In this document: positions 1 through 62,632 of the stretch, one piece after another
Position numbering within the stretch: position 1 is the first letter of the stretch
Layout of the letters: each line of letters begins with the position of its first letter
NCBI GenBank assembly: GCA_947628365.1
Contig: CANQZN010000001.1
Span: forward strand, 1 to 62,632
Reading direction: 5' to 3'
Length of the DNA stretch: 62,632 bases
Source: an uncultured Bacilli bacterium
Lineage (GTDB): Bacteria; Bacillota_I; Bacilli_A; RF39; UBA660
Program-made: the position numbers and the translations under genes
Notes under the pieces: model-generated
The model's database searches: none
What the model was told of the DNA's origin: nothing
What the model saw: only the letters and a program-made list of their open reading frames with translations

Positions 1-4
1 GATA

Positions 5-67
5 ATTATATATTACCCCCCCCGGTGTCAAGCTGTTATCAAAAAAATGTTGTTAACTCACAACATT
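5..67 (-). promoter_or_regulatory. Repeat cassette copy A. Minus strand has hairpin 67-46 plus T-run, TTGACA (31-26), CC, G8 (plus-strand C8 at 16-23), TAATA, TATAAT (10-5). It points leftwards out of the window.
   Basis: Near-identical to the cassettes at 1390-1453 and 8964-9025. Both hexamers are perfect consensus. The spacer counts to 15 nt (11-25). Confidence 0.6.
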
Positions 68-1360
68 AATTAATTTTATCCTAGCATATCCATTACCATT
101 ATTACCAACCATTTTATCCTTTCCATCATGAGTTGGCATTTCCGTGTTACCTGCAATCATTTCCATATCAATAAATACTTTACCACTATAATGATATGAA
201 CAAGTTATATTTGGAGATTCCTCTGTACATCCATCGTTAGTTATAATATTATCTGCAGCTGATTCTTTTTTTATTGCAATACATCCTTTATATCCTGAGA
301 TAAAGGATGAACCACCAGCACCGGAAACCCCAGTCATTCCTTCATCTACACCACCTCCGCCACCATAGTAGCCACTACCTCCTCCGGCTCTAGTGCGAGT
401 ATCATTCATAATATAATTTCCGCCAATGCCAAATTTCCCGAAAGATTCTTCTGTCTTGTTATCATTTGGTATACCACCTGATGTTTGAGTTCCACCAATT
501 GGATTTGCTAAAACTCTATTATCTGATTCTTCTATTGGATCATACTTAATTTCTCCATTACCACCATTTAAGGCACCGCCAAATCCACCATTTATATTTC
601 CTGAATTGTTCCACCAAAACGCTCCACCTCCACCAGCTGCAACCATTATTCTTGATTTTAATGAATTAAAATCATTCCAATTACCAGTATCAGAAATTTC
701 TAATCTCACATCTGTAGCTCCACCTCCACTAGCGGCCGCTGTCCATGGATGCTGTTTTCCATTACCTCCACCATTAAATGTTTCAGATACGACATAATCA
801 ACTTGTGGAGTATAATGATGTCCTTCTTCACCAACAAAAATATATAATTTATCTTGTTTATTTAATGTAATCGTTCCTTTCGTATAAGCGCCTTTACCAC
901 CTTCAGCACCAGTTTCAGTTGATCCTCCACTTGCTCCCCACAATTCTATTTGATAATTGCCTGTCTTTGGAGCTATAAATACTTGATAGCTTCCGGTATA
1001 ATCAAATTCTTTTTCTTCTAGTAAATCAAAATATAAATAACAATAAAATGATTTATTACTTTTTACTCCGACTTGATCATTCTTCGTATATAAGGCATTT
1101 TCTATTTCATTTCCCTTGTTATCCATACATTTACTTTTATTTAAATTTAATACGTAACCTTTGGGAAAACTATATCCTTCATATTTTTGATAACCATTCT
1201 CTATTTCAGTATACATAGCAAAGGCATTATTATTTACCTCTTGTTTTAGTATGACATCATCTAACTTTTCTTCTTTATTGGTTTTTGCTAATATGACACC
1301 AGTTAGTATTACTCCTACCAAAAGTATTATTACTAAATATTTCTTGTTAATTATTCTCAT
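53..1360 (-). CDS. Membrane-anchored surface protein: family N-terminal module plus a glycine-rich C-terminal domain
   Basis: N-terminal TM anchor (KKYLVIILLVGVILTGVIL). The first ~115 aa are shared with the ORFs at 7624-8934 and 38384-39661. The C-terminal part (YQVFIAPKTGNYQIELWGASGG...GGKGAY...LYIFVGEEG plus many GGG runs) resembles the bacterial glycine-rich domain family as I remember it. Confidence 0.75.
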   Translation of the reverse strand: MRIINKKYLVIILLVGVILTGVILAKTNKEEKLDDVILKQEVNNNAFAMYTEIENGYQKYEGYSFPKGYVLNLNKSKCMDNKGNEIENALYTKNDQVGVKSNKSFYCYLYFDLLEEKEFDYTGSYQVFIAPKTGNYQIELWGASGGSTETGAEGGKGAYTKGTITLNKQDKLYIFVGEEGHHYTPQVDYVVSETFNGGGNGKQHPWTAAASGGGATDVRLEISDTGNWNDFNSLKSRIMVAAGGGGAFWWNNSGNINGGFGGALNGGNGEIKYDPIEESDNRVLANPIGGTQTSGGIPNDNKTEESFGKFGIGGNYIMNDTRTRAGGGSGYYGGGGGVDEGMTGVSGAGGSSFISGYKGCIAIKKESAADNIITNDGCTEESPNITCSYHYSGKVFIDMEMIAGNTEMPTHDGKDKMVGNNGNGYARIKLINVVS

Positions 1361-1389
1361 AAAATATCTTCTTTCTATTTTATAAGATA

Positions 1390-1453
1390 ATTATATATTA
1401 CCCCCCCCCCGGTGTCAAGCTGTTGTGAAAAAAATGTTGTTAACTACAACATT
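1390..1453 (-). promoter_or_regulatory. Repeat cassette copy B. It contains the prmC terminator hairpin (1453-1433) plus T-run, TTGACA (1418-1413), CC, G10 (plus-strand C10 at 1401-1410), TAATA, TATAAT (1395-1390). It is the promoter of ORF 53-1360.
   Basis: Perfect -35 and -10 hexamers. The spacer (1396-1412) is 17 nt. The ATG at 1360 lies about 30 nt downstream of the -10. Confidence 0.65.
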
Positions 1454-2163
1454 TTGGATGATATAAAAATATATCTATCATAATTATTATAATCTTTCTC
1501 AATTTTGATATAAGAATTAGGTAAATATTTTTTTGCTATTTTTTTTATTTCGCTACCTTGATTTGCCCCAATTTCAAAGGCTATTAAAAAATTTTCATTT
1601 AAATTATTAAACAGTTTTTCTAAAATAACTTTATAGAAATATAAACCATTATCACTTGCATAAATAGCATTTTGGGGTTCATATTTAATTTTTTCATCTA
1701 CTTCACTATCATATGGAACATATGGAGGGTTACTAATTATAACGTCATATTTATTATTTGTACTAAATTCATTTATATCTTGAAGTTCAAAATCAATATT
1801 TACCTTATTTAATTTAGCGTTTTCTTTGGCTTTATCTAAAGCTTTTTTACTTATATCAATTGCGGTTATTTCACAATCTATGTTTTTTTTAAGAGCAATA
1901 CTGATACAACCACTTCCAGTACCCACCTCTAAAATACTAGGATGATTTATATCTAGCTTTTGTATATATTTAATAGTTTTATCAACAAGATATTCTGTTT
2001 CAAATCTAGGTATTAAAACATTTTCATTAACATTAATAAGACAATCATAAAAATCAACATTACCTATAATATATTGAACTGGATATCCTTCTTTTAATTT
2101 TTCTTTCGCTTCTTTTTGTTTATCAGTGGGTACATATTTTTTGATTAACTCTAAATCAGTCAT
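1444..2163 (-). CDS. prmC: Release-factor glutamine N5-methyltransferase (HemK/PrmC)
   Basis: SAM motif VGTGSGCI and NPPY motif (IISNPPYVP). Abuts prfA directly. Confidence 0.85.
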   Translation of the reverse strand: MTDLELIKKYVPTDKQKEAKEKLKEGYPVQYIIGNVDFYDCLINVNENVLIPRFETEYLVDKTIKYIQKLDINHPSILEVGTGSGCISIALKKNIDCEITAIDISKKALDKAKENAKLNKVNIDFELQDINEFSTNNKYDVIISNPPYVPYDSEVDEKIKYEPQNAIYASDNGLYFYKVILEKLFNNLNENFLIAFEIGANQGSEIKKIAKKYLPNSYIKIEKDYNNYDRYIFISSKML

Positions 2164-3237
2164 TTATTCAAATTTTTCTCCAGCTAATTTTAAACGCATA
2201 TCTTCAGTTATTAAAGCTTCAATAATTGGCTCTAAATGACCATCCATAACACGATCTAATTCCATAATAGAAAAGTTTATTCGATGATCAGTTACTCTAT
2301 TTTGAGGATAATTATAAGTTCTTATCTTTTCAGAACGATCACCAGTACCAATCTTAGTCTTTCTTTCCACTCCTAATTCTTGTTCTTGTTTTTGTTTCAT
2401 TTCATCATGTAATTTAATTTTTAATAATTTCATTGCATTTTCTTTATTTCTTAATTGGCTTCTTTCAGTTTGACACGCAACTACTACACCAGTTGGAACA
2501 TGGGTTATACGAACTGCCGAATTAGCGGTATTAACTGATTGTCCACCAGCACCACTTGAGTGATAAACATCAATTTTTAAATCAGATTCTTTAACTTCAA
2601 TGTCAACATCTTCAACTTCTGGCATTACTAAAACAGTCGCTGTAGATGTATGAACTCTTCCTTGAGTTTCTGTTGAAGGTACTCTTTGTACACGATGAGA
2701 GCCACTTTCATATTTTAATTTAGAATAAACATTATCACCTTTAATCATACACTCAATTTGCGAAAAACCACCAGATGCACCCTCAATAGAGTTTAATACT
2801 TCAACTTTCCAACCATTAGCTTCAGCATAATAAGAGTACATTCTAAATAAATCGCCAGCAAAAATATTAGCTTCATCTCCACCAGCAGCGCCCCTAATTT
2901 CCATGATAACATTTTTACCATCATTTTCATCTTTTGGCACTAACATCATTTCTAATTCTTTATGAATATCTGCTAAAACACCATTTAATCTTTCTACTTC
3001 TACTTCTGCTATCTCTTTAAATTCTGGATCATTTAAAAGTTCTTTTGCTTCTTCTAAAGCTTTCTCATTATTTTTATATTCATTATATTTTAATACTATT
3101 TCTTCTAAATCACTTTGTTCTTTTGAAAGTTTCTTTAACTTATTATAATCATTTAAGTTTTCTGGTTTTGTTAATTCAACTTTTAATTCTTCATACTTAT
3201 TAACTATGTTATTTAATCTTTCAAACATTGTTTTCAC
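2164..3237 (-). CDS. prfA: Peptide chain release factor 1
   Basis: RVQRVPSTETQGRVHTS (RF1 PxT-type tripeptide region) and the GGQ motif (SGAGGQSVN). Confidence 0.95.
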   Translation of the reverse strand: MKTMFERLNNIVNKYEELKVELTKPENLNDYNKLKKLSKEQSDLEEIVLKYNEYKNNEKALEEAKELLNDPEFKEIAEVEVERLNGVLADIHKELEMMLVPKDENDGKNVIMEIRGAAGGDEANIFAGDLFRMYSYYAEANGWKVEVLNSIEGASGGFSQIECMIKGDNVYSKLKYESGSHRVQRVPSTETQGRVHTSTATVLVMPEVEDVDIEVKESDLKIDVYHSSGAGGQSVNTANSAVRITHVPTGVVVACQTERSQLRNKENAMKLLKIKLHDEMKQKQEQELGVERKTKIGTGDRSEKIRTYNYPQNRVTDHRINFSIMELDRVMDGHLEPIIEALITEDMRLKLAGEKFE

Positions 3238-3326
3238 CCGTTTCTTTCCTAAAAATTATATCATTTTAAACCTAGCCTTGCAATTATATATATGCGAAAA
3301 AAAATAATACTATTTAAAGTATTATC

Positions 3327-3707
3327 TTAAACTCTTCTATTTAATCTTTCTCTAGCTGTATCAATGGCATCTACTATAGATAATTTATCTATTTCTAAAT
3401 TTTTTTCATATAATTTAGGTAAATACATCATATTACATACATAACCATCTGGGAAAATTACTTCATCATCTATAACAATAAAACCATTAAAAACTAAAGG
3501 GCTACCAAAAAAACAACTTCTAGTTCTTTCATTAAAGCCTTCACCATTAAATTCTTTGAACTCTTTAAATTCACCCTTAGAGTTAACAAATTTAATTAAT
3601 TTTATATTTTTATTTCCTATATCAGTTGTAACTAAAACATAATTATTATCTTCATTATTTTCACTATTTATCACACTTTTTATAGGATTTTCTTTTAATT
3701 TTTCCAT
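3327..3707 (-). CDS. Hypothetical protein
   Basis: Open frame. Start moved to the ATG preceded by GGAGGGGA (MEKLKENP...). No motif recognised. Confidence 0.5.
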   Translation of the reverse strand: MEKLKENPIKSVINSENNEDNNYVLVTTDIGNKNIKLIKFVNSKGEFKEFKEFNGEGFNERTRSCFFGSPLVFNGFIVIDDEVIFPDGYVCNMMYLPKLYEKNLEIDKLSIVDAIDTARERLNRRV

Positions 3708-3761
3708 ATAATCCCCTCCGTACACCTTGCATATTTTACCATAAATATTTAATTTGTCAAA

Positions 3762-4649
3762 TTATTCAGCTTTTGGTGATACATGAATATTACAATGTTT
3801 GATTTCACTAAACTTATTTTCTAGGCCATCATGAATTTTTTTTGCAACCTTATCGGCTTGTAATAAACTAGTTCTCCCATTCATTAGTATATCTAAATCA
3901 ACGTATATTTTATTACCAAACATACGAGTTTTAAAATCTTTGATATCCACATTTTTAGATATTTCCAAAATTGTATCAATTATTTGTTTTTGCTTCTCTT
4001 CATCACAAGAAGTATCTAACATTTGGGAAACAGCAGTTACAAATATTTCTATTGCAACCTTGACTATGACAATAGCAATAAAGAAACTGCATAAAGGATC
4101 TAATATTGGATAACCACTTCTAGCCCCTAAAATGCCTAAGAAACTGCCAACAGATGATAATGCATCACTACGATGATGCCAAGCATCAGCTTCCATTGAA
4201 GATGAGCCTATTTTCTTAGCTACTCTCTTTGTATAATGGAACATTACTTCTTTAACTACAATTGAAATAAAGGCCATTATTAAGGCTAATAGACCAGGTA
4301 CTTGGACAGTTTTATCTACAGTAAATACTGATTTAAGACCAACTATACCAATACCAACACCTGTTAAAAAAAGAAAAAATGATAAAATAATAGCAAAAAC
4401 TGATTCTACTCTCTCATGACCATAAGGATGGTTTTTATCAGCATCTTTTCCAGCAATTAATAAACCAAATATAACGGCAAAAGTAGTAATAACATCAGAT
4501 AAAGAGTGAATTGCATCAGAAATTAAAGCTTGCGATTTAGAAAATATTCCTACTAATAATTTAAATAGAAATAAAAGAAAATTCATAACTATTGTAATAA
4601 TTGAAACTTTTACACCAATATTCATAAAATTTAAAAACCTTTCTAACAT
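3762..4649 (-). CDS. Cation diffusion facilitator (CDF) family metal efflux transporter
   Basis: Six predicted TM segments. Contains the HSLSDVITT and HHRSDALSS metal-site motifs typical of CzcD/FieF. Confidence 0.8.
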   Translation of the reverse strand: MLERFLNFMNIGVKVSIITIVMNFLLFLFKLLVGIFSKSQALISDAIHSLSDVITTFAVIFGLLIAGKDADKNHPYGHERVESVFAIILSFFLFLTGVGIGIVGLKSVFTVDKTVQVPGLLALIMAFISIVVKEVMFHYTKRVAKKIGSSSMEADAWHHRSDALSSVGSFLGILGARSGYPILDPLCSFFIAIVIVKVAIEIFVTAVSQMLDTSCDEEKQKQIIDTILEISKNVDIKDFKTRMFGNKIYVDLDILMNGRTSLLQADKVAKKIHDGLENKFSEIKHCNIHVSPKAE

Positions 4650-4731
4650 AAAATAGGTGAAACCTTTTAAGTTTCACGATATTTATCATAATATTATATG
4701 TATAATTTAATAATTTCTATATAATAGATAC

Positions 4732-5181
4732 CTACTCTTGTAAGTTTTCTTCATCATCTATAATGAGTAAATCTTTTAGATCGTCCTCTTCTTCATCATC
4801 ATTATCTAATTCACTATCATAAAAGATATCTTCATCTTCATTTTCTTCTTCTTCATCAATTGCATTATCATCATCAGTTTCTTCAACTTCTTCTGTATCT
4901 TCTAAATCTTCATCTTCAACAACAATATTATGCATATGATTAACTGCTAAGTCCCAGTAACCATCATCTAAAAGAATAAACTTTTTATTGATTGATAATA
5001 ATTCAAAAAAGTCAGATATTCTATCTTCTACCGTATTTTCTGGTAATTCTAATACTTCACAAACCTTTTTAAATAAATCAAATAACTTCATTTTTTTACC
5101 ATTATTTTGAAGAATTAAAAGTGCTATTTCATCATAACCCATAGTTTCTAATTCTTCTTTTGATATATCTTTTAAATTCAT
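4732..5181 (-). CDS. rpoE: RNA polymerase delta subunit
   Basis: N-terminal HARE-HTH-like region (MGYDEIALLIL...FFELLSINKKFILLDDGYWDL) plus a long Asp/Glu tail. Start set at the ATG after GAGGAGA. Confidence 0.8.
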   Translation of the reverse strand: MNLKDISKEELETMGYDEIALLILQNNGKKMKLFDLFKKVCEVLELPENTVEDRISDFFELLSINKKFILLDDGYWDLAVNHMHNIVVEDEDLEDTEEVEETDDDNAIDEEEENEDEDIFYDSELDNDDEEEDDLKDLLIIDDEENLQE

Positions 5182-5229
5182 AAAATGTCTCCTCATCTTT
5201 CTCATTATATGCAATAGAATTTACTATTA

Positions 5230-5508
5230 CTATAATATTTTAATTAGTATTTCTTTAATTTCTTCATCTATTTGATATCTTAACTTAATTTCTTCCTTAT
5301 TTCTTTCTAATAAGCAATCTGTTAATTTATCTTTTATTTCATAATTATTTTCTTTTAAAGTATATTGAAATTCTTTATTATGAAAATCTATTTTAAATAT
5401 TAATTCTTTATTTTCTCTTATATAAACTAAATTATCTAAGTAAATAGTATTTAAATTATCACTATCTTCTTGATATTTTAATATTTTATTATCTATAAAC
5501 TCACACAA
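5230..5508 (-). CDS. Hypothetical small protein. The real start may be ATT at 5574.
   Basis: The tracked ORF starts at a TTG with no SD. The frame stays open upstream to 5592, and AGAGGTGAT precedes an in-frame ATT. Confidence 0.45.
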   Translation of the reverse strand: MCEFIDNKILKYQEDSDNLNTIYLDNLVYIRENKELIFKIDFHNKEFQYTLKENNYEIKDKLTDCLLERNKEEIKLRYQIDEEIKEILIKIL

Positions 5509-5662
5509 AACATTTTTATTATCAATTATTTTATTATTATCACTAACTAAACACCAATCAATATGAGTATTAATACAATCACCTCTTTTGTCTTATCAAG
5601 AATACCATAATATATATATAAATTCAACATAATTTTTTTATTTTTTTGCATAATAACTTTAG

Positions 5663-7600
5663 GTGATTAAATTGCGCGCTCTAAAAATATTTTTAAAATC
5701 AATTATTTTTTGCATTTTAGCCTTTATTATTTGCTATATTGGTATTAACACTTATGCAATTATTACCCCTAAATTAAACATTACTAATAATGGAACTTAC
5801 TTTTTATATGACAATAAAGATGAACTTGTTTATCAAGGAAGTACCACCTCTTCTTGGGTTAATTTAGAAGATATTGATGAAGATTTAATTAACTCGGTAA
5901 TAGCAATTGAAGACAAGAAATTTTATTCGCATCATGGTTTTGATTTACTTAGAATTGCGAAAGCTATGTTAAGTAATATTTCTTCTGGAAAAATAGTCCA
6001 AGGTGGATCGACTATAACGCAACAATTAGTTAAAAATTTATATTTAGATTTTGGTAAAACTTGGAAAAGAAAGATTGAAGAAGCATTCTTAACTATAATT
6101 GTTGAAATACAATACGATAAAGATGAAATACTAGAAGCGTATCTTAACACGATTAACTATGGTAATGGTAACTATGGGGTAAGTAATGCAAGTAGATATT
6201 ATTTCAATAAAGATGCAGATAATTTAACTTTAGAAGAAGCAATTATTTTAGCAGGTATTCCAAAAAGTCCTAATAGATATAATCCAGTAGCATCGAGAGA
6301 AGCATCAATTAATAGATCTAAAGTGGTTGCAAGTGCAATGCTTACTAATGGGTATATAGATAATGAAACATTTGAAAAATTAGATTTTGAATCGGTTAAT
6401 ATATATGGTAAAAGTAATGAAAATAACTTACAAATGCTTATGTATTATCAAGATGCAGTTTATAAAGAATTGGAATCTTTAGGGATAAGTAAAAGTATTC
6501 TAGAAACTGGTGGACTTAAAGTATATACTAATTTAGATATGGCTAAACAAACTAGTTTAGAGAAAAATATTTTATATAATTTACCTGATGATAATGAATT
6601 ACAAGTGGCAAGTGTTATAGTAGATCCCATGAGTGGTAAAATAGAAGCTTTAACTGGCGGTATTGATTATGGAAAAAGTCAGTACAATAGAGCTACTCAG
6701 TCCAAAAGACAAGTTGGGTCCACTATGAAAGCTTTCTTATATTATGGGGCTTTAGAAAATAATTTAGTATCCTCTTCTAAGTTCTCTAGTGAATACACAA
6801 CTTTTAATATTAGTAACTTACAAACTTATTCACCGACTAATTTTAATAATAAATATGCCAATAAAGAAATAACTATGGCGGCAGCAATTGCTTTTTCAGA
6901 TAATATTTATGCCGTTAAAACTAATTTATTTTTAGGAACGGAAACTCTTGTTAATACTGCTAAAAAAGCGGGAATTAAAGAAAAATTAGAAGCCATACCT
7001 TCTCTTGCTTTAGGTACTGGAGAAATAAATATTCTTGATTACGCTACTGGATATGCAACACTTGCCAGTGGTGGCTATAAAAAAGATTTATATTTTATTA
7101 GAAAAATTGAAGACAATGAAGGTAATGTTATTTACAATAAGGAAGAAAAGAAAAACTTAGTATTAAATCCAAATTATGTTTATATTTTAAATGAACTACT
7201 TTCTAATACTAGTAATTCAGCATTTAAAGATTATACTAGTGCAACGGCATCAACTATTGCTAGTAAATTAAGTCGAAAATATGCGATTAAAACAGGAACT
7301 ACTGCTTCTGATTACTGGACAGTTGGTTATAATAAAGACGATTTAATGCTAATATGGTTAGGATATGACGATAATAGAGAGTTTACTACTGGATATAGTT
7401 ATGTAGGTAAAAATGCTTTTGCTGATACCATTGAAGAAATTCAAAAAGATTTAGAAGATAATTGGTATAAGACTCCAGAAAATGTTGTTGGGCTAATTTT
7501 AGACTCAGTAACTGGTGAACTTACCAATGATAAATCTAGAGCTGTTATGTATTATTATTTAAAAGGTAGTGAACCAGATTTAAAGAAAAATGCCACTTAA
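5663..7600 (+). CDS. Class A penicillin-binding protein (glycosyltransferase plus transpeptidase)
   Basis: GT51 motifs EDKKFYSHHGFD, GGSTITQQL, RKIEE. Transpeptidase motifs STMK and KTGT. The alternative start TTG at 5672 has a better SD (AGGTGA). Confidence 0.9.
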   Translation: MIKLRALKIFLKSIIFCILAFIICYIGINTYAIITPKLNITNNGTYFLYDNKDELVYQGSTTSSWVNLEDIDEDLINSVIAIEDKKFYSHHGFDLLRIAKAMLSNISSGKIVQGGSTITQQLVKNLYLDFGKTWKRKIEEAFLTIIVEIQYDKDEILEAYLNTINYGNGNYGVSNASRYYFNKDADNLTLEEAIILAGIPKSPNRYNPVASREASINRSKVVASAMLTNGYIDNETFEKLDFESVNIYGKSNENNLQMLMYYQDAVYKELESLGISKSILETGGLKVYTNLDMAKQTSLEKNILYNLPDDNELQVASVIVDPMSGKIEALTGGIDYGKSQYNRATQSKRQVGSTMKAFLYYGALENNLVSSSKFSSEYTTFNISNLQTYSPTNFNNKYANKEITMAAAIAFSDNIYAVKTNLFLGTETLVNTAKKAGIKEKLEAIPSLALGTGEINILDYATGYATLASGGYKKDLYFIRKIEDNEGNVIYNKEEKKNLVLNPNYVYILNELLSNTSNSAFKDYTSATASTIASKLSRKYAIKTGTTASDYWTVGYNKDDLMLIWLGYDDNREFTTGYSYVGKNAFADTIEEIQKDLEDNWYKTPENVVGLILDSVTGELTNDKSRAVMYYYLKGSEPDLKKNAT

Positions 7601-7623
7601 AAAGAAGCTTTATTGGGCTTCTT

Positions 7624-8934
7624 TTAAAATTCGATAATAAAGGGATCTTCTAGTGTTCCAGTTCCAGTTTCACTTTTTAATTTTTGAGATGCATCGATAT
7701 AAAAGACTGGACGAACAAAGAAGAAGGCTGCCATAGGAAAATCTTTATTGAAACCCGTGGGATATACATAATGTCCTAAGAAAAAGCCACTGAAATTATC
7801 CCAGCCAAACCTTGTCATCGTCCATTCACCTCCACTTACTTTATGTTCATCATCATTTTGGGATAAATGCAACCAGCCAGTTTGACAAATTTCATAATTT
7901 TCTGCATAGAGTTCACAGTTTGCTATATCACTTACGGAATAATTATAATCATGCAGATACATTAAGCTTACTTTTCCAGTAAATGTTTTATCCCATTTTT
8001 CATTTTCATGTCTTATATAATAAACTTGCTGTCCATGGAGTGAAGAATCCGACTTATCATCTACCACCGCTGATTTTGCTCCAGGATCTCCAGCATTTGC
8101 TTTTTCATCCCATATTGTACCTTTTTGACCAGTTTCTATTAAATATAATTCTTTTCCAGTTTGTTTTGCACCTAAGGTATCATTGCTAAACATATCTCCA
8201 TATAGCCAAGTATTATCGGATATTTTTTCTTTCCAGCCCTCTGGAACATATGCAGGGTTTTCTAAGAAACTAGTTCCTTTTATTGCTTCATATATTTTAC
8301 TTTGTGGAAATTCTATATCTGTATCGTTGTTAATATACCATTGTATTCCTTGTTCTAATGCTTCTTTTTTAATTACTTTTACTCTTCCAGTAGATGCTTC
8401 TATTCCTATTATTCTATACATATAATGATCTGTATCACTTGTACATGTATCTTTATCACTTGTTCCAAAACAGATATAGTTATTTATTCCTTCACTTTGT
8501 TGTCCTTGGAATCTATACATTGCACCACGCTCCTTATCTGTCTTAAGTCCATGTGAACTTATATCATTAGTTTCAAAAATCTCTGCACCTAAAGTTTTAT
8601 CAAAATATAAATAACAATAAGTAGTAATTCCACTCGTTATTGTTACATTACCATTTTCATAACTAAGCACTCCATTTAATTCATTTCCATTATTATCTAT
8701 ACATTTTGATTCTGTTAAGTTAAGTACATACATCTCTGGAAATTTATTATCTTCAACTGGAACATACTCATTTCCTTCTTCTTTATACATAGCAAATGTT
8801 TTATTATTTACTTCTTGTTTTAATATTACATTATCCAATTGAACTTTTTCTTTTGGTTTTAATATTATGACACCAGTTAGTATTATTCCACCCAACAATA
8901 TTATTAATAAATATTTTTTGTTAATTATTCTCAT
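7624..8934 (-). CDS. Membrane-anchored surface protein: family N-terminal module plus a second type of C-terminal domain
   Basis: N-terminal TM anchor. Full-length paralogue of 38384-39661 (shared blocks YMYRIIGIEASTGRVKVIKKEAL, GKVSLMYLHDY, VRPVFY, GTLEDPFII). Shares only its N-terminus with 53-1360. Confidence 0.75.
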   Translation of the reverse strand: MRIINKKYLLIILLGGIILTGVIILKPKEKVQLDNVILKQEVNNKTFAMYKEEGNEYVPVEDNKFPEMYVLNLTESKCIDNNGNELNGVLSYENGNVTITSGITTYCYLYFDKTLGAEIFETNDISSHGLKTDKERGAMYRFQGQQSEGINNYICFGTSDKDTCTSDTDHYMYRIIGIEASTGRVKVIKKEALEQGIQWYINNDTDIEFPQSKIYEAIKGTSFLENPAYVPEGWKEKISDNTWLYGDMFSNDTLGAKQTGKELYLIETGQKGTIWDEKANAGDPGAKSAVVDDKSDSSLHGQQVYYIRHENEKWDKTFTGKVSLMYLHDYNYSVSDIANCELYAENYEICQTGWLHLSQNDDEHKVSGGEWTMTRFGWDNFSGFFLGHYVYPTGFNKDFPMAAFFFVRPVFYIDASQKLKSETGTGTLEDPFIIEF

Positions 8935-8963
8935 AAAATAATTCTCCTTTATTTTATAAGATA

Positions 8964-9025
8964 ATTATATATTACCCCCCCCGGTGTCAAGTTTCTTTCA
9001 AAAAAATGTTGTTAACTCCAACATT
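8964..9025 (-). promoter_or_regulatory. Repeat cassette copy C. It contains a terminator hairpin after the ParB-family gene (9025-9005) plus T-run, TTGACA (8990-8985), CC, G8 (plus-strand C8 at 8975-8982), TAATA, TATAAT (8969-8964). It is the promoter of ORF 7624-8934.
   Basis: Same cassette as copy B but with a 15-nt spacer (8970-8984). A strong SD (AAAGGAGAA) precedes the ATG at 8934. Confidence 0.65.
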
Positions 9026-9034
9026 TTTATAATT

Positions 9035-10105
9035 TTATTTATCAATTTTTATTGTATATATTAGTTCGTTAGTATTATCATCTTTTGTTACATTAACAAC
9101 ATAATTATTACTTGTTAAATCATTTTGTAATTTTTCAACTAAGTTAATTGCAACACTCATATCTTTTACTTCTTGAGTCGGTGTTACTTCTGGTTGGGGT
9201 GCAGGTTCAGTTGGTGGTTGAGGAGTTGAAATATCAAAATCAAGCATTTCTATTTCTTCTACTGGTTCACTATTAAAGTTTGGTTCTGTATCAACAACAT
9301 TCATATTAGCGACCTCATCCTCCAAATAATTGAAGAATTTATTTGGAATTGGTTTAGCTTCTTCAGTATTAGCAGGAATAGTATCTCTTCTTTTTGGAGG
9401 TTCAAATGGATTTATAATATCAACAGCCCTTTCTCTTATTTCATTTATATTAGGTGTATTTTCAATTATTGGTGCATCCCCTGTAACTGTTTCTTCTTTT
9501 TTGGTACCTTTTAATCTTTCGTCTAAATCTTTAACAGTTAATCGATCATTTATAATAATATTAAGCCATTTTTCTTGGTCTTCAAAGTTTTCTAATTGTA
9601 ATAAACTTCTTGCGTGACGTTCAGAAATTTTACCTTCAATTAAAGCATTTTGAACTACTTCTGATAAAGATAATAATCTTAATTTATTAGAAATAGCAGA
9701 TTGGCTTAAACCCATTCTTTTGGCTAATTCTTCTTGAGTTAAATAACCTTTATCTAATAATGCTTTATATGATTTAGCTTCTTCTATTGCAGATAAATCT
9801 CTTCTTTGAACATTTTCTACAATAGCTACTTCCGCACTTTTTTTATCATCCATTTCAGTGATTATTGCAGGTACAGTTGTAAGACCAGCCAATTTAGAAG
9901 CTTTGTATCTTCGCTCACCAGCAATGATTTCATACTTCTCACCAAGGCGTCTTAAAACTAGGGGTTGAATAATCCCATGTTCTTTTATTGAAGATGCTAA
10001 TTCTTTAAGAGCGTTTTCATCAAAATTTAATCGTGGTTGAAAACGATTGGGTATTATATCTTCAATTGGCACATTTAAAACTTGCGACTCTGTATTCACA
10101 AACAT
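9035..10105 (-). CDS. ParB/Noc-family CTP-dependent DNA-binding protein with a Noc-like recognition helix and an atypical Pro-rich C-terminal extension
   Basis: ParB N-terminal motifs IIPNRFQPR and GERRYKA. The HTH region LSQSAISNKLRLLSL...KISERHARSL resembles B. subtilis Noc. It sits next to rsmG, as noc does in Bacillus. Confidence 0.85.
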   Translation of the reverse strand: MFVNTESQVLNVPIEDIIPNRFQPRLNFDENALKELASSIKEHGIIQPLVLRRLGEKYEIIAGERRYKASKLAGLTTVPAIITEMDDKKSAEVAIVENVQRRDLSAIEEAKSYKALLDKGYLTQEELAKRMGLSQSAISNKLRLLSLSEVVQNALIEGKISERHARSLLQLENFEDQEKWLNIIINDRLTVKDLDERLKGTKKEETVTGDAPIIENTPNINEIRERAVDIINPFEPPKRRDTIPANTEEAKPIPNKFFNYLEDEVANMNVVDTEPNFNSEPVEEIEMLDFDISTPQPPTEPAPQPEVTPTQEVKDMSVAINLVEKLQNDLTSNNYVVNVTKDDNTNELIYTIKIDK

Positions 10106-10146
10106 CTTACCCCTTTACCTCTATATTTAATTCTAACTTATTTAGT

Positions 10147-10854
10147 CTATTTTTTCAATGGCTTTTTTATGATTTTATCATAAGTTCTTAAGTTATTTAT
10201 TTGGGTTTCTTTCTTCTTTTTTATAACTATAATATTTCTAATTCCTTCATTATCATGAAGATTAAATGTAATAATATTTGTTATTTCTCCATTTAAAATA
10301 GCAATAGTTTCTCTTGAGTCTTCTAGATTATCATCCATTATACCTTTAAGGGCAATGAAATAGCCTCCTACTTTAACAAGTGGTAGAGAGATTTCTGTTA
10401 ATACACGCATATTAGCAACTGCTCTTGATGTAACTATATCAAATTTATTAAGATTATTTTTGACATAATTTTCTACTCTATCATTAATTATTTCAACATT
10501 TATATTAAGTTTTTTAGATAATTCTTGTAAAAATTTAATTTTCTTATTATTGGAGTCTAAAAGAGTAACATTTATTTTAGGGAAAACTATTTTTAAAACC
10601 ATACCAGGAAAACCAGCACCAGTACCAATATCAAGTAAATTATTTATATTATTTAAATCTATGGCTTTAACAATAGTTAAAGAGTCATAAAAATGTTTCA
10701 AATAAATATCTTCATCAGTAACAATTCTTGTTAAATTAGTATGTTTATTATATTCTTGTAAAAATTCTTTATAAGTATTTAACATATTTAATTGTTCAGT
10801 TGTTAAAGTAATTCCTAACTTAGAAACACTAGTAATAAATTCATTTTGTGTCAT
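10147..10854 (-). CDS. rsmG: 16S rRNA (guanine527-N7)-methyltransferase
   Basis: SAM motif LDIGTGAGFPG. Conserved mnmG-rsmG gene order. Confidence 0.9.
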   Translation of the reverse strand: MTQNEFITSVSKLGITLTTEQLNMLNTYKEFLQEYNKHTNLTRIVTDEDIYLKHFYDSLTIVKAIDLNNINNLLDIGTGAGFPGMVLKIVFPKINVTLLDSNNKKIKFLQELSKKLNINVEIINDRVENYVKNNLNKFDIVTSRAVANMRVLTEISLPLVKVGGYFIALKGIMDDNLEDSRETIAILNGEITNIITFNLHDNEGIRNIIVIKKKKETQINNLRTYDKIIKKPLKK

Positions 10855-12706
10855 TATTATATTCCTTCTTTAAATAGATTGATAATATAGTTAAATCAAC
10901 TGGGTTAACCCCACTAATTCTAGATGCTTGAGCAATAGTTCTAGGTCTTACTTGACTTAATTTTTGTTTGGCTTCACTTGCTAAATTCTTAATTTTACTA
11001 TAATCAATATCTTCTGGTATTTCTTTTTCTTCTATCTTTAATAATTTTTGCGCTTCTTTTAAGGCTTTTTCAATATACCCACCATATTTTAAATTAATTT
11101 CTACTTGATATATAACCTCTTCATCATAATTAAACTTATGAAAATTACTTAAGAAATTAAAATTAATTTCTGGTCTTTTTAATAATTCTTTATAAGTTAT
11201 ATTTTGTTTAGGTATTTCTATATTATTTTTAATGAAAGTATCTTTAACCTCATCATTTATGACTAATTTTAATTCACTTAATTCAGTCATTAATTTTTGA
11301 ATATTTTCTTTCTTATCTAGTAATCTTTTATATTGTTCATCGCTAATTGTTCCTGTGTTGTATGCTAAATCTCTAAGTCTTAAATCAGCATTATCGTGAC
11401 GTAAAATAAGTCTAAATTCTGCTCTACTAGTAAGCATCCTATAAGGATCAGTTATTCCTTTTGTAACTAAATCATCAATTAATACACCAATATAGGCTTC
11501 ATTTCTTTTTAAAATTAATGGCTCCTTACCTTGTAATTTCAAAGATGCATTAATACCTGCAACTATACCTTGACCAGCAGCTTCTTCATAACCACTTGTT
11601 CCATTAATTTGACCAGCAGTAAATAAATTTTCTAATATTTTATTTTCCATATTTGGTTTCATTAATAAAGGGTTTATTGCATCGTATTCAATAGCATAAG
11701 CATATTTAGTTATTTTAGCATTTTCTAGTCCCTTTAAAGAGTGAACCATTTCTTCTTGAACATAAATAGGCATACTAGTAGAAAAACCTTGTAAATACCA
11801 CTCATCATAATATATACTTTCTGGTTCTAAAAATAATTGATGACGAGGTTTATCACTAAATCTAACTACTTTATCTTCAATAGATGGACAATATCTTGGT
11901 CCTACTCCAGTTGCATAACCTCCATACATAGCAGATTCTTTTAAGTGTTCATTAATAATTTTATGCGTTAATTCATTTGTATAAAGTAAATAACATTTTT
12001 GTTGTTTATTAATCTCATATTGAGGTTTTATATCATGACTAAATGTCCAATAAGTATCATCGCCACTTTCTTCTTGCATTACAGAAAAATCAATGGAATC
12101 TTTTTGAATTCTTGGAGGTGTACCAGTTTTTAATCTAATTATCTCTAAACCATATTTTTTTAAATTATCACTTAAATGATTACTTCTCCCCTCTCCATGA
12201 GGTCCTTCTTCTTTGGAGGTACTACCTACTAAAATATTGGCCTTTAAATAAGTACCAGTAGTTAAGATAACTGATTTTGCCTTAATGTTTTCCCCATTTG
12301 CTAAAATTACACCCATAACTTTATTATCTTTAACAATTAGATCTTCCACTAAACCTTCTTTAATTTCTAAGTTAGCAGTATTTTCTAAGAATTCTAACAT
12401 TTTTTTAGGATATACTCTTTTATCGGCTTGGGCTCTTAAGCTTCTTACAGCAGGTCCTTTAGAGTTATTAAGCATTTTAATTTGAAAATGACTTAAATCT
12501 GCTACTACACCCATTAAGCCACCAAGAGCATCAACCTCTCTTACTATAATTCCTTTGGCTGTTCCACCAATAGAGGGATTACATGGCATATCAGCAATAT
12601 TATTTTTATTCATAGTTAAAAGAAGTGTCTTCATACCCATTTTGGCACTTATATGAGATGCTTCACAACCAGCATGTCCACCACCAACTACAATAATATC
12701 ATACAT
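10841..12706 (-). CDS. mnmG: tRNA uridine 5-carboxymethylaminomethyl modification enzyme MnmG (GidA)
   Basis: FAD motif VVGGGHAGCEA. About 620 aa. Adjacent to mnmE. Confidence 0.95.
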   Translation of the reverse strand: MYDIIVVGGGHAGCEASHISAKMGMKTLLLTMNKNNIADMPCNPSIGGTAKGIIVREVDALGGLMGVVADLSHFQIKMLNNSKGPAVRSLRAQADKRVYPKKMLEFLENTANLEIKEGLVEDLIVKDNKVMGVILANGENIKAKSVILTTGTYLKANILVGSTSKEEGPHGEGRSNHLSDNLKKYGLEIIRLKTGTPPRIQKDSIDFSVMQEESGDDTYWTFSHDIKPQYEINKQQKCYLLYTNELTHKIINEHLKESAMYGGYATGVGPRYCPSIEDKVVRFSDKPRHQLFLEPESIYYDEWYLQGFSTSMPIYVQEEMVHSLKGLENAKITKYAYAIEYDAINPLLMKPNMENKILENLFTAGQINGTSGYEEAAGQGIVAGINASLKLQGKEPLILKRNEAYIGVLIDDLVTKGITDPYRMLTSRAEFRLILRHDNADLRLRDLAYNTGTISDEQYKRLLDKKENIQKLMTELSELKLVINDEVKDTFIKNNIEIPKQNITYKELLKRPEINFNFLSNFHKFNYDEEVIYQVEINLKYGGYIEKALKEAQKLLKIEEKEIPEDIDYSKIKNLASEAKQKLSQVRPRTIAQASRISGVNPVDLTILSIYLKKEYNNDTK

Positions 12707-12713
12707 AATATCA

Positions 12714-14054
12714 CTACTTTCCTAAACAAAAATTACTAAATAATGTATCTATTAATTCATCTTGATAAACTTCTCCAGTAATTTCACCTAGATAATTCCA
12801 AGCATTTTTAATATCTATCTCAACAATTGATACCAATAAATTATTTTCTAAATTTTTAATAGCAGTATCAATACTATTTAAAGCTTTTTTTATTAAATCT
12901 ATTTGTCTTACATTAGACATGTAAGTTATATCTTTAGATATATTATTCAAATTTAATTTATTTATAATGGCTTTTTTTAAACTATCTAAACCATTTTTAT
13001 CTATTGTATTACCTAAAACATAATCATCTTTTATAGTTATTTTATTTTCTAAATCTGATTTATTAACAAAAATTATTTTCTTATCTTCACTTACTAATTG
13101 CATTATTTCTTTTTCATAACCAGTTATAGTTTCATTATTATTTAAAACAATAATAACTAAATCAGCGGTATTTAAGGCTTTTTTACTTCTCTCTACGCCA
13201 ATTTTTTCGACTAAATCATCTGTTTCTCTAATACCTGCAGTATCGATAAAATTAATTAAAAAGCCATTTAAAGTAATTGAACCCTCAACAATATCTCGAG
13301 TAGTTCCTGCAATATCAGTAACTATAGCTTTGTCTTCCTCAAGTAAAGCATTTAAAATACTACTTTTACCAACATTTGGTTTTCCTACAATTGCGACATT
13401 AATTCCTTCTTTAATAAGTTTGCCATTTTTAGAATTAGTAATCATATTACTCATTTCATCTCTAATTATTTTTAGTTTAGGAAGAAGAGAGCCTTCAGTA
13501 ACTACTTCAATATCTTCATATTCAGGATAATCAATATTTACTTCTATATTAGCAAGAATTTCTACTATTTTTTCTCTTAGTTTTTTAACACTTTCACTAA
13601 TACTACCACTTAAGTTATTTAAAGCAAGACTTCTTGCATTATCACTTTTAGCAATTATTAAATCATTAACAGATTCAGCTTGCGTTAAATCTATTCTACC
13701 ATTTAAAAAAGCTCTTTTAGTAAATTCACCAGCTTCTGCTAAACGACAACCAGACTCTAATAATAACTCTAATATTCTATTTGTAGTAATTATTCCCCCA
13801 TGAGTATTAATTTCTACTATATCTTCTTTAGTATAGGTTTTTGGTGCTAACATAACACTAACTAAAACTTCATCAATTTTTTCATCCTTATCACAAATAA
13901 AACCATAATGAATTGTATGACTTTCTACTTTAGTTAAATCTTTTCCTTTAAAAATACTACTGACAATTTTTAAAGCATCTTTACCACTAACCCTAACAAT
14001 TGAAATAGCACCACTACCTACTGCCGTAGAGATAGCACAAATAGTATCATCCAT
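12714..14054 (-). CDS. mnmE: tRNA modification GTPase MnmE (TrmE)
   Basis: P-loop GKPNVGKSS, DTAGIRE, and the C-terminal FCLGK motif. Confidence 0.95.
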   Translation of the reverse strand: MDDTICAISTAVGSGAISIVRVSGKDALKIVSSIFKGKDLTKVESHTIHYGFICDKDEKIDEVLVSVMLAPKTYTKEDIVEINTHGGIITTNRILELLLESGCRLAEAGEFTKRAFLNGRIDLTQAESVNDLIIAKSDNARSLALNNLSGSISESVKKLREKIVEILANIEVNIDYPEYEDIEVVTEGSLLPKLKIIRDEMSNMITNSKNGKLIKEGINVAIVGKPNVGKSSILNALLEEDKAIVTDIAGTTRDIVEGSITLNGFLINFIDTAGIRETDDLVEKIGVERSKKALNTADLVIIVLNNNETITGYEKEIMQLVSEDKKIIFVNKSDLENKITIKDDYVLGNTIDKNGLDSLKKAIINKLNLNNISKDITYMSNVRQIDLIKKALNSIDTAIKNLENNLLVSIVEIDIKNAWNYLGEITGEVYQDELIDTLFSNFCLGK

Positions 14055-14126
14055 ACTAATCTTCCTTTCCGCAATATATTATCACAAAATTAATATATTT
14101 GCATTAAAAAACTCGGAGTTACCGAG

Positions 14127-14738
14127 TTATTCAGGTTTTATTACAACATGTCTATTTGGTTCTTCACCTTCACTACAAGTTGTTACGCCTTTAAAATTGG
14201 TTAAAGCATTATGAATTATTCTTCGATCATAAGCATTCATATTTTCTAAATGAGCCTCTACTTTAGTTCTAGCGACATCTTTTGCTACACTTTTTGCTAA
14301 ATGCTCTAATCTTTTTTGTTGTTTTTCCCGATAATTTTCAACATCAAGGCATATATATGGTCTTATGTTAAATTCTGTATTTATTTTTTGTTTAACAATA
14401 TTTTCTAAAGATTTTAAAGTATTTCCACCTTTACCAATTAAAACTGGATTATTATTAGAATAAATTTTAACATACATCGTATCTTCTCTTAATTTAGTTT
14501 CAAAATTAACAGTAAGTCCCATATTAGTAAGTAATTCTTCTAAATATTCTTTAATAAATTGTAGTATTTCGGTCTTTAAATAAACACTAACCTCAACAAC
14601 ATTACTTTTAGTAAATAAACCACCAGTTTTTTTATCACTATAACGATAATAAAAATCTTCTTTAGTAATATTATTTTCTTCGCAAATACTTTCTAAAACA
14701 GTTTCTAAGTCTTTTCCTTCTTTAGTTATTATTTCCAT
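14127..14738 (-). CDS. jag: Jag/KhpB RNA-binding protein (KH plus R3H domains)
   Basis: R3H motif (DRRIIHNAL), a KH-like GKGGNTLKSLE, and its position downstream of yidC. Confidence 0.8.
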   Translation of the reverse strand: MEIITKEGKDLETVLESICEENNITKEDFYYRYSDKKTGGLFTKSNVVEVSVYLKTEILQFIKEYLEELLTNMGLTVNFETKLREDTMYVKIYSNNNPVLIGKGGNTLKSLENIVKQKINTEFNIRPYICLDVENYREKQQKRLEHLAKSVAKDVARTKVEAHLENMNAYDRRIIHNALTNFKGVTTCSEGEEPNRHVVIKPE

Positions 14739-15765
14739 ACTTCATACCTCTTTTAATTTCCAACTTATCTTTTATTTTACTTTTCTTTTCACTTTTTGAT
14801 TGATCATTTTTATCATTTAATAATCTTTTAAATATAAATGTTTGAATTGCAATAAATGCATAAGTAACTATCCAGTAAAATGCTAGAGCTGTTGTTAGTG
14901 AAAATGATGTTAAGACGATCATAATTGTCATAATATTAGTCATCATATTCATTTGACTCTTCATTTCTTCGGAATTAGATGTCATTGCACCGGTTGATTT
15001 CATTGAATATTTAAATGAGAAATAAGTTGAAACTGCAATTAAAATAATTAATAAAATATATAAATAATTTCCTTTAGATAAACCAACATATGGTGTCATA
15101 CCTAAGTTAAAACCTAATAATTTATCTTCAAATATTGCTGGTACACGATTAATTGCTTCTAAAAATGCAAAGAATATTGGTAATTGTAGGAACGCTACTA
15201 AACAACCTGACATAGGTTTAATATTATATTTTTTATATATTCCCATCATTTCTTGACTCTTCATCATTAATGAGTCACGATCATCACGACCACGATATTT
15301 AAGTTCTAACTTTTGCATATCACGATTTGCTTTTTGCATATTCTTGCTTTGTTTTTGCGTCTTATATGATGAAGGTAATAAAATAAGTCTTATTAATACC
15401 CCTACTATAATAAGTGATATACCCATATTACCAACTAATTTACCAATTTTTAATATTAGATATGCTAGAGGTTTTACGAATATAAATTCCCAAATACCAC
15501 TGGCTTTAGTAGAGTTTAACTTAAAGTTACTACAAGTTGGTAACTTTTCTAGTGGTATTTTTAATTCATTATTATATTGTTCATATACTTCATATAATTT
15601 ACTATCTGCTTCTGGTTTACATAATATATTATTAGTTAAATTTTGACCAGTTTCAGTGTATTGCACTATTTTTTTATCTTTATCAGTTATGTAATTTTTA
15701 GTTCCACACCCAGTTGATAATAGAACCATTATTACTGCTATCAATGCTAAAAATTTCTTTTTCAT
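14722..15765 (-). CDS. yidC: YidC/SpoIIIJ membrane protein insertase (lipoprotein type)
   Basis: Lipobox LLSTGCG, multiple TM segments, and the rnpA-yidC-jag gene order. Confidence 0.85.
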   Translation of the reverse strand: MKKKFLALIAVIMVLLSTGCGTKNYITDKDKKIVQYTETGQNLTNNILCKPEADSKLYEVYEQYNNELKIPLEKLPTCSNFKLNSTKASGIWEFIFVKPLAYLILKIGKLVGNMGISLIIVGVLIRLILLPSSYKTQKQSKNMQKANRDMQKLELKYRGRDDRDSLMMKSQEMMGIYKKYNIKPMSGCLVAFLQLPIFFAFLEAINRVPAIFEDKLLGFNLGMTPYVGLSKGNYLYILLIILIAVSTYFSFKYSMKSTGAMTSNSEEMKSQMNMMTNIMTIMIVLTSFSLTTALAFYWIVTYAFIAIQTFIFKRLLNDKNDQSKSEKKSKIKDKLEIKRGMKYGNNN

Positions 15766-15766
15766 A

Positions 15767-16096
15767 TTATTCTCCTATATTATTTAATAATTTAATTAAA
15801 TTTTCTTCCATTTCCTTGTAAGAAATAGTTAAAACATCCCTCTTACATATTATAATATAATTATGATAATTTGGAAACATTGTTACATTATTTGTAATTA
15901 TATTTCTAACTTGTCTTTTAACTTTATTTCTAGTAACGGCATTACCAACCTTTTTACCAACTGCAATACCATAATTATTTTTTAAGAATTCCTTTTGTTC
16001 AAAACAAATAACAAAATATTTGTTACTAACTCTTTTTCCATCTTTAATTATATTATTAAATAATTCATTAGATTTTAAAACGTCTTTTTTCTTCAT
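15767..16096 (-). CDS. rnpA: Ribonuclease P protein component
   Basis: Basic 109-aa protein with KKVGNAVTRNKVKRQVR, located downstream of rpmH. Confidence 0.9.
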   Translation of the reverse strand: MKKKDVLKSNELFNNIIKDGKRVSNKYFVICFEQKEFLKNNYGIAVGKKVGNAVTRNKVKRQVRNIITNNVTMFPNYHNYIIICKRDVLTISYKEMEENLIKLLNNIGE

Positions 16097-16120
16097 AATA
16101 TTAAAAAAACCCGTAAGAAA

Positions 16121-16243
16121 CTACTTAGTTAATTCCTTACGACCTTTTCTTCTACGGTTATTAACAATCTTTGTTCCTTTACGAGCAAAGAAACCATGTT
16201 TTTTAGCTTTTTTACGATTATTTGGTTGATAAGTTCTTTTCAT
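16121..16243 (-). CDS. rpmH: 50S ribosomal protein L34 (absent from the ORF track because it is short)
   Basis: My manual translation gives [40 protein letters not shown]. The SD GAGGTGGA precedes the ATG at 16243. The stop is TAG at 16123-16121. Confidence 0.95.
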
Positions 16244-16374
16244 AATGCTTTCCACCTCTTTCTTCAAGTGGTTTTATTATAATATTAATACCATAATTAG
16301 TCAATCTAAAATTAATTTGCTATTGACTATTATTTGTTTAATTTTTATAATATTAAATCGTTTAAGAGGGACGT

Positions 16375-18105
16375 ATGAATATTAAAAAACGAGTATTTTC
16401 AATTCTTATTAGTTTGTCAATTATGATTAATTTAATGACACCATATAATAAGGATAAGAAAAATGATAATGAGTGTGAAATAGCAAGTGAAGTAGTTTTA
16501 GAAGAAGATAAAGTTTTAGCATCTTCTTTTAACTATAATATAAATGAGGTACGTGATTACTTTAAAAATCAAGAATATTTAAGTACTGATAATATAGATA
16601 AAGATAAAATACAACAAATATATAATTATGAAAAAAAAGATTGTCCCTTTATATTTAATGGTAATGTATCCTCTTTAATTAATAAAATAAAACAAAATTC
16701 TTTAACTTATGCTCAAAGTAACCCACAATATAATTATTTATTTTCTGATTCAATGATGCAAGTATTTCCAAGTGATGACTATACAGAATCTTTACAAAAG
16801 ATATATGAGCAATACAAAGATGAACTTTTAAAGGATGGGAAATATGATTATGAATTACAAGGACAATTAATTTTTAATATAGCCCTTGAATATATCATAT
16901 ATAATTTAGTTTTAAATAGTACCAATGACTTAAATGAAGATTTATGTAAAATACAAAATTTAGCCATAGTAGAGGGTAGTTGTAACAAGGAAGATGAGGT
17001 AGTACCTACATTTACCTTAGGAATATATAATTCAGATACAAATGTGATAGTAATTGATTATGAATATAATAAAATAGCAACATTTTTAAGTAATTTTTCT
17101 TTAAAGCCAGCATCTTTTGAATTATTTAAAGCTATGACTGATAAAGTTATAGCAACCCTTAGTCATGAACTAAATCACGCAAGACAAGAAATGTGTGAGC
17201 ATCGGAAAATAGAGCAAGATCATACCTTATTTAATTATATAGTTAGGGTAAATGATAAATCTTATTTATATAAACCAATATATTTTGAAACATCTGCCGA
17301 AAGTGATTTATATAATTATGAAATATTAGTTCAAAATGAAGATGATAATCATTTTAATCACTCTTATGTTTATGAAAGAGAAGATGAATCTTTATTATTT
17401 TTATTAACGATTTTTAATAATAAACCAATAGATGACTATTATGATGCTATATTTGATTTAGATATTAAGAAATTCTATGATTTCTTTGATTGCCATAATA
17501 TAACTGATTATGAAGAAATATATAGAATTTTACAAACATTTAATAATATTTATAGAGAAAATAGAGAGATAGAAAAATATAATAATCAAGATTATTTACA
17601 TTTTAAATTAGAAATTTTTACAAAAACTTTAGATAATTTTATTAAATATATTGAACTTAACCCTAATTTTACTTATGAAGAACAAATATTTTTATATGGA
17701 ATTATTAGAGAAGTAATCATTGATAATGCTTATATGAATAACTTAGAAAAATTACAAAGAGAAAACGTAAGTATAGCTAGTTTAGATGAGGATTTTTGGG
17801 ATAATTTTAAATTGTATGAATACGATAATAACTTTATGGAAGAAATAGATAAGTTAAATCAAAAATTTATTGAATACTTAAGTTATAAACATAATAAATC
17901 AACTTTCAGTGTTCAATTAGATTTAAATAAAAGTGTAGAAGATATAACTAATTTAGATACCCATTTAAGTGTATTAGAAGAAAGATTTTCAAAATTAAAA
18001 GCTATTATCTTTACTACATACATAAATAATAACTATAATAGGGTCATAAATTATTATAAATTAGAAAATAGAGAAGATAACTTAACTAGAAAACTTGAAA
18101 ATTAA
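16375..18105 (+). CDS. Hypothetical secreted or membrane-anchored protein with one HExxH motif
   Basis: N-terminal hydrophobic signal (VFSILISLSIMINLM), LSHELNHARQE, and SD AAGAGGGA. No family recognised. Confidence 0.55.
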   Translation: MNIKKRVFSILISLSIMINLMTPYNKDKKNDNECEIASEVVLEEDKVLASSFNYNINEVRDYFKNQEYLSTDNIDKDKIQQIYNYEKKDCPFIFNGNVSSLINKIKQNSLTYAQSNPQYNYLFSDSMMQVFPSDDYTESLQKIYEQYKDELLKDGKYDYELQGQLIFNIALEYIIYNLVLNSTNDLNEDLCKIQNLAIVEGSCNKEDEVVPTFTLGIYNSDTNVIVIDYEYNKIATFLSNFSLKPASFELFKAMTDKVIATLSHELNHARQEMCEHRKIEQDHTLFNYIVRVNDKSYLYKPIYFETSAESDLYNYEILVQNEDDNHFNHSYVYEREDESLLFLLTIFNNKPIDDYYDAIFDLDIKKFYDFFDCHNITDYEEIYRILQTFNNIYRENREIEKYNNQDYLHFKLEIFTKTLDNFIKYIELNPNFTYEEQIFLYGIIREVIIDNAYMNNLEKLQRENVSIASLDEDFWDNFKLYEYDNNFMEEIDKLNQKFIEYLSYKHNKSTFSVQLDLNKSVEDITNLDTHLSVLEERFSKLKAIIFTTYINNNYNRVINYYKLENREDNLTRKLEN

Positions 18106-18429
18106 AAATGTTGAAAATTGTCGACTTTTCCACATAGAAATTTTTTTAATATTTAGAATATGTTAATACTTTGTTAATAAATGCGTTATTTTTTTGGCTT
18201 ATATACTTGGAATTTTGTTTTATTAACATTATTAACATTTTTTTAGTTTCTAGTTTTTGTTTGGAGTTAAAAACAAAAAATCAAAAATGTTGAAAATGTT
18301 AAAAACCATTTTTAGATAAGATAATTGCTTATTTTTAATATGTTGAAAGTTTGTTAATAATTATTTTTTGCTAATTTCTTCTTGTAATCAAAAATGATTT
18401 AAGTTAAAATGAAATTGGGAGATATGTGA
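18106..18429. other. oriC, dnaA-upstream part: DnaA-box-like 9-mers in an AT-rich spacer
   Basis: TTTTCCACA at 18126-18134. TGTTGAAAA (reverse complement TTTTCAACA) at 18109-18117 and 18288-18296, and TGTTGAAAG at 18341-18349. TTATTAACA four times (tandem at 18220-18237; reverse at 18172-18180 and 18352-18360). TGTCGAC (0A-box-like) at 18119-18125. Coding-strand bias switches here. Confidence 0.6.
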
Positions 18430-19815
18430 TTGCGGGGTGAGGTATTGAAAAAGCAAGATTTTTTTAAGCAATTTCTATCAGAGATAGCGGATTCTGTTAG
18501 TCCTGGGACTTATTCTGTATGGTTTAATGATTTAGAATTAATCAGTATGGATGATAAAGAAATCGTTATTAAAGTACCTCTACAAGCACATAAACAAATA
18601 CTTAGAACTAACTACATGAAGTTAATAGATGATATTACTTTTGCAATACTAGGTAGTAATTATGAATATAAATTCTATACGGAAGATGATTTAAACGAAT
18701 TAAAACTTAATATCGAAGAAGAAAAAAAGACAACTAAAGTTCAAAATGAAGATAATAATTTAGTAGAGTGGAACACTAATTTAAATCCAAATTTAAATTT
18801 TGATAATTATGTTGTTGGTGAGTCTAATCGTTTAGCGTTTATTTCAGCCATGAATGTTGCTCAATCACCAGGTACTATTAGAAATCCACTTTTTATCTAT
18901 GGAAGAAGTGGTATTGGTAAAACTCATTTAATGCACGCAATTGGTAATTATATTACTCAAAATTCAAATAAAAAAGTTTTATATACAACAAGTAATGATT
19001 TTAAAGATGAATATGCAGGAATATCTAAGTTAGAAAAAGGGAAAGAAACCTTAGAATATGCCAATAATTTTAAAAATAAGTATAGAAATGTCGATGTCTT
19101 AATTGTTGATGATATTCAGTTTCTAGTTGGAGCAGACTTAACTCAACAAGAATTCTTCTATACATTTGAGGCATTACATCAACAAAATAAACAAATAATT
19201 ATTTCAAGTGATCGGAGCCCAGATGATCTTAAAAAGATAGAAGAGAGACTTAGAAGTAGATTCAAATGGGGACTTCCAGTTGATATTTATCCACCAGATT
19301 TTGAACTTAGGTGTGAAATAATTAAACAAAAATTACAGAAAACTAGTATTAAAGATAAAGTAAATAGAGATATCATAGAATATATAGCTAATGCTTGTCC
19401 AAATGATGTTAGACATATTGAAGGGACAATTAATAGACTTCTAGCTTATACAGCCATGATGGCTCCGAAAGTTATAACATTAGATTTTGTTATTGAAGGT
19501 ATTAAAGATTATGTTAATACCAATATTTATCAAGAAAATACGATTTCCCATATTCAAAAAGTAGTTGCAGATTATTTTAAGATAACTGTGGAAGATTTAA
19601 AAAGTAAAAAGAGAAGTAATAATATAGCAAGGCCTAGACATATTGCTATGTATCTGTGTAGAACAGAAACTGAAGAGAATCTAGCAAAGATAGGCTTTGA
19701 GTTTGGTGGTAAAGATCACTCAACAGTAATTGCTAGTTGTGAAAAAATTAAAGAAGAATTAAAAGATAATGCCACTCTTAATAATTTGTTAAAAGAAATA
19801 AAATCAAAGTTATAA
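18430..19815 (+). CDS. dnaA: Chromosomal replication initiator protein DnaA
   Basis: AAA+ motifs GRSGIGKTHL and LIVDDIQF, C-terminal DNA-binding domain (RPRHIAMYL...DHSTV). TTG start after GGGAGA. Confidence 0.95.
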   Translation: MRGEVLKKQDFFKQFLSEIADSVSPGTYSVWFNDLELISMDDKEIVIKVPLQAHKQILRTNYMKLIDDITFAILGSNYEYKFYTEDDLNELKLNIEEEKKTTKVQNEDNNLVEWNTNLNPNLNFDNYVVGESNRLAFISAMNVAQSPGTIRNPLFIYGRSGIGKTHLMHAIGNYITQNSNKKVLYTTSNDFKDEYAGISKLEKGKETLEYANNFKNKYRNVDVLIVDDIQFLVGADLTQQEFFYTFEALHQQNKQIIISSDRSPDDLKKIEERLRSRFKWGLPVDIYPPDFELRCEIIKQKLQKTSIKDKVNRDIIEYIANACPNDVRHIEGTINRLLAYTAMMAPKVITLDFVIEGIKDYVNTNIYQENTISHIQKVVADYFKITVEDLKSKKRSNNIARPRHIAMYLCRTETEENLAKIGFEFGGKDHSTVIASCEKIKEELKDNATLNNLLKEIKSKL

Positions 19816-19932
19816 TTTTGTGAATAAAAATACTAATATATTAAAGTAAATACTTATAAATATAAAAGTTTTCAACAATATTAACATTATAATAAAAACG
19901 ATAATAAATAAAATAGAAAGAAGGAAAGAAAA
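19816..19932. other. oriC, dnaA-dnaN intergenic part (AT-rich, candidate unwinding region)
   Basis: TGTGAATAA at 19819-19827 (reverse complement TTATTCACA, which fits TTATNCACA). TTTTCAACA at 19869-19877. The flanking sequence is extremely AT-rich. Confidence 0.5.
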
Positions 19933-21051
19933 ATGAAGTTTGTTATTGATAAGAATATTTTATTGGAGGCTCTTACTAATGTTACAAGAGCTATTGGAAC
20001 GAGAACAACTATTCCAATCCTTACAGGTATTAAATTTGATTTAACAAATGATGGTTTAAGTTTACTTGCAAGTGATTCTGAATTAACAATTAAAATAAAT
20101 ATTGAAGAGAAAGATATTAAAAAGATAGATAAATGTGGTAGTATTATAATTCAAAGTAAATATATATTAGAATTAATAAGAAAAATGCCTTCTGATATTA
20201 TTAACTTTGAAAGTGAAGAAGATGGAAAGATTAAAATTTATACCGATAATAATGAATATAATTTAAATTGTTATGATATAAATGATTATCCAAATATTTT
20301 ATTAGAAGAATCGAAAGAACCAATTGTTATTGATGCAAAAACATTAAAAGAAGTAATTAATGAAACATCTTATGCTGTATCTACGCAAGAAGTAAGACCT
20401 CTTTTAACTGGTGTCAATATCAAAATATATGGTGATACTTTAGAATGTATTGCTACTGATTCTTATCGTTTAGCTAAGAAAAATATAAAATTAAATAATC
20501 AATATAATACTAATATCAATATTGTTATACCTGGAAAAAGTATAAATGAACTTGAGAAAATGATAAATGAAGAAGATGATGTTATTATGCATATATTTAA
20601 TAACAAAATTTTATTTAAATATCATAATATTCAATTCCAAACTAATCTTTTAAGTGGAACATATCCAGATACAAGTAATTTTATTCCTAAAGATTTTGCT
20701 TATATGATTAATTTAGATTTAAATGCCTTTAATAGTGCAGTTGATAGAGCATCTCTTCTTGCTCAAAGTAAAGATAAAAATATTGTTAGAGTTTTAGTAG
20801 ATAATAAATTAATGGTTATATCATCTAGTGTTAGTGAAATAGGTAAAACTGAGGAAAAATTAAATATTGAGTGTAGTAATAAAGAAAAACTTGAAATTGC
20901 CTTTTCTTCTCGTTATATGCTTGAAGCTTTAAAAGTAATAAAAGATGATAATATATTGTTATTAATTAATAGTGATGATAAACCTATTTTAATTAAATCT
21001 GTAAAAGATGAATCATTAATTGAACTTATTTTACCTGTAAAAACATATTAA
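19933..21051 (+). CDS. dnaN: DNA polymerase III beta sliding clamp
   Basis: 372 aa, typical N-terminus MKFVIDKNILLEAL, located directly after dnaA. Confidence 0.95.
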   Translation: MKFVIDKNILLEALTNVTRAIGTRTTIPILTGIKFDLTNDGLSLLASDSELTIKINIEEKDIKKIDKCGSIIIQSKYILELIRKMPSDIINFESEEDGKIKIYTDNNEYNLNCYDINDYPNILLEESKEPIVIDAKTLKEVINETSYAVSTQEVRPLLTGVNIKIYGDTLECIATDSYRLAKKNIKLNNQYNTNINIVIPGKSINELEKMINEEDDVIMHIFNNKILFKYHNIQFQTNLLSGTYPDTSNFIPKDFAYMINLDLNAFNSAVDRASLLAQSKDKNIVRVLVDNKLMVISSSVSEIGKTEEKLNIECSNKEKLEIAFSSRYMLEALKVIKDDNILLLINSDDKPILIKSVKDESLIELILPVKTY

Positions 21052-21054
21052 AAA

Positions 21055-21070
21055 TATTTCCCGGGAAATA
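21055..21070. promoter_or_regulatory. Perfect Noc-binding-site (NBS) 16-mer TATTTCCCGGGAAATA
   Basis: Exact palindrome 4 nt after the dnaN stop. Identical to the three sites in the 27.2-27.7 kb island. Confidence 0.7.
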
Positions 21071-21095
21071 ATTCGACATATTATTTCCTTTTTTT
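21064..21095 (+). terminator. dnaN intrinsic terminator
   Basis: Stem GGAAATAAT / ATTATTTCC, 7-nt loop TCGACAT, then T7. The loop plus flank contains TTCGACA (21072-21078), the complement of the Spo0A box TGTCGAA. Confidence 0.7.
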
Positions 21096-21131
21096 GTGCT
21101 ATAGTAACTTCTAATTTCAGGAGGGAATATT

Positions 21132-21572
21132 ATGACAAACTTCATAATCAATAATGAAACTGTCGCAGTTTTAAAGAAAAATAAGAAAATTATAAAATAT
21201 AATGTTGATAACTATGAAGTTATTAACAAAAATTTAAATTCTTTTTTAGATTTTAATTGTCTTTATTATGGTAGTAGTTTAAAGGGAAGAATAAAATATG
21301 CGAAACTTATCCTTAATATTAGTTATAAATGCCCAATCTTGATATCAGAGAAAGAAAATTTAATATTAATTCCTTTAAATTCATTAAAAAATGAGGAAAC
21401 AATACTAATCATGCTTAATAAAATAAAAGATTATCAAGAAAATGGTGATATGTTATCGATTACTTGTGTTAATAATCAAGTATTTTCAGTTAAATTATCT
21501 AAATATAGTTTTGAAAAATCAATAATTAATGCCCTTAAATTAAATAATCAAATAAAATGGCTAAACTATTAA
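21132..21572 (+). CDS. ComK-family protein (competence transcription factor-like)
   Basis: By-eye alignment to remembered B. subtilis ComK. NCLYYGSSLKGR aligns with SCRFFGSSYAGR, YKCPILIS with HKPPIMVD, LILIPLNS with IFLFPTLS, and KYSFEKS with YNSFENQ. Confidence 0.6.
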   Translation: MTNFIINNETVAVLKKNKKIIKYNVDNYEVINKNLNSFLDFNCLYYGSSLKGRIKYAKLILNISYKCPILISEKENLILIPLNSLKNEETILIMLNKIKDYQENGDMLSITCVNNQVFSVKLSKYSFEKSIINALKLNNQIKWLNY

Positions 21573-21673
21573 AATTTTGTTTAAAATATCGTTATTTTAT
21601 GTTATAATTTTATTAGGTATAGGAGTACTTAAGATACCATTATATTTAATAGCGACTAAAAGAAGGCTCAATT

Positions 21674-24689
<3,016 letters not shown>

Positions 24690-24697
24690 GAGGTTTT

Positions 24698-27208
24698 ATG
24701 GATCATAGTATTGATAGATTAGAAGAAAATAATATTGTTAAAGAAATAAAAGACTCATTTATTGATTATTCATTAAGTGTTATTATTTCAAGAGCCCTTC
24801 CAGATTTAAGAGATGGATTAAAGCCAGTTCATAGAAGAATTCTTTGGTCAATGTATGAATCTGGCTATACACCAGATAAACCCCATAAAAAATCAGCTCG
24901 TATAGTTGGTGATGTTATGGGTAAATATCATCCACATGGTGATTCCAGTATTTATGAAGCAATGGTTAGGATGGCTCAAGACTTTAGTTATCGTAATACA
25001 TTAGTTGATGGTCATGGAAACTTCGGTAATATAGCTGGAGCAGGTGCTGCAGCAATGCGTTACACAGAATCAAGACTATCAAAAATTTCTCTAGAATTAT
25101 TAAGAGATATTAACAAAGATACAATTAATTTTGTGCCAAACTTTGATGAATCTGAAAAAGAACCCGAGATTTTACCTTCAAGATTTCCAAATATCTTAGT
25201 AAATGGTACAATGGGTATTGCCGTTGGTATGGCAACAAATATTCCGCCACATAATTTAGGAGAAGTAATTGATGGATGTGTTGCATACATTGATAACCCA
25301 GATATTGATACTGATGGCTTAATGCAATACATTAAAGGTCCAGATTTTCCTACTGGTGGTATAATTTTAGGCAACAGTGGTATTAAAAAAGCTTATGAAA
25401 CAGGCCGTGGAACAATAACTATTAGAAGTAAAGCAACTATTGAAGAAAAAGATGGAAAACACTACATTATTGTTGATGAAGTTCCTTATGGTGTAAATGT
25501 TTCTGACTTAAAATCAAAAGTTGCTGAACTTGTTCATAATAAGATTATTGATGGTATTGCTGATTATCATACAGATTTAAAAAATGGCGTTAAGATAACA
25601 ATTACTTTAAAAAAGGATGCCAATCCACAAGTAGTTCTTAACAATTTATATAAACATACTCAATTTCAAATGAGTTATGGTATCATTTTCTTAATGATTG
25701 ATAATCAAGTACCTCGTACTTTAGGCCTAAAAGATATTATTTCTAAATATTTAAATTTCCAAGAAGAAGTTATTATTAGAAGAACAAAATTTGAATTAGA
25801 TAAGGCTGAAAAAAGAGTTCATATATTAGAAGGTTATAAGATTGCGCTAGATAACTTAGATGATTTTATTAAAATTATTAGAGAATCTGAGACAGATATA
25901 ATTGCTAAAGAGCAATTAATGAGCAAATATGGCTTAACTGATGTTCAAGCTGATGCTATTCTTGAATTAAAACTTCGCCGTTTAACAGGTTTAGAAAGAG
26001 CTAAAATTGAAGAAGAATTAAAAGAATTATTGGCAAGAATTCAAGAATTAAGAGGAATACTTGCATCTAGAGAAAAAATTCTTGAAATAATTAAAAATGA
26101 ATTGTTAGAAATTAAAGAAAAATACGCTGATGAACGTCGTACAAAGATTGATATGACCGCTATTGAATATATTGAAGACGAATCATTAATTCCAGAAGAG
26201 GATGTTATGATTATGTTAACCAATAAAGGTTATATTAAGAGAACAACTAACGAAACATTTAAGGTTCAAAACCGCGGTGGAGTCGGGGTTAAAGGACTTA
26301 CAACTAACGATGAAGACTATGTTGAACATTTAATTAATCTTTCAACTCATGACTATATAATGTTCTTTACTAATAAAGGTAAAGTTTATAGATTAAAAGG
26401 TTATGAAGTACCAGAATTTAGTAGACATTCCAAAGGTATACCAGTTGTTAACTTATTGCAAATTGAAAAAGATGAAAAAATTAATTCAGTTATAAAAGTT
26501 AATAAAGATGATGATTATAAATATTTATTCTTTGCCACTAAGAAAGGTATAGTTAAGAAGACTAACATATCTGAATTTGAAAACATCCGTACAACTGGTA
26601 AATTATGTATAAATCTTAATGATGGTGATGAATTATTAGATGTTAAGAAGACTACTGGTGAAGACATTATTCTTTTAGGTAGTAGCAATGGTCGTATGGT
26701 TAAGTTTAAAGAATCAGAGATCAGAGCAATGGGTAGAACTGCAACTGGTGTAAGAGGAATTAACTTAGATGGTGCTAGTTGTATATGTTTTGAAGTCGTT
26801 AAAGAAGAATCAACAATAATTTTAGTAACAGAAAAAGGCTACGGCAAAAGAACAAATGTTTGTGAATTTAGACAAACAAAACGTGGTAGTAAAGGTGTTT
26901 TAGCCCTAAATGTTACTGAAAAAAATGGTAATTTAGTTGCTGTTAAAGTGGCAGAAGTTGATAAAGATATTGTTATAATGACTAATGCTGGTGTTACTAT
27001 TAAATTACCAGTCGACCAAGTTTCATTATTAGGCAGAGTTACCCAAGGTTTAAGACTTATATCATTAAGGGACAATCAATTTGTTGCTACAATATCAATT
27101 GTTGATAAAACAAATGAAGAAGAAAAAGAAACGATTGAAGCAGAAAATAAAGAAGAAGTTAACAATGAATCTTCAAATGAATCTTCTGAAAATGATAAAA
27201 TAGAGTAA
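24698..27208 (+). CDS. gyrA: DNA gyrase subunit A
   Basis: [16 protein letters not shown] (catalytic Tyr), C-terminal beta-pinwheel repeats, acidic tail. Confidence 0.97.
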
Positions 27209-27228
27209 TTTAAATGCTCTATTTTTTT
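27200..27228 (+). terminator. gyrA intrinsic terminator
   Basis: ATAGAG / CTCTAT stem spanning the stop codon, followed by T7. Confidence 0.5.
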
Positions 27229-27258
27229 GTTACATGAAACATAGATATAGGTCAGAAA

Positions 27259-27274
27259 TATTTCCCGGGAAATA
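27259..27274. promoter_or_regulatory. NBS-1: perfect TATTTCCCGGGAAATA inside a 34-bp perfect palindrome (27250-27283)
   Basis: Read directly: GGTCAGAAATATTTCCC|GGGAAATATTTCTGACC. Confidence 0.75.
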
Positions 27275-27435
27275 TTTCTGACCGGTAATGTATATTTTAA
27301 AAGTTCTATTTTTAACTATTTATTGCTATTATGAATAGGAATCTGTTAATTTAAATAATCTCATCGATTATTATTTAAACAAAGCACTTTTTAAACTTTT
27401 TAAAGCCAATATATTATTATTGATTTGTATTTCAA

Positions 27436-27451
27436 TGTTTCACGTGAAACA
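27436..27451. promoter_or_regulatory. parS: parS-1: perfect TGTTTCACGTGAAACA inside a 32-bp perfect palindrome (27428-27459)
   Basis: Read directly: TATTTCAATGTTTCAC|GTGAAACATTGAAATA. Matches the consensus ParB/Spo0J centromere site. Confidence 0.85.
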
Positions 27452-27475
27452 TTGAAATAAGAATAAGATCACAAT

Positions 27476-27491
27476 TATTTCCCGGGAAATA
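27476..27491. promoter_or_regulatory. NBS-2: perfect TATTTCCCGGGAAATA
   Basis: Core of a 22-bp perfect palindrome (27473-27494), 24 bp from parS-1. Confidence 0.75.
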
Positions 27492-27635
27492 ATTTGTAGG
27501 TAAAAAATTATTAAAAATTAATCTTGCAAATCATCGGTCAAAAAGCATTATAAATGATTTGGCCGGTATAAATCATTTAAAAATTAGAAAAATTAACAAT
27601 AATTTCCATGAAAAATATGTTTATATAATTCACAA

Positions 27636-27651
27636 TGTTTCACGTGAAACA
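27636..27651. promoter_or_regulatory. parS: parS-2: perfect TGTTTCACGTGAAACA (24-bp palindrome 27632-27655)
   Basis: Read directly: ACAATGTTTCACGTGAAACATTGT. Confidence 0.85.
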
Positions 27652-27664
27652 TTGTTTAAAAAAA

Positions 27665-27680
27665 TATTTCCCGGGAAATA
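27665..27680. promoter_or_regulatory. NBS-3: perfect TATTTCCCGGGAAATA inside a 30-bp palindrome (27658-27687)
   Basis: Read directly: A7-TATTTCCCGGGAAATA-T7. It lies 13 bp from parS-2. Confidence 0.75.
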
Positions 27681-27819
27681 TTTTTTTAAAGATTAATTTA
27701 ATTATTATTCATTATATGTATATTTTAACATTTATATATTTTTTATATAAATAATTACATGAATGATAATGAAAGTGCTTTTTATAGCCTAATAAGCCGC
27801 ATATAATTATATCTTTCAA

Positions 27820-27835
27820 TGTTTCGTGTGAAAAA
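27820..27835. promoter_or_regulatory. Degenerate parS-like site TGTTTCGTGTGAAAAA
   Basis: Three mismatches to the 16-mer. Its flanks (CTTTCAA...TTGAAAG) resemble those of parS-1. Confidence 0.4.
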
Positions 27836-27998
27836 TTGAAAGAAAAAGGATGCAAAAAATTGTGTAAATAATTAGTGGTGATAATGATAATAACTAAAAA
27901 TGCTTGTAAAACTTTTAAAAAGTATGAAATTTATATGATTTCAAATTATTTTTCTATAGAATATATTACTATAATATATCTTTAATGTATAATCACAA

Positions 27999-28014
27999 TG
28001 TTTCACGTGAAACA
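27999..28014. promoter_or_regulatory. parS: parS-3: perfect TGTTTCACGTGAAACA
   Basis: Read directly: CACAATGTTTCACGTGAAACATTA. Confidence 0.85.
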
Positions 28015-28029
28015 TTATAAATAATTAAA

Positions 28030-28058
28030 TTGAATTATAAAAAAATATATGATATTAT
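28030..28058 (+). promoter_or_regulatory. Candidate sigma-A promoter of the SRP RNA
   Basis: TTGAAT (28030-28035), a 17-nt spacer, and TATTAT (28053-28058), 6 nt before the first paired G of the RNA. Confidence 0.5.
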
Positions 28059-28064
28059 TTTTAT

Positions 28065-28135
28065 GCACAACAAATATATCGTAAACTGGTCAGAGTTGGA
28101 AGACAGCAGCCACATCGGTCCCTATTTGTGTGTGC
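28065..28135 (+). ncRNA. ffs: Small (4.5S-type) signal recognition particle RNA
   Basis: CTGGTCAGAGTTGGAAGACAGCAGCCACATCGG matches the conserved SRP domain IV (GGUCAG..GGAA tetraloop..AGCAGCCA). The ends GCACAACAAATA and TATTTGTGTGTGC pair, followed by T6. It occupies the same neighbourhood as scr (tadA-scr-dnaX) in B. subtilis. Confidence 0.75.
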
Positions 28136-28156
28136 TTTTTTATTGGAGAATTAACT

Positions 28157-28576
28157 ATGGATGAAAAAATATTAAATGAACTTTATAAAGAAACTTTAAA
28201 AGCATATAAGAGAAATGAAATACCTGTTGGTGCTATTATAATTAAAGAAGACAAGGTTATAGCAAAGGCTCATAATAATCGCCAAAATAACCACAATATT
28301 TTAGGACATGCAGAAATACAAGCAATAATAAAAGCTGAAAAGAAAATTAAAGATTGGCGATTAAATGGGTATACTATGCTTGTAAATTTAGAGCCTTGTG
28401 AATTGTGTCAAAGAGTTATAAAAGAATCTAGAATAGACAAAATATGTTATATATTAAAATCAAAAAATAATGCTAAAATAATTGCTAACTTAGAGCAAAC
28501 AAACGTATGCGAAGATTGGCAAAAGAAATTTCAACAATTAATGGATAATTTTTTTAGTAATTTACGTAAAAAATAG
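28157..28576 (+). CDS. tadA: tRNA-specific adenosine(34) deaminase
   Basis: Zinc motifs HAEIQAI and PCELC. Start moved to the ATG after TGGAGAA, because the tracked N-terminal extension overlaps the SRP RNA 3' end and terminator. Confidence 0.85.
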   Translation: MDEKILNELYKETLKAYKRNEIPVGAIIIKEDKVIAKAHNNRQNNHNILGHAEIQAIIKAEKKIKDWRLNGYTMLVNLEPCELCQRVIKESRIDKICYILKSKNNAKIIANLEQTNVCEDWQKKFQQLMDNFFSNLRKK

Positions 28577-28628
28577 TGAAAATAATGCTTTAGTCGTGAT
28601 ATAATTTCTATGAAAGGAAACTTACATC

Positions 28629-30200
28629 ATGAAATATAAAGTTCTTTATCGAAAATATCGTCCAGATTCATTTGAAACAATAATTGGCCAAGATTATATA
28701 GTAAAAACTTTAAAAAATTCAGTATTGAATAATAAGATTTCACATGCTTATATATTCTCTGGACCGCGGGGAACGGGTAAAACAACAACTGCAAAGGTCT
28801 TTGCTAAAGCAATTAACTGTTTAAACCCTCAAAATGGATCACCTTGTGGTGAGTGTGAATTTTGTAAAAACTTTGCTGAAAATCCAGATATAATTGAAAT
28901 AGATGCTGCATCTAACAATGGGGTAGATGAAATAAGAACTTTAATAGATAATATAAAGTTAACGCCATCAAATGGTAAATATAAAGTTTATATCATTGAT
29001 GAAGTTCATATGTTAACTGTTAGTGCTTTTAATGCTTTATTATTAACATTAGAAGAACCACCAGCTCATGCCGTATTTATACTGGCAACAACTAACATTG
29101 AAAATGTTCCTATAACAATACTATCTCGCTGTCAAAGATATGATTTTCAAAAAATAAAAAAAGAAAATATTTTAAATCGATTAAAAGAGGTTTGTGAAAA
29201 AGAAAGTATTGATGCTGAAGAAGATGCTTTAATGGAAATAGCATCACTTGCTGAAGGCGGAATGCGTGATGCTCTAAGTTTATTGGATCAATTAGCAAAA
29301 AATGAAGGTAAAATAACGCTTGAATTAGTTGAATCACAAATAAAAACAATATCCCAAAAATCTGTTAATGATTTAGTTAATACAATTGAAAATGATAAAT
29401 TTGAACAGTGTTTAAATTTTATTGATGAATTTAGAAATCGGGCAGTTGACTATAAAACATTAATAAAGAAAATGATTGATGTTTGTAGTAGTAAAGTAAA
29501 AAATATTCAAATTACCGGTCGAAAACAACGATTAAATGCGATTGATTATAAAAAGTTAGTTTTAGAATTAGCGGATAGTTTGTCAAAAATAAATATAAAT
29601 GTTGATTCTTATACTATTTTAGAAATGATTTTAGTTGAGTATTTCACAAATGGTAATGTTCAAGAAAAGATAGAAGGAACTATAAAAGCAGAGTCACCTA
29701 AAATAGAAGAACCAGCTAAAGAAAAAGTGCAAAAAGAGGAAGTAGTAAAAGAAGATAACAATAGTAATGAGGAATTAATAAAATTAAGAATTAATAATTG
29801 TTTCTCAAATGCGAAGAAAGAATATTTAGAGAATATTAAACAAATTATTAGTAACTATTTATTAAAAACATCAGCTGGTAAAGGAAAATCTTTATTAGAG
29901 GATAGTCAAGTAGTCGCAGCATCTGATAGAAATGTAATATTAACATGTAATAATCCTCATAATGTTGAAAATGCTAATAAAAATCTTAAAGAAATAGAAA
30001 AAATTCTATTAAATGAGTGTAAGAGTGAATATAAAGTTATATTTATTTCAAATGAAAGATGGCTAGAAGAAAAGAAAAAATATATTGAAAATTTAAAAAT
30101 AAAAAAGAATTATGAGTATATTGAGGAAAATACTGAAGATAATGATTCCAATGAGGTCATTAATTCAGTATTTGATATGAGTAAAGTTGAGATCATTTAA
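28629..30200 (+). CDS. dnaX: DNA polymerase III subunit tau (gamma/tau)
   Basis: GPRGTGKTT, the zinc module CGECEFC, IIDEVHML, SRCQRYDF. Confidence 0.95.
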   Translation: MKYKVLYRKYRPDSFETIIGQDYIVKTLKNSVLNNKISHAYIFSGPRGTGKTTTAKVFAKAINCLNPQNGSPCGECEFCKNFAENPDIIEIDAASNNGVDEIRTLIDNIKLTPSNGKYKVYIIDEVHMLTVSAFNALLLTLEEPPAHAVFILATTNIENVPITILSRCQRYDFQKIKKENILNRLKEVCEKESIDAEEDALMEIASLAEGGMRDALSLLDQLAKNEGKITLELVESQIKTISQKSVNDLVNTIENDKFEQCLNFIDEFRNRAVDYKTLIKKMIDVCSSKVKNIQITGRKQRLNAIDYKKLVLELADSLSKININVDSYTILEMILVEYFTNGNVQEKIEGTIKAESPKIEEPAKEKVQKEEVVKEDNNSNEELIKLRINNCFSNAKKEYLENIKQIISNYLLKTSAGKGKSLLEDSQVVAASDRNVILTCNNPHNVENANKNLKEIEKILLNECKSEYKVIFISNERWLEEKKKYIENLKIKKNYEYIEENTEDNDSNEVINSVFDMSKVEII

Positions 30201-30215
30201 GGGAGGTGATATGAA

Positions 30216-30515
30216 ATGAATATGCAAAATTTAATGGCTCAAGCACAAAGAATGCAAAGAGAGATAACACAAAAAAAAGAAGAACTAGAACAAATGAAAT
30301 TTACAGGTAAATCTGAATGGGTTGAGGTTACATATAATGGTGCAAAAGAATTACAAGATATTAAAATTATAAAAGAAGGCACAATTGATGAAGATGATAA
30401 GGATATTTTAACTGATATGATTATAATCGCTACAAAAGATGCTTATATCCAAATAAATAAAGCAATGACTGAAAAATTAGGCCCTTATGCAGGTGCTTTA
30501 GATGGGTTGATGTAA
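30216..30515 (+). CDS. ebfC: Nucleoid-associated protein YbaB/EbfC
   Basis: 99 aa, MQNLMAQAQRMQ N-terminus, located between dnaX and recR. Confidence 0.9.
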   Translation: MNMQNLMAQAQRMQREITQKKEELEQMKFTGKSEWVEVTYNGAKELQDIKIIKEGTIDEDDKDILTDMIIIATKDAYIQINKAMTEKLGPYAGALDGLM

Positions 30516-30516
30516 T

Positions 30517-31119
30517 ATGATATATCCTAAATTGTTACAACAATTGATTGATTTTTATAAAAAAATGCCAGGAGTTGGTGATAAATCAGCTGAAAGAATG
30601 GCTTTAGCGACAATTGAATTACAAGATGATGTTGTAAAAGATTGTGCACAAACACTTCTTGATTGCAAAAGTCAATTACATAAATGTAAAATATGTGGTC
30701 ATATCACTGATAAAGAGGTATGCGATATCTGTAATGATGATGCAAGAGATAAAAATTTAATATGTGTTATTGAAGATTATAAAGGTGTTTTTTCTTTTGA
30801 AAAGGTTGGTAATTTCAAAGGAGTGTATCATGTTCTAGGAGGCTTAATATCTCCAATGGACAGTATAGGGCCCAATGATATTAATATTGCTTCCTTAGTT
30901 GAAAGAGTAAAAAAACTAGAACATCCAGAACTAATATTAGCCTTAAAATCATCAATTGAAGGAGAAACAACAACCTTATATATTAAAAAAATATTTGAAA
31001 ATACCAATGTCGTAATTTCTAGATTATCTTATGGTATTCCAATGGGTGCAGAGATTGATTATCTGGATATTATAACATTAGATAAAGCATTAGAAGATCG
31101 TAAAAAAATATCTGAATAA
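30517..31119 (+). CDS. recR: Recombination protein RecR
   Basis: LPGVGDKSAERMA helix-hairpin-helix, the Cys4 zinc finger CKICGHITDKEVCDIC, and a Toprim domain. Confidence 0.95.
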   Translation: MIYPKLLQQLIDFYKKMPGVGDKSAERMALATIELQDDVVKDCAQTLLDCKSQLHKCKICGHITDKEVCDICNDDARDKNLICVIEDYKGVFSFEKVGNFKGVYHVLGGLISPMDSIGPNDINIASLVERVKKLEHPELILALKSSIEGETTTLYIKKIFENTNVVISRLSYGIPMGAEIDYLDIITLDKALEDRKKISE

Positions 31120-31156
31120 ATATAGTTTTAAAAAATATATTTTATTAGGTGATAAA

Positions 31157-31342
31157 ATGAAGATTAAATTAGGTACTATCCTAAGAAAAATTGTTTTTGC
31201 TTTTGGTATCATTTATGGTATAAATACAATGTTACAATCAGTAAACGTTTATTTACCTATAAATCTTATTACTATAAGTACAACAGCATTATTAGGAGTA
31301 CCTGGTTTATTGTCATTATTTGCAGTCTTCTATATTATATAG
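31157..31342 (+). CDS. bofA: BofA-family pro-sigma-K processing inhibitor
   Basis: LPINLITISTTALLGVPGLLSL parallels B. subtilis BofA VPINLVTTAISGILGIPGIAAL. Same position after recR. Confidence 0.7.
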   Translation: MKIKLGTILRKIVFAFGIIYGINTMLQSVNVYLPINLITISTTALLGVPGLLSLFAVFYII

Positions 31343-31351
31343 GAGGACATT

Positions 31352-32218
31352 ATTAATAATACGGAGTTACATAATTTAATTGATTATTATAAAGAAAAAA
31401 AATTAGCTCATGCTTATTTAATTTCCACTAATAATATAAATAAATGTATGGAAGTTCTTTTAAATGTTATAAAGAACATTTTTTGCGTTAATGAATTTCA
31501 AGATAAATGTAATAAGTGTTCTTTATGCCATTTAATAGATTTAAATAATTTGCCTAGCCTAAGAATTATTGAACCTGATGGCCAATTTATTAAAAAAGAC
31601 CAGATATTAGAGTTAAAGCATTTATTTTCCAAAGATTCTCTTTATACTAAAGAATCAATTTATATAATCAAAAATGCGGAAAGAATGAATAAAGATTCCG
31701 CTAATACAATGTTAAAGTTTTTAGAGGAACCTACGAGTGATGTAATTGGCTTTTTTATAACTAATGAAAAAGATAATGTTATGTTAACAATTCAAAGTCG
31801 CTGTCAAATAATTGAAGTTGATTTTGAAAATGACGATAATGAAACTTTAAACCTAACTAACGATGAATATAATTACTATTTAGATCTAACAAAAACTTAT
31901 TTAGAAAATATTGAAATAGAAAAAAAGAAATTAATTTTGTATAATAAAGAATATCTAAGTGATTTAGATAAAGATAAAATAACAATTATTTTGAAAATAA
32001 TGTTAAAAAAATATCAAGAATTATTAGAGGCAAAAGTCAAAAATAAAACATTAACTGGTGATTTTACATTTTTAAATAAACTCAGTTATAACAATGTTAA
32101 AGGCAAGTTAGATTTATTAATTGAGTGTTTAAAAGAAATTACTTATAATGTTAACTTAGAACTATTCTTAGATAAATTTGTATTAAAGGTAGATGAGATA
32201 AATAATGAAATTATATAG
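31352..32218 (+). CDS. holB: DNA polymerase III delta-prime subunit, probable ATT start
   Basis: KLAHAYLIS (compare B. subtilis LSHAYLFEG) lies upstream of the first ATG (31448). The frame is open from 31343 with no ATG/GTG/TTG. AGGAGG at 31341-31346 precedes in-frame ATT codons at 31349 and 31352. Later motifs include LKFLEEP and SRCQ. Confidence 0.8.
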   Translation: MNNTELHNLIDYYKEKKLAHAYLISTNNINKCMEVLLNVIKNIFCVNEFQDKCNKCSLCHLIDLNNLPSLRIIEPDGQFIKKDQILELKHLFSKDSLYTKESIYIIKNAERMNKDSANTMLKFLEEPTSDVIGFFITNEKDNVMLTIQSRCQIIEVDFENDDNETLNLTNDEYNYYLDLTKTYLENIEIEKKKLILYNKEYLSDLDKDKITIILKIMLKKYQELLEAKVKNKTLTGDFTFLNKLSYNNVKGKLDLLIECLKEITYNVNLELFLDKFVLKVDEINNEII

Positions 32219-32969
32219 TGTAGTGTTTAAAGAAAATGGTAAAAGTTATTATTTTAATGGCAATGATAATTTAGAGGTTAATACTAATGTCATTGTCGAA
32301 ACTGAAAAAGGCTTACAATTTGGTAAAATCAATAATATTATTTCAGATGCATCTGATAAAGATAAATATAAAGACATACATAGAGTGGCAACTAAAGAGG
32401 ATACTGATAATTACTATAAATTACTTAAAGATAATGTTAAGGCTTTAGAAAAATGTAAGGAATTTGTTAAAACCTTAAATTTAAATATGCGAGTTATCAG
32501 TGCCGAATTTACTTTTGATAAGTCCCAATTATTCTTTAATTTTACTTCTGATGAAAGAGTAGACTTTAGGGAACTTGCTAAGAAATTAGCGGGTGTATAT
32601 CATACTAGAATTGAACTTAGACAAATTGGGGCAAGAGATAAAGCTAAAGAAGTTGATGGTATTGGTGTATGTGGTGAACGCATTTGCTGTGCTAGATTTT
32701 TAAATCATATTGATGCTATTTCTATGAATATGGCTAAAAATCAAAATTTAGCCCTTAACCCTTCTAAAATTAATGGTTTATGTGGAAGACTATTGTGTTG
32801 CCTACAATATGAAGATGATAATTATATTGAGTGTAGTAAAGGTTTACCTCAAGTTGGAGATGAGGTTAAAACCGATAAAGGAACTGGTGAGGTAATCAGT
32901 GTTGATGTTTTAAATCGAAAATATAAAGTTTTAATCGGTAGTGATAAAGAAGAAATAGAGATTAAATAA
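32205..32969 (+). CDS. ricT: PSP1-domain protein YaaT/RicT (stage 0 sporulation)
   Basis: PSP1 C-terminal region with a Cys cluster (GVCGERICCARFL, GLCGRLLCCLQYE). Follows holB as in Bacillus. Confidence 0.85.
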   Translation: MKLYSVVFKENGKSYYFNGNDNLEVNTNVIVETEKGLQFGKINNIISDASDKDKYKDIHRVATKEDTDNYYKLLKDNVKALEKCKEFVKTLNLNMRVISAEFTFDKSQLFFNFTSDERVDFRELAKKLAGVYHTRIELRQIGARDKAKEVDGIGVCGERICCARFLNHIDAISMNMAKNQNLALNPSKINGLCGRLLCCLQYEDDNYIECSKGLPQVGDEVKTDKGTGEVISVDVLNRKYKVLIGSDKEEIEIK

Positions 32970-33688
32970 TGGAAAATATTGTACTTAATGATTTATTTGA
33001 TTATGAAAATTTGAAAATATATCAAAATAATAAAGGCTTTAAATTTTCAATAGATTCGATTTTACTTGCAGAATATGTAAAAATTACTAATAGATCTAAA
33101 AAGATATTAGACTTATGTACAGGTAATGCGGTAATTCCTTTAATTTTAACAACTAAAACTACCGCTTTAATTGATGCTTTTGAAATTCAAGAAAATATCT
33201 ATAACTTAGCCAAAATGAGTGTAGAATATAATAAGAAAGATAAACAAATTAGTTTATATAATGCTGATATAAAGGATATAAATGAGTTTGTCAAAAATAA
33301 GAAATATGATATAATTACTTGTAATCCGCCTTATTTTAAAGTAGATAATTTAGATTTTACTAATTTAAGTGAGTCTTTAGCAATTTCAAGACATGAACTA
33401 AAAATAAATTTGGAGGAAATATTTAATATAGCCAGTAAACATTTAGATACTAAAGGTGAATTTTATTTAGTCCATAGAGCATCTAGATTAGATGAAATCA
33501 TTATTACCGCAAGTAAATATCATTTAAATGTTAAAAATATTGAATTAATAAAAACGACTAAAGATAGTAAACCTTATATGGTATTGGTAAGATGTATCAA
33601 AGATGCTGGTTTTGGTGTTAAAATAAATGATATAAAAAATATTGAGGGTTTAAAAACATATCAAAATATGTTTAAGGAGGACTTATGA
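32969..33688 (+). CDS. SAM-dependent methyltransferase (TrmN6/YabB-like, NPPY type)
   Basis: ILDLCTGNA and the ITCNPPYF motif. Confidence 0.65.
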   Translation: MENIVLNDLFDYENLKIYQNNKGFKFSIDSILLAEYVKITNRSKKILDLCTGNAVIPLILTTKTTALIDAFEIQENIYNLAKMSVEYNKKDKQISLYNADIKDINEFVKNKKYDIITCNPPYFKVDNLDFTNLSESLAISRHELKINLEEIFNIASKHLDTKGEFYLVHRASRLDEIIITASKYHLNVKNIELIKTTKDSKPYMVLVRCIKDAGFGVKINDIKNIEGLKTYQNMFKEDL

Positions 33689-34212
33689 AATTAATTGTTG
33701 GCCTAGGAAATCCGGGTAGAGAATATAAAAATACTCGTCATAATGTTGGTTTTATGATTTTAGATAATTATTTAGGTAAGGTTGATTGGAAGAATAAAAT
33801 GGAAAGTCAATTATATATTTGTGAAAAAGATAATGAACAAATTATTTTCATAAAACCACAAACATATATGAATTTATCTGGAATTGCTGTATCAAAAGTA
33901 GTTAATTATTACAAAATAAAAGTAAACGATATATTAGTAATACAAGATGATTTAGATATGGAACCAGGTACATATAAAGTAAAATGTAATAGTTCTTCTG
34001 GTGGACATAATGGTATTAAATCTATTATATCTGCTCTTAATACTGAAGAGTTTGCAAGATTAAAAATTGGCATTGGTAAAAATAAAGCAATTCCCGTTGA
34101 TAGTTATGTAATAGGTAAATTTAGTAAAGAAGAACTTGCGTTAATTGAAAATAATTATGATAAATTTAATGAAATAATAGATACATTTATAAAAAATGGT
34201 GTAATTAATTAG
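33685..34212 (+). CDS. pth: Peptidyl-tRNA hydrolase
   Basis: LIVGLGNPGREYKNTRHNVGF. Confidence 0.95.
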   Translation: MKLIVGLGNPGREYKNTRHNVGFMILDNYLGKVDWKNKMESQLYICEKDNEQIIFIKPQTYMNLSGIAVSKVVNYYKIKVNDILVIQDDLDMEPGTYKVKCNSSSGGHNGIKSIISALNTEEFARLKIGIGKNKAIPVDSYVIGKFSKEELALIENNYDKFNEIIDTFIKNGVIN

Positions 34213-34229
34213 TAAAAAGGAATTAAATT

Positions 34230-37200
34230 ATGGACTTTAAAGATTATTTTAACTTTAAAAATGGTGATATAACATATGGGTTAACTGATGAGTTAATTGC
34301 TTTTTATATGGTTGAATTATATAAAAGTACTAAACAAAATGTTATATTCGTAACCAGTAATCTTTATGAAAGTAATAAATATTATAATTTAATTAATACC
34401 CATACTGAAAATTGTGAATTATTCCCTATGGACGATTTTATTACCTCAAAAGTAGTTGCAATGTCCCCAGAATTTCAACTAGGTCGTTTAAATGTTTTAG
34501 ATAATTTAAAAGTTAAAAAGGAAATAATTGTCACTAATTTAATGGGATATCTAAAATATTTACCCAAAAAAGGTGTAAATAATGAATTAAATTTAACCAT
34601 TAATAAAGAAATAAAAAGAGAAGAATTAATCGATTATTTAGAACAAAATGGTTATCACCGTGAATCTTTGGTAACTACATCTGGTGAATATTCTATTCGT
34701 GGTTTTATTATCGATATCTTTATTATTAATGAAAATCACCCAATTAGAATTGAATTTTTTGGCAATAACATAGAGTCATTACGATATTTTGACGAAAATA
34801 CTCAAAGAAAAATTGAGGATGTTAATACTATTACAATCAAACCTTTCCAAGAAGTTATTACAACAGATACTAGTTCTTTATATGATTATACCGATAATGG
34901 TATAGTAGTTTATCTTAATAAAGAACAAATAAATGTGGCTTATAAAAATCTATGTAATGAAATTGCTGATTATAATTCCGCTAATGAATTAAATGAAAAG
35001 TATATGTTTGAACTTGGTGAAATAAAACCTAATTATGAACTATATATAGATACAATTAATAACCCAACTAATAATGCCTCTAGTTTATTACCAGCCTTTA
35101 ATGAAAACTTTGAATACTTAAAAGATACTGTTTATAAATGGGAAAAAGAAAATAAACAAGTTTATTTCTATTTATCTAAAGATAGTGAAATTAAAACTAT
35201 TAAAAAGTTATTACCAAGTGCAAAAATAATAAAAGAAAAAATAAATAAAGGTTTTATATTTAATAATGTTGTATGTATTGGTGAAAGTGATATAGGTATT
35301 CATGTTGAAGTACAAAATAAATATAAAAATAATTTACATATTGGTAAAAAAATAAAGAACTATAATGACTTAGAAAAGGGTGATTATGTAGTTCATTTAA
35401 ATCATGGTATTGGTATATATAATGGTTTAGTTACCTTAACAAAAGACGGAGTACAAAAAGATTATATTCAGTTACTTTATGAAGGTAATGATAAAATTTA
35501 TATTCCTGTAGAAAAAATTAATTCAATTTATAAATATTCTAGTAAAGACGGCGCTGTTCCTAAATTAAATAAACTAAATTCTGCTAGTTGGGCTAAAACT
35601 AAAACTTATATTAAAGCAAAGGCTAAAGATATATCGAAAGAATTACTTGAGTTATATCAAAAAAGAGCAAGTATCATTGGTACTCCTTATAAAGATTATC
35701 CAGAACAAGAATTATTTGCTAAATCTTTTGCTTATACAGAAACAAGAGATCAAGCTAAATCTATCGCTGAAATTAATCAAGATTTAAATAGTAAAATACC
35801 AATGGATAGACTTTTATGTGGGGATGTTGGCTTTGGTAAAACCGAAGTTGCTATGCGGGCTATATTTAAAACTGTTATTAATAATATGCAAGTAATGTAT
35901 TTATGCCCAACTACTGTTCTTGCAAAGCAACAATATAATGTTATTAAAGAAAGATTTAAAGATGTCCCAGTAGAAATTCGTCTTCTTAATAGATTTACCA
36001 CCCCAAAAGAGACTAAATATATTATTGAAAATTTAGAAAAAGGAACAATTGATATTTTAGTAGGTACGCATCGGATCTTAAGTGAAGATATTAAACCACA
36101 AAAACTAGGTTTATTAGTGGTTGATGAAGAACAACGATTTGGGGTAAAACATAAAGAAAAAATTAAAGAGTATAAAAATGATGTCAATGTTTTAACTCTA
36201 TCAGCAACCCCTATTCCCCGTACTTTAAAAATGGCTTTATCTGGTTTAAGAGATTTATCTATAATTGATACACCACCAGTTAATAGATATCCCGTACAAA
36301 CTTATGTAGTTGAAGAACAAGACTTATTAATTAAAGATGCTATCTATAAAGAATTATCTCGTAAAGGTCAAGTATTTGTATTATATAATCGTATTGAAGA
36401 TTTAGATAGAATAGTGGATAAAATATCTTCTTTGGTTCCAGAAGCAAGAATAACTTATGCCCATGGAAAAATGACTAAAGAAGAACTTGAGTCTAAAATG
36501 GAAGATTTTGTTGAATATAAATATGATATTCTAATTTGTACCACTATTATTGAAAATGGAATTGATATTGCTAATGCTAATACATTAATTGTGTTTGATG
36601 CAGATAGATTTGGCTTATCTCAACTATATCAAATAAGAGGCCGTGTTGGTCGTAGTGATAAAGTTGCTTATGCTTATCTTTTATATGATAAAAAGAAAAT
36701 ACTTAATGAAACTGCGATTAAAAGATTACAAGCCATTAAAGAATTTACTGAACTTGGAAGTGGTTATAAAATTGCGATGCGAGATTTATCTATTCGTGGT
36801 GCTGGTGATATCTTTGGTAGTGATCAAGCCGGTTTTGTCGACTCTGTCGGTATATCACTTTATATGAAATTAATTGAAGACGAACTTAAAAAAGCTAAGG
36901 GCGAATATGTTGAAGAAGAGGATGAAGATAATAAAAATCTAATCGAAGTAGCAACTCATATTAAAGATGAGTATGTAAGTGATGAGAGTATTAAAATTGA
37001 AATTCACCAAAAGATTAATGAAATTGATAGTATGGAAAAATTACAAGCCGTTAAGGAAGAACTTGAAGATAGATTTGGTAAAATTGACGGTGATATGGAA
37101 GTATATATGTATGAAGAGTGGTTTACTAATCTTTGTAAGATGTTAAATATTACAAAAATAAATAAAACTGATAAATATATTGAAATAGTGTTACCAGAGG

Positions 37201-37376
37201 AATTATCAAGTAATATTAAAGGTGATAAATTACTATTTGAAACTATGAGTATTTCTAATAAATTTAATTTAAAATATGTTCATAATAATATAATTATTAC
37301 TCTATTCTATAAATCTTTAAATGAACATTATATTTATCCTCTTGTTAAATTATTAATTGCTATTAAAGATAATTAG
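34230..37376 (+). CDS. mfd: Transcription-repair coupling factor
   Basis: CarD-like region GDYVVHLNHGIG and SF2 helicase motifs GDVGFGKTEVA, VDEEQRFG, LSATPIPRT, QLYQIRGRVGRS. Confidence 0.95.
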   Translation: MDFKDYFNFKNGDITYGLTDELIAFYMVELYKSTKQNVIFVTSNLYESNKYYNLINTHTENCELFPMDDFITSKVVAMSPEFQLGRLNVLDNLKVKKEIIVTNLMGYLKYLPKKGVNNELNLTINKEIKREELIDYLEQNGYHRESLVTTSGEYSIRGFIIDIFIINENHPIRIEFFGNNIESLRYFDENTQRKIEDVNTITIKPFQEVITTDTSSLYDYTDNGIVVYLNKEQINVAYKNLCNEIADYNSANELNEKYMFELGEIKPNYELYIDTINNPTNNASSLLPAFNENFEYLKDTVYKWEKENKQVYFYLSKDSEIKTIKKLLPSAKIIKEKINKGFIFNNVVCIGESDIGIHVEVQNKYKNNLHIGKKIKNYNDLEKGDYVVHLNHGIGIYNGLVTLTKDGVQKDYIQLLYEGNDKIYIPVEKINSIYKYSSKDGAVPKLNKLNSASWAKTKTYIKAKAKDISKELLELYQKRASIIGTPYKDYPEQELFAKSFAYTETRDQAKSIAEINQDLNSKIPMDRLLCGDVGFGKTEVAMRAIFKTVINNMQVMYLCPTTVLAKQQYNVIKERFKDVPVEIRLLNRFTTPKETKYIIENLEKGTIDILVGTHRILSEDIKPQKLGLLVVDEEQRFGVKHKEKIKEYKNDVNVLTLSATPIPRTLKMALSGLRDLSIIDTPPVNRYPVQTYVVEEQDLLIKDAIYKELSRKGQVFVLYNRIEDLDRIVDKISSLVPEARITYAHGKMTKEELESKMEDFVEYKYDILICTTIIENGIDIANANTLIVFDADRFGLSQLYQIRGRVGRSDKVAYAYLLYDKKKILNETAIKRLQAIKEFTELGSGYKIAMRDLSIRGAGDIFGSDQAGFVDSVGISLYMKLIEDELKKAKGEYVEEEDEDNKNLIEVATHIKDEYVSDESIKIEIHQKINEIDSMEKLQAVKEELEDRFGKIDGDMEVYMYEEWFTNLCKMLNITKINKTDKYIEIVLPEELSSNIKGDKLLFETMSISNKFNLKYVHNNIIITLFYKSLNEHYIYPLVKLLIAIKDN

Positions 37377-37424
37377 TATAAAATTAGAAAAATATTTCAC
37401 ACTATAAAAAGGAGTGTGTAGTAT

Positions 37425-37934
37425 ATGACTAAAAGTGGAATTACTAGAAGAATTGATGAGTTAGGTAGAATCGTAGTTCCCAAAGAAATAAGATATAATT
37501 TAGGTATAAGAGATGGTGAGCCATTAGAAATATATACTAGTGATAATTCAATTATAATAAAAAAATATTCCCAAGTAGAGAATATAAAAGATTTAAGTCA
37601 AAATATCTGTAATATTATAAATGATGTCTGTAATTTAGAAATTTTAATAAGTGATAGAGAGAAAATAATTGCTAGTAGTAATAATTTAAAAGGTTTATTA
37701 GAGTCTAAATTAGATACAAAATATAAAGATTTAATTGATAATAGAGAGTCTTATATAAGTGATAGTGAAGATATAATATTTAATATTCATGCTTATCTTA
37801 CTATCATACCTATTATTACCTCTACTGATTGCAGTGGTCTTATAATAATATTTTCAAAACAAAAACAAGAAGAAAATATCAAATATGCTAAAATAGTTCA
37901 AAAGTTAATAGTGCAAAAATTAGATATTGCTTAA
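37425..37934 (+). CDS. spoVT: AbrB-family stage V sporulation regulator SpoVT
   Basis: GITRRIDELGRIVVPKEIRYNLGIRDGEPLEIY plus a ~110-aa C-terminal sensor domain. Follows mfd as in Bacillus. Confidence 0.85.
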   Translation: MTKSGITRRIDELGRIVVPKEIRYNLGIRDGEPLEIYTSDNSIIIKKYSQVENIKDLSQNICNIINDVCNLEILISDREKIIASSNNLKGLLESKLDTKYKDLIDNRESYISDSEDIIFNIHAYLTIIPIITSTDCSGLIIIFSKQKQEENIKYAKIVQKLIVQKLDIA

Positions 37935-37940
37935 ATTTAT

Positions 37941-37973
37941 TGTTGAGAACTTAATTGTTTTCAACATTTTTTT
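37941..37973 (+). terminator. spoVT intrinsic terminator
   Basis: TGTTGAGAAC / GTTTTCAACA stem (one G-U pair), 6-nt loop, then T7. Confidence 0.7.
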
Positions 37974-38256
37974 ATTTAGTAAAATCATGTTCTTTAAAAA
38001 ATTCTTCAAATGGTATATTTAAAACTTTACTTATACTTGCAACAACTGTTATAGAAAATGTTTGTTTTACTTTTTCACTTTCTATATTTGAAATTAATGT
38101 TCTAGACACATCACATAACTCAGCCAATTTTTCTTGGGTAATTCTTCCGTATCTATCCGTATATTTAGAGTTATTATGTATTCTATAATACTTTATATTT
38201 CTTGAAATTCTTAAAAATATTTGGTCCAATTCTTCATTTGTTATCATATTTTTCAC
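37972..38256 (-). CDS. XRE-family helix-turn-helix transcriptional regulator
   Basis: ITQEKLAELCDVSRTLISNIESEK is a classic HTH_3 pattern. Divergent from 38384-39661. Confidence 0.8.
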   Translation of the reverse strand: MKNMITNEELDQIFLRISRNIKYYRIHNNSKYTDRYGRITQEKLAELCDVSRTLISNIESEKVKQTFSITVVASISKVLNIPFEEFFKEHDFTK

Positions 38257-38383
38257 CTTTATATTTATAATTATTCTATATAAATAAAAGAACTTCTACA
38301 AACTATATATATAATAAATGACACTATATGTTTGCAAAATAATATAATCTGTGATATATTTAACTTGGATAGAGTGTGATAAA

Positions 38384-39661
38384 ATGAAGAAAATAGTGGG
38401 TATTTTAATAGTAATTTTATTAGGTGTATGTTTGTTAAAACCAAAAGAAAAGGAAAAGTTAGATAATGTCATATTGAAACAAGAGGTTAATAATAAAACA
38501 TTTGCTATGTATAAAGAAGAAGGTGATAGTTATGTTCCAGTGGTAGACACTAAATTTCCAGAAGGCTATGCTTTAAATGTAACGAAGTCAAATTGTATAG
38601 ATAATAATGGCAATGAAATAAAAGATGCGTTAAGTTATGAAAATGGAGAAGTTACAATAACCAGTGGGAAAACAATTTATTGTTATTTATATTTTGATAA
38701 AACTCTTGGAGTTGAGATAAAAGAAAAAGAACCGAAAGGTTTAAAAACAGATGCTATAAGAGGAGCAATGTATAGATATCAAGGTCAAGCAAAAGATGAA
38801 AACAATAATGAATTAGTAAATAATTATATATGCTTTGGAACAAGCGATTTGAAAGAATGTACAGCTAATCTAGATAAATATATGTACAGAATAATAGGAA
38901 TAGAGGCATCTACTGGAAGAGTAAAAGTAATAAAGAAGGAAGCATTAAATAAAACAATAAATTGGTATGATAACTATGATGAAGATATAGAATTTCCCAA
39001 AAGTAATATATATAATGCAATAAATGGAGAAGATTTTTTAAAAAACAAGGAATATATTCCAAATGGATGGATAGATAAAATATCAGATAATACATGGATA
39101 TACGGAGATATGCGGAGTATTGATTCATTAGAAGCAAATCAAACTGGAGAAGAATTGTATAAAATCGAAAATGGTCAAAAAGAAACCCAATGGTATAATC
39201 ATGCAACCCCAGATACTCCAAATGTACAATCAGCAAAAGTAAATAATGAAATATCCAAGCATAAGGGGGAAATAGTATATTATACAGAAGAAAGTGGAAC
39301 TTGGACAGATACATTTACTGGAAAAGTAAGTCTAATGTATCTTCATGATTATTATTACTCAGTAAGTGATGAAACTAACAGCGAAGATTGTGGAAACGAC
39401 AGTGAGTGTAAGACAAGCTGGATATATTTAAGTCAAAATGATATTAATGCGCCGAGTTGTAATGAATGGACAATGTCGCGCTATGGTTGGGATATTAATG
39501 GTGGTTGGTTCGTTGGGCACGATGTGGGTAGTACAGGCTATACGGGCAATTCGTATGCGATTAGCGTTTTTTCCGTGCGTCCAGTCTTCTATCTTACATC
39601 CGTAAATCAATTATCGGGTGGAATTGGAACATTAGAAGATCCTTTTATCATAAAATCTTAA
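38384..39661 (+). CDS. Membrane-anchored surface protein, full-length paralogue of 7624-8934
   Basis: Start moved to MKKIVGILIV (aligns with the paralogue N-termini). Shares the LDNVILKQEVNNKTFAMYKEEG block and the C-terminal domain blocks. Confidence 0.75.
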   Translation: MKKIVGILIVILLGVCLLKPKEKEKLDNVILKQEVNNKTFAMYKEEGDSYVPVVDTKFPEGYALNVTKSNCIDNNGNEIKDALSYENGEVTITSGKTIYCYLYFDKTLGVEIKEKEPKGLKTDAIRGAMYRYQGQAKDENNNELVNNYICFGTSDLKECTANLDKYMYRIIGIEASTGRVKVIKKEALNKTINWYDNYDEDIEFPKSNIYNAINGEDFLKNKEYIPNGWIDKISDNTWIYGDMRSIDSLEANQTGEELYKIENGQKETQWYNHATPDTPNVQSAKVNNEISKHKGEIVYYTEESGTWTDTFTGKVSLMYLHDYYYSVSDETNSEDCGNDSECKTSWIYLSQNDINAPSCNEWTMSRYGWDINGGWFVGHDVGSTGYTGNSYAISVFSVRPVFYLTSVNQLSGGIGTLEDPFIIKS

Positions 39662-39744
39662 AATATTTCAACTTGAATTGCTATTTAACTTGTGTTAAAC
39701 TTAACTTAATTAACGAGGAATTTGTTAAAAGGTAATTATGAATT

Positions 39745-39915
39745 ATTTAAAGAGAGTTAGTATTTGGTGTAAGCTAATAATATGAAATAATTAGGTATGG
39801 GCAAAGGAGTTAAATCGCAGAGGTGCGTTAAAATATTAAGTGTATGATTTAATCATAAATAAGGGTGGTACCACGGGTAATACTCGTCCCTACTTTTATT
39901 TATGATTTTTATTTT
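39745..39915 (+). promoter_or_regulatory. T-box riboswitch leader, candidate Met (AUG) specifier
   Basis: AGAGAG/AGTA stem-I elements (39751-39763), ATG followed by A at 39782-39785, and the T-box sequence AATAAGGGTGGTACCACGG (39858-39876). A T-rich tract runs up to the GGAGG of the next ORF. metG is downstream. Confidence 0.75.
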
Positions 39916-39925
39916 GGAGGTAAAT

Positions 39926-40417
39926 ATGGATAGATATTTTGAAAAGATAAGTTTTGAACAATTTAAAAAAGATATTAAAAATGACAGAAAGTTATATGAA
40001 GAATATCAATTACCAGTAAGAAAAACAAAGCATAGTGCTGGATATGATTTTAAAGCCATTGAAGATTTTGAGATTGCACCCGGTGAGGTAAAGAAAATTC
40101 CTACTGGTTATAAGGCAAAATATTTAGAAGACGAAATGCTTATAATAGTAGTAAGAAGCAGTGTTGGTTTTAAATATAATGTTCGTATGACTAATCAAGT
40201 AGGTATTATAGATAGTGATTTTTATAATAACGAAGAAAATGAAGGTCATATGTTTGTATCTTTACAAAATGAAGGAGATAAAGTATTTAAAGTAAAAAAA
40301 GGTGAAGGTTATGCTCAAGGAATTTTTGTTAAGTATCTAACTTGTGGTGAAGAGGTTGATACGAAGAGAACTAGTTGGACTGGTAACCCAAAAAAGGAAG
40401 GAAATGAAAATGAATAA
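39926..40417 (+). CDS. dut: dUTP diphosphatase (trimeric dUTPase family)
   Basis: SAGYDF, VRSSVG, GIIDSDF motifs. Start set at the ATG after GGAGG. Confidence 0.8.
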   Translation: MDRYFEKISFEQFKKDIKNDRKLYEEYQLPVRKTKHSAGYDFKAIEDFEIAPGEVKKIPTGYKAKYLEDEMLIIVVRSSVGFKYNVRMTNQVGIIDSDFYNNEENEGHMFVSLQNEGDKVFKVKKGEGYAQGIFVKYLTCGEEVDTKRTSWTGNPKKEGNENE

Positions 40418-41933
40418 AAAATATTATATTACAACCCCAATTTATTATCCCAGTGCGGAATTTCACATTGGTCATTGCTATACAACAATTATTGCTGATG
40501 CAATTGCAAGATATAAAAGACTTGCTGGCTATGATGTTTTTTTCCAAACGGGAACTGATGAACACGGGCTAAAAATTGAAACTAAGGCTAAAGAAAAGGG
40601 AGTAACTCCTAAAGAATATGTTGATGAGATTATTGCTAATGCAAAAGATTTATGGCAACAATTAAATATTTCTTATGATTATTTTATTAGAACAACTGAT
40701 GAGCATCACATGACAAGAGTTCAAGAAATATTTAAAAAGTTATATGATAAAGGTGATATTTATAAAGGAGAATATAAAGGGCTTTATTGTGTACCTTGTG
40801 AGTCTTTTTGGACTGAAAGTCAATTAGTTGACGGAAAATGTCCAGATTGTGGTAGAGATGTTAACTTAGTTGCAGAAGAAGCATACTTTTTTAGATTAAG
40901 TAAGTATCAAAAACAATTAGAAGATTTTTATGAACAAAACCCCGATTTTATTGCACCAGTTTCGCGAAAAAATGAAATGTTAAATAATTTTATCCGTCCG
41001 GGGCTAGAAGATTTATGTGTATCAAGAACTAGTTTTAAATGGGGAATACCAGTTACTTTTGACGAAAAACATGTTATTTATGTTTGGATAGATGCATTAA
41101 CTAACTATATTACTAGTTTAGGTTATCCAGATATTACTCCAGAATTTGAAAAATATTGGCCAGCTGACTTACATTTAGTTGGTAAAGAAATAGTTCGTTT
41201 CCATACCATTATTTGGCCAGCCTTATTAATGGCTTTAGATTTACCATTACCTAAAAAAGTATTTGGCCATGGTTGGTTAATTATTGACGGTGGTAAGATT
41301 AGTAAAAGTTTAGGTAATTATAAAGATCCAAGAGAATACATTAATGCTTATGGTGTTGATGCAGTTCGTTATTTTGCTTTAAGAGAAGTACCTTTTGGTA
41401 GTGACGGCAATTTTTCTGAAAGTTCTCTTATTACAAGAACTAATGCTGATTTATGTAACATTTTAGGTAATTTGGTAAGTAGAACTATTCAAATGGGTAT
41501 TAAATATTTTGACGGTAATGTTAAAAACCCTAAAGTTTATGCTGACATAGACGAAGATTTAAAAAATAGTGTTAATACTTTAAAAGATAAAGTTGACCAA
41601 AAAATAGAAGAATTAAAAATTAATGAAGCTTTAGAGGAAATCTTTGATGTCCTTCGTAAATGTAATAAATATATTGACGATACAACACCTTGGGTACTTG
41701 CTAAAGACGAGGAAAACAAGACAAGATTAGAAACAGTTTTATATAATTTACTTGAGGCAATTAGAGTATGTGCAACAATACTTCAAGCATTTATTCCCGA
41801 AACTGCTGATAAAATCTTTAAAGGTTTAAAGATAGATAATAATAATTTTGATAATATATATGAAAGTGTATTTGAATATCAATTAGGTAGTGAAAAACCC
41901 GCAAACTTATTTGAAAGGATCAAAGAGGAATAA
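40410..41933 (+). CDS. metG: Methionine-tRNA ligase (short form)
   Basis: HIGH motif (EFHIGHCY), KISKS, and Zn knuckles CVPCE...CPDCG. Start ATG at 40410 (or 40404) overlaps the dut stop. Confidence 0.93.
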   Translation: MNKKYYITTPIYYPSAEFHIGHCYTTIIADAIARYKRLAGYDVFFQTGTDEHGLKIETKAKEKGVTPKEYVDEIIANAKDLWQQLNISYDYFIRTTDEHHMTRVQEIFKKLYDKGDIYKGEYKGLYCVPCESFWTESQLVDGKCPDCGRDVNLVAEEAYFFRLSKYQKQLEDFYEQNPDFIAPVSRKNEMLNNFIRPGLEDLCVSRTSFKWGIPVTFDEKHVIYVWIDALTNYITSLGYPDITPEFEKYWPADLHLVGKEIVRFHTIIWPALLMALDLPLPKKVFGHGWLIIDGGKISKSLGNYKDPREYINAYGVDAVRYFALREVPFGSDGNFSESSLITRTNADLCNILGNLVSRTIQMGIKYFDGNVKNPKVYADIDEDLKNSVNTLKDKVDQKIEELKINEALEEIFDVLRKCNKYIDDTTPWVLAKDEENKTRLETVLYNLLEAIRVCATILQAFIPETADKIFKGLKIDNNNFDNIYESVFEYQLGSEKPANLFERIKEE

Positions 41934-42694
41934 TGTTTACTGATAGTCATTGTCATATTTATTCCGAATATTATCCTAATATTGAAGAGGCTATCAATAA
42001 TGCAGTAAGTAATAAAGTAAATAGATTTCTTAATAATGGCTGTGATAGAAAAACTTGTGAAGAGGTCTTAAAACTAATAGATATTTATCCTAATATGTAT
42101 GGTGCTATAGGTATTCACCCAGAAAATGTTAATGATTATAAGATAGATGATTTAAAATTTATTGAAGATAATTTAAATAATAAAAAGGTTGTAGCAATTG
42201 GAGAAATAGGACTTGATTATCACTATACTAAAGAGGATAAAGATAAACAAATAAGTTTATTTGAAAAAGAATTATCTTTAGCGGAAAAATATAATATTCC
42301 TGTAATAATTCATAGTAGAGATGCAACACTAGATACATTAAATATTTTAAAAAAATATAAAGTTAAAGGTATAATTCACTCTTTTTCTGGTAGTCTAGAA
42401 ACTGCTTTAGAGTATATTAAAATGGGTTATTTACTAGGAGTTAATGGGGTTATTACTTTTAAAAATGCGAAGATTAAAGATGTTTTTGCAAAAATATCTT
42501 TAGAGTCTATAGTTTTAGAAACAGACTCACCATATTTAACACCAGAACCTTTTCGGGGACACTCAAATGAACCTGCTCATATTATAGAGATTGCTAAATT
42601 TATCTCAGACTTAAAAGGTGTAAGTTTAGAAAGTCTTGCTAAAATAACAAATAATAATTTAAATAAAATGTTTAATTTTAATGTTGATAACTAG
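41933..42694 (+). CDS. tatD: TatD-family metal-dependent DNase/hydrolase
   Basis: FTDSHCH, GEIGLDYH, IHSRDA, ETDSPYL. Confidence 0.9.
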   Translation: MFTDSHCHIYSEYYPNIEEAINNAVSNKVNRFLNNGCDRKTCEEVLKLIDIYPNMYGAIGIHPENVNDYKIDDLKFIEDNLNNKKVVAIGEIGLDYHYTKEDKDKQISLFEKELSLAEKYNIPVIIHSRDATLDTLNILKKYKVKGIIHSFSGSLETALEYIKMGYLLGVNGVITFKNAKIKDVFAKISLESIVLETDSPYLTPEPFRGHSNEPAHIIEIAKFISDLKGVSLESLAKITNNNLNKMFNFNVDN

Positions 42695-42763
42695 TAGGTT
42701 TTCAACATTTTTTCTTGCACTATAAAAGTAGTTAAGGTAAAATAATTTTTGTTGGTGAAAAAA

Positions 42764-43300
42764 ATGGTTAGAAAAAATAAATTAAAAAGTTATTTACAAA
42801 AAGAAATTAGAAATGTTGATGAAGAAAATAAAAGAAGAGAAAATAAGGCTTTAGAGTTAATGAATAAAGAAAAAGAATTATTTAATACTTTAGGCTTGCC
42901 TTCTAATCAAAATAGTGAAGAGTTAGTGGATATTTGGTTTACTTATTTTTTAGATAGTTTATATAAACCTATTTTAACTTTAATTGCATATCATATATTT
43001 GAACTTCAAGACTCGACTTTTCAAGTTAGGTTACAAGAAGGAGTAAGCATTGAAAATGTTATGTTATTAGAGAAAATTAATGAATTTTTAACAAGCTATA
43101 ATTTAGGTAGTATTCAAACAAGAGAGGTAGTAAACTATCAAGAATATACTACTAAAGGTTATTTAGCAGGTAATATTGAAATTAGATTTAGAACAACACT
43201 AGAAAATTTAATTGAAGCCTATGATATGGAAATAAGTAAAATTACTAGTAATTTTGTTGATAATAGATATAAAAAATATATTAGAAATAAGAGAAAATAG
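42764..43300 (+). CDS. Hypothetical protein
   Basis: Open frame. Start set at the ATG after GGTGA. No motif recognised. Confidence 0.45.
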   Translation: MVRKNKLKSYLQKEIRNVDEENKRRENKALELMNKEKELFNTLGLPSNQNSEELVDIWFTYFLDSLYKPILTLIAYHIFELQDSTFQVRLQEGVSIENVMLLEKINEFLTSYNLGSIQTREVVNYQEYTTKGYLAGNIEIRFRTTLENLIEAYDMEISKITSNFVDNRYKKYIRNKRK

Positions 43301-43360
43301 ATATTTTGACAAATAACACTATCTTTTGTATAATTTATATAGCATAAAAGAAGGTGAAAG

Positions 43361-43891
43361 ATGAAAAACATTATTTTAAACACTATAAGATTTAGTCTAT
43401 TAATTGTTTTTGTTGTCATCTCTTCAAGTTATGTTCATATAATGGAAAATAAAACTTATAGTAATAATATTAATAAAAATGTTAATTTATCTACCATGGC
43501 TTTAAAAGTTGATGAATTTAAAAGTAATGATATTTATAGTGTTAAAGATACATTTACTGGTGATTTAACTGGTTATGTTTATAATTGTCCATTATGTAAT
43601 GGTCATTTAGGTTGTTTATATAATTATAATGTTATGGACGGTACTACTACCTATGATGATGAGGTATATGGTAAAGTAAGAATAGTAGCATCTTCTAAAA
43701 ATTTAGCGTGTGGAACTATTGTTAGATTTAATACAGATAGAATTTCTAATGATCCAGTGTATGCCATTGTTTTAGATCGTGGCGTTTATGGTAATGCTCT
43801 AGATTTATTAAGTGAAGATTTAAATTATGCTTTAACTCTTGGTAGAAGCACTATAACTTACGATGTATTAAGGGAAGGATGGGGTAAATAA
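43361..43891 (+). CDS. Membrane-anchored 3D-domain (YabE/RlpA-like fold) protein
   Basis: N-terminal TM, CPLCNGHLGC, and IVASSKNLACGTIVRF...YAIVLDRG typical of 3D domains. Occupies the yabE position before ksgA. Confidence 0.5.
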   Translation: MKNIILNTIRFSLLIVFVVISSSYVHIMENKTYSNNINKNVNLSTMALKVDEFKSNDIYSVKDTFTGDLTGYVYNCPLCNGHLGCLYNYNVMDGTTTYDDEVYGKVRIVASSKNLACGTIVRFNTDRISNDPVYAIVLDRGVYGNALDLLSEDLNYALTLGRSTITYDVLREGWGK

Positions 43892-43906
43892 GCCCCTTTT
43901 TTATTT

Positions 43907-44680
43907 ATGATGAAAGCAAAGAAAAGTTTAGGTCAAAATTTTTTAATTGATAATAATGTTATTAAGGAAATTAGTGGTGCAATTAATGCGAGTGTTAATG
44001 ATTTAATTATTGAGATAGGTCCCGGAAGAGGTGCTTTAACTAAAGAGTTAAAAGAAAAACATGCTAATTTAATATGTTATGAAATAGATACTGATTTAAA
44101 ACCATATTTAAATAGTTTAGAAGATGATAGTACAATAATTAAGTATCAAGATATTTTAAATAGTAATATAGAAGAAGATATTAAAGATATAACTTATAAT
44201 AATTTATATATTGTCGGTAATTTACCTTATTATATAACGACACCAATTATAAAATATTTAATTAATTTAAATATAGATATTAAAGAAATGGTATTTATGG
44301 TGCAAGAAGAAGTAGCGGATCGTTTTTCTTCCATGCCCGGTAGTAAAGATTACAGTGCAATTACCCTATATTTAAATTATTATTATCAAGTAGAAAAATT
44401 ATTTAGGGTTAGTAAAAAATGTTTTAACCCAATACCTAAAGTAGAAAGTGCAATAATTAAACTTAAAAAAAGAGAAAATAGACCAAATGTTAATACTGCT
44501 AAATATTTTGCTTTATTAAGTGATGCTTTTAAAATGAAAAGAAAAACTTTAAAAAATAATTTAGCTAATTATGATTATTCAAAAATACAAGCTGTGTTAG
44601 ATAAGCATGGTTTAAGTAGTAATGTAAGAGCAGAACAAATAAGTGAAGAGATATTTGTAGAAATTGTAAATAATCTATAA
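43907..44680 (+). CDS. rsmA: 16S rRNA (adenine1518/1519-N6)-dimethyltransferase
   Basis: KKSLGQNFL, EIGPGRGALT, VGNLPYYI. Confidence 0.93.
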   Translation: MMKAKKSLGQNFLIDNNVIKEISGAINASVNDLIIEIGPGRGALTKELKEKHANLICYEIDTDLKPYLNSLEDDSTIIKYQDILNSNIEEDIKDITYNNLYIVGNLPYYITTPIIKYLINLNIDIKEMVFMVQEEVADRFSSMPGSKDYSAITLYLNYYYQVEKLFRVSKKCFNPIPKVESAIIKLKKRENRPNVNTAKYFALLSDAFKMKRKTLKNNLANYDYSKIQAVLDKHGLSSNVRAEQISEEIFVEIVNNL

Positions 44681-44751
44681 AATTCTAGAGAAAAGCGCTA
44701 TAAAAAGTGCTTTTTTTATGGTTAAAAACATATATTTTACTGGTGATATTT

Positions 44752-45531
44752 GTGGATATTAATAAAGGGGATTTTGTGACAAGGAAAAGTTATAATCACG
44801 ATACAGTTTTTAAAGTTATAAATATCAAAGATGGAATATATTATTTAAAAGGTGCTGAGGTAAGATTATATGCTGATAGTGATTTTAACGATTTAGTTAA
44901 ATGTGAAAAACCAAAAGAAGAAGATTTTAAAGAAGAAGATAGAAATAGTAAAATTAAAGATAAAGAAAAAGACGATTATTTTTATTTACCCGGTAAAATC
45001 TTACATATAGATGGCGATAATGAATATTTAGAAAAATGTTTAAAGTTTTATAAATATGCAGGAGTTTATGCCATTGGGAAAAAGATTAAAGAAGAAGATA
45101 TGTATGAACAAGTGGTTTTATTATTAAAAGAATATAAACCAGATATTTTAATTATAACTGGTCATGATGCTTATTATAAGAAAAAAGGTAGTATTACCGA
45201 TAACGAAAACTATAAAAATACCAAAAACTTTATTAAAGCAGTAAAAGCAGCCAGAAATTATGAGAAAAGCCATGAAAAATTAGTGATTATCGCGGGTGCT
45301 TGTCAAAGTAATTATGAAGAATTAATTAAAGCGGGAGCTAATTATGCATCTAGTCCAAAAAGAGTTAATATTCATGCTTTAGATCCAGCCATTATTGCGG
45401 TGACAATTGCCTTAACTGAAAGAAATAAAGAAATAAATTTAAAGGAAACCTTAGAAAAAACTAAGTATGGTAAAGATGGTATGGGAGGTATCATGGGTAA
45501 TGGTCTTATGTATGTGGGGTATCCAAGATAA
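44752..45531 (+). CDS. yabG: Sporulation-specific protease YabG
   Basis: ILHIDGD, PDILIITGHDAY, IIAGACQSNYE, ANYASSPKRVNIHALDP. The start is uncertain (GTG 44752 or later GTG). Confidence 0.85.
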   Translation: MDINKGDFVTRKSYNHDTVFKVINIKDGIYYLKGAEVRLYADSDFNDLVKCEKPKEEDFKEEDRNSKIKDKEKDDYFYLPGKILHIDGDNEYLEKCLKFYKYAGVYAIGKKIKEEDMYEQVVLLLKEYKPDILIITGHDAYYKKKGSITDNENYKNTKNFIKAVKAARNYEKSHEKLVIIAGACQSNYEELIKAGANYASSPKRVNIHALDPAIIAVTIALTERNKEINLKETLEKTKYGKDGMGGIMGNGLMYVGYPR

Positions 45532-45743
45532 TGAATATTGATTTAGTAAAAGAAAAAATTAATCAAAATTTAAATAAAAAAGTTGTTGTTACTGTGTATG
45601 GGCTTCGTAATAAAATAAATCGTTATGAAGGAATTTTATATAAAACTTACCCTAATATTTTTAGTATCATTAATAATGGCGTAGAAAAAAGTTTTTCTTA
45701 TAATGACTATATAACTGGGGATATTAAAATTAAATTCTTCTAA
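45531..45743 (+). CDS. veg: Veg protein
   Basis: 70 aa. EGILYKTYPNIFSI parallels B. subtilis Veg SGILAETYPSVFVI. Follows yabG. Confidence 0.8.
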   Translation: MNIDLVKEKINQNLNKKVVVTVYGLRNKINRYEGILYKTYPNIFSIINNGVEKSFSYNDYITGDIKIKFF

Positions 45744-45842
45744 TTCATTAGTGCCAAATTTTGTTAAAAATAGTTGCAAAATGCTAGTTAATGATTTAAA
45801 ATTAAATTAGATTGTGAAAGTCAAGATAAGGAGTGAAAATTT

Positions 45843-46112
45843 ATGGAAATTACTAAAGTACGCGTTCACAAAGTTGATAGAGAAGGTTCTAGACTTAAGG
45901 GTTATGCAACTGTAACTATTGACGATTGCTTTGTTGTAAGCAATATTAGAATTATAGAAGGAGAAAACAGATTATTTTGCGCTATGCCTAGTCGTAAAGT
46001 AAATGATGATAAATTTGAAGATATTGTTCATCCAACTAATGCTGAAACAAGAGAAATGTTTGAATCTAAAATTTTAGAAGAATACAATAATCCAACAACT
46101 GATGCTGAATAA
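45843..46112 (+). CDS. spoVG: Septation/sporulation regulator SpoVG
   Basis: MEITKVRVHKVDREGSRLKGYATVTIDDCFVV...FCAMPSRK. Confidence 0.93.
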   Translation: MEITKVRVHKVDREGSRLKGYATVTIDDCFVVSNIRIIEGENRLFCAMPSRKVNDDKFEDIVHPTNAETREMFESKILEEYNNPTTDAE

Positions 46113-46120
46113 GGTATATT

Positions 46121-46483
46121 ATGACTCAAGAAGTTTATGAAAAAATATATAATCATGTAGTTAATTCTTTATATGATCCAGCATTTGGGCTTAGAATTAA
46201 ATATACAAGTGAAAATGCTACTAGAGAAATAGACGAAGCATTAAACTTACAAGTATATGAATATATGGTTAGTGATAAAGTACAAGAAAAAGCTATAGTT
46301 GATAGAATAATTGCTCAAGGTGTAAAACTTGCTCAAAGTTTTCAAAATACAATTACAGCAGAAAATTTAGAAAGCTTTTTAACTCTATCAGTGTTGGATA
46401 GAATGGCTAGAGATGCATTTAATGCAATTCGTGCTGAAGAAGAAGCCAAAAAAGAATCAATGAATCAACAACCAAAAAAATGA
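46121..46483 (+). CDS. Hypothetical protein
   Basis: Open frame tightly following spoVG. No motif recognised. Confidence 0.45.
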   Translation: MTQEVYEKIYNHVVNSLYDPAFGLRIKYTSENATREIDEALNLQVYEYMVSDKVQEKAIVDRIIAQGVKLAQSFQNTITAENLESFLTLSVLDRMARDAFNAIRAEEEAKKESMNQQPKK

Positions 46484-46501
46484 CCTCAATGGTCATTTTT
46501 T
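46474..46501. terminator. Bidirectional intrinsic terminator between convergent genes
   Basis: A7-ATGACC-TCAAT-GGTCAT-T6, lying between the stop codons at 46483 and 46500. Confidence 0.7.
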
Positions 46502-47399
46502 AGTTGAAAGTATCTTTGAATAATTTTCTAAACTTTTCTAAATCAAAATCAGTTGAAACATATATATTACTTTTAGAGGTTAAGGTTATTTCACAAATAC
46601 CCTTATCTGGGCCTTCTGTTATTACATTAGCATTACATGGGGTAAATTTAACTATAGACTCATCAATAATAGAGGCAATAGTAGTAGGATCTGGTGTACC
46701 TAAACCAACAGTGCCATATCTTTCATAACTAAATTCCATATATTTTTTAGCAATTAAATTTAAAAATCTTGATATTAACTCATCTGAATTTGCTAAACTT
46801 TCAATGTAATCTTTTTCAATAAATGATTTAACCCCAATTTCGTGAGTAACAGCTTTAATATTTTTAAAAGGTGATGTGAACACTAATTTAGCACCTTCCG
46901 GATCAACTGATACATTAAATTCTAAGTAAGGTTTTTCATGGGCATTAACATAACTTGTTCCCATAACAATGACATGTTTTAATCTTTTTGGTAAATCTTT
47001 GTCTTTTCTTATGGCATTTGCTAGATTAGTAAGTGGGCCTAAACAAACAAAGGTTAAATTTCCTTTGTATTTTTTCGATGCTTTAATAATAAAGTCTTCC
47101 GCGCTAATGTTTTCAAATTTTCTTTTATTATTGTTTGGGAAAATAGCATAACCTAAACCATCTTTGCCATGAACTTTAGCTCCCTTTTCGAAACAACCTT
47201 CATTAGTAATTTCCCCCTTATATATTTTTATGTTAGTATTTAAGAAATCTTCAATAACCCCAATATTTTTAAAAGCATTATCAAGAGGAATATTACCAGT
47301 AGCAATGGTAAAACCAATGACATCTAAATTGTTTTTAAGCCCAAGCATTATGGCAATAGCATCATCGATTCCTGGATCAGTATCAATTATATATTTCAT
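46500..47399 (-). CDS. Nucleoside hydrolase (IUNH family)
   Basis: The N-terminal DTDPGIDDAIAI signature. Confidence 0.85.
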   Translation of the reverse strand: MKYIIDTDPGIDDAIAIMLGLKNNLDVIGFTIATGNIPLDNAFKNIGVIEDFLNTNIKIYKGEITNEGCFEKGAKVHGKDGLGYAIFPNNNKRKFENISAEDFIIKASKKYKGNLTFVCLGPLTNLANAIRKDKDLPKRLKHVIVMGTSYVNAHEKPYLEFNVSVDPEGAKLVFTSPFKNIKAVTHEIGVKSFIEKDYIESLANSDELISRFLNLIAKKYMEFSYERYGTVGLGTPDPTTIASIIDESIVKFTPCNANVITEGPDKGICEITLTSKSNIYVSTDFDLEKFRKLFKDTFN

Positions 47400-47513
47400 A
47401 ATATCACCTACTAATATTATATATTAATTTTATGATATAGCCAAAATAAAAATCATTAGTTGACATTTGTTCTAAATAGAGGCATTGAAGCATATTTTGT
47501 TTTAGGAGGCAAT

Positions 47514-47804
47514 ATGGAAAATATTATGGATGTTACAAGTTATGGTAGTCATGAAATAAAAATAACCGATAGAAGCATTATAAGTTTAACAGGTATCAAT
47601 AAAATATCTAGTTTTGATGATCAAGAATTTTTAATGGAATCTAATATGGGTGTCATTTTACTTAAGGGTGAAGGATTAGAAATAGTTAAATTAGATACTC
47701 ATGATGGTAATGTCAAAATAAAAGGGAAATTATCTAGTTTTGCATATATTGAAAATATTAAAAAGAATAAAGAAGAAAGTTTATTATCCAAATTGTTTAA
47801 ATAA
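47514..47804 (+). CDS. yabP: Sporulation protein YabP
   Basis: ISLTGINKISSFDDQEFLMESNMGVILLKGEGLEI pattern. Start after AGGAGG. Followed by yabQ and divIC. Confidence 0.8.
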   Translation: MENIMDVTSYGSHEIKITDRSIISLTGINKISSFDDQEFLMESNMGVILLKGEGLEIVKLDTHDGNVKIKGKLSSFAYIENIKKNKEESLLSKLFK

Positions 47805-48106
47805 TGAATAGTAATTTACAATTAATATCTTTTATTGTTTCATTTGGCTTTGGTATCTTTTTCTATTACTTAACTATATTAAACTTTTATTTAATTAAAA
47901 AATTTAAAGTAATAATTCAACATATTTTAACATTTATTTATACCATTGATATGACTATAATTTATATTATTATAATGTATCATTTAAATAAAGGGTATTT
48001 TCATATTTATTTTATTATCATGGTCTTTATTGGCTTTTTTACTGGCTTTATTATAAAAGAAAAATTTGGTAGTAAAATTAATGTCAAGAGAATATTTAAG
48101 CATTGA
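47804..48106 (+). CDS. yabQ: Spore cortex biosynthesis membrane protein YabQ
   Basis: Small three-TM protein whose start overlaps the yabP stop by one base (TAATG). Conserved gene order. Confidence 0.65.
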   Translation: MNSNLQLISFIVSFGFGIFFYYLTILNFYLIKKFKVIIQHILTFIYTIDMTIIYIIIMYHLNKGYFHIYFIIMVFIGFFTGFIIKEKFGSKINVKRIFKH

Positions 48107-48161
48107 ATTTACTTTTTTAGTGTGGTAGTCTTTTAATAGATATGAAAATAGGAAGATTATT

Positions 48162-48452
48162 ATGAAAGCTAAAAAGAGTAAAAAGGAAAGAAAAAGATTA
48201 TTTCTTATTACTACGACAATTTTAACATTGTTAGTTGTTTTAGTTGGAAGCGTTTATAATGATTGGAAACAAATACTTAAAAATAGAAAAGCTGAAGTTG
48301 AACTTTCCAGTGAGTATGAAAATTTGCTTGCTGATGAAGATAAATTAAATGCTGAAATCACTAAATTAGGTGATGATGAATATTTAGCAAGAATAGCCAA
48401 AGAAAAATATATGTTATCAAGTGAAGGAGATACTATAATTAAATGGAATTAA
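48162..48452 (+). CDS. divIC: Septum formation initiator (DivIC/FtsB family)
   Basis: Basic N-terminus, a single TM, then a coiled coil. Located after yabQ. Confidence 0.65.
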   Translation: MKAKKSKKERKRLFLITTTILTLLVVLVGSVYNDWKQILKNRKAEVELSSEYENLLADEDKLNAEITKLGDDEYLARIAKEKYMLSSEGDTIIKWN

Positions 48453-48470
48453 AAATAACAGCGAACACTG

Positions 48471-49043
48471 TTATTTTATTATTTCATCAATTAACCCATA
48501 ATTTAAGGCATCAATTGGGTCCATAAAGTTATCTCTTTCTGTATCATTTTCAATTTGCTTTAAATCTTTATTAGTAACTTCAGATAAAATACGATTTAAT
48601 TTATCTTTAATCTTTAAAATTCGCTCGGCGGCAATTTTAATATCAGTGGCTTGACCTTGGGTTCCCCCTAAAGGTTGATGGATCATAATTTCACTATTAG
48701 GAAGACTGCATCTTTTACCCTTTGTCCCATTTGCTAAAAGAAATGCGCCCATCGATGCAGCAAGACCGATACAAATAGTTTTGACATCACTTTTAATATA
48801 ATTCATTGTATCATAAATAGCCATCCCACTGGTAATTGAACCACCAGGAGAATTAATATATAAATAAATTTCATCATGATTTAAACTATCAAGATATAAA
48901 AGTTCAGATACAATAATACTAGCCATACTATCATTAATTTCCCCATTTAAAAAGACAATCCGATCATTTAACAAACGAGAATATAAATCATATGCATATT
49001 CTTTATTACTACTCTTTTCAATAACTGTTGGAATTATGTTCAT
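48471..49043 (-). CDS. clpP: ATP-dependent Clp protease proteolytic subunit
   Basis: [11 protein letters not shown] (active-site Ser), MIHQPLGG, and the ERD motif. Confidence 0.95.
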
Positions 49044-49138
49044 TTTTTCACCTATAATTATAATATAAAAAAAGATAACTTTTTATTCAAAAAAAAGATA
49101 AATTATGTTACAATTACTTATAGTAAAGGGTTGGCATT

Positions 49139-50782
49139 ATGGATAATATTACAATTACAAAAGATGGCATAAAAAAAGAATTTCCTAAAGGTACACAATT
49201 TCATGAAATATGTTCTGCATTTGGTATCAATAAAAATGTTTTAGGAGTTAAAATAAATAATGAAGTATTATCTTTATTTGATCATGCAAGAGAAGATGCC
49301 GAAATAACTTATATCGATTTAAATGATATTATAGGTAATAAAATATATAAAAGTGGTTTGGAATTTATCTTTGAAGTTTCCCTAAAAGAAGTTTTCCCAG
49401 AGTTAGAAATTACTTATCAACATAGTGTTCCTAAGGGCGTTTTAGGGGAAGTAATAGGTAATAAAATGTTGACTCAAGAAGATTTAACTAAAGTAAAAAA
49501 TGCAATGGCTAAAATGATTTCAGAAGATATACCCCTAAAGAAATTAACTATTAAGAAAAAAGATGCAATTGATTTTTTTAAGAAAAACAAACAAGAAGAA
49601 AAAGCTCAAAATGTTCAAAGTATTCCCGATATAGTAGTTAGTCTATATGAATTAAAAGGAAACTATAATTATTTTTATTCTGATATGCCATATTCTACTG
49701 GTAGTATTACTGATTATGATATTGTTTATTTAGGAAGAAATAGAATAGTATTTGTTATTCCAAGTAAAATAACTGGTGGAGTATTACCTGAATATGTCCA
49801 TTATGATAATATAATAAATTCATTTTTAATGGGTAAGAATTGGCTAGAAACATTAAATATGCAATATGTTACTTCCATTAATAACACTATTGGTAATGGT
49901 AGTATAAAAGATTTTATTAATTCTTGTGAATTATTATTTAATTTAAATATAGCAAAAGTTGCTAAAGAAATTAGTAATGATCGATCTGTTAAATTTGTTT
50001 TAATCGCGGGTCCGTCTTCTAGTGGTAAGACAACAACCTCAAAAAGATTAGCATCTTATTTAAGATTAGAGGGGTATGAGATTATTAGACTTTCCTTAGA
50101 TGACTATTTTGTAAATAGAGAAGATACTCCCAAAAATGAAGATGGTGAATATGACTTTGAATGTTTAACCGCCATAGATTTGAAATTATTTAATGAAACA
50201 TTATATAAACTTTTAAATCATGAAAAGGTTAGTGTACCAACATACAATTTTGTATCAGGTAAAAGAGAATATAATAATAACTATATTGAACTTAAAGAAA
50301 ATAGTATTATTGTTATTGAAGGCTTACATGCCTTAAATGATGAATTATTACCGGGAATTGATCCAAAATATAAATATAAAATATATTTAAGTCCATTTAT
50401 TCCCCTTAATATTGATAGACATAATTATATTTCAACAATAGATTTAAGATTAATAAGGAGAATTATTAGGGATAATAGAACTAGAGATAATGATGTAAGT
50501 ACAACAATTGGTGAGTGGCAAATAGTTCGTAATGGCGAAGAAAAATATATTTTCCCATATATTCACCAAGCAGATACAATTATAAATACGGCACTCCCTT
50601 ATGAAGTAGGAGTAGAAAAAGTTTATATTGAACCACTTTTGCGCTCTATTGGTGTTGAAAGTGAGTATTATACGGAAGCAAGAAGGCTACTTGATTTTTT
50701 AAAAGTATTTTACCCAATACCGGGAGAATATGTTAATAAAGATTCAATTTTAAGAGAGTTTATAGGAGGAAATTATGATTAA
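49139..50782 (+). CDS. Uridine/nucleoside kinase-family P-loop protein with a long N-terminal extra domain
   Basis: Walker A AGPSSSGKTTTSKRL and a uridine-kinase-like C-terminal half. The N-terminal ~270 aa are unassigned. Confidence 0.55.
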   Translation: MDNITITKDGIKKEFPKGTQFHEICSAFGINKNVLGVKINNEVLSLFDHAREDAEITYIDLNDIIGNKIYKSGLEFIFEVSLKEVFPELEITYQHSVPKGVLGEVIGNKMLTQEDLTKVKNAMAKMISEDIPLKKLTIKKKDAIDFFKKNKQEEKAQNVQSIPDIVVSLYELKGNYNYFYSDMPYSTGSITDYDIVYLGRNRIVFVIPSKITGGVLPEYVHYDNIINSFLMGKNWLETLNMQYVTSINNTIGNGSIKDFINSCELLFNLNIAKVAKEISNDRSVKFVLIAGPSSSGKTTTSKRLASYLRLEGYEIIRLSLDDYFVNREDTPKNEDGEYDFECLTAIDLKLFNETLYKLLNHEKVSVPTYNFVSGKREYNNNYIELKENSIIVIEGLHALNDELLPGIDPKYKYKIYLSPFIPLNIDRHNYISTIDLRLIRRIIRDNRTRDNDVSTTIGEWQIVRNGEEKYIFPYIHQADTIINTALPYEVGVEKVYIEPLLRSIGVESEYYTEARRLLDFLKVFYPIPGEYVNKDSILREFIGGNYD

Positions 50783-51779
50783 AGTTGCAATTAATGGTTT
50801 TGGAAGAATAGGAAGAATAGCTTTTAGGGAAATGATTACAAGTACTGATTTTGATATTGTTGCAATAAATGATTTATCAAATGCAGAAGAGTTATGTCAT
50901 TTACTTAAATATGATACAGTACATCGGACATTTCATGAAGATGAAATAACATTCAAAGATGATAATATAGTAATCGCAGGAACAAAAAGCATTAAGGTTT
51001 TTGCAGAGAAAGATCCAGTTAACTTGCCTTGGAAAGAATTAAATGTTGATTTAGTTTTAGAATGTACTGGTGTATTTACTAAAGCGGAAGATGCTTATAA
51101 ACATATTGAAGCAGGAGCTAAAAAAGTTTTGATTTCTGCACCTGGTAAGGGAGAGATGAAAACAATAGTCTATGGTGTTAATGATAATATCTTAGATGGT
51201 AGTGAAAAAATAGTATCTGCAGCTAGTTGTACAACTAATTGTCTTGCACCTGTTTTGAAATTAATTAATGATAATTATGGTATTGAAAAAGGCTTTATGA
51301 CTACTGTTCATGCTTTTACTAATGATCAAGAAACATTAGATATTGCTCATAAAAAAGGAATTTATGCTAGAAGAGGTAGAGCCGCTAGTCAGAATATTAT
51401 TCCGGCTTCTACTGGGGCTGCATCTGCGATTGGTTTAGTTATTCCCGATTTAAATGGCAAAATGGATGGAATTGCATATCGTGTTCCAGTTGCTGATGGT
51501 TCTTTAATTGATGTTACTTTAGAACTTAAGAATACACCAAGTAAAGAAGATATCAATAATTTATTTTTAAATAATCAATCTGATACAATTAAAATTACTA
51601 ATGCTCCAATTGTCTCAAGTGATATCATTGGTAAAAAAGTAGGTTCCTTAGTAGATGGTTTACTTACTAATATGGTTGATGTGAATGGTAAAAGGTTATA
51701 TAAAATAGTAGCATGGTATGACAATGAACTTGGTTATACTTGTCAAATGCTAAGAACTGCTAAAGCTATGTTTAAATAA
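50775..51779 (+). CDS. gap: Glyceraldehyde-3-phosphate dehydrogenase
   Basis: INGFGRIGR, SCTTNCLAP, WYDNE. Confidence 0.95.
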   Translation: MIKVAINGFGRIGRIAFREMITSTDFDIVAINDLSNAEELCHLLKYDTVHRTFHEDEITFKDDNIVIAGTKSIKVFAEKDPVNLPWKELNVDLVLECTGVFTKAEDAYKHIEAGAKKVLISAPGKGEMKTIVYGVNDNILDGSEKIVSAASCTTNCLAPVLKLINDNYGIEKGFMTTVHAFTNDQETLDIAHKKGIYARRGRAASQNIIPASTGAASAIGLVIPDLNGKMDGIAYRVPVADGSLIDVTLELKNTPSKEDINNLFLNNQSDTIKITNAPIVSSDIIGKKVGSLVDGLLTNMVDVNGKRLYKIVAWYDNELGYTCQMLRTAKAMFK

Positions 51780-51780
51780 A

Positions 51781-51806
51781 ATGTTGGAAATTTTTCAACA
51801 TTTTTT
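51781..51806 (+). terminator. gap intrinsic terminator
   Basis: ATGTTGGAAA / TTTTCAACAT stem followed by a T-run. Confidence 0.6.
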
Positions 51807-51850
51807 CTTTTACTAAAAATAAACTATGGTACAATTATAATGGTGATATT

Positions 51851-53005
51851 ATGAAATATTTAAGTGATACAAAAATAAGTGAAAAGAAAGTTTTATTAAG
51901 ATGCGATTTTAATGTCCCAGTTAAGGACGGCAAAATAATCGATGATAGTAAAATAGTTAAGAGTTTAGATACCATTAATTATTTATTAAATAATGAAAAT
52001 ACTGTTATTATTTTAAGTCATTTTGGCAGGGTTAAATCAGAAGATGATAAAAAGAATAATAGTTTAAAAGTGGTATATGAAGAGTTAAAAAAATATATAG
52101 ATTTAGAATTTATTCAAAATCCTTTAGATCTTTCTGTTATAAAAAGTTCTTCTAAAAAATGTTTTTTAGTTGAAAATACTAGATTTACTGATGTACCAGA
52201 AAAAAAGGAAAGTGCAAATGATTTAGAACTTGCTAAATATTGGGCTAGTTTTGCAGATATATTTGTTATAGATGCTTTTGCCTCTCTTCATAGAGCTCAT
52301 ACTTCAACTTCTGGTTTAAGTAATTATCTTCCTACTTATTTAGGCTTCTTAATAGAAAGGGAACTTACTAACTTAGAAAGTCTTATTAATATTCAAGAAA
52401 GGCCATTTTTGGTAATTATGGGTGGAGCTAAAGTTGATGATAAAATTGGTATTATGAAATCTTTATTACAAAAATGTGATAAATTAGTAATAACTGGTGG
52501 AATACTTAATACATTTCTAAAAGTAAAGGGCCATAATATTGGTAATAGTTTAGTTAGTAATGATGAGGCAGTCTTAAATGATGTTAAAGAAATATTAAGT
52601 AATTATCAAGATAAAATTCTCTATAGTGATAAATTTGTGGTAGCAAGAGGTAATGGTGTTAAAGAAGTAAAATTAGAAGAAATAGAAGATACTGATATTA
52701 TTTATGATAATATAGTAGATTTACCAAATCTTATTAATGATTATAAATTAGTCTTTTTAAATGGTACTTGTGGTAAATATGAGGATAATGTGTTTGCTAA
52801 AGGGACAAAGAATTTGTTTGAACATCTAAAAAAAAGCCATACCAAAGTTTATATCGGTGGTGGTGATAGTGCTTCCGCAGTAATTAACTTAAAATATGAT
52901 CAAGATTTTGAGTATATATCAAGTGGTGGAGGTGCTACTTTAGAGTATGTCGCATATGGAAAGTTAAAGGCTTTAGAATATATCAAAAATATACAAAAAG
53001 ATTAA
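51851..53005 (+). CDS. pgk: Phosphoglycerate kinase
   Basis: KVLLRCDFNVP, GGAKVDDKI, IGGGDSA, SSGGGATLEY. Confidence 0.9.
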   Translation: MKYLSDTKISEKKVLLRCDFNVPVKDGKIIDDSKIVKSLDTINYLLNNENTVIILSHFGRVKSEDDKKNNSLKVVYEELKKYIDLEFIQNPLDLSVIKSSSKKCFLVENTRFTDVPEKKESANDLELAKYWASFADIFVIDAFASLHRAHTSTSGLSNYLPTYLGFLIERELTNLESLINIQERPFLVIMGGAKVDDKIGIMKSLLQKCDKLVITGGILNTFLKVKGHNIGNSLVSNDEAVLNDVKEILSNYQDKILYSDKFVVARGNGVKEVKLEEIEDTDIIYDNIVDLPNLINDYKLVFLNGTCGKYEDNVFAKGTKNLFEHLKKSHTKVYIGGGDSASAVINLKYDQDFEYISSGGGATLEYVAYGKLKALEYIKNIQKD

Positions 53006-53029
53006 AAAATTATTATCTCTTCAACATAA

Positions 53030-53090
53030 TTCGACAAAGCTTTACACACATTGACAAAACTTGTCAAATCTTTCTCTAGATTTTTGTCAA
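53030..53090. promoter_or_regulatory. Cluster of Spo0A-box-like heptamers upstream of spo0A
   Basis: TTCGACA (53030-53036, exact complement of TGTCGAA). TTGACAA-AAC-TTGTCAA inverted pair (53051-53067). TTGTCAA (53084-53090). TATAAT at 53100-53105. Confidence 0.5.
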
Positions 53091-53141
53091 ATAATTGCTT
53101 ATAATGAATAAGCAAGCAGTACAATAGAATGAGGAGAGAAA

Positions 53142-53909
53142 ATGAAAAATAATATCAGAGTCTTGGTTCTTGATAGTAATGAATCATTAACTAAAGACAT
53201 TGAGAAGTATTTTAGTAGTCATGAAGTAATTAAAGTAGTAGCTTGTATTAATGATGGGGAAGAGGGATTAAGTTTTATCATAAATAATCCAGATAGTTTT
53301 GATGTTATATTGATGGATATAATATTACCTAACTTAGATGGTTTATTTATACTAAGTGAACTTGAGAAAAGAAGAATTCATAAAAATATTATTATCTCAA
53401 CAAATTTTAGAGATGAAAAAGTTTTAGCAGAGGCCAATTCTTTTGGCATAGATTATTATATGTTAAAACCACTAAACTTTATGAGTTTAGAAAGAAGATT
53501 AATGGCAATTAATTTAAAAACTAAAAATACTAACAAAAGTAATAAAGTATTTAATCAAGATGCCATTATTACTGATTTGTTACATAATTTAGGTATCCCA
53601 TCTCATGTTAGAGGATACCAATATATAAAAGAAGGTATATTAATAGTATATCGTAGCAATAACCAAATGGCTTATATTACTAAAGATGTTTATCCAGAAA
53701 TAGCAAGAAAATATGATACAACTGCAACTAGAGTTGAAAGAGCAATTAGACATGCAATAGAAATAAGTTGGAATAGAGGAGATATTAACTTAATGGAAAG
53801 TATCTTTGGCAATAGTTTAAATGTTAATAGAGATAAACCAACAAACTCTGAATATATCGTAACTTTAGCGGATAAGTTAAAAGTTGATAATAAGTTAGTA
53901 TTTAATTAG
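53142..53909 (+). CDS. spo0A: Sporulation master regulator Spo0A
   Basis: Receiver domain (VLVLD...MDIILPNLDG) plus the Spo0A-specific C-terminal domain (HVRGYQYIKEGI, TATRVERAIRHAIEISW). Confidence 0.93.
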   Translation: MKNNIRVLVLDSNESLTKDIEKYFSSHEVIKVVACINDGEEGLSFIINNPDSFDVILMDIILPNLDGLFILSELEKRRIHKNIIISTNFRDEKVLAEANSFGIDYYMLKPLNFMSLERRLMAINLKTKNTNKSNKVFNQDAIITDLLHNLGIPSHVRGYQYIKEGILIVYRSNNQMAYITKDVYPEIARKYDTTATRVERAIRHAIEISWNRGDINLMESIFGNSLNVNRDKPTNSEYIVTLADKLKVDNKLVFN

Positions 53910-53971
53910 TGCAAACAAAATGTGTTTGTACTTTTTTTTGAGTTGTGATATATTATGTTCAAGGTGAAACT

Positions 53972-55465
53972 ATGAAAAAGATATTGACAATAATATTGGA
54001 TGGTTTTGGATTAAGAGATGAAGAGCGAGGAAACGCTATTAAAGCTGCAGATATGAAATGCTTTAATAAGATATGGGAAGAATACCCTCACTCTGTTTTA
54101 ACGGCATCTGAAGAGGCAGTTGGTTTACACGAAGGCCAATTTGGCAATAGTGAAACTGGTCATATGACTATTGGAGCAGGTCGTTTAATTAAACAAAATG
54201 AAACTTTAGTCGATGAATTTTTAAAAAGCAATGTATTAGAAAATGAATTATTTGCTGATATGCTAACTTATAAAGATAAAGATTTTCATATTATGGGAGT
54301 ATGCAGTGATGGTAATGTTCATGCTGGTATTGATGATATCATAAATTTATATGAAATTTTAGTTAAAAATGGTATAAAAAAAATCCATTTTCATTTAATT
54401 ACTGATGGTAGAGATACTTATATGAAATCAGCATATAAATATATTTCCCAAATTGAAAGGGCTATTAAAGGGCATCATATTGGTAATATTGCAACTATAT
54501 GTGGTAGATATTATGCAATGGATCGTGATCATCATTATGACAGAACAAAAAGATATTATGACTTAGTAACTAGAGGTATAGGAATTAAAACAAATAATAT
54601 TAATAATACTATAGAGACTTTATATAATAAAGATATTACAGATGAATTTATGGAACCTTTAGTAGTGGATTCATCTTCTTCTATAAAAAATGGCGATATT
54701 TTAATATGGATGAATTATCGAGAAGATAGAGCTAAACAAATTTTAACTAGTTTTGTAAGTTCAGAATTTAGTGAATTTCCAATAATGAAAATGGATGACT
54801 TACAAGTTTATTCTTTTTTTCCAATAGATAAAGATATACCAACTAATCATTTTTTAAATGAACAAGTTATTAGTAATCCATTAGGTTTGTATTTTGAAAA
54901 GTTAGGTTTAACTCAAGCAAGAATTGCCGAAACTGAAAAATTTCCTCATGTTACATTTTTCTTTGATGGCGGTTATAATGGTAAAATAGCTAAATGTAAT
55001 CAATTTTTAATTCCGTCACCTGCAGTTGCAACATATGACTTAAAACCAGAAATGAGTGCAGTACAAGTAACTAAGAAATGTATTGAGTGTATGATGCAAG
55101 ATTATGATTTTATCTTAATGAATTATGCTAATCCGGATATGGTTGGTCACACTGGTAATTTTGATGCTGCCGTTCAAGCTTGTATGGCCGTTGACATCTG
55201 TTTAAATAAAGTCTTAGAAAAAGCGGAAGAAAATTTTTATAAAGTTATTGTTTTGGCAGATCATGGTAATGCTGATATTATGTTTGATGAAAATGGCAAT
55301 AAAGTAACAACGCATACTTTAAGTAAAGTTCCATTTATTATCCTAGATAAAAGTGTTAAATTAAAAGATAAAGGTGATTTAACTATGGTTGCTCCAACTA
55401 TCTTAGAGTATATGGATATAGCAATTCCAGAAGAAATGAAGGATACTGATATATTACTTAAATAG
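53972..55465 (+). CDS. gpmI: 2,3-bisphosphoglycerate-independent phosphoglycerate mutase
   Basis: ILDGFG, GNSETGHMTIGAGR, ANPDMVGHTG, ADHGNA. Start after AAGGTGA. Confidence 0.93.
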   Translation: MKKILTIILDGFGLRDEERGNAIKAADMKCFNKIWEEYPHSVLTASEEAVGLHEGQFGNSETGHMTIGAGRLIKQNETLVDEFLKSNVLENELFADMLTYKDKDFHIMGVCSDGNVHAGIDDIINLYEILVKNGIKKIHFHLITDGRDTYMKSAYKYISQIERAIKGHHIGNIATICGRYYAMDRDHHYDRTKRYYDLVTRGIGIKTNNINNTIETLYNKDITDEFMEPLVVDSSSSIKNGDILIWMNYREDRAKQILTSFVSSEFSEFPIMKMDDLQVYSFFPIDKDIPTNHFLNEQVISNPLGLYFEKLGLTQARIAETEKFPHVTFFFDGGYNGKIAKCNQFLIPSPAVATYDLKPEMSAVQVTKKCIECMMQDYDFILMNYANPDMVGHTGNFDAAVQACMAVDICLNKVLEKAEENFYKVIVLADHGNADIMFDENGNKVTTHTLSKVPFIILDKSVKLKDKGDLTMVAPTILEYMDIAIPEEMKDTDILLK

Positions 55466-55477
55466 AAGTAGGTTTAT

Positions 55478-56359
55478 ATGGAAGTAAAAAAACATATAAA
55501 TATAAGTGTTATTATTTTCATAACTTTACTATTATTAATAATGGGAGGTTATGTTTTCTTTAATATAAAAACGTTTGTTACCTATACGGAAACGAATGTA
55601 AAAAAAGAAGAAAATAAAAGTGAAGAAATGGATAATACAGAAAAATTATTAATAGAGTTAAAGAATACGCCTTATTATATTGAAAAAAGATGGGAAAGAT
55701 ACTTAAATTATTTAGAGAAATATCCAGATAAATCTTTAGAAGAGATAGTTAGATCAGTTAATGCTAATATTGACTATGAATTTTATCAACATGATATTGA
55801 TACAGATACAAGTGTTGGACCACTTATGTTAGTAAATAAATTTTATCATTTAACATCTGACTATAAACCTAAACTAGTCAAAATGACTGGTGAATATACG
55901 AAAGGCACTTCTTATTTTGAGGTAGAAGCTTATGAACATTTAAAAGATATGATAAATAATGCTAAAAATGATAATATTATTTTATATAATGTATCAAGTT
56001 ATCGTAGTTACGAAACACAAGAAAAACTTTATAATAATTATGTTAAAATGGATGGGGTAGAAAAAGCTGATAGATATTCTGCAAGAGCGGGTTATTCTGA
56101 GCATCAAACTGGTTATACAACTGATTTAAATACAGCTTCTTCTAGTGACCATTTTGAAAATTCTAAAGAATTTGCTTGGCTTAGTAATAATGCTTATAAA
56201 TATGGCTTTATTTTAAGATATCCTCAAGATAAAGAATATTTAACAGGGTATAAATTTGAACCATGGCATTATCGCTATGTTGGTATAGAAGCATCTGAAT
56301 ATATTTATAAACACAATATAACATTAGAAGAATACTATGCATATTTTGTAGAACAATAA
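55478..56359 (+). CDS. D-alanyl-D-alanine carboxypeptidase (peptidase M15B/VanY family), membrane-anchored
   Basis: N-terminal TM. SYRSYETQ, SEHQTG, and EPWHYRYVG motifs. Confidence 0.85.
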   Translation: MEVKKHINISVIIFITLLLLIMGGYVFFNIKTFVTYTETNVKKEENKSEEMDNTEKLLIELKNTPYYIEKRWERYLNYLEKYPDKSLEEIVRSVNANIDYEFYQHDIDTDTSVGPLMLVNKFYHLTSDYKPKLVKMTGEYTKGTSYFEVEAYEHLKDMINNAKNDNIILYNVSSYRSYETQEKLYNNYVKMDGVEKADRYSARAGYSEHQTGYTTDLNTASSSDHFENSKEFAWLSNNAYKYGFILRYPQDKEYLTGYKFEPWHYRYVGIEASEYIYKHNITLEEYYAYFVEQ

Positions 56360-56415
56360 ACTATTGTTAATTTTTTAGAAATATAGTATATTATTAAATA
56401 TAGGAGAAGTGGGAA

Positions 56416-57798
56416 ATGAATAATGGTGATGATATGAAAACTGAAGAATTTGCTAATATTTTGAATGAAGATAATAGCTCTAAACAAAAAGGAAGTAAAC
56501 CAATATTACTTTTAGTTATTGGTCTTTTATTAGTAGCGTTAATTGTGGTGGGAGTAAAAACATTCTTAAGAAAAGAAGAAGCAAAAACAGAGAATGTTTA
56601 TTATACAGCAATTGATAATTTAGCTGATAATATAGTTAAAGGCATTGATAAGGCTGACAAGATATATAATTCGCTTTATGGCTTAGAAGCCACTGCAAAA
56701 GTTAATTTAAGCTCTAGTAATGCTGAATACAAAGATATATTTGATATTATCAATAGCCTAGATATTAAATTTGATACACAATCAGATTATAAAAACAAAA
56801 AAATTAGTACTGATTATGAATTTCTTTATAATAGTAAACAACTAGTTAAAGGAAATCTTTATGTTAATAAAGATGGTGCATTTATTACTTTGGGTGATTT
56901 ATATGATAAAAATATTAAATTAGTTGATAATGGTAATGAAGTATTTAGTAAAATATGGCAATCAACAAATAATGAAAATATTAAAAAAGCAACTCAAGAA
57001 ATTGCTAAAATCTTAAAGAAAAGTTTAAAAGAAGAATACTTTTCAAGAGAAGAAGAAGAAATTGATGTTTTAGGTAAAAAGACCACTGTTTATAAACATA
57101 CATTAAAATTAGATAAAGAAAGATTAACAACATTAATTAATGATATAGTTGAAGGAATTAAAAATGATCAAGAATTATTAGATACTTTAGCTACTATGTT
57201 AGATATAAAGACATCAGAACTTACTGCAAACTTAGATCAATTAAAAGAACAAATGGAAATTGATGATGTTAATATAGAAATTAATACTTATGTTAATAAG
57301 AAGAATACTGATTTAGAAAAAGTAGAAATAAACGCAAGTGATACAATAGTTTTAAATAAAGTTGCAAAAGATAAATTTGAACTTTTAATGGGAAATGAAA
57401 AGCTAGCAGACTTAACTCTTAGTGATAAAGAAACTACTATTACAGTAAAAGATGATGAAGCAAAAAGTGAAATTACAATATCTATAAAAGATGATGATAT
57501 GAGCTTTAAAACAGTTTCTGAAACTTCAGAAATGAATGTTAATCTTACAACAAACAATAAAGAATCAAACTTAACAATTTCTATAGATGATAAAGAAAGT
57601 GATATTAAAGGTACAATAGAAATTACAACCAAAGAAAAAACTATTAAGGAATTTACCGATAGAAACGTTAAAGATTATGTAGATATCGCTGGCATAGATG
57701 AATATGAAAGTGAAAAGATAATGAATAATTTATATCAAAATAGTACATTTATGGAACTAGCTGGTAAAATTATGAGTATTACAGGAACAGAATCCTAA
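56416..57798 (+). CDS. Membrane-anchored hypothetical protein (paralogue of the next ORF)
   Basis: Short cytoplasmic tail, one TM, then an extracellular region that aligns with 57887-59674 (ENVYYTAIDNL vs ENIYYDMIDYV; LGDLYDKNIKL vs LNDLFDKIIKV). Confidence 0.6.
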   Translation: MNNGDDMKTEEFANILNEDNSSKQKGSKPILLLVIGLLLVALIVVGVKTFLRKEEAKTENVYYTAIDNLADNIVKGIDKADKIYNSLYGLEATAKVNLSSSNAEYKDIFDIINSLDIKFDTQSDYKNKKISTDYEFLYNSKQLVKGNLYVNKDGAFITLGDLYDKNIKLVDNGNEVFSKIWQSTNNENIKKATQEIAKILKKSLKEEYFSREEEEIDVLGKKTTVYKHTLKLDKERLTTLINDIVEGIKNDQELLDTLATMLDIKTSELTANLDQLKEQMEIDDVNIEINTYVNKKNTDLEKVEINASDTIVLNKVAKDKFELLMGNEKLADLTLSDKETTITVKDDEAKSEITISIKDDDMSFKTVSETSEMNVNLTTNNKESNLTISIDDKESDIKGTIEITTKEKTIKEFTDRNVKDYVDIAGIDEYESEKIMNNLYQNSTFMELAGKIMSITGTES

Positions 57799-57886
57799 TT
57801 ATAGGATTTTTTTCTTGGCATAAATAACTTGAGAATTTTATGGTTTTATATTATTATTATATAGTACAAAGGTTGTGTGATATATA

Positions 57887-59674
57887 GTGGATAATAATGT
57901 TAATAATAATGAAAATACTACAGAAGAAGTCAATCATTTTGAAACAGGGACAGAACTACAAAGTATTTCTTTAAACGATAAAATTCAAGAAGAAGTAAAC
58001 GTTCAATTACAAAATCAAAAGGAAGCAAGAAAATTTGGCGTTAAATATAGAAAAGCTTTAATAATAATTGGGTTATTAATTCTTGTATTGGTAGCAATTC
58101 TTTGCTATGGTTATTTCTTTAGAAAAGAGCCAGAAAATATTTACTATGATATGATCGATTATGTAAGAGATTACGCTAGTGATTATTTAACTGAGGCAAG
58201 TAAAGATTTAAAAGGACCTAAAAGAATTTCAAATAAAATAACCTTTAACTTAAGTACCAATAATGAAGAATTTAAATCATATGAAGATGCAATTAATAAA
58301 TTTTCTATCTCAACAGTTAGTGAAATAGATAAGAATAATAAGAAAATCTCTTCTAAAGTTAATGTAGATTATGATACTGAAGCTTTAATCAATGTAGAAG
58401 CCTTAATAAAAGATAATGAAGCATATGTTAAATTAAACGATTTGTTTGATAAAATTATCAAAGTATCAAATGAGGATAGTGATTTAAGTAGTCTTTGGCA
58501 AGAAGAAGATATAGAAGATTATCAAACAATCTTAACAGAAATTACAAAGATTATTAAAAATAATTTAAAATCAACATACTTTACGAAAACGAGCGAAAAA
58601 CTAAATAAAAATGGTAAAGATATTGACACAGTTAAATATGTTATGCGTTTAACTAATAATGATATCCATACTCTTGAACTTGGAGTATTAAATGATATCA
58701 AAGGAAATGATAAGTTAATAAGTGTAATTGCTAATTTACTAGAAATAGATAAAGATGCAATTGTTAATCAAATTGATGAAATTATTGAATATATGGATAC
58801 AGAAGATACAACTAATGAAGAAGCAATAAAAATAACAACCTATCTAAATAAAAAGACTAGAACTATTGAGAAAATTGTTTTAGGTGATGATACAGAAATA
58901 TTAGTAGATAAAACTAAAGATGGGTATGAATTAAAAATTGCTTTAACAGGAACTGATAACTTAGTAGTAAATATTAATGAAAAAGATAAAACTTTAAAAA
59001 TAAGTTATTTAGATAATTTTATTGAAATCAATAGTGCAAATAAAAATCAAAGTATTAAAGTTGGCTTCGATATGGATGGAATTACAATAGAGGCTTCAGT
59101 TAATATTGTAACAACTGAAGAAAGTATTAGCGAAGTTGAAGAAATGGATACTACTGGAAGTGTTAATATTGATGATTTAACAGAAAGTGAAAAAGAAGGA
59201 ATTGCTAGTAAATTCATGGAGATAGAAATTGTTAAAGAATTATTACAAATGTGGGGAGTAGAAGATTTAATTTCAGAATCTAAATATAATGAATTTACAA
59301 CTACAATAGATGATGCTATTAATAGCGCTAGTAATGTTATGTCTTTGATAACGTTAAATGCTTTTAAAGTAGAAGAGGGAGCAGATTTTAGAAGAAGTCA
59401 AAATGGCAATGAAACAAGCTATTGTATGACACTTAAAACTATTCACGAACAAGGCTGGGGAGCAGGATATGGATACCCAGAAGGTTATGAAGGATATGTT
59501 ATAGTTAGATCTAAAGATGGTAATTATGACTATGATATTAAAATTCATAACGATAAACTTTATTATAATGGCGGACGTTTGTGCAGTGAAGATAATAATT
59601 GTGTAAATGCAATTGAAGAATATAATCCAAATATTCACTCTGGATTTACATGTGATACATGGACAGATAATTAA
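57887..59674 (+). CDS. Membrane-anchored hypothetical protein with an extra Cys-containing C-terminal module
   Basis: Same architecture as 56416-57798, plus ~130 extra C-terminal residues (SYCMTLKTIHEQGWGAGYGYPEGYEGYVIV...CSEDNNC...FTCDTW). Confidence 0.6.
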   Translation: MDNNVNNNENTTEEVNHFETGTELQSISLNDKIQEEVNVQLQNQKEARKFGVKYRKALIIIGLLILVLVAILCYGYFFRKEPENIYYDMIDYVRDYASDYLTEASKDLKGPKRISNKITFNLSTNNEEFKSYEDAINKFSISTVSEIDKNNKKISSKVNVDYDTEALINVEALIKDNEAYVKLNDLFDKIIKVSNEDSDLSSLWQEEDIEDYQTILTEITKIIKNNLKSTYFTKTSEKLNKNGKDIDTVKYVMRLTNNDIHTLELGVLNDIKGNDKLISVIANLLEIDKDAIVNQIDEIIEYMDTEDTTNEEAIKITTYLNKKTRTIEKIVLGDDTEILVDKTKDGYELKIALTGTDNLVVNINEKDKTLKISYLDNFIEINSANKNQSIKVGFDMDGITIEASVNIVTTEESISEVEEMDTTGSVNIDDLTESEKEGIASKFMEIEIVKELLQMWGVEDLISESKYNEFTTTIDDAINSASNVMSLITLNAFKVEEGADFRRSQNGNETSYCMTLKTIHEQGWGAGYGYPEGYEGYVIVRSKDGNYDYDIKIHNDKLYYNGGRLCSEDNNCVNAIEEYNPNIHSGFTCDTWTDN

Positions 59675-59732
59675 AATTATTTGTCTTTTTTGTTTATTTG
59701 AAAAATTTGTGAAAAAATAGTTCAATTTATTA

Positions 59733-59897
59733 TTGCGTTTCATATAATTATTGTGCTATAATGGTATTCGTATGACTGCGAGGATACGCGAGGTTGCTGA
59801 CACGCTAGGTAAAGTTGGTAAATATTTATCTAACGTTATTAGGGAATTCGGGTGGAGCAAGTCTATACTAGATATAGGCGAAAGGAGAACACATTAA
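59733..59897 (+). promoter_or_regulatory. S10-operon promoter and structured leader
   Basis: TTGCGT, an 18-nt spacer, and an extended -10 TGCTATAAT (59754-59762). This is followed by a ~130-nt leader visibly richer in G/C than its surroundings (GACTGCGAGGATACGCGAGGTTGCTGACACGC...). Confidence 0.4.
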
Positions 59898-60218
59898 ATG
59901 TCAAATAGTAAAGTAAGAATCAATTTAAAGGCATACGATCATCGTTTATTAGATGTAGCTGCTGGTAAAATTGTTGAAACTGTAAAAAGACTAGGTGGCG
60001 AAGTTTCTGGACCAGTTCCACTTCCAACTGAAATTGAAAAGTTTACAGTTTTAAGAGCTGTTCACAAATACAAAGATGCTCGTGAACAATTCGAAAGAAG
60101 AACTCACAAAAGACTTGTTGATATTAAAAATCCAAGTAAAGAAATCATTGATGCTTTAACTCATTTAGATTTACCAAGTGGAGTTGACATTAATATTAAA
60201 ACAAACAAAGAAAATTAA
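59898..60218 (+). CDS. rpsJ: 30S ribosomal protein S10
   Basis: [15 protein letters not shown]...THKRL. Confidence 0.97.
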
Positions 60219-60238
60219 AAAAGGAAGGAAATTAAATA

Positions 60239-61030
60239 ATGAAAGGAATCTTAGGACGCAAAATTGGAATGACTCAAGTCTTTACAAAAGATGGTAAACT
60301 TATTCCAGTAACAGTAGTATCTTGCGATAAAAATGTTGTTATGCAAGTTAAGACTGTTGAAAAAGATGGTTACAATGGTATCCAATTAGGCGTATTTGAA
60401 AAAAAGGAAAATAGTGCAAATAAAGCTGAAAAAGGCCATGCACAAAAAGCAAACACTACTCCTAAGCGCTTCTTAAAAGAAATAAGAAATGTTGAAGGTA
60501 CTTATAATGTTGGCGATATTGTTGGAGTAGAAACATTTGAAGTTGGCGATGTTGTCGATGTAACAGGAACTTCAAAAGGTAAAGGAACACAAGGTGTTAT
60601 TAAGAGATTTAATCAATCTCGTGGACCAATGGGACATGGTTCTCACTATCATAGAAAACCAGGTTCTTTAGGTACTATGTTACCAAAAAGAGTATTAAAG
60701 GGTAAAAAACTTCCAGGACATATGGGAGTAGAAACTGTAACAATTCAAAATCTAGAAATAATTGAAGTAAATCCTACTGAAAATTATATTTTAGTAAGTG
60801 GCAATATTCCAGGTGCTAAAAACTCTTTAGTTTTAATCAAATCAGCTGTTAAAAATTCTCGTAAGAAAGATGCAAAGGAAATCTTAACTTACACAGAAGA
60901 GACTGTTGTTGATGAAGTAGTTGAAGATACTAATGTAGAAAGTGAAACAGTAGAAACTACTGAAGAAGTAGTAGAAGCTACAGAAGAACAAGAAGAAACT
61001 AAAGTAGAAAATCCGGAAGAGGCTAATTAG
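60239..61030 (+). CDS. rplC: 50S ribosomal protein L3 with an acidic C-terminal extension
   Basis: [25 protein letters not shown]. About 50 extra Glu/Val/Thr-rich C-terminal residues. Confidence 0.95.
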
Positions 61031-61050
61031 GGCTTTAGAAAGGAAATAAA

Positions 61051-61674
61051 ATGACAAAGATAAGTGTTAAAAATATTAAAGGTGAAGTTGTTGGTGAACT
61101 AAACCTTGATAGTAAAATTTGGAATATTGAGTGTAATGATGATGCATTAAAGAAAATGATTCGTTTACAACTAGATAGTATGCGTCAAGGTACAAGAAAG
61201 ACTAAAACTAGAGCAGAAGTTTCTGGTGGTGGAAGAAAACCTTGGAAACAAAAAGGTACAGGTCGTGCTCGTCAAGGTAGTATCCGTGCTACACAATGGC
61301 GTGGTGGTGGTATAGCATTTGGTGTTAATCCACAAAATTATTCATTTAAAATTAATAAAAAAGAAAGAGTTCTAGCAATCAAAACTGCTTTAACTTATAA
61401 GAATAAAGAAAAAGCTTTAGTAGTATTAGATAATATTAAATTAAATACTTTAAAAACTAAAGAAATTACAAATATTTTAGAAACTTTAAAATTAAGTGGC
61501 AAAATTATATTTGTAACAAAAGATGAAAATGAAAACTTATACATGGCTTCAAGAAATTTAGGCAATGTATTAGTACTAATGGCTGATGAAATTAACTGCT
61601 ATGACATAGTTAATGCTGATATTTTAGTAGTTGAAGAAGAAGCTGTTAAACAAATTGAGGAGGTGCTTAAATAA
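61051..61674 (+). CDS. rplD: 50S ribosomal protein L4
   Basis: GGGRKPWKQKGTGRARQGS. Confidence 0.97.
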   Translation: MTKISVKNIKGEVVGELNLDSKIWNIECNDDALKKMIRLQLDSMRQGTRKTKTRAEVSGGGRKPWKQKGTGRARQGSIRATQWRGGGIAFGVNPQNYSFKINKKERVLAIKTALTYKNKEKALVVLDNIKLNTLKTKEITNILETLKLSGKIIFVTKDENENLYMASRNLGNVLVLMADEINCYDIVNADILVVEEEAVKQIEEVLK

Positions 61675-61949
61675 TGAAACATTATAGTGATATTATTTAT
61701 TCACCAGTTGTAACTGAAAAATCTATGGCTGAAAGACAAAATGGTGTATATACATTTAAAGTATGTAAGACTGCAACTAAACCAGAAATTAAAAAAGCTG
61801 TAGAAGATGCATTTAATGTAAAAGTAGAAAGCGTTAATACATTAAACACAAAAACAAAAAGACGTAGAGTTGGAAGATATGAAGGAACAACTAAAGCTTA
61901 TAAAAAAGCTATTGTTAAACTTCAAAATGGCTCTTCAATAGATTTATAG
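61674..61949 (+). CDS. rplW: 50S ribosomal protein L23
   Basis: YSPVVTEKS...YTFKV, 91 aa, in S10 operon order. Confidence 0.95.
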   Translation: MKHYSDIIYSPVVTEKSMAERQNGVYTFKVCKTATKPEIKKAVEDAFNVKVESVNTLNTKTKRRRVGRYEGTTKAYKKAIVKLQNGSSIDL

Positions 61950-61963
61950 GAGGATTGAGTTAA

Positions 61964-62632
61964 ATGGCAATTAAACATTATAGACCAACAACAAATGGTC
62001 GAAGAGGAATGAGTACTCTTTTAAATGAAGAAATTACAACTAGTACTCCGACTAAATCATTAATTAAAAAAGTAAGTAAAACTGGTGGAAGAAATAACCA
62101 AGGAAAACTTACAGTTCGTCACATTGGTGGTGGACATACTAAAAAATATCGTGTAATTGATTATAAAAGAGAAAAAATTGGTATTACAGGTCGTGTTGCA
62201 ACAATTGAATACGATCCAAATAGAAATGCTAATATTGCATTAATCAATTATCGTGATGGTGAAAAAAGATATATTATTGCACCAAATGAATTAAAAGTTG
62301 GTATGATCATTGAAAATGGTGAAAATGCTGATATTAAAGTTGGTAACTCATTACCACTTCAAAATATTCCAGTTGGTACAATGGTACATTGTATAGAATT
62401 AAAACCAGGTAAAGGCGCTGAATTATGTCGTGCTGCTGGTACAAGTGCTCAAATACTTGGCCGTGATGGTAAATATGTAATCGTACGTTTACAATCTGGT
62501 GAAACAAGAAAGATTTTAGGAACTTGTATTGCTACTATTGGTGTAGTAGGAAATGAAGATGCTAATCTTGTTAATTTAGGAAAAGCTGGACGTAAAAGAC
62601 ATATGGGAATTAGACCAACTAATAGAGGTAGT
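61964..62632 (+). CDS. rplB: 50S ribosomal protein L2, 5' part (runs off the window)
   Basis: My manual translation gives [17 protein letters not shown]...[29 protein letters not shown]. The frame is open to the last base. Confidence 0.95.

Follow-up and report, generated by a model that had tools for sequence, protein, structure and literature searches.

A poly-G tract in the promoter spacer of a predicted surface-protein family from uncultured gut Bacilli: a candidate phase-variation switch

Promoter cassettes in the window and the genes behind them

The window, by which we mean the whole 62.6-kb stretch of DNA that was analysed (26.8% GC), spans a chromosomal origin region, with jag, yidC, mnmE, mnmG, rsmG and parB on one side and dnaA, dnaN, recF, gyrB, gyrA and mfd on the other, and includes a cell-wall gene (PBP, 5663–7600). 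Between yidC and dnaA lies an ORF of 576 aa (16375–18105, plus strand), for which no Pfam match was obtained at E <= 1e-5. The use of genetic code 4 was considered and rejected: read with table 11 the long ORFs are unbroken, and just 2 of the 41 long frames terminate in TGA. On its minus strand the window carries three copies of a cassette that is composed, in this order, of an AU-rich hairpin, a T7 run, about 10 variable bases, the hexamer TTGACA, CC, a run of G, TAATA and the hexamer TATAAT:

1413–1418, minus strand: cassette 1, -35 hexamer TTGACA (from the sequence; 12/12 promoter match)
1401–1410, minus strand: cassette 1, poly-G tract G10 (C10 on the plus strand), making up 10 of the 17 spacer bases
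1390–1395, minus strand: cassette 1, -10 hexamer TATAAT (spacer 17 bp)
1431–1455, minus strand: cassette 1, AU-rich hairpin, with the T7 run at 1428–1434 (RNA fold -8.2 kcal/mol, z-score -4.1)
8964–8990, minus strand: cassette 2, promoter (TTGACA 8985–8990, G8 8975–8982, TATAAT 8964–8969; spacer 15 bp)
9002–9028, minus strand: cassette 2, hairpin and T-run downstream of parB (-9.6 kcal/mol, z-score -4.1)
5–31, minus strand: cassette 3, promoter (TTGACA 26–31, G8 16–23, TATAAT 5–10; spacer 15 bp)
46–67, minus strand: cassette 3, hairpin and T-run overlapping the stop codon of ORF 53–1360 (-7.7 kcal/mol, z-score -2.9)

The sequence-only reading of this DNA had described perfect hexamers around a poly-G tract on the minus strand, spaced by 17 nt with G10 in one copy and by 15 nt with G8 in the two others, and all three copies read exactly so, with the same coordinates and lengths. 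It had also seen no comparable G/C homopolymer in the 62 kb, and indeed the three cassette tracts are the only G/C homopolymers of at least 6 nt in the entire window. The cassette pattern matches the window three times and 100 dinucleotide-preserving shuffles not once, and in a promoter scan the G10 cassette is the sole 12/12 match of the sigma-70 type in the first 10.2 kb. Chance is excluded as the origin of the cassettes by the shuffles, the rarity of G/C runs and the 12/12 match. The same type of scan revealed no TG extended -10 motif upstream of TATAAT in cassette 1, hence the -35 hexamer and its spacing should matter there; the ATG of ORF 53–1360 (1358–1360) follows 29 nt past the -10 hexamer. 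An alternative -10 hexamer, AATTAT, placed at an 18-bp spacer in the G8 state (10/12), was rejected, as it lacks the first T of the hexamer and could at most be a source of leakiness.

The hairpins have weak, AU-rich stems of 8–10 bp followed by U7, and lie over or immediately after the stop codons of prmC, parB and ORF 53–1360. In cassette 1 the core reads AATGTTGT-AGTTA-ACAACATT, with the prmC stop codon TAG (1444–1446) inside the hairpin. By sequence and predicted folds they combine a stem-loop, an adjoining U-run and a position at the 3' end of the upstream gene, as Rho-independent terminators do, and the cassette 1 hairpin is predicted to be, most likely, the intrinsic terminator of prmC and at the same time an insulator of the promoter that follows. 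A generic terminator scan did not call the cassette hairpins because it demands at least 3 G-C pairs; an Rfam search of the window found no match at the cassettes, the only hits being a T-box leader and an SRP RNA elsewhere. When the copies are compared, only the 3' arm and the T-run are conserved; the 5' arm differs from locus to locus or is absent, and some copies have a decayed hairpin. Strictly speaking, the terminator does not belong to a portable terminator-plus-switch module.

In the window species the motif AACAACA forms the 3' arm of the terminator hairpin, directly before T7 (1431–1440, 9002–9011 and 46–53, minus strand). Cassettes of four species have this motif, and in each its first base lies 21 nt, without deviation, ahead of the -35 hexamer; in the metagenome-assembled genome Lapin-001__bin81 both the motif and its distance are kept despite the absence of a hairpin and a T-run. 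It may represent an UP-element-like site or a candidate site for a regulator. In two metagenome contigs described below (L051, 8540–8575, and L054, 5350–5385; orthologs of window 38–67), the cassette 3 hairpin is altered, with GAGTTAAACAACAGGGTTTTTTT versus GAGTTAACAACATTTTTTT, and its stem is weakened (-7.0 kcal/mol, z-score -1.4).

The cassettes precede genes of a paralogous family, which in the window comprises the following members, together with one regulatory neighbour:

53–1360, minus strand: family gene 1, 435 aa; N-terminal membrane anchor and N-module (residues 1–112), then an ALK_LTK_GRD domain (PF12810, E = 3.6e-55)
7624–8934, minus strand: family gene 2, 436 aa; helix 6–24, flexible linker, beta-rich N-module 47–113, then a domain of about 300 aa
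38384–39661, plus strand: third paralog (tblastn, 60% identity to ORF 7624–8934), with no poly-G tract
37978–38250, minus strand: XRE-type HTH gene (HTH_3, PF01381), divergent neighbour of the third paralog

The N-termini of ORF 53–1360 and ORF 7624–8934 share 59% identity over 112 residues, after which the two proteins diverge completely. The notion of modular anchored proteins is thereby borne out: an N-terminal module of about 112 aa with a predicted membrane anchor is fused to different C-terminal domains, which include, behind the shared 5' region, ALK_LTK_GRD (glycine-rich in ORF 53–1360), a domain without a Pfam family and Laminin_G_3 (P0193). For the domain of about 300 aa in ORF 7624–8934, searches of Pfam, NCBIfam and PDB sequences identified no family. 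This protein has 383 homologs, the closest of which are about 420–440 aa long, and in its AlphaFold2 model (mean pLDDT 89) a disordered linker joins a membrane helix to a small beta module, which is followed by a large domain of mixed type. Foldseek aligned the model in part to the IgA peptidase of Thomasclavelia ramosa (9qa6, E = 8e-5, TM 0.33, 341 aligned columns), the only significant PDB fold match for the main domain of the family; weak matches included C-type lectins and the C-terminal domain of Legionella Lcl. We predict from these models that the family proteins are anchored by their N-termini, extracellular and exposed at the surface. Two other kinds of N-terminus were considered and rejected, namely a type IV pilin-like leader, as there is no G/FxxxE motif, and a lipoprotein, as the N-terminus MRIINKKYLVIILLVGVILTGVILAK has no Cys and no lipoprotein family was matched in Pfam or NCBIfam.

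The third paralog lacks the G tract and adjoins an HTH gene; thus, the family uses more than one regulatory style, and not all of its members use the putative switch. Members without poly-G in other metagenome-assembled genomes (MAGs; e.g. L008 and L019) have what appears to be the end of a leftward-reading ORF and palindromes upstream. This arrangement suggests that part of the family may be under classical regulation.

The window, itself an entire contig, terminates within cassette 3, and the gene driven by this cassette consequently falls outside it. Its likely continuation is found at 20–676 of another contig (L001), the first bases of which match the sequence that follows cassette 3 in L051 and L054. 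In ENA as well as NCBI assemblies the apparent cassette 3 gene has an in-frame TAA directly past the N-module (P0002, P0165), and the gene calls divide it into a product of 120 aa and a C-terminal ORF of its own (294 aa, P0165, NCBI record). It may be a pseudogene or a split gene.

Recurrence of the cassette and variation of its tract

A scan of the GTDB species genomes with the exact cassette pattern yielded no match, since relatives differ from it by one or two bases (TTGACT, TATTA), and an exact match in a JGI metagenome (L005) was dismissed as chance, for it lies inside a coding region of a high-GC contig. A profile search with the N-module was more productive and detected 45 loci in MAGs from rabbit, goat and human gut, which NCBI labels "uncultured Bacilli". 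Five further species-level MAGs (rabbit and goat) carry the same promoter design ahead of family genes, in the form TTGAC(A/T)-(C/T)C-G(n)-TA(A/T)TA-TATA(A/C)T, which brings the total to 38 cassette instances in 6 species-level genomes. In 370 kb of this DNA all G/C runs of at least 7 nt (37 of 37) fall within the cassette pattern, and wherever the ORF downstream of a cassette can be read, it belongs to the N-module family. In an alignment of the cassettes conservation is highest in the core TTGAC-..-G(n)-TA.TATATAAT, whereas the flanks diverge; the promoter core is identical even in paralogs that share only about 75% identity in their coding regions. Two of the related contigs bear on the suggestion that the host is a spore-forming Firmicute. 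CotE is matched in Pfam at 10861–11406 of L061, a contig whose cassettes are identical to those of the window and which is attributed to the window species, and YutH at 1380–2309 of L002, which carries a family paralog of about 69% identity. Both spore-coat matches fit a probable spore-former.

The spacer length equals the number of G plus 7, and the tract lies between a recognisable -35 and a recognisable -10 in the three window copies as in the 38 instances overall. Spacers of 15 bp are the most frequent (21 instances), followed by 16 bp (13), with two instances each of 14 and 17 bp. G8 is the most frequent tract in all but one of the six species-level genomes; in the exception, Lapin-001__bin81, G8 and G9 are equally common, its 17 cassettes comprising eight G9, eight G8 and one decayed A+G7. 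In this genome about half of the members of each of the two N-terminal subfamilies have G8 and about half G9, which means that tract length does not track the relatedness of the paralogs. The tract is a pure run of G in 36 of the 38 copies across the six species; decayed tracts that hold the 15-bp spacing are CCA-G7 (L014) and CTCT-G6 (L042). The 17-bp arrangement, i.e. G10, occurs at one locus only, in the window and in a contig (L055) that is 100% identical to it over the 994 nt they share.

To estimate what this lineage prefers at other promoters, pairs of near-consensus hexamers that lack a G tract were counted in the same DNA. Among matches of at least 11/12 there are 24 at a spacer of 17 bp against 8–9 at each of the spacers 14–16, and five of the eight perfect matches have a spacer of 17 bp. 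The earlier statement that 17 nt is the optimal spacer thus agrees with the peak seen in the lineage itself, and by this measure G10 is optimal and the common G8 and G9 are sub-optimal. The spacer distribution would fit a family in which most members are expressed weakly or not at all and a few are now and then turned up; on the other hand, G9 could already give useful expression, or 15 bp, the spacing that two decayed tracts retain, could be a functional resting state.

In all cassettes the G tract is followed by T and so forms a "GnT" motif. A recent report (PMC12344412) describes GnT motifs of at least 8 bp as hotspots of T-to-G substitution, with the rate raised more than 1000-fold. Such a change would extend the G run and leave the spacer unaltered; none is seen in the 38 copies.

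Orthologous loci were obtained from five ENA metagenome contigs that derive from five samples and each encode a PrmC identical to that of the window. Around prmC, the window and the five contigs are identical across 994 nt apart from the tract, which in the contigs is G9, G9, G9, G8 and G10 and in the window G10. At cassette 3 the tract is G7 in L051 and L054 versus G8 in the window. L051 and L054 have no mismatch over 5,440 nt, and the single gap in their alignment is the tract (G9 vs G8); when L054 is compared to the window, all four indels fall within cassettes. In total, six of seven comparisons of G tracts with the window show a change of length, against none of 93 comparisons of A/T runs of at least 6 nt, which are up to 8 nt long. 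The G tract is thus by a wide margin the most indel-prone site of the region, polymorphic among close strains in constant flanks (8, 9, 9, 9, 10 and 10 at the focal locus; 7, 7 and 8 at the cassette 3 locus). A comparison of tract lengths across strains and MAGs had been named in the sequence-only reading as a check on the switch, with invariance as the outcome that would speak against it, and the lengths do vary, from 8 to 10 at the focal locus and from 7 to 8 at cassette 3. The five contigs are Illumina short-read assemblies with a coverage of 2–3.5x, in which a single tract call could be wrong; that G9 is shared by three assemblies and G7 by two argues against random error. For cassette 2 no orthologs were obtained, the RsmG contigs ending short of it, and look-ups with the exact sequences of both family proteins, ParB, P0165 and P0141 found none of them on record.

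A candidate switch and the alternatives

We propose, with a probability of roughly 70%, that slipped-strand changes in the length of the G run alter the spacing between -35 and -10 and hence the strength of the promoter, independently for each family member. The cassette would be a promoter of the housekeeping sigma factor (sigma-A type), with TTGACA or TTGACT at -35 and TATAAT at -10, and the G run would act as a contingency locus, in which slipped-strand mispairing during replication alters the number of G far more often than ordinary mutation does. The spacer would move in this way between 14 and 17 bp, with an optimal 17 bp at G10, 16 bp at G9 and poor spacings of 15 and 14 bp at G8 and G7. 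With a cassette of its own in front of each member of a large paralogous family, members could be raised or lowered independently and heritably, and the outcome would be a population of mixed surface phenotypes, i.e. phase variation or a graded "volume control". The upstream hairpin and T-run would block read-through from the preceding gene and leave expression to be set by the switch promoter alone. From the sequences we infer that a change in tract length would alter transcription, that switching would be reversible and frequent within a population, and which tract lengths would correspond to the ON state. The earlier suggestion of a phase-variation switch is supported, as a candidate, by the varying lengths at orthologous loci and by the conservation of the design in five MAGs.

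Differences in the length of a homopolymer may of course originate in the sequencing. Errors are more frequent in G homopolymers of 8–10 nt than in A/T runs, the ENA contigs have low coverage, and many contigs from several independent assemblies start or stop inside or next to a cassette; if all length differences were errors of sequencing or assembly from low-coverage short reads, the true tract would be invariant. We regard this explanation as very unlikely. Contig breaks are to be expected from a repeat of 60–100 nt that is present in many copies, and at per-read error rates no higher than about 1% most assemblies should keep the right consensus. Besides, G9 recurs in three independent assemblies and G7 in two, A/T runs as long as 8 nt are constant in all 93 comparisons, and paralogs within single MAGs split cleanly into G8 and G9 with identical flanks. 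Granting that the variation is real, the tract might still be incidental, if the cassette and the N-module served chiefly as homology for recombination or gene conversion that shuffles the C-terminal domains. The promoter and the first ~112 codons are common to genes with differing C-terminal domains, and the promoter core is the same in paralogs of only about 75% identity in their coding regions, both of which speak for such shuffling. It would not account, however, for the position of a pure G run precisely between the hexamers or for its being the sole indel hotspot; moreover, recombination is compatible with a switch and is not an alternative to it. As a replacement for the switch we consider it the least probable of the explanations discussed here.

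A homopolymer next to a promoter need not be a switch, as illustrated by the T-tract of Mycoplasma agalactiae vpma, which has no such role (PMC2268961). In the cassettes, the G tract could be a fixed cis-element, a site for a transcription factor or a structural spacer that works at 8–9 G, with conventional regulation of the genes and slippage as a mildly harmful by-product. The predominance of G8 in five of the six genomes and its tie in the sixth, the 15-bp spacing held by the decayed tracts of L014 and L042, the AACAACA motif at its fixed distance from -35 in four species, a hint of a further site bound by protein, and the pairing of other family members with divergent HTH regulators are all in its favour. 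Nevertheless, we know of no mechanism that would make 15 bp the optimum of a sigma-A type promoter, and near-consensus promoters of this very lineage peak at 17 bp. A costly hypermutable run would also be expected to become interrupted by substitutions, yet it is pure in 36 of 38 copies from six species, and at orthologous sites the length takes four different values. On balance a fixed element seems unlikely, if less so than the two explanations considered above.

If the G tract is a switch, its distribution would invite a wider proposal, which we find evenly poised between right and wrong: a whole clade of low-GC gut Bacilli, uncultured and probably able to form spores (those of rabbit and goat and the source of the window), would run a large combinatorial "phasome", in which at least 17 anchored surface proteins per genome each stand behind an insulated poly-G rheostat promoter that is low by default (G8) and occasionally slips to the 17-bp optimum. 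Should this be true, it would be the first family of promoter-spacer repeat switches in a cell-walled Firmicute.

Relation to known systems and other repeats in the window

The vlp genes of Mycoplasma form a multigene family in which the 5' region (promoter and signal sequence) is highly conserved, the surface-exposed C-terminal parts diverge, and each gene switches independently. By this design of a conserved 5' region and a variable C-terminus, vlp would be the closest analogue of the system described here, in which a multigene family likewise has a conserved promoter and leader and divergent C-terminal parts. In Mollicutes, indels in the spacer switch vlp, maa2 and vmm (PMC2268961): in M. 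hyorhinis vlp, M. arthritidis maa2 and M. mycoides vmm, as proposed for the cassettes, the repeat that gains or loses units lies between -35 and -10 and turns expression ON or OFF (PMC2268961). Their Mycoplasma hosts are low-GC relatives of Bacillota and phylogenetically the nearest among the systems compared. The differences are also clear. The vlp tract is poly-A (vmm has TA repeats) and the Vlp proteins are lipoproteins with a lipobox, whereas the window has poly-G in a genome of 27% GC, and its proteins carry at the N-terminus a membrane anchor that looks uncleaved and lacks a lipobox Cys; searches of Pfam and NCBIfam gave no lipoprotein match, and the proteins are not Vlp homologs. Unlike Mycoplasma, the window organism has cell-wall genes (the PBP at 5663–7600), and spore-coat genes occur on contigs assigned to the species or carrying close family paralogs. 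Judged by its sequence, the window system would work like vlp without belonging to the vlp family.

With respect to the tract itself, the best parallels are tp0126 of Treponema pallidum and porA of Neisseria meningitidis, both with poly-G between -35 and -10 and an optimum of 17 nt (PMC7864442). In tp0126 about 7–11 G separate the hexamers, a 17-nt spacer is optimal, and the length varies within and between isolates (PMC7864442). Poly-G tracts also control several tpr paralogs of T. pallidum, so that here, too, several paralogous surface-protein genes have a tract each (PMC7864442). The host is, however, a spirochaete, and the proteins are outer-membrane proteins with no sequence relationship to the window family; in tprE/G/J/L the tract lies upstream of the transcription start and not strictly in the spacer, and 8 G or fewer correspond to ON. 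Unlike Treponema, the window lineage has one uniform cassette with consensus hexamers at 17 or more genes per genome. In porA (poly-G) and opc (poly-C) a homopolymer in the spacer gives graded expression, and transcription falls or stops below the 17-bp optimum (PMC7864442), but these are single genes of a Gram-negative pathogen and no multigene family shares one cassette. Among cell-walled Firmicutes, a T tract of Streptococcus pyogenes M28 (Spy1336/R28–Spy1337) resembles the cassettes in that intergenic indels of 1 nt alter transcript levels of a surface-protein gene and that natural strains differ in the tract (PMC7098570); it differs in being a single poly-T locus, where the spacing of an AraC-type regulator site, rather than the -35/-10 distance, is thought to be the cause (PMC7098570). 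In the open-access literature we found no description of the window system, of its protein family, or of a family of promoter-spacer homopolymers in a spore-forming or cell-walled Firmicute. The mechanism as such is already established, and it is the lineage and the gene family that are new.

To our knowledge, nearly all work on phase variation driven by repeats has concerned pathogens, among them Neisseria, Haemophilus, Campylobacter, Treponema and Mycoplasma. In gut commensals, attention has been directed mainly to invertible promoters. The cassettes point to a slippage-based, lineage-wide, multigene system in uncultured gut Bacilli. If this is true, they would mark which proteins vary and are thereby likely targets of antibody, phage or host-glycan interactions; tract length would be a read-out, from sequence only, of the expression state of each member that could be mined from metagenomes; and the fragmentation of assemblies at cassette loci would be accounted for.

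The window contains two further types of repeated inverted elements. Hairpins of the form ATGTTGA...TCAACA, which resemble the arms of the cassette hairpins, occur at 37928–37972, 42669–42713 and 21183–21228, two of the three being followed by a T-run; they point to a terminator type shared within this genome or to a small repeat. Palindromes of the sequence TTTCCCGGGAAA are repeated at 21028–21073, 27232–27277 and 27449–27494, in an AT-rich context downstream of dnaN and gyrA, and are possibly terminators with a GC core or members of a small repeat family.

Follow-up and report, generated by a model that had tools for sequence, protein, structure and literature searches.

[quoted passage not shown]

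In Bacillus, noc lies directly after rsmG. At the same position in an uncultured Bacilli bacterium there is a ParB-family gene, and the DNA around it contains perfect copies of both parS and NBS. The locus raises the question of which of the two sites the gene product reads, what reads the other one, and what function the protein could serve. The whole stretch of DNA analysed here (62,632 nucleotides of contig CANQZN010000001.1, assembly GCA_947628365.1) is referred to as the window.

The window has 27% GC, with a sign change of the GC skew near 16 kb. Its left arm (minus strand) reads rpmH-rnpA-yidC-jag-mnmE-mnmG-rsmG, followed by the Noc-like gene; the right arm reads dnaA-dnaN-comK-like-recF-gyrB-gyrA, the SRP RNA gene and tadA-dnaX-recR-holB-yaaT-pth-mfd-spoVT...metS-tatD-ksgA-yabG, in the gene order of Bacillus subtilis. 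Based on the gene order and the GC and skew setting, the window represents the origin region of a low-GC Firmicute. It encodes a peptidoglycan synthase and the sporulation proteins SpoVT and YabG; SpoIIR is encoded in a relative (L001), and members of this clade appear to be spore formers. The closest genomes all come from uncultured organisms, namely rabbit-gut 'Lapin' MAGs (Bacilli bacterium), uncultured Mycoplasma sp., Mollicutes bacterium and MAG GCA_017466775.1. The rsmG-Noc-like synteny was found at all loci examined, including those of tree-basal members.

Domains, specificity residues and N-terminus

The gene and its N-terminal two domains are located as follows.

9035..10105 (-), Noc-like ParB-family gene, 356 aa (ORF, domain profiles and solved-chain alignment)
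10147..10854 (-), rsmG (GidB), directly upstream of the Noc-like gene (ORF and synteny)
9806..10084 (-), N-terminal CTP-binding domain, aa 8-100 (profile match and alignment)
9503..9799 (-), HTH DNA-binding domain, aa 103-201 (profile, alignment and fold comparison)
9665-9712 (-), recognition helix, aa 132-147, with Q135, K141 and S146 (alignment to solved Noc/Spo0J chains)
9602-9631 (-), KISERHARSL segment with R163 (same alignment to solved chains)

The protein matched ParB_N (PF02195; E=7.8e-35, 119 bits) and HTH_ParB (PF17762; E=1.3e-31, 109 bits). CTP box I is QPR (aa 23-25) and box III is ENVQRR (aa 97-102); box II, whose unusual form GERRYKA had been pointed out before, was located at aa 63-69 (nt 9899-9919). 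Both domains and the CTP motifs that characterize the ParB/Spo0J superfamily are present, the sole deviation being the K of GERRYKA, where the Noc motif GERRxRA has R as its third basic residue. Boxes I-III were invariant among 63 aligned family members, with QPR, GERR and EN.QR constant. An alternative start, GTG at codon 3, would give a protein of 354 aa, comparable to relatives beginning with MNTESQ or VNTESQ. A protein identical to that of the window (P0001) is present on short contigs.

By residue-by-residue alignment with solved Noc and Spo0J chains, the HTH region reads GLSQSAISNKLRLLSL...KISERHARSL, and the specificity code is formed by Q135, K141, S146 and R163. The alignment reproduced the Q-K-S-R code that the original prediction had read by eye, and its view of the recognition helix as Noc-like was borne out. 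The code is Q-K-K-R in Noc and R..G in Spo0J. Three of the four Noc residues (Q173, K179 and R201) are found in the window protein, with S146 in place of K184; across the family, S, N or T stands where Noc has K184.

Among solved structures, Noc was the best match by sequence and by fold. The window protein scored 187 bits against Noc chains versus 173 bits against Spo0J, and Foldseek comparison with the Noc DBD-NBS structure 6y93 gave a TM-score (target-length normalised) of 0.88-0.92. Noc of B. subtilis and G. thermoleovorans (PDB 7ol9, 7nfu, 7ng0, 6y93), encoded at the same post-rsmG position, was 47-49% identical to the window protein over the CTP and HTH domains in structural alignments. 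Spo0J/ParB (PDB 6sdk, 1vz0, 4umk, 6t1f) has the same fold and CTP motifs, but R173 and G201 where the window protein has Q and R; the N-terminal ParA-stimulating peptide of Spo0J/ParB is absent from the window protein, and no ParA gene is adjacent. The Noc model TIGR04285 was the best family match, with 272.8 bits versus 179.6 bits for the generic ParB model. The match covered profile positions 1-199 of 255 and did not reach the curated cut-off of 315 bits.

In Noc, the N-terminus comprises α1 (the membrane-targeting sequence), α2 and an 8-residue loop (PMC8429893). The window protein begins with MFVNTESQVLNVPIEDIIPNRFQPR, about 7 residues before the CTP domain's first strand, and in the alignment its residue 7-8 falls opposite residue 26 of G. 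thermoleovorans Noc, so that its start lies past α1, α2 and the connecting loop. A longer N-terminus is impossible because an in-frame TAA is positioned 3 codons 5' of the ATG in the window. The first 11 residues are acidic and non-amphipathic, and in all of the 120 closest homologues PNRFQPR is preceded by just 16-23 residues. Judged from these features, the window protein lacks the ~10-residue amphipathic membrane-targeting helix found at the N-terminus of Noc, as had been predicted from the sequence alone.

The natural protein starts where the engineered NocNΔ26 starts. Like NocNΔ10 and NocNΔ26 (PMC8429893), it has lost the membrane-targeting sequence and kept the CTP and NBS domains, and it may be seen as a natural counterpart of these constructs; unlike them, it occurs naturally throughout a clade and is under purifying selection, and its linker motifs (see below) may supply a replacement output. 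NocNΔ10 does not bind liposomes but retains CTP binding and clamping (PMC8429893). By comparison with NocNΔ10, the absence of the N-terminal helix suggests that the window protein could not tether DNA to the membrane in the manner of Noc.

A family of helix-less homologues

We compared the window protein with its 120 closest homologues (53-100% identity). GERR[YF]KA was present in 120/120 of them and SERHAR[ST]L in 119/120, and the code began with Q-K-[S/T/A] in 117/120. Q135, K141 and R163 were invariant in the alignment of 63 family members. This picture was extended by an exhaustive search, run without a profile, of 1.84 billion representatives of 50% identity clusters. The best 150 matches, of 227-677 aa, were all of the same type, and in nearly all of them the match started at residue 1-7. 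The code was QK[NST]R in 118 of these 150 representatives (QKNR in 92, QKSR in 15 and QKTR in 11), and GERR[YF]KA was found in 130. All 150 outscored canonical Noc, which indicates that the family is large and diverse. On these sequence comparisons, the traits of the window protein are family-wide and not peculiar to the window genome.

The relationship to Noc was evaluated in an NJ tree of the N-terminal and DNA-binding part, with two canonical Noc and five Spo0J sequences included. The helix-less family was monophyletic in a bootstrap fraction of 0.99. The family and Noc were separated from Spo0J in 0.94 of bootstraps, and in 0.90 when the recognition helix and the R201 segment were masked. 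The tree supports, but does not settle, a sister-group relationship between the helix-less family and canonical Noc. The protein belongs to Noc by descent, synteny and DNA code, but not by the curated model or the membrane helix. We conclude that the gene encodes a Noc-derived ParB-family protein of a large, uncultured clade of gut Bacilli with low GC content.

parS and NBS sites in the origin region

The original prediction had noticed that perfect parS and perfect NBS sites coexist in the window. Three of the former and four of the latter are present, against a chance expectation of about 0.1-0.2 such matches. The sites (all unstranded) and the right bound of the array are given below.

21055..21070, perfect 16-bp NBS TATTTCCCGGGAAATA in the dnaN/comK-like spacer, at the same place in relatives
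27259-27274, 27476-27491 and 27665-27680, three perfect 16-bp NBS in the gyrA-tadA intergenic array
27436-27451, 27636-27651 and 27999-28014, three perfect parS TGTTTCACGTGAAACA, interleaved with the NBS
27820-27835, decayed parS copy within the array
28059..28144 (+), SRP RNA gene, right bound of the array; tadA and dnaX follow

The spacer that separates gyrA from the SRP RNA gene is 920 bp long and lies about 9 kb from dnaA; its sites are ordered NBS-parS-NBS-parS-NBS-(decayed parS)-parS. All four NBS of the window lie within 7 kb, with none in the other ~55 kb. In this respect the window differs from B. subtilis, where NBS sites are scattered around the chromosome (PMC8429893), and the NBS are found in an origin-proximal array as parS is for Spo0J/ParB.

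To extend the comparison, related loci (about 20 kb round the origin) were gathered with DnaA as the anchor. Among the close relatives (DnaA identity of at least 71%), 14 have a contig that reaches the spacer, and in every one of these both perfect parS and perfect NBS followed gyrA; in most of the close relatives one additional NBS was positioned just 3' of dnaN. The array of L021 contains up to 8 parS and 7 NBS. In the DnaA-selected loci, a sample unbiased with respect to the sites, the nearest parS was 23-47 bp away, centre to centre, for 19 NBS, and in some genomes parS and NBS form tandem units with a period of about 72-106 bp. An exact-pattern search of metagenome contigs for NBS and parS sites spaced 6-36 bp apart gave at least 120 matches; among the matches listed, essentially all were in the gyrA-tadA-dnaX context, at a GC content of 0.22-0.31. 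Two apparent exceptions to the gyrA-tadA location proved to be chimeric contigs. The interleaved parS/NBS arrays were unexpected and are the most interesting part of these results; no account of such arrays, or of a Noc lacking the helix, was found in a literature search.

Which protein reads which site can be predicted from published specificity rules. According to these, Q173 recognises adenine 1 of NBS and R201 its cytosine 6, and a single lysine at 179 or 184 suffices for NBS-specific reading by Q173/R201, a rule derived on the Caulobacter ParB scaffold (Jalal et al. 2020, PMC7383237). In parS-binding ParBs, R173 and G201 are invariant, and at 201 most dual-specificity variants have T or S (PMC7383237). 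QKSR itself did not turn up among the variants in that paper's supplementary text. With Q173, R201 and one lysine, the Q-K-S-R code is predicted by the rule to be NBS-only, and the window protein would be specific for NBS and not for parS.

The original prediction had described the gene as the sole ParB-family gene, with no ParA or second ParB nearby. Six-frame translations of the 62-kb window contained no second GERR-containing ORF and no KGGxGK[ST] deviant Walker A motif. phmmer searches of the window with Spo0J and Soj queries matched only ORF 9035..10105, and the same queries recovered soj-spo0J in three Clostridia control loci. No soj-spo0J was found beside the Noc-like gene at any family locus examined, basal members included, and neither a canonical ParB nor Soj turned up in the window or in lineage DNA within about 35 kb of the origin. 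The description as sole ParB-family gene extends to the window and to about 20 kb round the origin in relatives.

These negative results would fit a sole ParB-family protein of relaxed or dual specificity, serving parS (for segregation and SMC loading) as well as NBS, and so would the sharing of arrays by the two kinds of site at distances of 23-47 bp. However, the absence of a second ParB covers origin-proximal DNA, and the residues found at 173 and 201 are those that switch specificity to NBS, not the R173/G201 of parS binders or the T/S at 201 of most dual variants. The sites themselves also argue against a single reader. In 1.25 Mb of lineage DNA there were 386 perfect parS and 336 perfect 16-bp NBS, 722 perfect sites in all, and single-position hybrids of either kind were absent, although a relaxed reader would tolerate hybrids; one site was half parS and half NBS. 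In two relatives, L022 and L030, the recognition helix has degenerated to PLDVLQSKLKLL, with neither Q173 nor N178, and the C-terminal domain has been lost. Each of the two retains three perfect parS, with no NBS other than a decayed half-site relic. A sole ParB serving both sites is very unlikely in our estimation.

The two discrete site classes, together with parS outlasting the decay of the helix in L022 and L030, point to two readers. We infer, as the economical reading, that parS is read by a canonical ParB of its own whose gene lies outside the window. Of the two possibilities left by the original prediction, a Spo0J encoded elsewhere is favoured by the residue rules, the lack of hybrid sites and the degenerate relatives, and dual specificity is not.

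Another reading concerns the NBS in the 80-bp dnaN-comK spacer, which is conserved across relatives. The protein could be a CTP-dependent transcriptional regulator resembling KorB of plasmid RK2, with NBS serving as operators at dnaN-comK and upstream of the SRP RNA gene, tadA and dnaX. KorB (PDB 8qa8, 8qa9) is a structural relative, a ParB-family CTP clamp without the ParA-type N-terminal peptide that uses protein partners, but it showed 25-28% identity to the window protein in structural alignments, binds a different DNA site and is plasmid-borne. No partner equivalent to KorA was identified, and scans for promoters and terminators near NBS were uninformative in such AT-rich DNA. Tandem parS-NBS units, with up to 8 plus 7 sites, resemble loading arrays rather than operators. 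We regard regulation of this type as quite unlikely.

Distant relatives with the QKNR code (L023-L028; proteins of 451-583 aa) have kept parS at the locus, with almost no NBS in the origin region.

Linker, C-terminal domain and proposed mechanism

Between the HTH domain and the C-terminus, the following elements were identified.

9161..9490 (-), disordered acidic/Pro-rich linker, aa ~206-315, absent from canonical Noc (composition and AlphaFold2)
9302..9346 (-), linker motif 1 PNKFFNYLEDEVANM, aa 254-268 (conservation and predicted helix)
9236..9259 (-), linker motif 2 EEIEMLDF (ExLDF), aa 283-290 (alignment)
9038..9160 (-), C-terminal (dimerisation) domain, probably Noc-type, aa 316-356 (AlphaFold2 and clade-B homologue)

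The linker of about 110 residues is rich in P, E, N and T and has a net charge of -15. In an AlphaFold2 model based on the 63-sequence alignment, the N-terminal and DNA-binding core had a pLDDT of about 90, and aa 207-311 were predicted to be disordered, in agreement with the long Pro/Glu/Thr-rich linker originally described. In relatives the linker extends to more than 300 residues. Two motifs are embedded in it. Motif 1, PNKFFNxLEDExANM, is predicted to form a short amphipathic acidic helix, and its residues N255, F258, N259, E262 and M268 were invariant in the 63-sequence alignment; motif 2 has invariant E286, L288, D289 and F290 in the same alignment, and ExLDF was present in 118/120 of the closest homologues. 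The possibility that the motifs are clamp-binding or SSB-tail peptides was dropped, as neither consensus fits them.

The C-terminal domain had been thought to be a small terminal domain replacing the usual C-terminus, a view that has to be revised. In the AlphaFold2 model it was confidently predicted over aa 317-355 as one helix and two strands (pLDDT 84-93). It gave no direct match to TIGR04285 in the window protein; in a clade-B homologue (L023), however, the C-terminal domain matched the last 48 positions (208-255) of the model with E=4.6e-8, close to the value for the C-terminus of B. subtilis Noc itself. By transitive homology via L023, and in keeping with the predicted structure, the C-terminal domain of the window protein is probably of the usual Noc type. 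The new feature is the insert ahead of it, not the terminal domain. With Noc, then, the window protein shares Q173, K179, R201, probably the C-terminal domain and the occurrence of perfect canonical 16-bp NBS in the genome; it differs in the acidic linker with its two motifs and in NBS clustered with parS near the origin.

Motif 1 would be a candidate for a membrane anchor relocated to the inside of the protein, which would preserve classical nucleoid occlusion. Its hydrophobic moment (0.47-0.53) compares with 0.43 for the N-terminal segment of B. subtilis Noc, and it is kept in 116/120 of the closest homologues. Its net charge, however, is -2 within a linker of -15, unlike that of cationic membrane-targeting helices, and in the wider family only about 33-48 of the 150 representatives have it. 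The concentration of NBS at one origin-proximal array in the subclade, rather than scattered sites, also speaks against classical nucleoid occlusion. On balance, a relocated anchor seems unlikely.

The score below the Noc cut-off, the lost helix and the R to K change in box II might also be taken as signs of a decaying noc remnant with no specific function. The conservation data contradict this: in hundreds of homologues there is no variation in the CTP motifs, DNA-reading residues, linker motifs and C-terminal domain, and the cognate sites are kept perfect. Such decay is barely credible.

Taken together, these results are probably best explained by a Noc-derived, NBS-only CTP clamp that does not tether DNA to the membrane and whose output depends on the linker motifs, with a separate ParB acting at parS and both proteins marking the origin. 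The Noc-like protein would load at NBS, not at parS, as a CTP-gated clamp, and parS would be read by the canonical ParB encoded outside the window, so that the two clamps would jointly mark the origin region. The linker motifs would mediate the output, probably by docking a partner protein; the output might be to anchor the origin, to control division or to regulate the loading of ParB or SMC. Observations that count against this explanation are the lack of a canonical ParB or Soj in the origin-proximal lineage DNA and beside the genes of basal members, the score below the Noc cut-off, and the nearly NBS-free QKNR relatives (L023-L028), which make the link between protein and site non-uniform.

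It is also possible, though we propose it tentatively, that Noc has been repurposed as an origin-specific partner of ParB. The parS/NBS arrays might then act as a composite centromere on which two different CTP clamps are loaded next to each other, with a new output via the linker motifs, for example in anchoring the origin or controlling the division of a spore former.

The accepted mechanism of Noc depends on the N-terminal membrane helix, whereas a large natural clade appears to keep the CTP switch and NBS recognition without it. Its binding sites have moved into arrays shared with parS, which suggests that a different output can be built on the Noc scaffold. The locus would be a natural case of two sister CTP clamps being loaded a few tens of base pairs apart. 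The explanation predicts NBS-only binding, no liposome binding, a partner for PNKFFNxLEDExANM and ExLDF, and co-occupancy with ParB at gyrA-tadA.

For annotation, the comparisons reveal a gap, in that the curated Noc model misses the whole helix-less family. Relatives are labelled 'ParB/RepB/Spo0J family partition protein' at NCBI.

The parS/NBS array between gyrA and tadA

Perfect consensus matches to parS (the ParB/Spo0J site) and to NBS (the Noc site) were interleaved in one intergenic spacer of the window:

27208-28130, gyrA-tadA spacer: array of perfect parS and perfect NBS sites; also in L007-L031, L057 and L059-L178 (loci from related genomes and metagenomes)

This array is kept at one and the same locus throughout the clade and is present in at least 120 metagenome contigs. 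In some genomes, such as L129 and L100, it contains tandem parS-NBS units with a period of ~72-106 bp. In the metagenome contigs L117 and L172, a low-GC piece of the array is fused to high-GC (0.38-0.48) DNA; these two contigs are most likely assembly chimeras.

A single NBS lies outside the array:

21055-21070: lone perfect NBS in the ~80 bp that separate dnaN from a comK-like gene

Its position is unchanged in many relatives (773-786 in L001, 12648 in L008, 12644 in L012, and others), and it could serve as a loading site or as an operator of the comK-like gene.

Distant relatives with a degenerate recognition helix

Two more distant relatives encode a variant of the Noc-like protein:

L022 2507-3499 and L030 2549-3541, minus strand: Noc-like protein whose recognition helix is degenerate (PLDVLQSKLKLL)

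Both proteins lack the C-terminal domain and retain the linker motif NKFFNxLEDExANM. Each locus has three parS sites; of NBS, only a decayed relic near 7340-7385 is left.

Gene starts and ORFs in the window

Mechanical calling places the start of the tadA ORF (28130-28576) at a GTG that lies within the SRP RNA gene (28059-28144); the ATG at 28158 is probably the true start. Gene starts probably need to be re-called around a second RNA element as well:

39707-39894: T-box leader (95 bits)

The ORF that follows has a Pfam match of the dUTPase type and overlaps the start of metS as called.

Three further ORFs were recorded, the first two with no Pfam match:

16375-18105, plus strand: 576-aa ORF between rpmH and dnaA
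7624-8934, minus strand: 436-aa ORF with a hydrophobic N-terminal segment
53-1360, minus strand: 435-aa ORF with a strong match to the ALK/LTK glycine-rich domain (PF12810, E=3.6e-55)

The 576-aa ORF, inside or adjoining the expected oriC region, was found in the related locus L004 and is missing in L001 and L179. The 436-aa ORF separates the noc-like gene from that of PBP1A; L006 has it and L001 and L179 do not, which makes it a strain-level insertion. The domain matched by the 435-aa ORF takes its name from animal receptor kinases.

What the first reader, a model, noticed from the sequence alone, without database searches (positions are those of the whole stretch)
27229..28029. Dedicated non-coding island after gyrA with alternating perfect parS and perfect Noc-binding-site palindromes
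There is no credible ORF between the gyrA terminator and the SRP-RNA promoter. The region does hold seven palindromic sites, in this order:
- NBS (27259-27274)
- parS (27436-27451)
- NBS (27476-27491)
- parS (27636-27651)
- NBS (27665-27680)
- decayed parS (27820-27835, TGTTTCGTGTGAAAAA)
- parS (27999-28014)

Every intact site is the perfect 16-mer. TGTTTCACGTGAAACA is the consensus ParB/Spo0J centromere site. TATTTCCCGGGAAATA is the consensus Noc-binding site defined in B. subtilis. The two differ only at positions 2 and 7 of each half-site.

Several sites sit inside longer perfect palindromes: 34 bp at 27250-27283, 32 bp at 27428-27459, and 30 bp at 27658-27687. Two parS/NBS pairs are only 24 bp and 13 bp apart edge to edge.

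In the model organisms I know, parS sites are scattered and mostly intragenic, and NBS sites are dispersed around the chromosome. I am not aware of any description of a purpose-built intergenic array like this one. It interleaves loading sites for the two paralogous CTP-dependent clamps about 8 kb from dnaA.

There are two readings. Two clamps may co-load or compete at one locus, coupling origin segregation and SMC loading with membrane tethering or nucleoid occlusion. Alternatively, one ParB-family protein may read both sites.
Basis: partly seen in the sequence, partly recalled or inferred. Interest (0 to 1): 0.85.

Follow-up and report, generated by a model that had tools for sequence, protein, structure and literature searches.

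The report
Paired parS and Noc-site centromere array
The non-coding gap after gyrA is a real array of binding sites for two sister DNA-clamp proteins (ParB and a Noc-like protein), and the same mixed array sits at this spot in well over a hundred uncultured gut Bacilli species, an arrangement I could not find described anywhere.

Summary
The window holds three perfect parS 16-mers, three perfect NBS 16-mers and one decayed parS in the ORF-free gyrA-ffs spacer. A fourth perfect NBS lies just after dnaN. About 0.02 sites of each type are expected by chance.

This is a lineage trait, not a one-off. A scan of species-representative genomes for a parS-NBS pair 6-36 bp apart hit its 120-locus limit. 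All 120 loci are uncultured gut Bacilli MAGs, and all lie at gyrA-[array]-tadA-dnaX.

- parS is essentially confined to this zone: 321 sites inside, 1 outside.
- NBS is concentrated there but also scattered.
- No hybrid or chimeric site occurs among 725 sites.
- Close neighbours are a parS next to an NBS far more often than chance.
- Some genomes carry tandem composite units, for example 83 bp x 13 copies.

The only ParB-family gene seen, next to rsmG, has Noc-type specificity residues (Q-K-S-R). It lacks Noc's N-terminal membrane helix and misses NCBIfam's Noc cut-off. No canonical ParB or ParA was found in the DNA I could reach.

Best reading: a composite centromere that loads ParB (inferred, encoded elsewhere) and a Noc-like clamp side by side. 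This is a new variant of known systems.

The parts
27259..27274 (.). NBS 1, a perfect 16-mer at the centre of a perfect 34-bp palindrome (27250-27283)
27436..27451 (.). parS 1, a perfect 16-mer at the centre of a perfect 32-bp palindrome (27428-27459)
27476..27491 (.). NBS 2, a perfect 16-mer 24 bp from parS 1
27636..27651 (.). parS 2, a perfect 16-mer within the 22-bp palindrome CAATGTTTCACGTGAAACATTG
27665..27680 (.). NBS 3, a perfect 16-mer 13 bp from parS 2, at the centre of a perfect 36-bp palindrome (27655-27690)
27820..27835 (.). Decayed parS with 3 mismatches. It keeps the TTTCAATG...ATTGAAA flanks of parS 1, so it is probably a degenerated duplicate.
27999..28014 (.). parS 3, a perfect 16-mer 16 bp upstream of the -35-like hexamer of the putative ffs promoter
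21055..21070 (.). NBS 4, a perfect 16-mer in the dnaN/comK-like spacer. An NBS at this position also occurs in relatives L121-L123.
9035..10105 (-). Noc-like ParB-family protein ('NocL', 356 aa) next to rsmG, the predicted reader of the NBS sites. It has ParB_N and HTH_ParB domains, the GERR motif, specificity residues Q135/K141/S146/R163 (Caulobacter positions 173/179/184/201), no N-terminal helix, and a disordered linker with conserved motifs.
24698..27208 (+). gyrA, the conserved left boundary of the array in all relatives
28059..28144 (+). Small SRP RNA (ffs), the right boundary of the array in the window. tadA follows at 28130-28576.

Best explanation
The gyrA-ffs/tadA spacer is the chromosome's centromere region, built as a composite array of loading sites for two paralogous CTP-dependent DNA clamps.

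- parS sites nucleate a canonical ParB. This is inferred; its gene lies outside the window.
- NBS sites nucleate the Noc-like protein encoded at 9035-10105. This is predicted from its specificity residues.
- Sites are placed as parS-NBS neighbours, typically 25-50 bp centre to centre. Both clamps would therefore be loaded into the same few hundred base pairs, about 9-10 kb from oriC, and form one mixed nucleoprotein complex.
- ParB there would do the usual origin work (SMC loading and segregation), from established knowledge of the family.
- The Noc-like clamp would add a second activity to the same complex through its conserved linker motifs. This is inferred and the partner is unknown. A membrane helix of the Bacillus Noc type is absent.

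Shown: the sites, their conservation, their confinement to this locus, their pairing, and the Noc-type residues of the local protein.
Inferred: a separate ParB exists, both proteins bind and load here, and what the Noc-like protein does once loaded.
For: 1. The sites are perfect and far beyond chance.
2. A scan of one genome per species for a parS-NBS pair 6-36 bp apart hit its 120-locus limit. All 120 loci lie at gyrA-[sites]-tadA-dnaX-recR, with GyrA 51-87% identical to the window's.
3. In 13 relatives picked only by GyrA similarity, all have sites right after gyrA and 10 have both types. Five outgroups have none.
4. The gyrA-dnaX zone holds 321 parS and 192 NBS in 142 kb. The 850 kb outside holds 1 parS and 34 NBS.
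5. Sites lie in the two spacers, with only 1 of 513 inside tadA. DNA between sites is not conserved.
6. Of 725 sites of the form NTTTCNCGNGAAAN, 405 are pure parS and 312 pure NBS. None is a hybrid or a parS-half/NBS-half chimera. This indicates two discrete specificities.
7. Among neighbours 60 bp or less apart in the 12 informative loci not chosen by the parS-NBS pair pattern (window plus GyrA-picked relatives), parS-NBS pairs number 20 against 11.7 +/- 2.1 expected. Same-type pairs number 2 against 10.3 +/- 2.1.
8. Tandem composite units occur, each with one parS-like site and one NBS. L094 has 83 bp x 13.2 copies at 95% identity.
9. NocL has Q/K/S/R at the four specificity positions. Q173 reads A1 and R201 reads C6 when K179 or K184 is present (PMC7383237).
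10. All 120 orthologs are QKxR, and so are most of 150 family representatives.
11. NocL's best solved-structure and NCBIfam matches are Noc.
12. NocL and the array lie on the same contig in relatives. P0060 and L007 share a contig length of 43541, P0020 and L101 share 34520, and P0051 and L144 share 99960.
Against: - No canonical ParB (R173/G201 type) and no ParA/Soj was found in the 62-kb window. None was found within 10 kb of gyrA or of NocL in relatives either. The parS reader is therefore inferred, not seen.
- NocL lacks the N-terminal amphipathic helix needed for Noc function in B. subtilis (PMC4331003). Its downstream activity is unknown.
- The shortage of close same-type neighbours could partly reflect instability of identical short repeats rather than selection for pairing.
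- The roughly 11-bp periodicity in parS-NBS distances weakens after strict dereplication.
- No binding data exist for this lineage.
Confidence: 0.6

Rival explanations
1. One reader. The Noc-like protein is the only ParB-family protein in the genome and binds both palindromes as a natural dual-specificity ParB/Noc. The array is then a high-density loading zone for a single clamp.
For: - Only one ParB-family gene is seen near the origin in the window and in six related loci. There is never a soj-spo0J pair next to it.
- Deep mutational scanning found 82 dual-specificity variants in a ParB scaffold, so dual reading is physically possible (PMC7383237).
Against: - NocL carries Q173 and R201 with K179. 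That combination prefers A1 and C6, the NBS bases. parS-specific variants always have R173.
- Promiscuous variants in that study bind hybrid sites, yet none of 725 natural sites is a hybrid or a chimera.
- A single tolerant reader gives no reason for two sharply separated, perfectly conserved classes. It also gives no reason for close neighbours to be of different types.
Confidence: 0.12
2. Two readers, but the NBS sites serve mainly as roadblocks or insulators. Tightly bound Noc-like dimers interleaved with parS would confine or meter sliding ParB clamps. This would keep ParB concentrated and away from gyrA, ffs, tadA and dnaX, rather than adding an activity of NocL's own.
For: - Site-specific DNA-binding proteins can block ParB spreading (PMC7333895).
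- The sites sit between essential, highly expressed genes.
- parS-NBS pairing at 25-50 bp fits a steric relationship.
Against: - NBS are interleaved with parS rather than flanking the parS cluster.
- NBS also occur away from any parS: inside dnaX, after dnaN and elsewhere.
- NocL keeps the CTP-switch motifs (GERR, ENxQR), so it should itself leave its site as a sliding clamp.
- NocL has strongly conserved linker motifs that suggest a partner.
Confidence: 0.15
3. These are not protein-loading sites. The palindromes would be a lineage-specific repeat family (hairpin terminators, a REP- or MITE-like element, or a hotspot of tandem duplication) that merely resembles parS and NBS.
For: - Several sites lie in longer perfect palindromes that could form hairpins.
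- Some relatives carry young tandem repeats.
Against: - Both 16-mers equal the experimentally defined consensus sites exactly.
- Only the cores and 2-4 flanking bases are conserved across genomes whose GyrA is as little as 51% identical.
- parS occurs once in 850 kb outside this locus.
- A protein with matching NBS-type residues is encoded nearby and co-occurs on the same contigs.
- The window's array has no tandem-repeat structure.
Confidence: 0.03

Closest known systems
Noc-NBS nucleoid occlusion system of Bacillus subtilis and Staphylococcus aureus
   Same: - The 16-bp NBS palindrome is identical.
- NBS also occur scattered in origin-proximal DNA (PMC7383237, PMC8429893).
   Different: - The protein lacks the conserved N-terminal amphipathic membrane helix. 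It falls below the NCBIfam Noc cut-off (272.8 against 315 bits).
- It has a long disordered linker with its own conserved motifs (PMC4331003).
- NBS are concentrated in one intergenic array and paired with parS. In the model organisms they are described as dispersed (PMC5540599, PMC7383237).
Origin-proximal parS clusters of chromosomal ParB systems, such as the four parS sites nearest oriC in Pseudomonas aeruginosa and the 20-23 sites in Streptomyces and Listeria
   Same: - There are multiple consensus parS sites within a few hundred bp to kb, close to oriC.
- Copy number varies between species (PMC7333895, PMC4368675).
   Different: - Here the parS sites are interleaved one-for-one with sites for a second, paralogous clamp.
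- The locus (gyrA-tadA-dnaX) is fixed across a deep lineage.
- No parAB operon is nearby.
Staphylococcus aureus arrangement: Noc plus an orphan ParB, no ParA, with Noc restraining replication initiation
   Same: - A Noc-type gene lies next to rsmG and no ParA is in the origin region.
- NBS lie close to dnaA/dnaN. The window has an NBS 4 nt after dnaN (PMC5540599).
   Different: - Co-clustering of NBS with parS is not reported there.
- S. aureus Noc keeps the membrane-associating N-terminus.
- A role in replication control is untested here.
Functional cooperation of Spo0J and Noc in B. subtilis (both needed to prevent Z rings forming over the nucleoid)
   Same: The two paralogues act together on origin-proximal DNA (PMC6852036).
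   Different: In B. subtilis the cooperation is genetic, with separate binding sites. Here the binding sites themselves are physically paired.
RacA-ram origin-anchoring sites of sporulating B. subtilis (from my own knowledge, not tested here)
   Same: - A dedicated set of origin-proximal DNA sites recruits a non-ParB-function protein to the origin region of a spore former.
- The window encodes spo0A, yabG, yabP and spoVT.
   Different: RacA is unrelated to ParB, and ram sites are spread over hundreds of kb. There is no evidence here for pole anchoring.

Membership tests
parS (chromosomal ParB centromere site) | 16-bp palindrome matching TGTTNCACGTGAAACA | tested here: met
   Three perfect copies in the window. 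405 copies in related loci, with consensus aATGTTTCACGTGAAACATt.
parS (chromosomal ParB centromere site) | Origin-proximal location | tested here: met
   The GC-skew minimum is at 16-18 kb and dnaA at 18430. The array is at 27.2-28.0 kb.
parS (chromosomal ParB centromere site) | A cognate ParB with a parS-type recognition helix (R173...G201) in the same genome | not testable with these tools
   None is present in the 62-kb window or in about 1.3 Mb of related origin-region DNA. Whole genomes could not be read.
NBS (Noc-binding site) | Palindrome TATTTCCCGGGAAATA (14-bp core ATTTCCCGGGAAAT) | tested here: met
   Four perfect copies in the window. 312 copies in related loci.
NBS (Noc-binding site) | A cognate protein with Noc-type specificity residues (Q173, K179 and/or K184, R201) | tested here: met
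   The window protein is Q-K-S-R. All 120 orthologs are QKxR (rule from PMC7383237).
NBS (Noc-binding site) | Dispersed over the origin-proximal chromosome and absent near the terminus | tested here: inconclusive
   NBS occur outside the array at about 1 per 25 kb in origin-region DNA. The rest of the chromosome and the terminus are not visible.
Noc (nucleoid occlusion protein, TIGR04285) | ParB N-terminal CTP-binding domain (GERR box) plus ParB-type HTH domain | tested here: met
   PF02195 at 7.8e-35 and PF17762 at 1.3e-31. G63-E64-R65-R66 are invariant. The AlphaFold model shows the ParB fold.
Noc (nucleoid occlusion protein, TIGR04285) | Highly conserved N-terminal amphipathic membrane-targeting helix (about aa 1-15), required for function | tested here: not met
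   - Only 17-24 residues precede NRFQPR, against 40 in B. subtilis Noc.
- The ORF is bounded upstream by stop codons.
- The same holds for 150 family representatives.
- The requirement comes from PMC4331003.
Noc (nucleoid occlusion protein, TIGR04285) | Score at or above the curated NCBIfam cut-off | tested here: not met
   272.8 bits against a cut-off of 315. Only profile positions 1-199 of 255 are matched.
Noc (nucleoid occlusion protein, TIGR04285) | Gene immediately downstream of rsmG (gidB) | tested here: met
   Window 10147-10854 (rsmG), then 9035-10105. The same order holds in L121-L126.
Canonical ParABS partition system | A ParA/Soj ATPase gene with parB near the origin | tested here: not met
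   No ParA-type domain in any window ORF of 100 aa or more. tblastn with Soj found nothing in 144 loci.

The most novel reading that the evidence does not exclude
The lineage has no canonical ParB at all. The Noc-like protein, which lacks both the ParA-stimulating peptide and the Noc membrane helix, would be the only ParB-family clamp and would read both palindromes. Alternatively, parS would be read by a non-ParB protein. Either way this would be the first natural dual-site ParB/Noc system, with a centromere made of two site classes for one clamp.
Probability: 0.1. Interest if true: 0.9.

Novelty: new variant of a known kind. Interest (0 to 1): 0.7.

Why it matters
ParB and Noc are the textbook pair of paralogous CTP-switch clamps. 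They are thought to act on separate sites for separate jobs: centromere function versus nucleoid occlusion. Here a large uncultured gut lineage with genomes of about 1.3 Mb places their loading sites side by side at one fixed locus. It maintains the pairing and sometimes amplifies the pair as a unit. That makes three questions directly testable:
- Do two different sliding clamps interact, block each other or co-condense when loaded tens of base pairs apart?
- What does a Noc-type protein do without its membrane helix?
- How do centromeres evolve in reduced Firmicute genomes that lack ParA near the origin?

The natural pairs, with defined spacings of about 26, 36 and 47 bp, are ready-made substrates for in vitro work.

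Tried and rejected
- Looked for a canonical ParB or Soj. I ran Pfam on all window ORFs of 100 aa or more. I ran tblastn with B. subtilis Spo0J and Soj against 144 related loci. I also read the neighbourhoods of four NocL orthologs. None was found.
- Whole genomes cannot be read with these tools, so absence is not shown.
- Tried to extend the window by looking up its edge proteins. There was no exact match, or only contigs of about 1 kb.
- Ran a representative-library search with NocL residues 1-205, hoping to see a ParB-type paralogue. All 150 listed hits were NocL-type.
- A cluster look-up for organism names returned none.
- Looked up the QKSR variant in the deep-mutational-scanning supplement of PMC7383237. 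The data table is not held as text.
- Searched the supplement of PMC10868615, and the main text of PMC7301438, for spo0J/soj/parB presence in RF39/RFN20. Nothing was found.
- DnaA-box scan: not enriched (28 against 22.5 expected), so it is uninformative for oriC.
- Helical phasing of parS-NBS distances shows peaks near 26, 36 and 47 bp. This is significant against a uniform null, but weaker after dereplication (p about 0.002) and confounded by relatedness. I report it as suggestive only.
- Rejected assembly artefact, chance and coding region as explanations.
- I ran no further search on a generic ParB query. The 120-row listing would be filled by the query's own lineage.
Full report
**1. The observation**

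The spacer between gyrA (24698-27208) and the small SRP RNA (28059-28144) was read directly.
- It holds perfect TGTTTCACGTGAAACA at 27436, 27636 and 27999.
- It holds perfect TATTTCCCGGGAAATA at 27259, 27476 and 27665.
- Each 16-mer is expected 0.02 times in shuffles of the window. No other parS-like site with 2 mismatches or fewer occurs anywhere in the 62.6 kb.
- The decayed parS at 27820 has three mismatches and keeps the flanks of the 27428-27459 copy.
- The long palindromes are real: 34 bp, 32 bp, and 36 bp rather than 30 bp.
- The largest ORF in the spacer is 47 aa.
- No intrinsic terminator was detected after gyrA. A promoter-like site precedes ffs.
- There is no tandem-repeat structure in the window's array.

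**2. Context**

The window is the origin region of a low-GC (about 26%) spore-forming member of the Bacilli. The gene order is:
- rnpA-yidC-jag-mnmE-mnmG-rsmG-[ParB-family gene] on the minus strand;
- dnaA-dnaN-[comK-like]-recF-gyrB-gyrA-[array]-ffs-tadA-dnaX-recR on the plus strand;
- further right, spoVT, yabG, yabP and spo0A.

GC skew changes sign at about 16-18 kb. No ParA/Soj and no second ParB-family gene is present in the window.

**3. The local ParB-family protein is Noc-like but not a full Noc**

The 356-aa product of 9035-10105(-), called NocL here, has ParB_N and HTH_ParB domains.
- Its best solved-structure matches are Noc (7NG0, 187 bits) ahead of Spo0J (6SDK, 173 bits).
- Its best NCBIfam match is the Noc model TIGR04285. 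It scores 272.8 bits, below the 315-bit cut-off, and covers only the first 199 of 255 profile positions.
- Residue-by-residue alignment puts Q, K, S, R at the four positions that set parS versus NBS specificity. ParB has RTAG and Noc has QKKR.
- In the published dissection, Q173 reads adenine 1 and R201 reads cytosine 6, provided K is present at 179 or 184. parS-specific variants always have R173.
- All 120 close orthologs are QK[S/T/A/N/Q/K]R. Most of 150 representatives of the wider family are QKNR, QKSR or QKTR.
- The protein therefore should read NBS, not parS.

NocL has only about 17 residues before the conserved NRFQPR motif, against 40 in B. subtilis Noc. The ORF cannot be extended upstream, and this holds family-wide. 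The N-terminal amphipathic helix is extremely conserved in Noc proteins and required for function (PMC4331003). NocL therefore fails that defining feature.

The AlphaFold model gives a ParB fold (residues 1-205), a disordered linker and a C-terminal dimerisation domain. The linker carries two strongly conserved short motifs, PNKFFNxLEDExxNM and EEIExLDF. These look like partner-binding or relocated targeting motifs. That reading is inference.

**4. The array is a lineage-wide, locus-specific feature**

I scanned one genome for each of 185,579 species for GTTTCACGTGAAAC-N(6-36)-ATTTCCCGGGAAAT.
- All 120 loci come from uncultured gut MAGs. They are labelled Bacilli, Erysipelotrichaceae, Mycoplasma, Tenericutes, Clostridium sp. 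CAG:710, Ca. Onthousia, Ca. (Allo)scybalousia, and in some cases implausibly Muribaculaceae.
- tblastn with the window's proteins shows that every one lies at gyrA-[sites]-tadA-dnaX-recR. GyrA identity to the window ranges from 51 to 87%.
- Each locus has a mixed cluster, up to 10 parS-like plus 13 NBS in strict alternation.

Thirteen in-lineage relatives were chosen only by GyrA similarity from metagenomes.
- All have sites right after gyrA, and 10 have both types in the gyrA-dnaX zone.
- One has only parS, one only NBS, and two have three parS with an NBS 6 kb away.
- Five outgroups (GyrA 47-48%, GC 38-50%) have none.

The likely home of the lineage is among the uncultured orders RF39, RFN20 and ML615J-28 (PMC10868615). 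I could not resolve which.

**5. Anatomy across genomes**

- In 95 loci, the gyrA-to-dnaX zone (142 kb in total) holds 321 parS and 192 NBS. The remaining 850 kb holds 1 parS and 34 NBS.
- So parS is confined to this locus, which marks it as the centromere. NBS is concentrated there but also dispersed at about one per 25 kb.
- Eighteen of the outside NBS lie inside dnaX. There they are always read as (K)IISREII in a variable part of the protein, with the extended NBS flanks intact.
- Within the zone, 411 sites lie in the gyrA-tadA spacer, 101 in the tadA-dnaX spacer and 1 in tadA.
- blastn of the window's spacer against all loci aligns only the site pairs and their immediate flanks.
- Conserved flanks extend the sites to about 18 bp for parS (A-TGTTTCACGTGAAACA-T, 95-96%). 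They extend NBS to about 24 bp (AAAt-TATTTCCCGGGAAATA-aTTT, about 80%).

**6. Two discrete classes, preferentially paired**

Of 725 sites matching NTTTCNCGNGAAAN, 405 are pure parS and 312 pure NBS. Eight carry another base at one position. None is a G..C or A..A hybrid, and none is a parS-half/NBS-half chimera. In the published variant work, promiscuous readers bind hybrid sites. Their complete absence here argues for two strict readers.

Label-permutation tests show that close neighbours (60 bp or less) are of different types far more often than chance.
- The test on loci not chosen by the pair pattern used 12 informative loci (the window plus GyrA-picked relatives). They show 20 parS-NBS close pairs against 11.7 +/- 2.1 expected, and 2 same-type close pairs against 10.3 +/- 2.1.
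- The 113 pattern-selected loci, with the null conditioned on the selection rule, show 223 against 170 +/- 6 and 36 against 89 +/- 6.
- Instability of identical short repeats could contribute to the shortage of same-type pairs.

parS-NBS centre-to-centre distances pile up near 25-27, 36 and 46-49 bp. The periodicity survives dereplication only moderately, so I treat it as suggestive.

Several genomes carry tandem composite units with one site of each type.
- L094, the circular 1.31-Mb MAG OZ006981.1, has 83 bp x 13.2 copies at 95% identity.
- L002 has units of 62-63 bp, L004 and L044 of 72-76 bp, L061 of 78-80 bp, and L036 of 84 bp.
- The pair therefore behaves as the unit that is duplicated.

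**7. What could not be settled**

I found no canonical ParB and no Soj in the window. I also found none within 10 kb of gyrA in 133 relatives or within 10 kb of NocL in six loci. In the relatives, rsmG-NocL is followed by a PBP gene or unrelated genes, never by soj-spo0J.

Whole genomes are not readable with these tools, and sequence searches are swamped by NocL-type proteins. A parS reader encoded elsewhere is therefore an inference. It rests on three points:
- parS is perfectly conserved.
- NocL's residues are of the NBS type.
- No hybrid sites exist.

S. aureus and S. pneumoniae show that a ParB without ParA, and away from noc, is an ordinary arrangement (PMC5540599, PMC7333895).

**8. Mechanism proposed**

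ParB dimers nucleate at parS and NocL dimers at NBS 25-50 bp away. Both have the CTP-switch motifs and should close into sliding clamps. This follows from established knowledge of the family (PMC7053999, PMC8429893) and is inferred for these proteins. Interleaving would create one dense mixed complex about 9-10 kb from oriC. ParB would provide SMC loading and segregation. NocL would bring a second activity through its linker motifs. Division-site or envelope coupling and replication control are candidates by analogy with B. subtilis and S. aureus Noc, but the known membrane helix is missing.

The rivals are a single dual-specificity reader, NBS/NocL acting mainly as roadblocks for ParB, and a non-protein-binding repeat family. 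They are ranked in the rival section.

**9. Comparison and novelty**

Both site types and both protein families are known, and origin-proximal parS clusters are known (PMC7333895, PMC4368675). Genetic cooperation of Spo0J and Noc is also known (PMC6852036). Four things appear new:
- the physical one-to-one pairing of parS with NBS;
- its fixation at one intergenic locus across well over a hundred species;
- its amplification as a composite unit;
- its association with a large family of Noc-type proteins that lack the N-terminal helix.

Four full-text searches found no description of this. The library is incomplete, so this is absence of evidence only.

Verdict: the feature is real and conserved, and it is a new variant of known kinds. 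Interest 0.7.

Noticed in passing
L005, L014, L015, L019, L020, L022, L024, L048, L051, L063, L066, L072, L076, L082, L114, L132 (inside dnaX): A perfect NBS with its extended flanks lies inside the dnaX coding region in many relatives. It is always translated as (K)IISREII in a variable part of DnaX. The window's own dnaX has none.
   Followed up: partly
window 21055-21070; L121:773, L122:774, L123:209: A perfect NBS sits in the short spacer between dnaN and the comK-like gene in the window and in three relatives, close to the presumed oriC. This recalls the minor Noc peaks around dnaA reported in S. aureus.
   Followed up: partly
window 21132-21572: A ComK-family ORF (PF06338, 146 aa) lies between dnaN and recF. 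It is conserved at this position in at least 23 relatives.
   Followed up: partly
window 16375-18105: A 576-aa ORF with no Pfam or NCBIfam match lies between rnpA/rpmH and dnaA, where relatives L121 and L123 have only about 400 bp. It is an insertion into the presumed oriC-flanking spacer.
   Followed up: no
window 9035-10105 (-), protein residues 254-268 and 283-290: Two short motifs in the otherwise disordered linker of the Noc-like protein are nearly invariant: PNKFFNxLEDExxNM (a short predicted helix) and EEIExLDF. The first resembles the RFFGLGEKE stretch of the B. subtilis Noc N-terminus as I recall that sequence. It could be a relocated targeting motif or a partner-binding motif.
   Followed up: partly
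L094:4442-5534 (OZ006981.1, circular 1.31-Mb MAG): There is an 83-bp tandem repeat of 13.2 copies at 95% identity. Each unit carries one parS-like site (AGTTTCACGTGAAACA) and one NBS. Similar composite repeats of 62-84 bp occur in L002, L004, L036, L044 and L061.
   Followed up: yes
proteins P0121-P0270 (representative library): The Noc-like family is large: at least 150 clusters at 50% identity. Lengths range from 227 to 785 aa because of the variable linker. QKNR is the commonest specificity quartet, and a few members have V, T, L, E or A in place of Q173.
   Followed up: partly
L006, L027, L039, L052, L072, L104, L113, L119 and others: Public labels of MAGs from this one lineage are inconsistent (Muribaculaceae, Mycoplasma, Clostridium, Tenericutes, Erysipelotrichaceae). 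The name Candidatus Scybalousia exists both as a Bacteroidales genus and as a synonym of a Bacilli genus (Ca. Alloscybalousia).
   Followed up: partly
window 39707-39894: A T-box leader (RF00230, 95 bits) lies upstream of a dUTPase-like ORF and the methionyl-tRNA synthetase gene.
   Followed up: no
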